Assembly (NCBI RefSeq): GCF_004010195.1
Contig: NC_057718.1
Location: 6,477,457-6,497,456 of the forward strand
Origin: Chiloscyllium plagiosum
Taxonomy: Eukaryota
Length of the DNA stretch: 20,000 nucleotides
Reading direction: 5' to 3'
Numbering within the stretch: position 1 is the stretch's first letter; each line of letters opens with the position of its first letter. The position numbers and the translations under genes are program-made. This document shows, one piece after another, positions 1-20,000 of this stretch. The notes under the pieces were generated by a model that was given only the letters and a program-made list of their open reading frames with translations, ran no database searches and had not been told where the DNA came from.

Positions 1-1
1 C

Positions 2-1137
2 TGTTACAAAAAAGACCCTTTGCAGGCTTTGTTACAATCCTAGTTTTGACAAGTTCCAGACAGGATATTTCACGCCATTGAGCCTCTGAATGCAGAGGAA
101 CACACTGGATCTCACCTGGTTCTTTATTTACCCATTTCTTCGGTTCGTTGTAATCCAGTTAACTTAGAAAATACCCCTTCCTTTGTGCATACCTTTCTCC
201 CAGATGCCATGAACTCATGTTTTAAAAGGAACCAATTTAAACAGGCACCATGAATTAACAAAAGAAATGAATTTATTAATTACTAAGCGTCAGAAGCAAC
301 ATATATACATACAGATTCAAAATAAAAGCCGAGTCCAAAAAGACTAACGTGTACAAAATACATAGAGGATCAGTCACTAAATTGCTCTTGAAGAGTAGAT
401 AGTTGATAACTTTTTCTCAAGGGTTATGGCGAGAAGGCAGGATAGTGGGTTTGAGACGTAGTTCAGCCAAGATTGAATAGGGGAACAAACTCAATGGGCC
501 AAATGGTCTCATTCTAATTCTTTATCTTGTGTTTGTAACCATTGTAGTGAAGGTCACTGGTAGCACTGGCATTGATAGTTGAACAGTTGTCGTTGTTCTG
601 GACAGTTTTGGCTTTGTAGGGCGGTTGAAGTTTCTTAATCTTCTATATCCTTGGTATGCAACACTCCAATAGAGAGCATTCCTCCTTTACCTGCAACACA
701 GGGGTGTAATGACAAGGATAATTTTTCAACTATGACCAATACGGCATCCTAAAGTTTGAACTTAATATGTTACATCTGAGAGCGTTCAGCCCCACTAGTC
801 CATTCCTGCAGAGTTAAAACTGACTTTTTAGCCTCTATCCTTAAGATTTTGGAAGTTAAAACAGACATATCTACAAAAGATGGCTTTCTGGTTAAACAGA
901 ACCAAATGTCAGCCACTTGTTATTTCTTCTTGTCACGTCTCTCCATGCTTGAAATGTCATTGACAATTTAAGTGTAACATTTCATGGGGCTTCACTCAGG
1001 ATTCTGCCAGACAGTCACTGAATTTAAATCTGTAGTTTCTCCGTAGCAATCCTCTTTTTGAAATCAGCACATTTTGGAATTAAAAGTAAAAGGATGTCCA
1101 TAAGTACTTTACGATTCTAATCCAACATCATAAGACA
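2..1137. mobile_element. Possible degenerate solo LTR (Gypsy-like), interrupted by a CR1 tail
   Basis: Begins TGTTAC and ends near ...ATCATAAGACA; AT-rich with no ORF. General resemblance to LTR termini only; no PBS, PPT or TSD could be verified. Confidence 0.25.
417..533 (+). mobile_element. CR1-clade LINE 3' UTR fragment
   Basis: GGGTTATGGCGAGAAGGCAGGA...TCAGCCAAGATTGAATAGGGGAACAAACTCAATGGGCCAAATGGTCT matches the 3' UTR pattern of other CR1 tails in the window (e.g. 15050-15118). Confidence 0.75.
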
Positions 1138-2148
1138 AGCTGAATGAACATCTTAAATTACAGACTAAACACTTACAAACTTTAGTGTGCTTTAGGAGAA
1201 GCTGCCCATCATGGGTCTGACATGCTGTCCATTTATTGTAGCCTCATGTTGTCTGATATGTTTGAGGTGCAGTATTCCTTACCGTACATTACCTGATTCC
1301 ATATCGGTATCTTATCAGATTCCATATTGTATCTAGTATTCAAGTCATCATCATTGCAATACTCCCTTATTAGTCCAAAAACATGCCAATGATTTTCTGG
1401 CATTTCACAAATGAACACTTACAAACACATTGTAATAAGCTTTGCAAACAAAGTTAATAAAAATTTCATTTTGCAAACACATTGAGTTAATTTAATCCCT
1501 TTAATTATGACAAGCTTGCAAGAGAAACACTTGGCATACACCAGAATCACAACATAAAATCTTCGTTTTGCTTTGATGGTCTTTTACTTGTACCTTTTGT
1601 CTCAGGAACTCCGGTCAGCTCAGCAGGATTAAGACATTTCATTGCCCCCTTTGGAACCCCCTTTTGATTCTTTCTTCCCCTATAACTCTGTCACAGCTCC
1701 GACATCTGGTTCATGTGCTGCTCTGTCTTTGACATTATGATATCATTTTCTACATGAAGAATTTCTGTCCCACTTCTGGTGATTGCTTGGGAATCTGTTT
1801 CCCTTCTTGGTGATGACAGTGCACAACATTGAGTGTCTTTCCTAAGATGGCTCTGCCATCTCATCTCCTGGCACCACACCAGACTATCTAGCTTCATTCC
1901 TGAGGTTTACATGAAACATTGCAGCAACCAGTTTCTCATCATCTTGATCTCAGGCCTCCTGGTCATCACTAATGTCCTTCAGCTCTAGTATTCTGGTGTA
2001 CTTTCCATATTCAAAAACAATTCAGTAAGGCTCAATCCCATTATAGTTTGTGGAGTTACTCTAAACAGGGTGTCTTATGATTGCAACATTTGCTTTAAAT
2101 CATTGGTCTCAGTTTGAACTTCCAAAACTCATCTGTTTCTCATTATTG

Positions 2149-2797
2149 TTTTATTCATGCATGGGATGAGGGGGTCACTGGCTAGGCCAGCATTTATTGC
2201 TAGTGCTAGTTGACCAGAGGGTAGCTAAAAGCCAAACACGTCGCTGTGGGCTTGGAGTCACATGTAGGCCAGACCAGGTAAGGATAGCAGATTTCCTTCC
2301 CTGAAGAGCATTGATGATCCAGGTGGGTTTTTACAACAATCGATAATGGTTACATGGTCATCATTAGACTGGCTCTTCATTCAAGAGTTTTACTGAATTC
2401 AAAATTAGTGGGCGGCACAGTGGCACAGTGGTTAGCACTGCTGCCTCACAGCGCCAGAGACCCGGGTTCAATTCCCCCCTCAGGCGACTGACTGTGTGGA
2501 GTTTGCACATTCTCCCCATGTCTGCGTGGGTTTCCTCCGGGTGCTCCGGTCTCCTCCCAAAGTCCAAAAATGTGCAGGTTAGGTGCATTGGCCACGCTAA
2601 ATTGCCCGTAGTGTTAGATGCAGGGGTAAATGTATGGGTGGGTGCGCTTCAGCGGGTCGGTGGACTTGTTGGGCCGAAGGGCCTGTTTCCACACTGTGGG
2701 TAATCTAATCTAATCTAAAAAACTGCACCACCTGTCAATGGCTCCGAGTTCTGGCTTGCTAGTCCAGAGATATTATCACTACGTAACTGCATTCTCC
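2149..2797 (-). mobile_element. tRNA-derived SINE with LINE-derived 3' tail, split by an HE1 insertion (pieces 2149-2406 and 2723-2797)
   Basis: Alignable to a second copy at 11926-12779 (GCATTTATTGC...GCTGTGGG..TGGAGTCACA.GTAGGCCAGACCAGGTAAGGAT). Its tail matches the LINE 3' ends at 6735-6935 and 16690-16925. Confidence 0.8.
2410..2722 (+). mobile_element. HE1-type V-SINE, full length, young
   Basis: tRNA-like head with A box (TGGCACAGTGG) and B box (GGTTCAATTCC), V-domain GTGTGGAGTTTGCACATTCTCCCC...GGGTTTCCTCCGGGTGCTCCGGT, CR1-type 3' end GGGCCGAAGGGCCTGTTTCC and (TAATC)3 tail. Confidence 0.92.
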
Positions 2798-3128
2798 ATC
2801 CCCATTTGCCTGTGGCCATCTTTCTTACTGTGTGCTGTCAACTATCATGCCTTGTATGTGATCAAAAAGGACCTGGGTGACATGAAGTGGGTCCATTGTC
2901 TGAATACAAAGTGACAGTTGACTGTGATTTGCAAATGTTTGAGTCAATGTGAACACTGTTCCTTAACCACAGTAACTTTCATTACCACATCCTCATAGTG
3001 ATGGCTATAGTGGTCAGTGACCATGATTGTGGACTGACCTGACAGTCTAAGAAGGCAACTCTTGCATCCCCCTTTGACCTTGGCGATGACAGTGGAAAGA
3101 ATCTATAGACAAGTTGACATCTGTGATG

Positions 3129-3557
3129 TAGAACATAGAACGTAGAAGGTAGAACATTACAGCGCAGTACAGGCCCTTTGGCCCTCAATGTTATGCCGAC
3201 CTCTGGAACCAATCTGAAGCCCATCTATCCTACACTATTCCATTTTCATCCCTATGTTTATCCAATGACCTTAAAGTTGGTGAGTCTACTACTGTTACAG
3301 GCCAATGACCTTAAAGTTGGTGAGTCTACTACTGTTACAGGCAGTGTGTTCCACATCCCTACTACTCGGAGTAAAGAAACTACCTCTGACATCTGTCCTA
3401 TATCTATCACCCCTCAATTTAAAGCTATGTTCCCTCATGCTAGCCATCATCATCCAAGGAAAAAGGTTCTCCCTGTCCACCCTATCTAACCCTCTGATTA
3501 TCTTATATGTCTCAATTAAGTCACTTCTCAACCTTCTTATCTCTAACAAAAACAGCT
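3129..3557 (-). mobile_element. CR1 LINE 3' end (ORF2 C-terminus + 3' UTR), 5'-truncated
   Basis: ORF 3295-3549 gives RRLRSDLIETYKIIRGLDRVD...FKLRGDRYRTDVRGSFF, typical of the CR1 ORF2 C-terminus; (TTCTAYG)-like repeat tail at 3129-3155. Confidence 0.9.
3262..3341. repeat. Exact 40-bp tandem duplication
   Basis: CCAATGACCTTAAAGTTGGTGAGTCTACTACTGTTACAGG at 3262-3301 and 3302-3341. Confidence 0.97.
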
Positions 3558-3585
3558 CAAGTCTGTGTTTGACAACCTAAGATAG

Positions 3586-3783
3586 GATAAAACTGAAAGA
3601 ACTGCAGGTGCTGTAAATCAGAAACAAAGTTAGAAATTGCTGGAAAAGCTCTGCAGGTCTGGCAACATCGGTGAAGAGAAAGCAGAGTTAAGTGACCCTT
3701 TCTCTGAACTCTGTCTTCTCTACATGGATGCTGCCAGACCTGCTGAGCTTTACCAGCAAGTTCTGCTTTTGTTTGTCTCTGAT
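3586..3783. mobile_element. Fold-back element, Penelope pLTR-like family C, centre largely deleted
   Basis: ATCAGAAACAAA...TTGCTGGAAAAGCTCTGCAGGTCTGGCAACATC...CAGAGTT is the imperfect reverse complement of AACTCTG...GATGCTGCCAGACCTGCTGAGCTTTACCAGCAA...TCTGAT; homologous to 7481-7680. Confidence 0.8.
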
Positions 3784-4243
3784 ACATTCTCACACATTAG
3801 GTTATTTAATAAGACAAAGGCCCCCGCTGTTGGAGGTAGAATATTGACTGGATAGAGCATGGCTAACACGTAGAAAACAGAGGATAGGCCATTCTCAGGA
3901 TGGCAACCTGTAATCAGTGGAATGCCAAAGGGATCAGTGCTGGTAATACAATTATTTACAACATGTATTAGTGTCTTGAATGAGGAGAGTGAGTGTATTC
4001 TTGCCAAGTTTGAGGATGACACAAAACAGGTCAGAAGGCAGGAAGTGATGATAACACAAAGAGGAACATAGATCAGTTAAAGCAAATTGAGCAAAAGCTT
4101 GGCAGGTGGAATATAACATTTGAAAATGAGAAATTGTGCACTTTTTAGGAAGAATAGAGGAGTTGAATATTTCAATGGAGATAAACTGCAAAAAGCTGCG
4201 ACACAGGGATTTGGGAGTGCTTCTGCATAAAACACACAAAGCT
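3784..4243 (+). mobile_element. Degenerate CR1 reverse-transcriptase fragment
   Basis: Frameshifted remnants of SGMPKGSVL, LAKFEDDTK (FADDTK motif), WQVEYN, IVHF and RDLGVLLH; parallels the intact copy at 10218-10863. Confidence 0.85.
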
Positions 4244-4559
4244 TCCTCCTCTAATGATGATTCTGCTTGTTCAATTCTCATTCTGGACAGTCTTTCAGTG
4301 ATGTTCAATATGGACCACAAATATGTACACTTGTCACAAAAACCATCCTTCTGTTTTGACACTTGCTTTGGATCTTGAAGAGTAAGTAATTGTAATCCGT
4401 CACCAATTCAAACTCCATGCTGAGAGAGTATTCAGGGAATTTTTCATATGCCAAACCAATCCTCGACCTTTTCAGTTAGCTGAGCGTATCTTCTCTCCAC
4501 GTCTGTCGGAGATCTGCTTGCATAGGCAGTCATTTGTGAATCCACAGCGGGTATTTCGG

Positions 4560-4714
4560 ACATAGGAGAGTACAGCAGAGGATCAGGCCTTTTGACCCAC
4601 TGTACTGACCGTTCTAAACTAATCCCATCTGCCTACACATGGTCCAAAACCCTCCATTCCCTGGCTGTCTTGCATCTGTCTAAAAGCCCTTTAAACATTG
4701 CTATTGTCTCTGCT
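4560..4714 (-). mobile_element. CR1 3' end fragment
   Basis: CTAAACTAATCCCATCTGCCT...GGTCCA..CCCTCCATTCC matches 18530-18580. Confidence 0.75.
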
Positions 4715-5112
4715 GACAGTGTCTGATGTTACTGTATGTGTATTGCCACAACCACAATGGGACATGTCTCTGGTTTTGGTATTTCACTGTGTCCGGGGTA
4801 TCTTGGCGAAGCAAGTCAATCTTTGCTTTAATTTTCCCTGTCAGACCAGATGTTCTGTACACAGGTTGAGCTGCAGATCTCATCTGGAGCTGGTGCAAAT
4901 TCTGAATTTGGTTGAAACACTGGTTGAGACTGCTCTCTGAGCTTCACACAGGAATTCATCAGGTTATAGCACCCTCTTACTTGTGGAGTTCCCTCGCTCA
5001 GAGAGAGTCACTATCCAGTTCAAACACCATGAATTCTGACTCGACAATCTCAATCCCAGCATTCAGGTCCACGATGAAACATTTAATCATTTGAACTGGG
5101 GTTTTAAATGTA

Positions 5113-5383
5113 TCATAGATCCCTACAGTTTGGAAGCACACCATTTGGCCCATTGAGTTCACACCGACCCTCCAAAGAGCGTCTCATCCAGACCCACTCG
5201 ATCCCTATAACTCTACCTATTCTATTCAATCCACCATAACCTGTGCATCTCTGGAGGAAACCAGAGCACCCAAAGGAACACACGCAGACATGGGGAGAAT
5301 GTGCAAGCTCCACGCAGATAATCACCCGAGGGTAGGATTGAACCAGGGTCCCTGATTCAGTGAGGCAGCAGTGCTAACCACTG
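5113..5383 (-). mobile_element. HE1-type V-SINE, older copy with internal deletions
   Basis: GGAGGAAACCAGAGCACC...CAGACATGGGGAGAATGTGCAAGCTCCAC...GTGAGGCAGCAGTGCTAACCACTG is the reverse complement of 2410-2560. Confidence 0.88.
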
Positions 5384-6583
5384 ATAGAGCACTGATAAAG
5401 ACCTATAGAACTTTCTGAATCATTTTTACTATATGCATTCATTTGTCTTTATCTGTTGTGTGTGGGCACCATTGAGTCCAAAGTTATTGCTGCATTAGGA
5501 CCTTGGAGCAACATCACAATGATATCATAGAGTTGCACATCACTGTCTATAAATACCACAGTGAGGATGGAGTTAGAGCATGGAATATTCTGGACATTGA
5601 CTGCACACTATCGAAGTCTACATCAGACGCACCACACCATAAATGTGAACACAAAATGAGGTGGATTAGTCCTTACCTGATATAATGATTTAAAGTTGGA
5701 TGACCATGACTAACATTCCCTCAGAGATTATAAGGAAAAGATTAGTCCCACGTCTGACTCCAACAAGCTGTTTCTTTCGTCTCATCAATCCATGTGATAT
5801 TATCACAGTGGCTGGGCTGGGGCAGGCGTTTGGGAAGGAGTTTTGAATGCTTATTGCACTCAATCAAGTCTTAACTCTTTCAGAACTATACACACCTGAT
5901 ACTCTTTATTAATGTGGAAGGTTCTTCATTGGAAGGTGGGGAATGTGGACACTCTGCCTGTCTCTTAATCACCTCAGGCCCCACTAGTGAATTTGCACTA
6001 AGAGGAGATAATTGCTCACTGTCCTGAGTGGAAATCTGATTCAGCATGGTTTCAACTTCCTCTGTCTATCGCTCGATGTCCTCATGAGTGCTCGAGACAA
6101 TCCAATTACTGCCTGTCTGCTTACAATTCCTCTCAGAGATTGCTGACTGGGAATCTGAACCCTCTTCACTTTTAATAACAATGGAAGACATTTCAACCAA
6201 ATCACTATTGTCACATCTTCCTATCACTGTCACACCCGTGTATAATAAATTATTATCAATTTTGGAATTTCGATTTTACATAAAAAAGAAATGCAGATTG
6301 ATTTTGGTTCGCTCTTTGAGGTAGATTGTTTAAAAGAATATATATTGTTTAGACAATAACTTAAATACATCATTTCTAGGAAGGGAAATGACTTCAGTCA
6401 ACTGCATAGAGGGCCCTCTGGTGAAAATGGATAAACTGTTTATACTCTTGAATTTGTGATAAATAATATAAATGAGATGAGGCAATCAGTTTAGCTTTGA
6501 CTGCATAACAGAAGTTTCAAACTCACCATTCAGAGGAATGTGACATTTGTTCAGAAGATAGGACCAAAAGCAATGGCAGTAGA

Positions 6584-6705
6584 CATGATGTGGAGATGCT
6601 GATGTCGGATTGGGAAGGTCAGAAGTCACACAACACCAGGACATAGCCTAACAGGTCTATTTAAAATTATAGGCTTTTGGAACACAGTTCCTTTGACAGG
6701 TGAAG
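6584..6705 (-). mobile_element. Single decayed arm of pLTR-like family B
   Basis: CATGATGTGGAGATG...AGAAGTCACACAACACCAGG...CCTTTGACAGGTGA aligns to 9473-9600; hammerhead core decayed. Confidence 0.75.
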
Positions 6706-6734
6706 GGTGGCAAATACACGGGATACCCTGCATG

Positions 6735-6935
6735 CTATCCTGATTGAAAGTATCTTGCCATTCCCTCATTGTCATTGGCCCAAAGTTCTGGAGCACATGG
6801 TCTTAACAATTCTATGGCAGCGCCTTAACAACTTGGACATCTTGTAGTTCAAGATGACACTCACTGCCATCTCTTAAAGGACAATTAGTGCGATGAATGC
6901 TGGTCTTGAGCAGCACTCTCATCTCATGAATGAAT
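6735..6935 (+). mobile_element. L2/CR1-clade LINE 3' end (partner of the tRNA-SINE tail)
   Basis: Reverse-complement homologue of 16690-16925; ends ...ATCTCATGAATGAAT. Confidence 0.7.
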
Positions 6936-7032
6936 TGTTTTCCAATCCATGTCGTCCCAAGACACAATTATAGTGGAGCCTTTGGCCAACCAATCTCTAT
7001 CAGTGAGTCCACAATAGATCCAGGTATGAGGT

Positions 7033-7730
7033 GACAACACAAAGTTAGGTTGGAGGGTCAACAGTGAGAAGGATGCAAAGATACATCAGTGTGAATTGTT
7101 TTAGAGAACAAACACATGGAAGATGAAATGCAATGTGGGTAAATGGGAAGTTATCCATTTTAGCAGCAAAAACAGGCAGATGTATTGCTATCTGAATGAC
7201 AATAGATTGGGCAAGGGATGGACGGTACAATGAGATTTGGGTGTCCTTGTATGCCAGTCACTGAAGGTAAGCACTGCAGGTACAGCAGGCAGTGAAGAAG
7301 GTCAGTGTTGTTTTGGCCTTCATAGCGAGAGAGTTCGAGTACAGGAGCAGGGATGTCTTGCTGTAATTGTACAGGGTCTTGGTGAGACCGCACTTGGAAC
7401 ATTGTATGCAGTTCAGAAGAATGAGGGGTTTGCCATAGAAACCAATACAATTCTAACAGAAAAAGACTGGGTAATGCAAGAAGAAACAAAAACAGAAATT
7501 ACTGGAAAGTCCCAGCAGGTCTGGCAGCATCTATGGAGAGAAATCAGAGTTAAATTCTTGGGCCCAGTGCCCCTTCCTCAGAATGGAGCCTTCAGTTCTG
7601 AAATGATTACTGGACCGGAAACGTTAACTCTGATTTCTCTGCACCAAGGCTGCCAGACTTGCTGAGCTTTTCCAGCAAATGTCAAAGGGCTGAATGGCCT
7701 ACCCCTATTCCTACTTTCCATGATTCTATG
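7033..7730 (+). mobile_element. Degenerate CR1 ORF2 fragment (7033-7483) and 3' tail (7681-7730), separated by a fold-back element
   Basis: Remnants of WKMKCNVGKWEVIHF, DLGVLVCQSLKV, LYRVLVRPHLEHCMQF then RRMRG (internal deletion); tail AAGGGCTGAATGGCCTACCCCTATTCCT...ATGATTCTATG. Confidence 0.85.
7481..7680. mobile_element. Fold-back element, pLTR-like family C, with two decayed hammerhead motifs
   Basis: Arms ~7497-7553 and ~7624-7680 are imperfect inverted repeats. Minus-strand CTGAGGA-A-GGGGC-ACTG-GGCCC and plus-strand GTT-CTGA...GGACC-GGAAACGTT-AAC lie between them. Confidence 0.82.
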
Positions 7731-8230
7731 TGAAAAAACCTCTGAGTGCTGGAAAGCTGTGGGAAATATACATCCAAATTTACAGGCACCACCAACCTTG
7801 TGTCATGGCTCCATTGCTCACATCCTGAAACATTATTTTCACCTCTTAGTTTGCTTCCCCATCTGCCTCTCCTTTCCCAGTTCCACTCACTTTGAATCAA
7901 TGTTGTGTTTCAGCCAAATTCTCAGACACATAAGGGTGTCCTGCCAGAAAATAAATTACTGAACTATCCAATCCACTTTCCTGAACCACAGCCTTGGGCA
8001 TGGGGTGAGTAGTTCATCTCATTTCATTCCAAATCTACCGCACTGTGGCTGGAAAAATGTGAAAACGTGTTTCCAAAATTTCAAAGATAACAATAAGAGA
8101 TGCCACTGTTTTATTTACACATTGTTCCCCACGGTCCGATTTGGGGACAACCAGATCCTGACCGAACTCTCCAAATGATGGCAAGGATTTCTCTTACCGT
8201 ATTACATCGGTGACGGCGTGTCCAAATCTC

Positions 8231-8450
8231 GGAGGAAGTGGGTACTGCAGATGCTGGAGATTAGAGTCAAGATTAGAGTGGTGCTGTAAAAACACAGCAG
8301 GTCAGGCAGCATCTGAAGAGCAGGAAAATCGATGTTTTGGGCAAAAGCCCTTCATCAGGAATGAAAGGTTTTTGCCCGAAACATCAATTTTCCTGCTCTT
8401 CAGATGCTGCCTGACCTGCTGTGCTTTTCCAGTACCTCTCTAATCTTGAC
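8231..8450. mobile_element. Fold-back element, pLTR-like family A, with target-site duplication
   Basis: 90-bp arms 8266-8355 and 8361-8450 (8 mismatches, 5-nt spacer); flanked by GCGTGTCCAAATCTC (8216-8230) and ACATGCCCAAATCTC (8451-8465). Confidence 0.9.
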
Positions 8451-8465
8451 ACATGCCCAAATCTC

Positions 8466-9445
8466 ATCAATTCTAAGCATTGAAGAATGTCAGCCAGTCC
8501 ACACTATAACAAAGTCTCGTATATCAGCCCACACCACCACCTATATATGTTGGAGAGTCTCTGGAATATGTAAAGTACTTCCCATACCTTAGCAACCATC
8601 TTTATCACAAAGTCAACGGCAATGTCCAACTAGTCAACCACACCAGCTAGGCCTTGAATGTACTCCAGCAGTAACTGTTTGGCTTGACAATAAGGACTAC
8701 CATGAGTCAACAGCAGGCACAATACAAAGGGCAGTTATGGCCATCACACTCTTGTACAGCAGTGAGTACTAGATTATGTAGCAATGACACAGAAAGGTGC
8801 GAGAGAAACTCCATCGGAAATACCTCCACCACATTCTCCAGATTTTATGGGATGGCCATTGAACAAATATGGTCACCTTTCTTGAATGCCAGCATTCAGC
8901 CTAACTTCTCCAAAGTCAGCTTTGATAGACTGAAAAATGTGTCAGGAAAGGTCCCACACAAGATACAAAGGAATATTGATTATTACGCACTCAACTAACC
9001 AAATTTCAGTTAATCTGAACATGATCGTAAGGTCCAGATGCTTGGCTAAACTATGTTATCCGGCATTCAATTATCTGGCATTCGATTAAGCAAATGAAAT
9101 ACTCCCCACCCTTGTCTTTTTGGATAATCGAAGTTCCTCTGTACTGTTTTGCCAATGGCCAGCTGTCCAGAGACAGTCAAAGAAAACTCCTCAAAGATCC
9201 TCTGAAGCTCTCCTTGAGGCCCGGTTGAATGACATAAATGATGGGGAGGGGCTCGTGCGAGACTGGGGAGGGCGATGACCTGTCCAGCAAACTGTGTCAT
9301 GCTTTGAGTGACAATGTGGTAAAAATCAGATAGAGAAACAGCCAAGAAGGAAGGAAAACGATGTCAATGTGAATCCTGCTGCCTTATGGGACTTTTCACT
9401 CGATCGCTGCCAGTCAGGATTTGTTGAGTCACATGAGGGCCCCAG
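8466..9445 (+). mobile_element. Ancient RTE-clade LINE ORF2 3' half, heavily decayed
   Basis: Frame remnants ESLEYVKYFPYL, AVMAITLLYSSE, EKLHRKYLHHILQILW, NGQLSRDSQRKLLKDPLKLSL and LSHMRA occur in RTE ORF2 order, with many stops and frameshifts. Confidence 0.75.
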
Positions 9446-9472
9446 GCAGAAACATCTGACCTGAGTAGGTGG

Positions 9473-9691
9473 CATGATTTGGAGATGACGGTGTTGGACT
9501 GGGGTGTACAAAGTTAAAAATCACACAACACCAGGTTATAGTCCAACAGGTTTAATTGGAAGCACACTAGCTTTCGGAGCGTCGCTCCTTCATCAGGTGA
9601 CTGTCATCACTGAAGGAGCAGCAGTCCGAAAGCTAGTGTGCTTCCAATTAAACCTGTTGGACTATAACCTGGTGTTGTGTGATTTTTAACT
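9473..9691. mobile_element. Fold-back element, pLTR-like family B, with target-site duplication
   Basis: Perfect 67-bp inverted arms 9512-9578 and 9625-9691; flanked by CTGAGTAGGTGGCAT (9461-9475) and CTGAGTACTTGGCAT (9690-9704). Confidence 0.92.
9565..9599 (-). ncRNA. Minimal type-I hammerhead ribozyme motif (Penelope-type)
   Basis: Minus strand reads CAC CUGAUGA A GGAGC GAC GCUCC GAAA GCUA GUG: both core boxes, 5-bp helix II, palindromic AGCU at helix III, CUA triplet and 3-bp helix I. Confidence 0.8.
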
Positions 9692-9792
9692 GAGTACTTG
9701 GCATCCTTAAATCTTCGGAACAGTTTACAATGATATTGGGTCTATTTTACACCTTCCTGATATCACTCCTTTGCCTCTTTTCAAGCCACAAT

Positions 9793-10124
9793 ATCATAGA
9801 ATCTCAACAGTGTGGAAGTTGGTCATTCAGCCCATCAAGTCCACACCAACCCTCTTGAAGAGCATCCCACTCCCAGACTCATGCCCTATTCCTGTAACCC
9901 TGCAATTCCCGTGGCTAATCCATCTAGCCTGCGCATCTCTGAACATTGTGGGTAATTTAACATGGTCAATCCACCTAACCTGTGGGAGGAAACCGGAGCA
10001 CCCGGAGGAAACCCACACAGACACGGGGAGAATGTGCAAACTCCACACAGGTAGTCGCCTGAGCATGGGATCGAACCTAGGGCTCTAGCGCTCTGAGGCA
10101 CCAATGCTAACCACTGAGCCACTG
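9793..10124 (-). mobile_element. HE1-type V-SINE
   Basis: Reverse complement of head, V-domain (GGAGGAAACCGGAGCACCCGGAGGAAACCCAC...GGGGAGAATGTGCAAACTCCACAC) and CR1-like tail (ATTCTATGAT). Confidence 0.9.
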
Positions 10125-10217
10125 AAATAGACACTTCCTTTTTTCCACATCTTTGATCTGTTTACCAACCCCCCCCCTCCAATATTCAAAGCATCATCCT
10201 CTGCTGATTCTGCCAAT

Positions 10218-10863
10218 TTTAGTAAGGCGTTTGATAAGGTTCCCCATGGTAGGCTACTTCAAAAAATACAGAGATATGGCATTGAGGGTGAGTTGGAGGT
10301 TTGGATTAGGAATTGGCTGGCTGGAAGAAGACAGAGGGTAGTAGTTGATGGTAAAGGTTCATCTTGGAGTGCAGTTACTAGCGGTGTTCCGCAAGGATCT
10401 GTTTTGGGACCATTGCTGTTTGTCATTTTTATAAATGACCTGGAAGAGGGGTTAGAAGGTTAGGTGAGCAAGTTTGCGGATGATACGAAAGTCGGAGGAG
10501 TTATTGACAGTGAGGAAGGATGTGGCAGGTTACAGCAGGATATAGAGAAGCTGCAGAGCTGGGCAGAAAGGTGGCAAATGGAATTCAATGTAGCTAAGTG
10601 TGAGGTGATTCACTTTGGGAAGAATAACAAAAAGATGGGGTACTGGGCTAATGGTCGGATACTTGGTAGTGTGGATGAGCAGAGGGATCTTGGTGTCCAT
10701 GTACACAGATCTCTGAAAGTTGCCACCCAGGTAAATAGTGCGGTGAGGAAGGCATATGGCGTACTGGCTTTTATTGGTAGAGGAATTGAGTTCCGGACTC
10801 CTGAGGTCATGATGCAGTTGTATAAGACTCTGGTGCGGCCGCATCTGGAATACTGTGTGCAGT
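10218..10863 (+). mobile_element. Young 5'-truncated CR1 LINE, RT domain, runs into the gap
   Basis: One frame: [14 protein letters not shown]...[15 protein letters not shown]...[31 protein letters not shown]...RPHLEYCVQ; single TAG at 10461-10463, no frameshift. Confidence 0.95.
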
Positions 10864-11153
10864 NNNNNNNNNNNNNNNNNNNNNNNNNNNNNNNNNNNNN
10901 NNNNNNNNNNNNNNNNNNNNNNNNNNNNNNNNNNNNNNNNNNNNNNNNNNNNNNNNNNNNNNNNNNNNNNNNNNNNNNNNNNNNNNNNNNNNNNNNNNNN
11001 NNNNNNNNNNNNNNNNNNNNNNNNNNNNNNNNNNNNNNNNNNNNNNNNNNNNNNNNNNNNNNNNNNNNNNNNNNNNNNNNNNNNNNNNNNNNNNNNNNNN
11101 NNNNNNNNNNNNNNNNNNNNNNNNNNNNNNNNNNNNNNNNNNNNNNNNNNNNN
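10864..11153. other. Assembly gap (290 N)
   Basis: Run of N. Confidence 1.
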
Positions 11154-11313
11154 CAATCTCCCCCCTTCCCTGGCTTTGAACTTGTTGTCGATTTCTTACA
11201 TTTTTAACTTTTTCCAGTTCTGGGGAAAGGCAATCAGCCTGAACTCTGCTTTCCTTTCCATCGATGCTGCCAGGTCTTTTGAGTATTCTAACATTTTCTG
11301 CAGTTAACTTCAG
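11154..11313 (+). mobile_element. Penelope-like 3' end / single pLTR arm related to family C
   Basis: TTCCAGTTCTGGGGAAAGG...AACTCTGCTTTCCTTTCCATCGATGCTGCCAGGTC...GAGTATTCTAACATTTTCTG resembles the right arms of 3586-3783 and 7481-7680; pyrimidine-rich leader. Confidence 0.65.
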
Positions 11314-11409
11314 CCTCTACCATGCTCTATATTTTGCTTTTGTAACATTTGAACACCCAGGTGATGACCAGGATCACAAGGCATTCAAGTTGGCTTTGGG
11401 TAATAATTT

Positions 11410-11531
11410 GGATTAAAATAATGTGCAAGGTGTAGGGAAAAAGCAGGAAACTGGCTCTTGGTAATGAGGCTCATTTGATGAGGCAGTGTAGGGCTGATTA
11501 GCCTCTTTCTGTGCTGTGATAACTCTGTGAT
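11410..11531 (+). mobile_element. CR1 3' UTR fragment
   Basis: GGGAAAAAGCAGGAAACTGG...GGGCTGATTAGCCTCTTTCTGTGCTGTGATAACTCTGTGAT tail pattern. Confidence 0.65.
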
Positions 11532-11736
11532 CTTGAGTAGATCACCCAGTCATTCAAGTCTGCTCTGCCATTGCAACAGATCATGGCTGAGGTGACTTGG
11601 TCATCAACTCCACATTCCTGACTAGACTGATAACCTTTCACCCCATGGCTTATAGAGAATCTAAATACCTTAAAAATATTTAAAGATTCTACCTCCATTG
11701 CCTTTGAAAGAACAGAAGTCCAACCCTTGCAGAGAA

Positions 11737-11860
11737 GGTCAACCCTCAGCCTCTGACACTGCAGGGAAAACGGCCCCAATTATTCAGCCTCACCCTGTAG
11801 CTCAAACCCTCCAACCCTGGCAACAACCTTGTAGATTCTTTCTGCACCTTTTCAAGTTTT
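11737..11860 (-). repeat. Inverted local copy of 12107-12229 flanked by a 16-bp direct repeat
   Basis: 118/123 identity to the reverse complement of 12107-12229; CAACCCTTGCAGAGAA at 11721-11736 and 11861-11876. Confidence 0.95.
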
Positions 11861-11925
11861 CAACCCTTGCAGAGAACCAAATTGTCCTTGTCTCTGTCTT
11901 CAGTGGGTCACCCCCCTCTCCCCAC

Positions 11926-12779
11926 TTTTTGTTTATTTGTTAATGGGCTGTCGGCATTGCTGATTGGTCAGCATTTATTGCCCATCCCTATTTGGCCAGA
12001 GGACAGTAAAGAGTCAACCACATTGCTGTGGGTCTGGAGTCACAGGTAGGCCAGACCAGGTAAGGATGGCTAATTCTGCTCTCCCTGCTCAAGGAAAGAT
12101 GTTGTTAAACTTGAAAAGGTGCAGAAAGAATCTACAAGGTTGTTGCCAGGGTTGGAGGGTTTGAGCTATAGGGAGAGGCTGAATAGTAGGGGCCATTTTC
12201 CCTGCAGTGTCAGAGGCTGAGGGTTGACCTTATAGAAGTTTATAAAATCATGAGGGGCATGGTTAGGGTAAATAGACACAGTATTTTCCCTAGGGTAGGG
12301 AAATTAGAGGGCATAAGTTTTAGGTGAGGGGGGGAGATTTAAAAGGGACCTGAGGGGTAACTTTTTCACACAGAGGGTAGTGCGTTTATGGAATGAGCTG
12401 TCAGAGGAAGTGGTGGAGGCTGGTACAATTACAACATTTAAAAGGAAATTGGATGGGTATAGGAATAAGAAGGGTTTAGAGACATATGGCCACATGCTGG
12501 CAAATGGGACTTGATTAATTTAGGATATCTGATCAGAATGGATGAGTTGGACTGAAGGGTCTGTTTCCGTGCTGTACACCTCTATGACTCTACATGGGTT
12601 TTTGCAACAGTTGTCAATGGTCACCTGGTTGTTATTAGTTCTGTTTTAATTTACATTTTTTAAAAATTGAATCCAAATTTCACCATCTACTACAGTGGGA
12701 TTTGAACCCCTGACCCCAGTGTATTAGCACGGGATTCTGAATTACTCTATGGCAATGTTGCCACTACACCACCACCTCC
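11926..12779 (-). mobile_element. tRNA-derived SINE (same family as 2149-2797), pieces 11926-12070 and 12594-12779
   Basis: Aligns with 2149-2406; reverse-strand B box (GGGATTTGAACCCC) at ~12697-12710. Confidence 0.85.
12071..12592 (+). mobile_element. CR1 LINE 3' end (ORF2 C-terminus + 3' UTR)
   Basis: RKDVVKLEKVQKESTRLLPGLEGLSYRERLN...QRLRVDLIEVYKIMRGM...FFTQRVVRLWNELSEEVV; tail CTCTATGACTCTA. Confidence 0.93.
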
Positions 12780-13399
12780 CTTTGAGCAGTCACCCCTTGT
12801 TGTAGATTTTCTCACCGAAGGAACCATCTTCTCAAAGACCAGCTTGTCAGATCCCCTCAAGGTCTCACATGTTTTGATCAAGTCACATTTTACCCTTCGG
12901 AACTTCAGCGGATACAAGTCTAGCCTGTCTGACCTGTTAAAGCTGAGGTTCAACTGACCAATTCCAATCAATCCCATGTCATTCCAATAAAAACAGCAAA
13001 TTTCCTGGCCAGGACATTTTCCCAAGCTACTAAAATCAAAAGGAAGAACCCTCCAAATCATTTTGCCTAGTGACTGGGTCTTCAGGTATCTTAATCATTG
13101 ACCGAGAATATGTTCCTCGTCTGAAGTGCCTCTCTCCTCCTCAGTAAAATGTACCTCCTTTGAGCATCCTTGTCCCACCTGTTGGCCTTTTGTGGTAGCT
13201 ATCTGTGAGCCAGGAGGCCTGGTTTCTAGTCCTACATTACTCCACAGTTGTGTGATACTATCTCTGAATGTGTTGCTTGAAAATATCTATTGCCATCCAT
13301 TCATATTTGCTCCTTAATTGATCTTGTGGAAAAATACTGATCTGATTTCTCTTACGTGAAGTTTCTTTGGATGTTTTACTACATTATGTTGAAGCTAAG

Positions 13400-13971
13400 A
13401 TCAAGAAAGCACAACAACATCTCTACTTCCTCAGGAGGTTAAGGAAATTCAGCATGTCCATAAAGACGCTTACCAGTTTTTGTAGATGCACCATTCCACA
13501 TTAATGCATTACAATTTGGTATAACAAGTGCTCTGCCCAGGATCATAACAAACTACAGAGAGTTGTGAACACAGCCCAGTCCATCAGGCAAACCAACCTC
13601 CCATCCATAAACTCCATCTACATTTCGCAATGCCTCGGAATGTCAGCTAACATCATCAAAGACCCCTCCCATCCTGGTATAATCTCTTCCATTGGGCAAA
13701 AGGTACAAAAGCTTAAACACACGTACCGTCAGATTCAAGAACAGCTTCTTCTCTGCTGTTATTGAACTCCTGAATGGACCTCTCAACTTTTAAATTTCAT
13801 GTTGATCTCAGTCTCTGTGCCCTTTCTCTGCAGTTGTAACATTGTATTCCTCACTCTGTTCTATCACCCTAATGTACTTTGTATGGTATGATCTGCTGGT
13901 ACTGCATGCAAAACAACACTTTTCACTGAATCGAGGTACTTGTGATGATAATAAATCAAATCAAATCAAAT
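13400..13971 (+). mobile_element. Rex1/Babar-clade LINE 3' end
   Basis: KKAQQHLYFLRRLRKFSMS...CITIWYNKCSAQDHNKLQRVVNTAQSI...IIKDPSHPG...RFKNSFFSAVIELLN; (AAATC)n tail. Confidence 0.9.
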
Positions 13972-14393
13972 ATTAACAGTGATATATATATACAGCTGAG
14001 GTTGTAGGTTAAAATTCCACCACAGCAAGTGATACACCTTAATTCATTGGATCTGTTGCAGCTTGATATCAAAGTCAAAACAGGTTCATTGCTATCTCTC
14101 AGAGATGCAAGTCAGACAAACTATGACCAACTCAGAAGCAGCCTGTGGGAATTATTATTGCAGGTTGTTTCACTGGCTAGGAAGGAACAAATGCTAATTA
14201 GGAGAGAAATTCCAGAAATAATCACAAATGTTTAGACCAATTAGCAGAGATGGGGTCTGCAGAGGTACTTGTTCCAGGTAGGACTAGCCTTCATAAGCCA
14301 TGAATAGTGCCTCTATTGTGGTGATCAGCAATCAATGCTGTTGGTTTCCAGTCAGGCTGCTTGAGTTATTCCACCCTTGTTCTCACTCTAGCT

Positions 14394-14730
14394 AGTCAGA
14401 AGTCACATGACACCAGGTTACTGTCCAACAGATTTATTTAAAATCACAAGCTTGCAGAGTGCTGTTCCTTCATCAGATGAAGCATACATGATGAAGGAGC
14501 AGCACTCCGATAGCTTGTGATTTCAAATAAACCTGTTGAACTATCACTTGGAGAAAGTGAGGACTGCAGATGTTGGAGATCAGAGCTGAAAAATGTGTTG
14601 CTGGAAAAGCGCAGCAGGTCAGGCAGCATCCGAGGAGCAGGAGAATCAGGCATAAGCCCTTCTTCAGGAAGGAGTCATGTGACTTCTGACTTTGTCGACC
14701 CTGGTCCAACACCAGCACCTCCACATCATG
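14394..14730. mobile_element. Fold-back element family B with a nested family A arm
   Basis: AGTCAGAAGTCACATGAC...CCTTCATCAG is inverted as TGATGAAGGAG...CTATCACTTG and, after the insert, GTCATGTGACTTCTGACT; ends CTCCACATCATG. Confidence 0.85.
14550..14670 (-). mobile_element. Single pLTR-like family A arm
   Basis: GGAGAAAGTGAGGACTGCAGATG...CAGCAGGTCAGGCAGCATC...AAGCCCTTCTTCAGGAA aligns to 8231-8361. Confidence 0.87.
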
Positions 14731-14919
14731 GCCACGAGGGAGATATGTAAGTTTGATTTTGGCACCACTTCTTGCAGAACACCATGGCAGAAGGATACTT
14801 TCAAACCTTTCTGGTTCCCCCCACCACCTCTGTCTTCCAAACTTACCAATCCTTCCCTGGTCACTGTTATATGATATCTCCACACAATCCAGCCCTTTTT
14901 TCTCCGTTGAAGCTGTCTT

Positions 14920-15118
14920 GAAGTATTTCAATGAAATAGTTTTTGTGAATCAGTGGAACTCACTATCCAAAGTGTGGTCGATGCCAAAACACTGAATAGT
15001 AATGAGTTAAACAGAAATGGAGAGCAGGCAGGCAGGAGGTGAAATCAGTGAATATCATGTTAAATGGCAGAGCAGTCCTGAGGGGATGAATGGCCTACTC
15101 CTATCCCTTGTTCTTATG
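14920..15118 (+). mobile_element. Degenerate CR1 3' end
   Basis: VNQWNSL remnant; tail TAAATGGCAGAGCAG...GAGGGGATGAATGGCCTACTCCTATCCCTTGTTCTTATG. Confidence 0.75.
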
Positions 15119-15757
15119 CCCTCACCCTAGCACTCTCTTGCTTTCATGTTTCCAAGACTGCTCTGAAGTTCCTCAGAGAGCGTAACTTCCAAAATGATTG
15201 CCCTGTTCCACTTTATTTCAGCACAAGGTATAGCCGGTTCTGGTATGACCAGCTATCAAAACCAGTTATTGAGAAATTGAAGCAATGCATTGAATTTAAC
15301 TAGTTTAGTTAGTTGTTATGTTGCGTCCTGTACATATAGTTTGAGAGCTTGAAGCACTGTCAGTGCCAAACATAGTCTGGATCATGAAGAAACCCTAAAG
15401 CAATTACCATGTCTGTTTAATATTCAATGTGTTTAGTCTAGTGTGTTGGTTTGGCTTGGTGGAGTGCTAAGAGATGAATTTTGGCTCCAGCCACAACGTC
15501 AGTCAATGTGTTGAGTAATACCTGATGGATTTACTTGATTACTCCTAAATAAGGTTCCCATTTACGGAAATTATCCGGCAGTTCACTTAAGTTTTTGGAA
15601 ATGTGCAAGAGTTTGGGAAATGTGACTAATGGAACCAGAATGAACAAGGAAGAGATGAGCAGGGGATGGGGTTTGAGAGCAGTGGCTGTGGAGAGAAATG
15701 ACAGAGAATTTGTTTTTTAAAAAAAGTGGAAATCCACAAGAGAGAGAGACCATTCGC

Positions 15758-15779
15758 AGAGAGAGAGAGAGAGAGAGAG
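15758..15779. repeat. (AG)11 microsatellite, with a shorter AG run at 15739-15749
   Basis: Direct reading. Confidence 0.95.
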
Positions 15780-16689
15780 CAAGAACTCCTATGTTATTCT
15801 GAAAGTGTTGGAGGTTTGCAAACAAAGTAGGTTCGAGTTCCATTGCAATCTGAGCTGTTGATTGATTTGAGCTGTGAATAGAGTGGATGGATGGGGAAAG
15901 AACAGTGTTATACTTGGTCCACAAGTTTGTGTTCAGAAATTGGCACAGTTTCCTCCTCCTGGTGGCTGTCCAGCTACCGCCTGCAGCAAGATAGGCATTT
16001 ACCAAGGATCGAAATGGTTCTGAACATTTTCTTGGAGATGGACAGCCCACTGTACCTCAGTTTAAAGTTGCCAGCGGACTAAACGTGTCAACTGAAGGCT
16101 ACTCAGGTCAGGGCCTCAGATAGAAAGGAGTGCGAGGAAATTGGCACAGAGATGTGAAAATAAAACATTTAAGTATAAATTAACAAAGTTGGAAAAGAAC
16201 TTTGGAAGAACGTTCTACAGAGTCATCTAGTGGCTATAACTTGAAACGTCTTGTGACGGTTTACGTGAGAAAATTAAATGATGAATGCTGACAAGAACAA
16301 GTCTCAACAAAAACTGTAACTTTTGCTAATGTTCTGTCTCTTGTGTGCTCACTCATTTTTTTCTCTCGTGCTTCTCTTCAATGCAACACTTTGTGCCTCC
16401 CCATCACCTGATATACTTCCTTCCTAGCTCTTCCTTGTTCTTTCCTGTTCCATCCTCACCTTCCCCTAACCTTTACACACTCCGAAGAACATTAAGCGAA
16501 TTTCTGAAGATGTGCAGGGAATGGGAACCACATCGAAGGGTGATTAAGTAAATCCATCAGGTCTTGCTGAATGTAATCACTGACAATTGGGACGATGTGA
16601 CATTATGAAGTAAGGTTTGTGAGCAGAAAGTGCATCTCCTATTTTAAAAACAAACGGGGATGGAGGCCTTGAGATTCCAATTTCCAGAT

Positions 16690-16925
16690 CGGGACATGGG
16701 CATCGCTGGATGGGCCAGTATTTATTGCCCATCACTAGTACTCCTTGAGAAGATGGTAGTGAGCTGTCCTCTTGGATGGATGCAGTCCATGTGAGGTATG
16801 TAAATCCATAATGCTTGTGGGGAGGGAATTCCAGGATTTTGACCCAGTGATGCAGAAGGAAGGGAGATATATTTCCAAGTCAGGATGGTGAGTGGCTTGG
16901 AAGGGAATTTGCAGTGGGTGGACAT
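16690..16925 (-). mobile_element. L2/CR1-clade LINE 3' end sharing its tail with the tRNA-SINE
   Basis: GGGACATGGGCATCGCTGG...CCAGTATTTATTGCCCATC matches SINE tails at 2160-2200 and 11945-11990; body homologous to 6735-6935. Confidence 0.8.
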
Positions 16926-16934
16926 TTTGTCATT

Positions 16935-17255
16935 GAAAGATAGATGTCTACCACACAGAAAAGAAGCCCTTCAGCCCATCATGTCCGTTCCTGTCAACAG
17001 CAATCACCATTTTCTACCACTTGGCCCATAGCCTTGTACACCCTGGCATCACAAGTGCACATCTAAATGCTTCTTCAGTGGGATGAGGGAGTCTGCCTCT
17101 CCAACCATTACAGACATAGAGTTCCAGATTCCCACAACCCTTTGGGTGAAAACGTTTTTTCCTCACAGCCCTCTACACCTCCTTCCCCTAATCTTAAATC
17201 TATGCTCTTGGCCATTAATCCCTCCACTGAAGGTAAAAGTTTCTTCCTGTCCACA
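16935..17255 (-). mobile_element. CR1 3' end fragment
   Basis: GCCCTTCAGCCCATCATGTC tail; GTTCCAGATTCCCACAACCCTTTGGGTGAAAA is the reverse of FTQRVVGIWN. Confidence 0.82.
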
Positions 17256-17469
17256 TGCCAATGTGTTATAACACAACTTATTGCTCCTTGTCAGGGTTTA
17301 TCAGTTCTTTATCCCAAATTGGAATATTCAGAATGCTTCAAAAACATCAATAGATCAAAGTTCACGCTGTGATTTGAAACTGACTCTTTGTCTGAAATTC
17401 ATTAATAGCTCTCTAATACAAACATTACAATGGCATCCATTGGCAGACTCTTTCTCCCAGTGTTGCACT

Positions 17470-17770
17470 GTCTAAATCAAGGGGGCAAGCATTTACGATG
17501 AGAGGAGGAAAGCTCAGAGGAGATCTGAGGGGCAAAGGTTTTACACAGAGAGTGGTAGGAGTCTGAAACACGCTGCCAGGGGTGGTGGTGGAGGCAGGTA
17601 TGTTAGGGATATTTTAGGGGTTTTTAAATAAGCACATGAATACGCAAGGGACAGAGGGATATGGACCATGAACAGGCAGAAGAAATTGGTTTCATTTGGC
17701 GTCATGTTCAGCACAGCATTGTGGGCCGAAGGGCCTATTCCTGTGCTGTACTGTTCTCTATTCTATGTTC
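17470..17770 (+). mobile_element. CR1 3' end fragment
   Basis: RGDLRGKGFTQRVVGV*NTLPGVVVEAG; tail GGGCCGAAGGGCCTATTCCTGTGCTGTACTGTTCTCTATTCTATG. Confidence 0.88.
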
Positions 17771-17774
17771 AATG

Positions 17775-17870
17775 TAACAGCACTGCGGCCACTGCAGTAT
17801 TTTATGAGTGAATGTGCACAGAGCACTTTTCTCCCAAGAAAGGCACTAGATAAATGCAAGTCGTTGTTTC
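17775..17870 (+). mobile_element. DeuSINE/L2-type 3' tail remnant
   Basis: Ends GAAAGGCACTAGATAAATGCAAGTC, resembling the recalled GAAAGGCGCTATATAAATGCAAG tail of AmnSINE1/SacSINE1-type elements. Confidence 0.55.
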
Positions 17871-18227
17871 TTATGCATTGGGAACATGCTGTTCTCAATA
17901 ACCTTGTTTCTCCCCAGTTAATCTTGAAATGTCATCACGTAAGCTACAGTCTTGAGGAGGAGATTCCTTCTCCCTGTTTGGTGCGGCTAAATCATAAACA
18001 GGTTCAGAAGGAAGATTTTCACAACTCAGATGCGCTGAGTAATGTTTTTATTCTTGCGATTAGACTCCAACTCGTTCTTTTCCAGAATTCTCCAATCTCC
18101 CTCAAACTCTGATTCTCCAGCATTTCCAGGGCTCGTAAATTTTGTGTTTGGCATTGATTCCTAGATTGACAATCACATTACCGTTTCAGTATTTGGACAG
18201 ACAATATAACTTGAAATTCCTGTCCTA

Positions 18228-18461
18228 AGGGAGTGACTTAATGTCAAAGGCATCAGTTTTCAGATGAGACATTAAATTAATCTTTGACTGGCTCTATTAA
18301 ATGTTTGGAACCATGTGGCATTCCTAACTGAAGAACAGGAAATTATCCCAGTATCTTGGGTAATATTCCTATCACAACCAATCTCACCGAAACCTCACTC
18401 ACTGATCATACATAGGTGCTATTTTCTGAGAGATTTCTTGGTGATGTGTGGCCCTTACATT
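18228..18461 (+). mobile_element. Ancient Deu-domain SINE (SacSINE1/AmnSINE1-related)
   Basis: TTTCAGATGAGACATTAAA...ATGTGGCA...GAAGAACAGGAAATTATCCCAGTATCTTGGGTAATATTCCTATCACAACCAA follows the recalled Deu-domain order. Confidence 0.65.
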
Positions 18462-18950
18462 TGAACATAGAACAGTTTGGCATTGGAATAGGCTCCTCAG
18501 CCTACAATGTCATGACAAACATGATGCCAAATTAAACTAATCCCTTCTGCCTGCCCTTGGTCCATATCCCTCCATTCCTTGCATATTCACGTGCTTACCT
18601 AAAAGTCCCTTAAAAGCCCCTGACATATCTGCCTCCACCACCCCAGCAGTGTGTTCTAAACTCCTATTGCTCCCTGTGTAAAAGACATGGCCCTCACATC
18701 TCCTTTGAAATTTTACCCGCTCGCCTTAAATGCATGCACATTATTTTTCAACATTTCAAATCTGGGAAAAAAAATTATGAGAGGCATTGATAGAGTTGAT
18801 GTGCACAGAGCACTCTATCAATGCCTCTCATAATTTTATAGACTTATATCAAGTCTCCCCTTCTCCACTCCAAAGAAAGCAACCCAAGTTTTTCTAGCCT
18901 CTCCTTATAGCTCATACTCTTTCATTCAGGCAGCATCCTGGGAAACCTGT
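18462..18950 (-). mobile_element. CR1 3' end fragment (same subfamily as 17470-17770, opposite strand)
   Basis: Reverse of LSYKERLEKLGLLSL...GDLI*VYKIMRGIDR; 3' UTR mirrors 17640-17770. Confidence 0.88.
18771..18837. repeat. Perfect 26-bp inverted repeat with a 15-nt loop
   Basis: AAAATTATGAGAGGCATTGATAGAGT (18771-18796) / ACTCTATCAATGCCTCTCATAATTTT (18812-18837). Confidence 0.97.
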
Positions 18951-19218
18951 ATTGGCCAACAATTTGACACAAACCATTGCATATTCAGTTAGCTTTGTGT
19001 AACCTAAAGTGTTCAATTCAAATTCAGAAAGTGGATAATATATGATAATATATGATATAAGTTGTTTTCTTTACTTTCCAAACGTTATTTCTTGTTTTAT
19101 CTCGACTTTGTCTTGTGCACTTGGTCCTGAGCCCAAATTTCCTGAAAAGCTTGGGTTGGATGTAGGGTTATCTAAAGGTCCTAGAAGTTTCTATTCTAAA
19201 GCATTGCTAAAAAGAGGC

Positions 19219-19500
19219 TAGAATAGAGTCATGCAGCATAGAAACAGGTCCTTTGGTTTATCATGTCTATGCCAACCAATAAGTACAAAACTACATTGAT
19301 CCCATTTACTTGCACTGATCCATAGGCTACAATATCCTGGCATTTTAAAAAGCTTCTCCCCTTTAAGAACCTGCCTCCACCACCCTCTTAGGCAACACGT
19401 TCCAAATTTCTACCATCCTCTGGGTCCACTCCTTCCTTCTCATCGCTCCTCAAAACCACTTGATCCTCACCTTAAACAAATGCCCTCTGGCGTTAGACAC
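19219..19500 (-). mobile_element. Degenerate CR1 3' end
   Basis: Homologous to 16935-17255 (CTGCCTCCACCACCCTC..GGCAACACGTTCCA..TACCATCCTCTGGGT). Confidence 0.75.
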
Positions 19501-19748
19501 ATTACAACTTCCCATCTTGCATTGGGAACAAGAATACAAGGAACAGGCTTGAACAAAGGAGGCATTATCCAGGATACTGACTGGTTGAACCACCAGTGCC
19601 GTGGAGATGTGGGCAGAACAATTAGCTGTCAATCGTAATTCTCAAATTAGGCAGATAAGTTCTGATTGGTCAAGGTATTGCCATGGGGATGCCGCTGAGT
19701 TTGGCAGACTCCATGACCCCATATATTTGAAAACGGTACAATGTACAA

Positions 19749-19859
19749 CAGCCGGTTCTGCTATAACTTGTGTTTCTAGAACACAAATTGGCTAAAACAC
19801 GATTGAAGAATTTGGACCATTATTTGTAGAATGTGAACTTTCCTTACCTGTATTGGCTG
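19749..19859. mobile_element. Possible terminus of a Tc1/mariner (Tigger/pogo-like) non-autonomous DNA transposon
   Basis: CAGCCGGTTCTGCTATAAC start with recurring AACAC/AACGCG-like subterminal motifs and ATTGGCT twice; second TIR and TA duplication not seen. Confidence 0.45.
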
Positions 19860-20000
19860 CGTTTAAACTAAATAGTCGGGGGGAGGGGACAAACTGGAAG
19901 TTTAAGAAGGAAGTTAAAGGGAAAGTTAGAACAAGAGAAGTCAGGAAAGACAACGGAATCAATGGAGCAGAAAACTCAAAAAAGGATCATGCCGTAAGGT

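Follow-up and report, generated by a model that had tools for sequence, protein, structure and literature searches.

To our knowledge, the mechanism by which Penelope-like elements (PLEs) integrate is largely unsolved, and the inverted copies and one-sided tail of their insertions have been described rather than explained. An inverted 5'-truncated copy, together with a tail at one end only, has been reported for these elements (PMC8557442), and their pLTRs, which contain a TATA box and an initiator, are sufficient in trans (PMC3846280). For an Anolis PLE studied in vitro, two internal start sites for reverse transcription were reported, and both target strands were nicked and extended (Frangieh et al., 2024; PMC11167929). 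The minimal hammerhead ribozymes of PLEs are found as solo motifs and as opposite-strand pairs, and most of them lie outside full elements (PMC4209133).

We analyzed a stretch of 20,000 nucleotides of the Chiloscyllium plagiosum genome (referred to as the window), in which an initial annotation had described eight segments as three families of small hammerhead-bearing fold-backs. We consider it probable that these segments are miniature insertions made by the PLE reverse transcriptase/endonuclease, with both strands priming on one short RNA. In this reading a fold-back consists of two modules arranged head to head between TSDs of about 10-16 bp, one tailed and the other untailed. The observations behind this reading are the homology to PLE flanks, the architecture of the copies, their TSDs, the pairing of a long with a short arm and the private variants common to both arms of a copy.

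Segments of the window

A BLAST census with family arm queries assigned seven of the eight segments to family A, B or C. The eighth, at 11154, fell below the BLAST threshold; by eye it was recognized as a single arm, A-like and decayed, at about 11212-11320 (+ strand). It adjoins a run of N (10865-11153), and the sequence upstream of this arm is unreadable. The division into three families proposed in the initial annotation is thus upheld, as is the kinship it saw between A and C. These two are homologous along the whole arm, with 97 of 121 aligned bases identical and a score of 96 against a shuffled maximum of 16, and the likeness of family B to both is confined to the ribozyme core.

Five of the segments are fold-backs, the number given before, and a long arm is combined with a short one in four of them; the remaining copy, at 7482, has two short arms. 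The family A fold-back at 3589-3774 (inverted repeat I7) has a long left arm with the tail and a short right arm (arm query positions 31-133 and 33-100), and is devoid of a hammerhead because the first ~30 nt are missing from both arms. The other family A fold-back (7482-7678; query positions 1-102 and 1-85) has partly decayed hammerhead boxes in both of its short arms. In the family C fold-back at 8231-8450 (inverted repeat I5), a long tailed arm of minus sense (8231-8358) is followed by a short arm of plus sense (8359-8450), and its ends are common to 30 genomic copies. The family B fold-back at 9473-9697 (inverted repeat I6) likewise has a long tailed arm of minus sense (9473-9602) and a short one (9606-9697). 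TSDs of ~15 bp had been noted before for two copies; the copy at 9473 has one of 15 bp with 2 mismatches, and that at 8231 is flanked by a TSD of about 9-13 bp. The fifth fold-back, of family B, was found by BLAST in two pieces: 14394-14551 (inverted repeat I10), unstranded, comprises the whole short arm plus the inner portion of the long one, and 14671-14730 (+ strand) is the remainder of the long arm including its tail (query positions 69-128). Inside this long arm sits a tailed single arm of family C at 14550-14667 (minus strand; BLAST), without a clear TSD, which belongs to the CUGAAGA subfamily, as do the arms of a full PLE insertion described below (L092). The tailed single arm of family B at 6584-6703 (minus strand; query positions 1-128) is old, with 70% identity to the family majority sequence and decayed hammerhead boxes.

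Arm architecture and target sites

Each arm is 90-135 nt long, starts 3-14 nt upstream of the hammerhead catalytic core and extends to one of two sites: an inner one ~90 nt downstream, or an outer one that lies another 35-40 nt on. This difference of 35-40 nt between long and short arms matches the known PLE tail (PMC8557442; PMC3846280; PMC11167929). Genomic first-look candidates number 3188 for family C, 1933 for B and 1780 for A, and identical outer ends were found in 30 C, 30 B and 24 A copies. TSDs with at least 10 matched bases flank 55 of 99 fold-backs, compared with 2 of 1959 controls; their length varies from 10 to 18 bp, and single-arm copies carry TSDs of their own.

These features bear directly on the possibility that the segments are MITEs of DNA transposons, or generic hairpin or microRNA loci. 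The elements are palindromic, and Rfam microRNA hairpin models match them below their gathering scores. Repeat annotators would probably take them for MITEs or for microRNA-like hairpins. No Rfam family matches at its gathering score, however, and the two ends of a fold-back are asymmetric since only one arm carries the tail. Symmetric TIRs with constant short TSDs, the outcome that the initial annotation had set against its own proposal, are therefore not what the copies display. With the variable TSDs, the TSDs of solo arms and the continuity of the arms with PLE 3' UTRs added, we reject the MITE reading and regard this whole group of explanations as scarcely credible.

Among 19 fold-backs that were not selected for shape, 16 combine a long with a short arm (17 once the split tail of the copy at 14394 is included), and the probability of at least 16 of 19 under random arm pairing is 0.0014. 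Short arms on both sides were scored in the other three, which counts against our preferred explanation. An independent fold-back with arms ~50 nt longer (L016) also keeps to the long-plus-short rule. Private variants are shared more within than between fold-backs, and in each family the observed value lay above those of all 200 permutations. The helix II loops of one fold-back (L051) differ between its arms, which again speaks against the explanation that we favor.

Arms that are identical at birth would be expected from snap-back self-priming, in which one cDNA folds at the RNA 5' end and copies itself and the target strands are not primed separately, and the sharing of private variants within copies fits this reading. 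Self-priming was inferred by Arkhipova et al. (2013) from palindromes at inverted PLE junctions (PMC3846280), and one copy (L025), with two long arms and flanks that are also inverted complements of each other, is the result expected of an unchecked snap-back. A cDNA that folds on itself should however copy the tail and thereby yield two long arms, and these were seen in 0 of the 19 unselected and 2 of 81 targeted fold-backs. The short arm moreover stops within a few bases of the end site of untailed single arms, and PLE nicking and extension on both strands has been shown in vitro (PMC11167929). We judge snap-back to be quite unlikely as the origin of these copies.

The fold-backs could also be self-propagating non-autonomous lineages, in which a whole master hairpin is transcribed and then copied in trans by PLE enzymes, which would start at the tail and stop at a fixed 5' end of the RNA. 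The sharp, identical ends of the 30, 30 and 24 copies would be accounted for in this way, and a single identical centre is common to 13 of 30 family B copies, an observation that counts against our explanation and is also compatible with the copying of a whole master hairpin. In the majority sequence of the main family C arm, the ATG of the CUGAUGA box opens no reading frame, and the arm can thus not simply be equated with an intact PLE's coding leader. Hammerhead repeats derived from pLTRs are moreover proposed as non-autonomous PLE partners in a 2026 preprint (10.64898/2026.07.22.740005). Against a master hairpin stand the centres of the other two families, which all differ where they can be parsed (7 of 7 in C, 8 of 8 in A), as expected of a junction formed afresh in each insertion, and the majority sequences of the two arms, which are exact complements without fixed arm-specific differences. 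The variants private to both arms of a copy and the occurrence of the long-plus-short rule in the longer-armed L016 and in a full-length PLE insertion (L092) argue in the same direction, as do the absence from the fold-backs of the parent's upstream TATA-like box and the scarcity of RNA reads passing between arms. We therefore hold such lineages to be unlikely.

The hammerhead motif

The only fully intact minimal hammerhead of the window lies at 9568-9596 on the minus strand, in the long arm of the family B fold-back, and consists of CUGAUGA, an extra A, a 5-bp helix II, GAA, AGCU and A. The hammerhead with a paired, family-specific helix II that had been ascribed to the segments holds for the family majority sequences, and the arms in the window are, with this one exception, decayed. 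In all three majority sequences the boxes are present: CUGANGA is followed by a single additional base, then by a paired helix II and GAA, and finally by a 4-nt palindrome and H. Helix II pairs as GGGUC/GACCC, GGAGC/GCUCC and GGGC/GCCC in the three majority sequences, all of which have the extra base after A9, a G10.1-C11.1 pair and a palindromic 15.2/16.2, with no helix III. A fully intact motif is carried by 51 of 69 arms in family B, 31 of 75 in C and 17 of 61 in A. A strict motif scan of 279 kb gave 67 matches, 66 of them inside elements, and none in any of 10 Markov resamplings. An Rfam scan of the window gave no match to the hammerhead families (types I, II, III, HH9, HH10), whether gathering scores or E values of up to 10 were applied. 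For an intact copy with the same motif as 9568-9596 (in L035), the best Rfam match was HH10, which scored 13.9 bits where its gathering score is 75. Such a low score is expected for a motif without helix III.

The initial annotation had also considered a retrozyme- or SINE-like class, and a retrozyme-like origin would mean that hammerhead self-cleavage defines an RNA unit, which is then circularized and copied. All three families retain an intact hammerhead consensus in which helix II and positions 15.2/16.2 show compensatory changes, and animal retrozymes have been tied to the pLTRs of PLEs (10.64898/2026.07.22.740005). The arms however begin before the core and continue past the ribozyme cut site, from which it follows that their ends are not set by self-cleavage. 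Of 52 single arms, 36 begin no more than 5 nt from the arm start, and only a few arms begin near positions 29-39. No tandem arrays of arms were found, the copies being dispersed and flanked by TSDs, and the substrate described by Frangieh et al. is unprocessed RNA (PMC11167929). No read-end pile is listed at the cut site, although this is a weak test, as a poly(A) single-cell library, to which 5'-hydroxyl ends are invisible, could hardly show one. With ends away from the cut site and no head-to-tail arrays, the copies are not non-LTR retrozymes, and the proposal of RNA ends set by self-cleavage finds no support and is highly improbable.

Link to full-length Penelope-like elements

The sequences support the view that the arms are the module found at the pLTR/ORF junction of full-length PLEs. 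At all 6 loci examined for family C, the arm is preceded by a GIY-YIG endonuclease ORF. At the first of these (L080) the endonuclease C-terminus lies upstream of the C arm; its peptide matched 150 scored places out of 39,875 first-look candidates, and a C arm followed the ORF in 5 of 5 flanks examined. For family B, a GIY-YIG ORF lies ~580 nt upstream of the arm at one locus (L063), which represents a PLE lineage other than that of C. Family A is tied to PLEs only through its homology to C (97/121 bases); no parent PLE was found for it within the genome sequence covered, which counts against our explanation. The endonuclease motifs of the arm-linked ORFs were recognized by eye; Pfam gave no GIY-YIG match on the short ORF pieces and a sub-threshold one on P0002 (17.7 bits against a cut-off of 22.6), which again counts against our explanation. 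The Atlas clusters nearest to P0002 have HTH_animal, GIY-YIG and RVT_1 domains. The arms form a continuous sequence with PLE 3' UTRs, and their 3' end matches PLE ends rather than a LINE tail. Together with the arm difference that matches the PLE tail, the GIY-YIG ORFs upstream of C and B arms support the descent from Penelope suggested in the initial annotation, and with it the first of its two options, that of extreme pLTR-only insertions with an inverted copy.

A whole PLE insertion between 16-bp TSDs was found in L092, in the order inverted partial copy with the tail, pLTR, hammerhead, ORF, endonuclease and untailed 3' arm. Its endonuclease stretch is 87% identical to P0002. The body of its ORF reads N, so that the reverse transcriptase of the parent is unreadable, which weighs against our explanation. 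In parents of family B a TATAAA box precedes the core by 40 nt, those of family C have a weaker AT-rich box, and from these boxes we infer that the 5' end of the arm may be the start site of the pLTR promoter.

RNA reads on the B arm mostly continue upstream into the PLE 3' UTR; these reads are thus not the proposed short RNA and count against the explanation given here. Reads crossing from one arm into the other were not seen in any number.

Proposed mechanism and significance

Under our preferred explanation, a recognition module would be carried by a short PLE transcript or by the 5' leader of a PLE mRNA. The PLE enzyme would nick both target strands, and each nick would prime a cDNA on the same RNA, one from the inner and one from the outer start site; we infer this priming at two sites of one RNA from the architecture of the genomic copies. 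Both cDNAs would extend to the RNA 5' end and be completed on one another, giving the head-to-head pair, and a single arm would result when only one strand is primed. The hammerhead would be a passenger of the module and would set no ends.

It can be speculated further, as a tentative proposal that we think possible and somewhat less than even, that PLE integration is concerted: one ribonucleoprotein would engage two sites of one RNA, the cDNAs would be finished on each other, and leader-only fold-backs would be the default product. If true, this would explain the near-obligate pairing of tailed with untailed arms, the symmetry of the centre and the private variants common to both arms. Leader-only fold-backs would be the default because every PLE mRNA begins with the module and, in family B, polyadenylation precedes the 3' copy of the start sites. 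Between 10^5 and 10^6 near-perfect hairpins would then, by extrapolation, have been seeded in the genome.

Extrapolation from the 279-kb sample gives a ratio of miniature copies to PLE ORF ends of ~80:1, and suggests that the elements may account for a few percent of the Chiloscyllium plagiosum genome. The fold-backs are probably an ordinary but very abundant by-product of PLEs, the shape of which may show how PLEs insert. They are the simplest record of PLE insertion, with one short template, two ends, one junction and thousands of copies, and a census of their ends could show whether the two published start sites serve one per target strand.

Comparison with known systems

In the twin priming of LINE-1, both target strands prime on one RNA and an inverted segment results. 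No palindrome arises there because each segment derives from a separate region of the RNA, whereas both segments of the present fold-backs span the same module.

Animal non-LTR retrozymes (Cervera and de la Pena, 2020, PMC7229834; Li et al., 2026) are also short, non-coding, hammerhead-bearing and derived from PLE pLTRs, and like the elements described here they are presumably mobilized by PLE enzymes (10.64898/2026.07.22.740005). They are described as head-to-tail tandem arrays that are thought to work via a cleaved circular RNA, while the present elements are dispersed, single or head to head, and their ends ignore the cut site.

The minimal PLE hammerheads of Cervera and de la Pena (2014) have the same extra unpaired base between positions 9 and 10.1 and the same G10.1-C11.1 pair, and are likewise palindromic at 15.2/16.2; they also lack helix III, and their helix I is short (PMC4209133). 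The hammerheads of the present families are predicted from sequence. In its treatment of solo and dual motifs, the 2014 report accounts for them only as 'truncated PLEs', whereas the unit, its ends, the TSDs and the one-tail rule are defined here.

Classical PLE insertions have the same head-to-head inverted copy, their TSDs vary, and their repeat likewise contains a hammerhead; the inverted 5'-truncated copy adjoins the upstream pLTR, and a tail of 30-40 bp is present at one end (Arkhipova et al., 2013, PMC3846280; Craig et al., 2021, PMC8557442). The insertion in L092 is the full-size form of this arrangement in the Chiloscyllium plagiosum genome. The miniature fold-backs differ in that nothing lies between the repeats and each arm is limited to the 90-135 nt that separate the hammerhead and the sites of cDNA initiation.

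The Anolis PLE likewise has its hammerhead at the start of the ORF, start sites ~110-150 nt downstream and the tail between these sites, and hammerhead cleavage is dispensable there (PMC11167929). In the in vitro reactions reported for it no difference in start site was seen between the strands (PMC11167929), whereas the genomic copies described here suggest that one of each is used per insertion.

Families of fold-back elements in the window

The initial annotation placed eight short segments devoid of open reading frames (ORFs) in three families (A, B, and C), and a reading of positions 3400-15000 together with a repeat scan confirmed short ORF-less repeats at these places. Their basic module is a hammerhead-bearing arm of 90-135 nt, two of which stand head to head in a fold-back. 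Seven segments were assigned by a BLAST census using majority arm sequences computed by script for each family (135, 128, and 129 nt for A, B, and C). Family A elements lie at 3589-3774 and 7482-7678, family B elements at 6584-6703, 9473-9697 and, in split form, 14394-14551 plus 14671-14730, and a family C element at 8231-8450, while a family C arm (14550-14667) is inserted in the family B fold-back at 14394. The eighth segment, a decayed arm at about 11212-11320, falls below the BLAST threshold and is A-like by eye only; it follows a run of 289 N (10865-11153) that hides the sequence upstream of it. A LINE-type reverse-transcriptase fragment, recognized by eye in translation, occupies 10200-10864 and abuts this run.

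Families A and C are homologous along the entire arm, tail included, with identity at 97 of 121 aligned positions and an alignment score of 96, where shuffled sequences scored at most 16. The likeness of B to either is confined to the ribozyme core.

Other repeats were also seen in the window. A different short interspersed repeat with a tRNA-like end occurs three times (2418-2562, 5277-5384, and 9980-10124); its copies are 77-87% alike and may resemble 'Deu'-type SINEs. A 125-nt inverted repeat (11735-11859 and 12107-12231), whose copies are 96% complementary and separated by 247 nt, has no relation to families A-C, and an exact 40-bp tandem duplication (3262-3341) lies a short way upstream of the first fold-back.

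Hammerhead motifs

As claimed at the outset, hammerhead boxes with a helix II that differs between families and remains paired are present in all three majority sequences, in each of which CUGANGA is followed by a single unpaired base, a helix II paired throughout, GAA, a palindrome of 4 nt, and H. Helix II is GGGUC/GACCC with a 4-nt loop in family A (palindrome ACGU, H = U), GGAGC/GCUCC with a 3-nt loop in family B (AGCU, H = A), and GGGC/GCCC with a 4-nt loop in family C (ACGU, H = C). These sequences have the features that Cervera and de la Pena (PMC4209133) give for the minimal hammerheads of Penelope-like elements (PLEs): an extra base follows A9, a G10.1-C11.1 pair is present, positions 15.2/16.2 are palindromic, and helix III is lacking. 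Compensatory changes in helix II distinguish B from the A/C lineage, as does a C-G/G-C exchange at 15.2/16.2; the comparison covers only two independent lineages.

The motif decays with age in single copies; it is complete in 51 of 69 arms in family B, 31 of 75 in family C, and 17 of 61 in family A, and within the window in one arm only (9568-9596, minus strand). A strict motif scan of 279 kb of sequence flanking the fetched loci gave 67 matches, 66 of them within elements; 10 Markov resamplings yielded no match. In the window Rfam detected no hammerhead, either at gathering scores or with E values as high as 10, the sole matches being to microRNA hairpin models and falling below threshold; in a scan restricted to an intact copy, the HH10 model scored 13.9 bits.

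Genomic copies and target-site duplications

Whole fold-backs were used to search the 3.56 Gb assembly that holds the window. The family C query gave 3188 first-look candidates, with 30 returned loci matching near end-to-end at 85-91%; the corresponding figures were 1933 candidates at 90-94% identity for family B and 1780 at 74-83% for family A. In alignments that include the flanks, the outer ends in all three families are sharp, common to the copies and flanked by direct repeats; the fold-backs are defined units and not chance hairpins. The tabulation of target-site duplications (TSDs) suggested in the initial annotation revealed at least 10 matched bases at the ends of 55 of 99 fold-backs, with 12-13 the commonest length, against 2 of 1959 control pairs made up of a left and a right flank from different copies.

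Two other classes of repeat were considered and ruled out. MITEs are excluded by the variable TSD length, the asymmetric ends, and the occurrence of single arms with TSDs of their own, and retrozyme arrays by the dispersal of the copies. Tandem arrays were absent from L019, a locus holding four A-like arms.

In about 260 kb, 79 incidental elements were counted against one endonuclease fragment, from which we extrapolate to the order of 10^5 to 10^6 copies genome-wide, or a few percent of the genome, a rough value as the sample adjoins chosen fold-backs.

Link to Penelope-like elements

Some single arms run upstream into sequence common to several copies. At locus L080, a C arm is preceded by the end of an ORF that was interpreted as a GIY-YIG endonuclease (C-terminal half). 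Among 39,875 first-look genome candidates, 150 scored places matched this peptide, and in all five that were fetched a C-type arm lies 70-270 nt past the ORF. Similarly, at locus L063 a frameshifted GIY-YIG ORF, different from that of L080, lies ~580 nt upstream of a B arm. These associations support the descent from PLEs that was claimed initially.

One complete insertion, L092, lies between 16-bp TSDs. It consists, in order, of an inverted partial copy with tail, a direct pseudo-LTR (pLTR), a hammerhead with an ATG in the helix II loop, an ORF whose body is N, endonuclease motifs, a 3' UTR, and a second hammerhead with an arm ending at the short site; its inverted copy ends at the template position where the direct copy begins. 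The endonuclease stretch shares 87% identity with protein P0002, which has a sub-threshold Pfam GIY-YIG match and whose nearest Atlas clusters carry HTH_animal, GIY-YIG, and RVT_1. Searching the entire genome for Pfam GIY-YIG yielded a single match, weak and unrelated, and the short endonuclease pieces had no Pfam match.

Within a PLE 3' UTR at L095:299-440, an inverted short arm of a C subfamily and a 14-nt direct stub take the place of ~120 nt and adjoin the element's own arm, which is of another subfamily. The junction is chimeric and perhaps arose by template switching.

Arm anatomy and the one-tail rule

In ribozyme sense the arms run outward from the centre, starting a few bases before CUGANGA and ending either ~90 nt downstream (short arms) or 35-40 nt beyond that (long arms, which carry the tail). 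Arm ends set by self-cleavage, as the initial annotation proposed for the RNA, are rejected: the arms extend across the cut site, and of 52 single arms 36 begin within 5 nt of the arm start.

The pairing of arms was assessed in the same 279 kb of locus-flanking sequence, not selected for shape, which held 20 further fold-backs and 59 single arms; targeted copies were unfit for this because they had been picked by likeness to a long-plus-short query. Nineteen fold-backs lay clear of the locus edges; of these, 16 joined a long to a short arm, three joined two short arms, and none joined two long arms. One of the short-plus-short cases is the window copy at 14394, whose tail lies beyond the inserted C arm, and counting it as long-plus-short gives 17 of 19. 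Since 20 of 49 classifiable single arms are long, 48% long-plus-short would be expected by random pairing, under which at least 16 of 19 has P = 0.0014. This one-tail rule is also kept, with symmetric centres, in a longer-armed fold-back (L016, arms ~50 nt longer) and in the full-length L092. Either a snap-back event or an artefact of assembly produced a family C fold-back at L025:1466-1717, which has two long arms and flanks that are likewise inverted complements for 16 nt or more.

Proposed origin of the fold-backs

Arms of the same fold-back share more private non-CpG variants than arms of different fold-backs (0.72 vs 0.36 in A, 0.36 vs 0.09 in B, and 1.14 vs 0.19 in C), the observed value being reached in 0 of 200 permutations. 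The centres all differ among parseable copies of families C (7 of 7) and A (8 of 8). On the basis of these shared variants, the differing centres, the one-tail rule, and the symmetric centres of L016 and L092, fold-backs most likely arise by priming of both target strands on one RNA. One strand would prime at each of the two start sites, both cDNAs would extend to the 5' end of the RNA, and each would then serve to complete the other. The arm start common to the copies, 3-14 nt before the core, would represent the 5' end of an abundant RNA. In parents of family B, TATAAA precedes the core by 40 nt; in those of family C, a weaker AT-rich box precedes it by 37 nt. Family B complicates this scheme: one centre is common to 13 of 30 copies, which fits either a hairpin master as the source or a sharply fixed 5' end.

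RNA reads

Raw reads of run X21, a poly(A) single-cell library, were placed on 9380-9800 at 90% likeness; 1964 matched the B element, and its unique flanks received none. As poly(T) is present in 772 of them and ends at 9536 or 9539, the sense RNA of family B PLEs (minus strand) is polyadenylated within the arm, 12-15 nt past AUUAAA. This site lies upstream of both cDNA start sites, and the polyadenylated mRNA therefore keeps start sites only in its 5' leader. A further feature, seen in 851 X21 reads, is that they run on from the arm start into PLE 3' UTR sequence and not into the other arm. B-type PLE transcripts exist, and the reads represent these rather than the proposed short RNA. No pile of read ends was listed in X21, a type of library that is unable to show ribozyme-cut ends. 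No RNA run was listed for the 2-kb stretch, and no reads of run X22 could be placed. Contigs of uncertain kind from runs X1 and X3 show a very high word depth on 9380-9800 and 90-99% matches to family B arms; the two runs are labelled as two organisms, so that family B is common to more than one species label.

Relation to published Penelope-like insertions

Several features of the fold-backs have counterparts in the PLE literature. One account reports that one of the inverted pLTRs bears the tail, that the pLTR contains a TATA box with an initiator, and that pLTRs are sufficient in trans (Arkhipova et al., 2013, PMC3846280). Two internal start sites whose spacing equals the tail, nicking and extension of both strands, and a hammerhead at the ORF start whose cleavage is not needed have also been reported (Frangieh et al., PMC11167929), and start sites within pLTRs are on record (PMC6765202). 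No description of such fold-backs in cartilaginous fishes was found in open-access text; Repbase or Dfam may already list the families. The initial observation holds for the most part; the fold-backs are a very abundant form of PLE-derived insertion, and their one-tail rule may inform on PLE integration. In architecture they are the published PLE insertion with all else removed.

Follow-up and report, generated by a model that had tools for sequence, protein, structure and literature searches.

The minus-strand motif at 9565–9599 of the 20,000-nt window (the whole stretch of DNA analysed) is a real minimal hammerhead motif of the type found in Penelope elements (PLEs), its ribozyme activity being a prediction from the letters. 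The motif is very probably the standard minimal hammerhead of a PLE pseudo-LTR, and the locus around it a pair of 5′-truncated PLE 3′ modules inserted head to head. Both the motif and the shape of the insertion are of a kind already described for PLEs, and the single locus is one of very many copies.

The hammerhead core and a relative with an endonuclease

Read from 9599 to 9565 on the minus strand, the letters form a complete minimal type-I hammerhead according to a structural descriptor and a base-by-base map:

9596–9590, minus strand: C3 (9596), followed by U4, G5, A6, U7, G8 and A9 (9590)
9589, minus strand: extra A, unpaired between positions 9 and 10.1
9588–9584 and 9580–9576, minus strand: helix II, GGAGC/GCUCC, five Watson–Crick pairs with the loop GAC
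9575, minus strand: G12, followed by A13 and A14
9572–9569, minus strand: A15.1 (9572), G, C and U16.1 (9569), the palindrome AGCU
9568, minus strand: A17, with the predicted cut between 9568 and 9567
Ends of the core, minus strand: helix I, CAC/GUG, 3 bp

Both hammerhead boxes, CUGANGA and GAAA...UH, are present together with helices I and II, and the G–C pair 9588–9576 is the G10.1–C11.1 pair of the core. This is the sole descriptor match on both strands of the window, and in dinucleotide shuffles of the window (n = 1000) a loose descriptor gave 0.039 matches per shuffle and a strict one (helix II of at least 5 bp, 2-nt helix III loop), which had been fitted to the motif itself, 0.001. The 35-mer alone folds into helices I and II (z −1.84; probabilities 0.85 and 0.99), and an AGCU:AGCU duplex at the helix III position was computed at −2.5 kcal/mol. 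A search with Rfam at E ≤ 5 gave 24 matches in the window, none of them to a hammerhead model, the best being microRNA-precursor models on other palindromes, all under their gathering scores; because of this, the identification as a hammerhead is based on the descriptor together with published features. The copy studied here belongs to a subfamily with two additional bases at 9563–9564, following the cut-site GUG, which is why helix I has only 3 bp; copies lacking these bases, for which a 4-bp helix I is possible, make up ~6% of the DNA depth and 21% of the RNA reads.

As described in PMC4209133, PLE minimal hammerheads have an extra nucleotide between 9 and 10.1, a G10.1–C11.1 pair and a palindromic 15.2–16.2, and they occur as families with variants. 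The metazoan motifs of that study resemble the present one in being of type I with helix III unclosed, in the extra nucleotide after A9, in G10.1–C11.1, in the palindromic 15.2–16.2, in the short helix I, and in occurring as thousands of dispersed single motifs and as opposite-strand pairs. Helices II and I are 5 and 3 bp long here, against 7–8 and 4–5 bp in Schistosoma (PMC4209133), and, unlike the motifs described there, the present one has its opposite-strand partner only 10 nt away and truncated within the core. Cartilaginous fish are not named in the abstract, results or discussion of PMC4209133. The first-pass annotation had recognized an intact minus-strand core with the letters given above, and the base map and the descriptor bear it out; the assignment to type I with an extra A after A9, the palindromic AGCU at 9572–9569 in place of a closed helix III and the predicted cut after CUA (9568|9567) likewise agree with the base map and, for the type, with the features in PMC4209133. 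The connection with Penelope elements that it had drawn is supported by the same features, by the anatomy of the insertion and by a relative, L002.

This relative was found by scanning metagenome contigs for the exact pattern of the core, which gave two matches, L001 and L002, representing one element (99.6% identity over 677 nt). The core of L002 matches the present one but for a different loop II and a helix I of 5 bp, and it follows, at a distance of 750 nt, an ORF on the same strand. In this ORF, two cysteines stand between GIY- and YIG-like motifs, and its CX2-5CxxC linker is that of Neptune/Nematis-type elements and is lacking in Poseidon. In the Atlas, the ORF adjoins GIY-YIG clusters at 0.97, the family being carried by 23–34% of cluster members, and PHROGs gave a GIY-YIG match (E 1e-4), whereas Pfam gave zero matches and a PDB search two unrelated partial matches only. 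L001 holds an inverted reverse-transcriptase fragment, and the element is probably an animal PLE. The segments 99–449 of L001 and 48–581 of L002 are rearranged, with an inverted reverse-transcriptase piece next to the endonuclease plus the same core. Outside the core, the likeness between L002 and the present copy is weak, at a level reached by 191 of 5000 shuffles; L002 ties the hammerhead core to PLEs and is not evidence of being the parent of this copy.

Anatomy of the insertion and its repeat family

The hammerhead sits in the left arm of a head-to-head insertion of ~218 bp (9474–9691), with the following parts:

9461–9475, plus strand: left copy of the target-site duplication (TSD), its last 2–3 bases also matching the end of the tail
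9474–9511, minus strand: PLE tail, an AC-rich extension of 37–40 nt, on the left arm only
9512–9535, minus strand: GU/U-rich stretch downstream of the candidate poly(A) sites
9536–9539, minus strand: candidate poly(A) addition sites of the family, 29–32 nt 3′ of the predicted cut
9551–9556, minus strand: poly(A) signal AUUAAA, read from the sequence, 11 nt after the predicted cut
9601–9610, no strand: junction spacer of 10 nt, resembling short pieces of the core and differing from the upstream sequence of the family
9611–9691, plus strand: second arm, inverted, 5′-truncated and tail-less, beginning within CUGAUGA and with two helix II mismatches
9690–9704, plus strand: right copy of the TSD, its first 2 bases also matching the end of the arm

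The two TSD copies are identical at 13 of 15 positions, a score attained by none of 400 random right flanks. Four of the 81 positions of the right arm, each within loop II or helix II, deviate from 9592–9512; because this arm begins within CUGAUGA, it is not a ribozyme. Over 67 nt the two arms are identical; the insertion appears to be young and was probably dead on arrival, both arms having been cut down to their last 80–127 nt, so that neither ORF nor promoter is left. An inverted, 5′-truncated head-to-head copy, a one-sided tail of 30–40 bp and a TSD, all present at the locus, are shared with the insertion units of endonuclease-positive PLEs (PMC3846280, PMC8557442); these differ from the present copy in that here both arms are so strongly reduced, and the TSD measures 10–15 bp against 8–10 bp in Adineta (PMC3846280). 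A candidate insertion shared between organisms A and B was rejected, the single contigs spanning the left junction by 25–28 element bases, below the 31-base rule.

Four sequencing runs were aligned to 9330–9612 (flank plus left arm), with reads at least 85% alike required. In the two DNA runs, 82,404 of 21,185,600 and 80,712 of 25,386,572 contigs matched the arm, mostly 90–95% alike, and the DNA depth, which is not a copy number, corresponded to a single copy on the flank and climbed to millions along the arm; the left-arm sequence is a very common repeat. Contigs of the family end at 9473/9474 (838 + 832 in run X2 and 797 + 874 in run X11) and at a second end, 9510/9513, the two ends being 37–40 nt apart in both runs and located 94–95 and 55–58 nt beyond the cut site, respectively. 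The second, tail-less end coincides with the outer edge of the GU/U-rich stretch (9510–9513; loose ends at 9510 and 9513), and the far outer end of the 9474–9511 tail would be the distal start of reverse transcription. The tail is missing on the right arm, and the siblings at 6579 and 14735 carry the extension (~38 nt), which reaches 9474 in the present copy. In both DNA runs, a few contigs join the tailed end (9473–9476) to the tail-less end (9510–9511) on opposite strands, in a tail-to-tail order opposite to the usual arrangement.

Joints at which the strand is switched lead from 9595–9600 to varied points at 9542–9565 (best 15 of the 69 joints), so that the palindrome centre varies between copies. 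Family reads depart from the sequence of the present copy past 9600–9604, and family reads and contigs extend upstream of the hammerhead into common sequence. The loop II variants are GUC (50–58% of the DNA depth), AGC (~30%) and GAC, with GGA in L002, which was itself found by the core pattern. Among the core variants listed, from reads at least 85% alike, only CpG decay at G12 was seen, plus a variant at A17 in RNA; G12 has been lost in this way in 8–12% of the family DNA depth.

The window also contains older relatives of the insertion:

14394–14735, no strand: older palindrome, a sibling from this family, with decayed cores
About 14552–14672: end of a second-family PLE nested in the right arm of 14394–14735, one PLE end inside another
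6579–6705, minus strand: older sibling consisting of one arm with a tail, its core decayed

Every same-family copy in the window ends near the hammerhead. Both core boxes are retained in one of eight arms, the left arm studied here (two families scored, third-family arms excluded), and a TSD was found for two of the four palindromes tested, the two older ones being without it. A second PLE-like family is represented by a head-to-head palindrome at 8231–8453, centred on a hammerhead-like core with helix II GGGC/GCCC; its tail is on the left arm only, its TSD matches at 11 of 12 positions, and its core has G12 mutated in the left arm and the first box truncated in the right arm. A third related family is present at 3600–3774, 7480–7678 and 11220–11290, as palindromes or single arms whose hammerhead-like centres have decayed.

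Among the other repeats, a reverse-transcriptase fragment (10131–10863; Pfam RVT_1), which we take from its motifs to be LINE-type, reaches a 290-base assembly gap (10864–11153); it holds the only two RVT_1 matches among the 10 of 43 window ORFs scanned, among which no PLE ORF was found. A SINE-like repeat containing A- and B-box-like motifs occurs three times (2418–2562, 5277–5384 and 9980–10124), and the window further holds a perfect 40-bp tandem duplication (3262–3341) that may be genuine or an assembly slip, inverted repeats of LINE-like sequence at 11735–12231 (125 nt, 96%) and 17584–18642 (180 nt, 78%), and a perfect 26-nt hairpin of LINE-like sequence (18771–18837).

Origin of the two arms and fate of the ribozyme

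In the proposed mechanism of insertion, a GIY-YIG endonuclease would cut both target strands 10–15 bp apart, and reverse transcription would begin within uncut read-through RNA, 94–95 and 55–58 nt beyond the cut site, the two start sites yielding an arm with a tail and an arm lacking it; a start at two internal sites has been shown in vitro for the anole element (PMC11167929). The two cDNAs would halt close to the 5′ border of the hammerhead, and the 10-nt spacer would link them. In an active element, the ribozyme would cut slowly, as a dimer through AGCU:AGCU and perhaps with the help of a protein (PMC11167929). Poseidon of Anolis carolinensis (PMC11167929) resembles the present family in having two ends separated by the tail, in the copying of the hammerhead uncut and in a far end ~90 nt beyond the hammerhead cut. 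For this anole PLE, reverse transcription starts 85–92 nt past the cut (by subtraction from figures in PMC11167929) on uncut RNA as the template, and insertion in vitro does not require the hammerhead to cleave (PMC11167929). The Poseidon ORF begins at stem II, whereas the sole ATG of the present core reaches a stop after 8 codons.

The mirror arm could have arisen either from two RNA templates primed at the two cut strands or by fold-back copying of one cDNA. The first origin is modestly favoured because the arms differ in their loop II allele, the left having GAC (one change from GUC) and the right AGC; it agrees also with the anole protein, which cuts and extends both strands (PMC11167929), and with the two arms finishing at two different family ends, both of which speak against copying from one cDNA. 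Fold-back copying is nevertheless a serious contender, at somewhat less than an even chance: the arms agree fully along a stretch of 67 nt, self-priming has been proposed for head-to-head palindromes (PMC3846280), and the right-arm block reads as a run of AGC units, for which one local slippage could suffice.

It is unlikely, though well worth weighing, that the template was a short non-autonomous master, a retrozyme- or SINE-like PLE derivative, for which the same insertion chemistry is possible. The short module is hugely abundant (the 82,404 and 80,712 contigs above), all copies in the window end near the hammerhead, and non-LTR retrozymes, which like the present copy are non-coding PLE derivatives with a type-I hammerhead, have been reported in one chondrichthyan (bioRxiv 10.64898/2026.07.22.740005). 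According to the same preprint, however, retrozymes need tandem units, arranged head to tail with at least two intact motifs, whereas the present insertion has no tandem units; with one intact core in the window and inverted, head-to-head arms, the tandem-retrozyme reading was rejected. The sequence shared upstream of the hammerhead moreover means that not all of the RNA begins at the motif.

The first-pass annotation had further supposed that, in a read-through transcript, the inverted arm upstream pairs with part of a working ribozyme and thereby acts as a built-in off switch. The pairing holds in computed folds, with the difference that the whole motif, rather than a part, is buried. Without the right arm, helix II has a probability of 0.82–0.99 and helix I, in longer contexts, of 0.03–0.15; adding 15 nt of the right arm lowers the probability of helices I and II to 0.000, and the cost of the hammerhead fold is 10.5 kcal/mol with these 15 nt and ~40 kcal/mol with the full arm. 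This burial, and a core that is intact here whereas seven of the eight window arms have lost theirs, would fit a switch, yet there is no apparent on state, because helix III cannot close in a monomer and a second intact sense copy is absent from the window. Single minimal hammerheads were not cleaved in vitro, cleavage being expected only as a dimer, and weakly (PMC4209133). The inverted arm is the usual shape of a PLE insertion, and the junction points differ among copies; the copy is young, as the 67 identical nucleotides indicate, so that its intactness needs no selection, and even in the family the decay of G12 affects only the small fraction of depth given above. We therefore regard a switch as very improbable.

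Transcript evidence came from a poly(A) single-cell RNA run of one sample, of which about 2/100 was examined. The family was matched by 2750 of 12,955,460 reads, only 68 of them at an identity of at least 99%, and within this shallow portion the left flank had no RNA read and 9610–9612 one, which likewise argues against a switch working in read-through transcripts. In a sister RNA run (X22), 0 of 8,328,510 reads matched, which is no test of expression. RNA depth was flat over the cut site, a weak test of cleavage, and no piled-up RNA starts or ends were found, the cut site included, although a 3′ product of only 30 nt would probably not have been retained. When two monomers were freely co-folded, in a program that cannot score the active dimer, the dimeric hammerhead did not form and the helix II strands paired between the molecules. 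It is most likely that the hammerhead is silent at this locus, because a partner copy is lacking and transcripts crossing both arms would form a hairpin of ~80 bp; the hairpin seems to be a side effect of insertion rather than a switch.

Finally, the idea of a MITE or fold-back DNA transposon that carries the hammerhead as a passenger, suggested by a near-perfect inverted repeat of ~190 bp plus a TSD, has next to no probability. The two alternative family ends, together with junctions that vary, largely refute it, and it is opposed also by the unequal arms with their one-sided tail, the differing centres, the single-arm copy at 6579–6705 and the same layout around hammerhead-like cores in three different families.

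Probable polyadenylation beside the hammerhead

AUUAAA and AAUAAA are the two main poly(A) signals. The signal of the present copy (9551–9556) is turned into AAUAAA by a common variant at 9555, found in 33–35% of the DNA depth, and L002 has AAUAAA 18 nt past its predicted cut. Among the 2750 RNA reads, poly-T loose ends occur at 9536 (537 reads) and 9539 (433 reads), and the first-mate RNA depth on the plus strand rises from ~430 to ~1500 at 9536/9539; the poly-T ends and the rise in depth together point to minus-strand, hammerhead-sense RNA with a tail 12–15 nt past the hexamer. This evidence comes from the best 18 of 545 loose-end entries, and genomic A-runs are possible in other copies; in the present copy, an A-run downstream of 9536–9539 is absent. 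The GU/U-rich stretch at 9512–9535 may serve as a downstream poly(A) element, and the family poly(A) sites precede both ends of reverse transcription. We consider it likely that these sites are genuine.

RNA reads also span the cut site uncut (depth 1581, 1455 and 1523), represent several alleles including dead cores, and run on into the shared upstream sequence. The poly(A) reads derive from several copies, mostly others than the present one, to which they are not demonstrably assigned, and host read-through RNA may use the signal incidentally. A search mainly of the open literature brought up no description of poly(A) sites next to PLE hammerheads; an element of Chlamys, from a clade mostly without the motif, is reported to have poly(A)-tailed transcripts (PMC8557442). 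The hammerhead in the 3′ UTR of mammalian Clec2 (PMC6765202) offers a parallel, its cut lying upstream of the polyadenylation signal so that cleavage would remove the tail, but that hammerhead is discontinuous, active and part of a host gene, whereas the present one is a transposon module with a predicted cut.

We can imagine, as a rather improbable extension, that the PLE end module sorts its own RNA: polyadenylated RNA would serve as mRNA only, the hammerhead would strip the tail, and uncut read-through RNA would be the template, two of which would be primed from the cut strands.

The locus alone matters little, its motif being common and its insertion shape already described. PMC8557442 describes the function of PLE hammerheads as unclear. 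If a poly(A) site is in use between the cut and the priming sites, this would point to mRNA turnover or template choice as a function, and the sorting of RNA by the end module, if true, would provide the PLE hammerhead, so far unexplained, with a role that can be tested.
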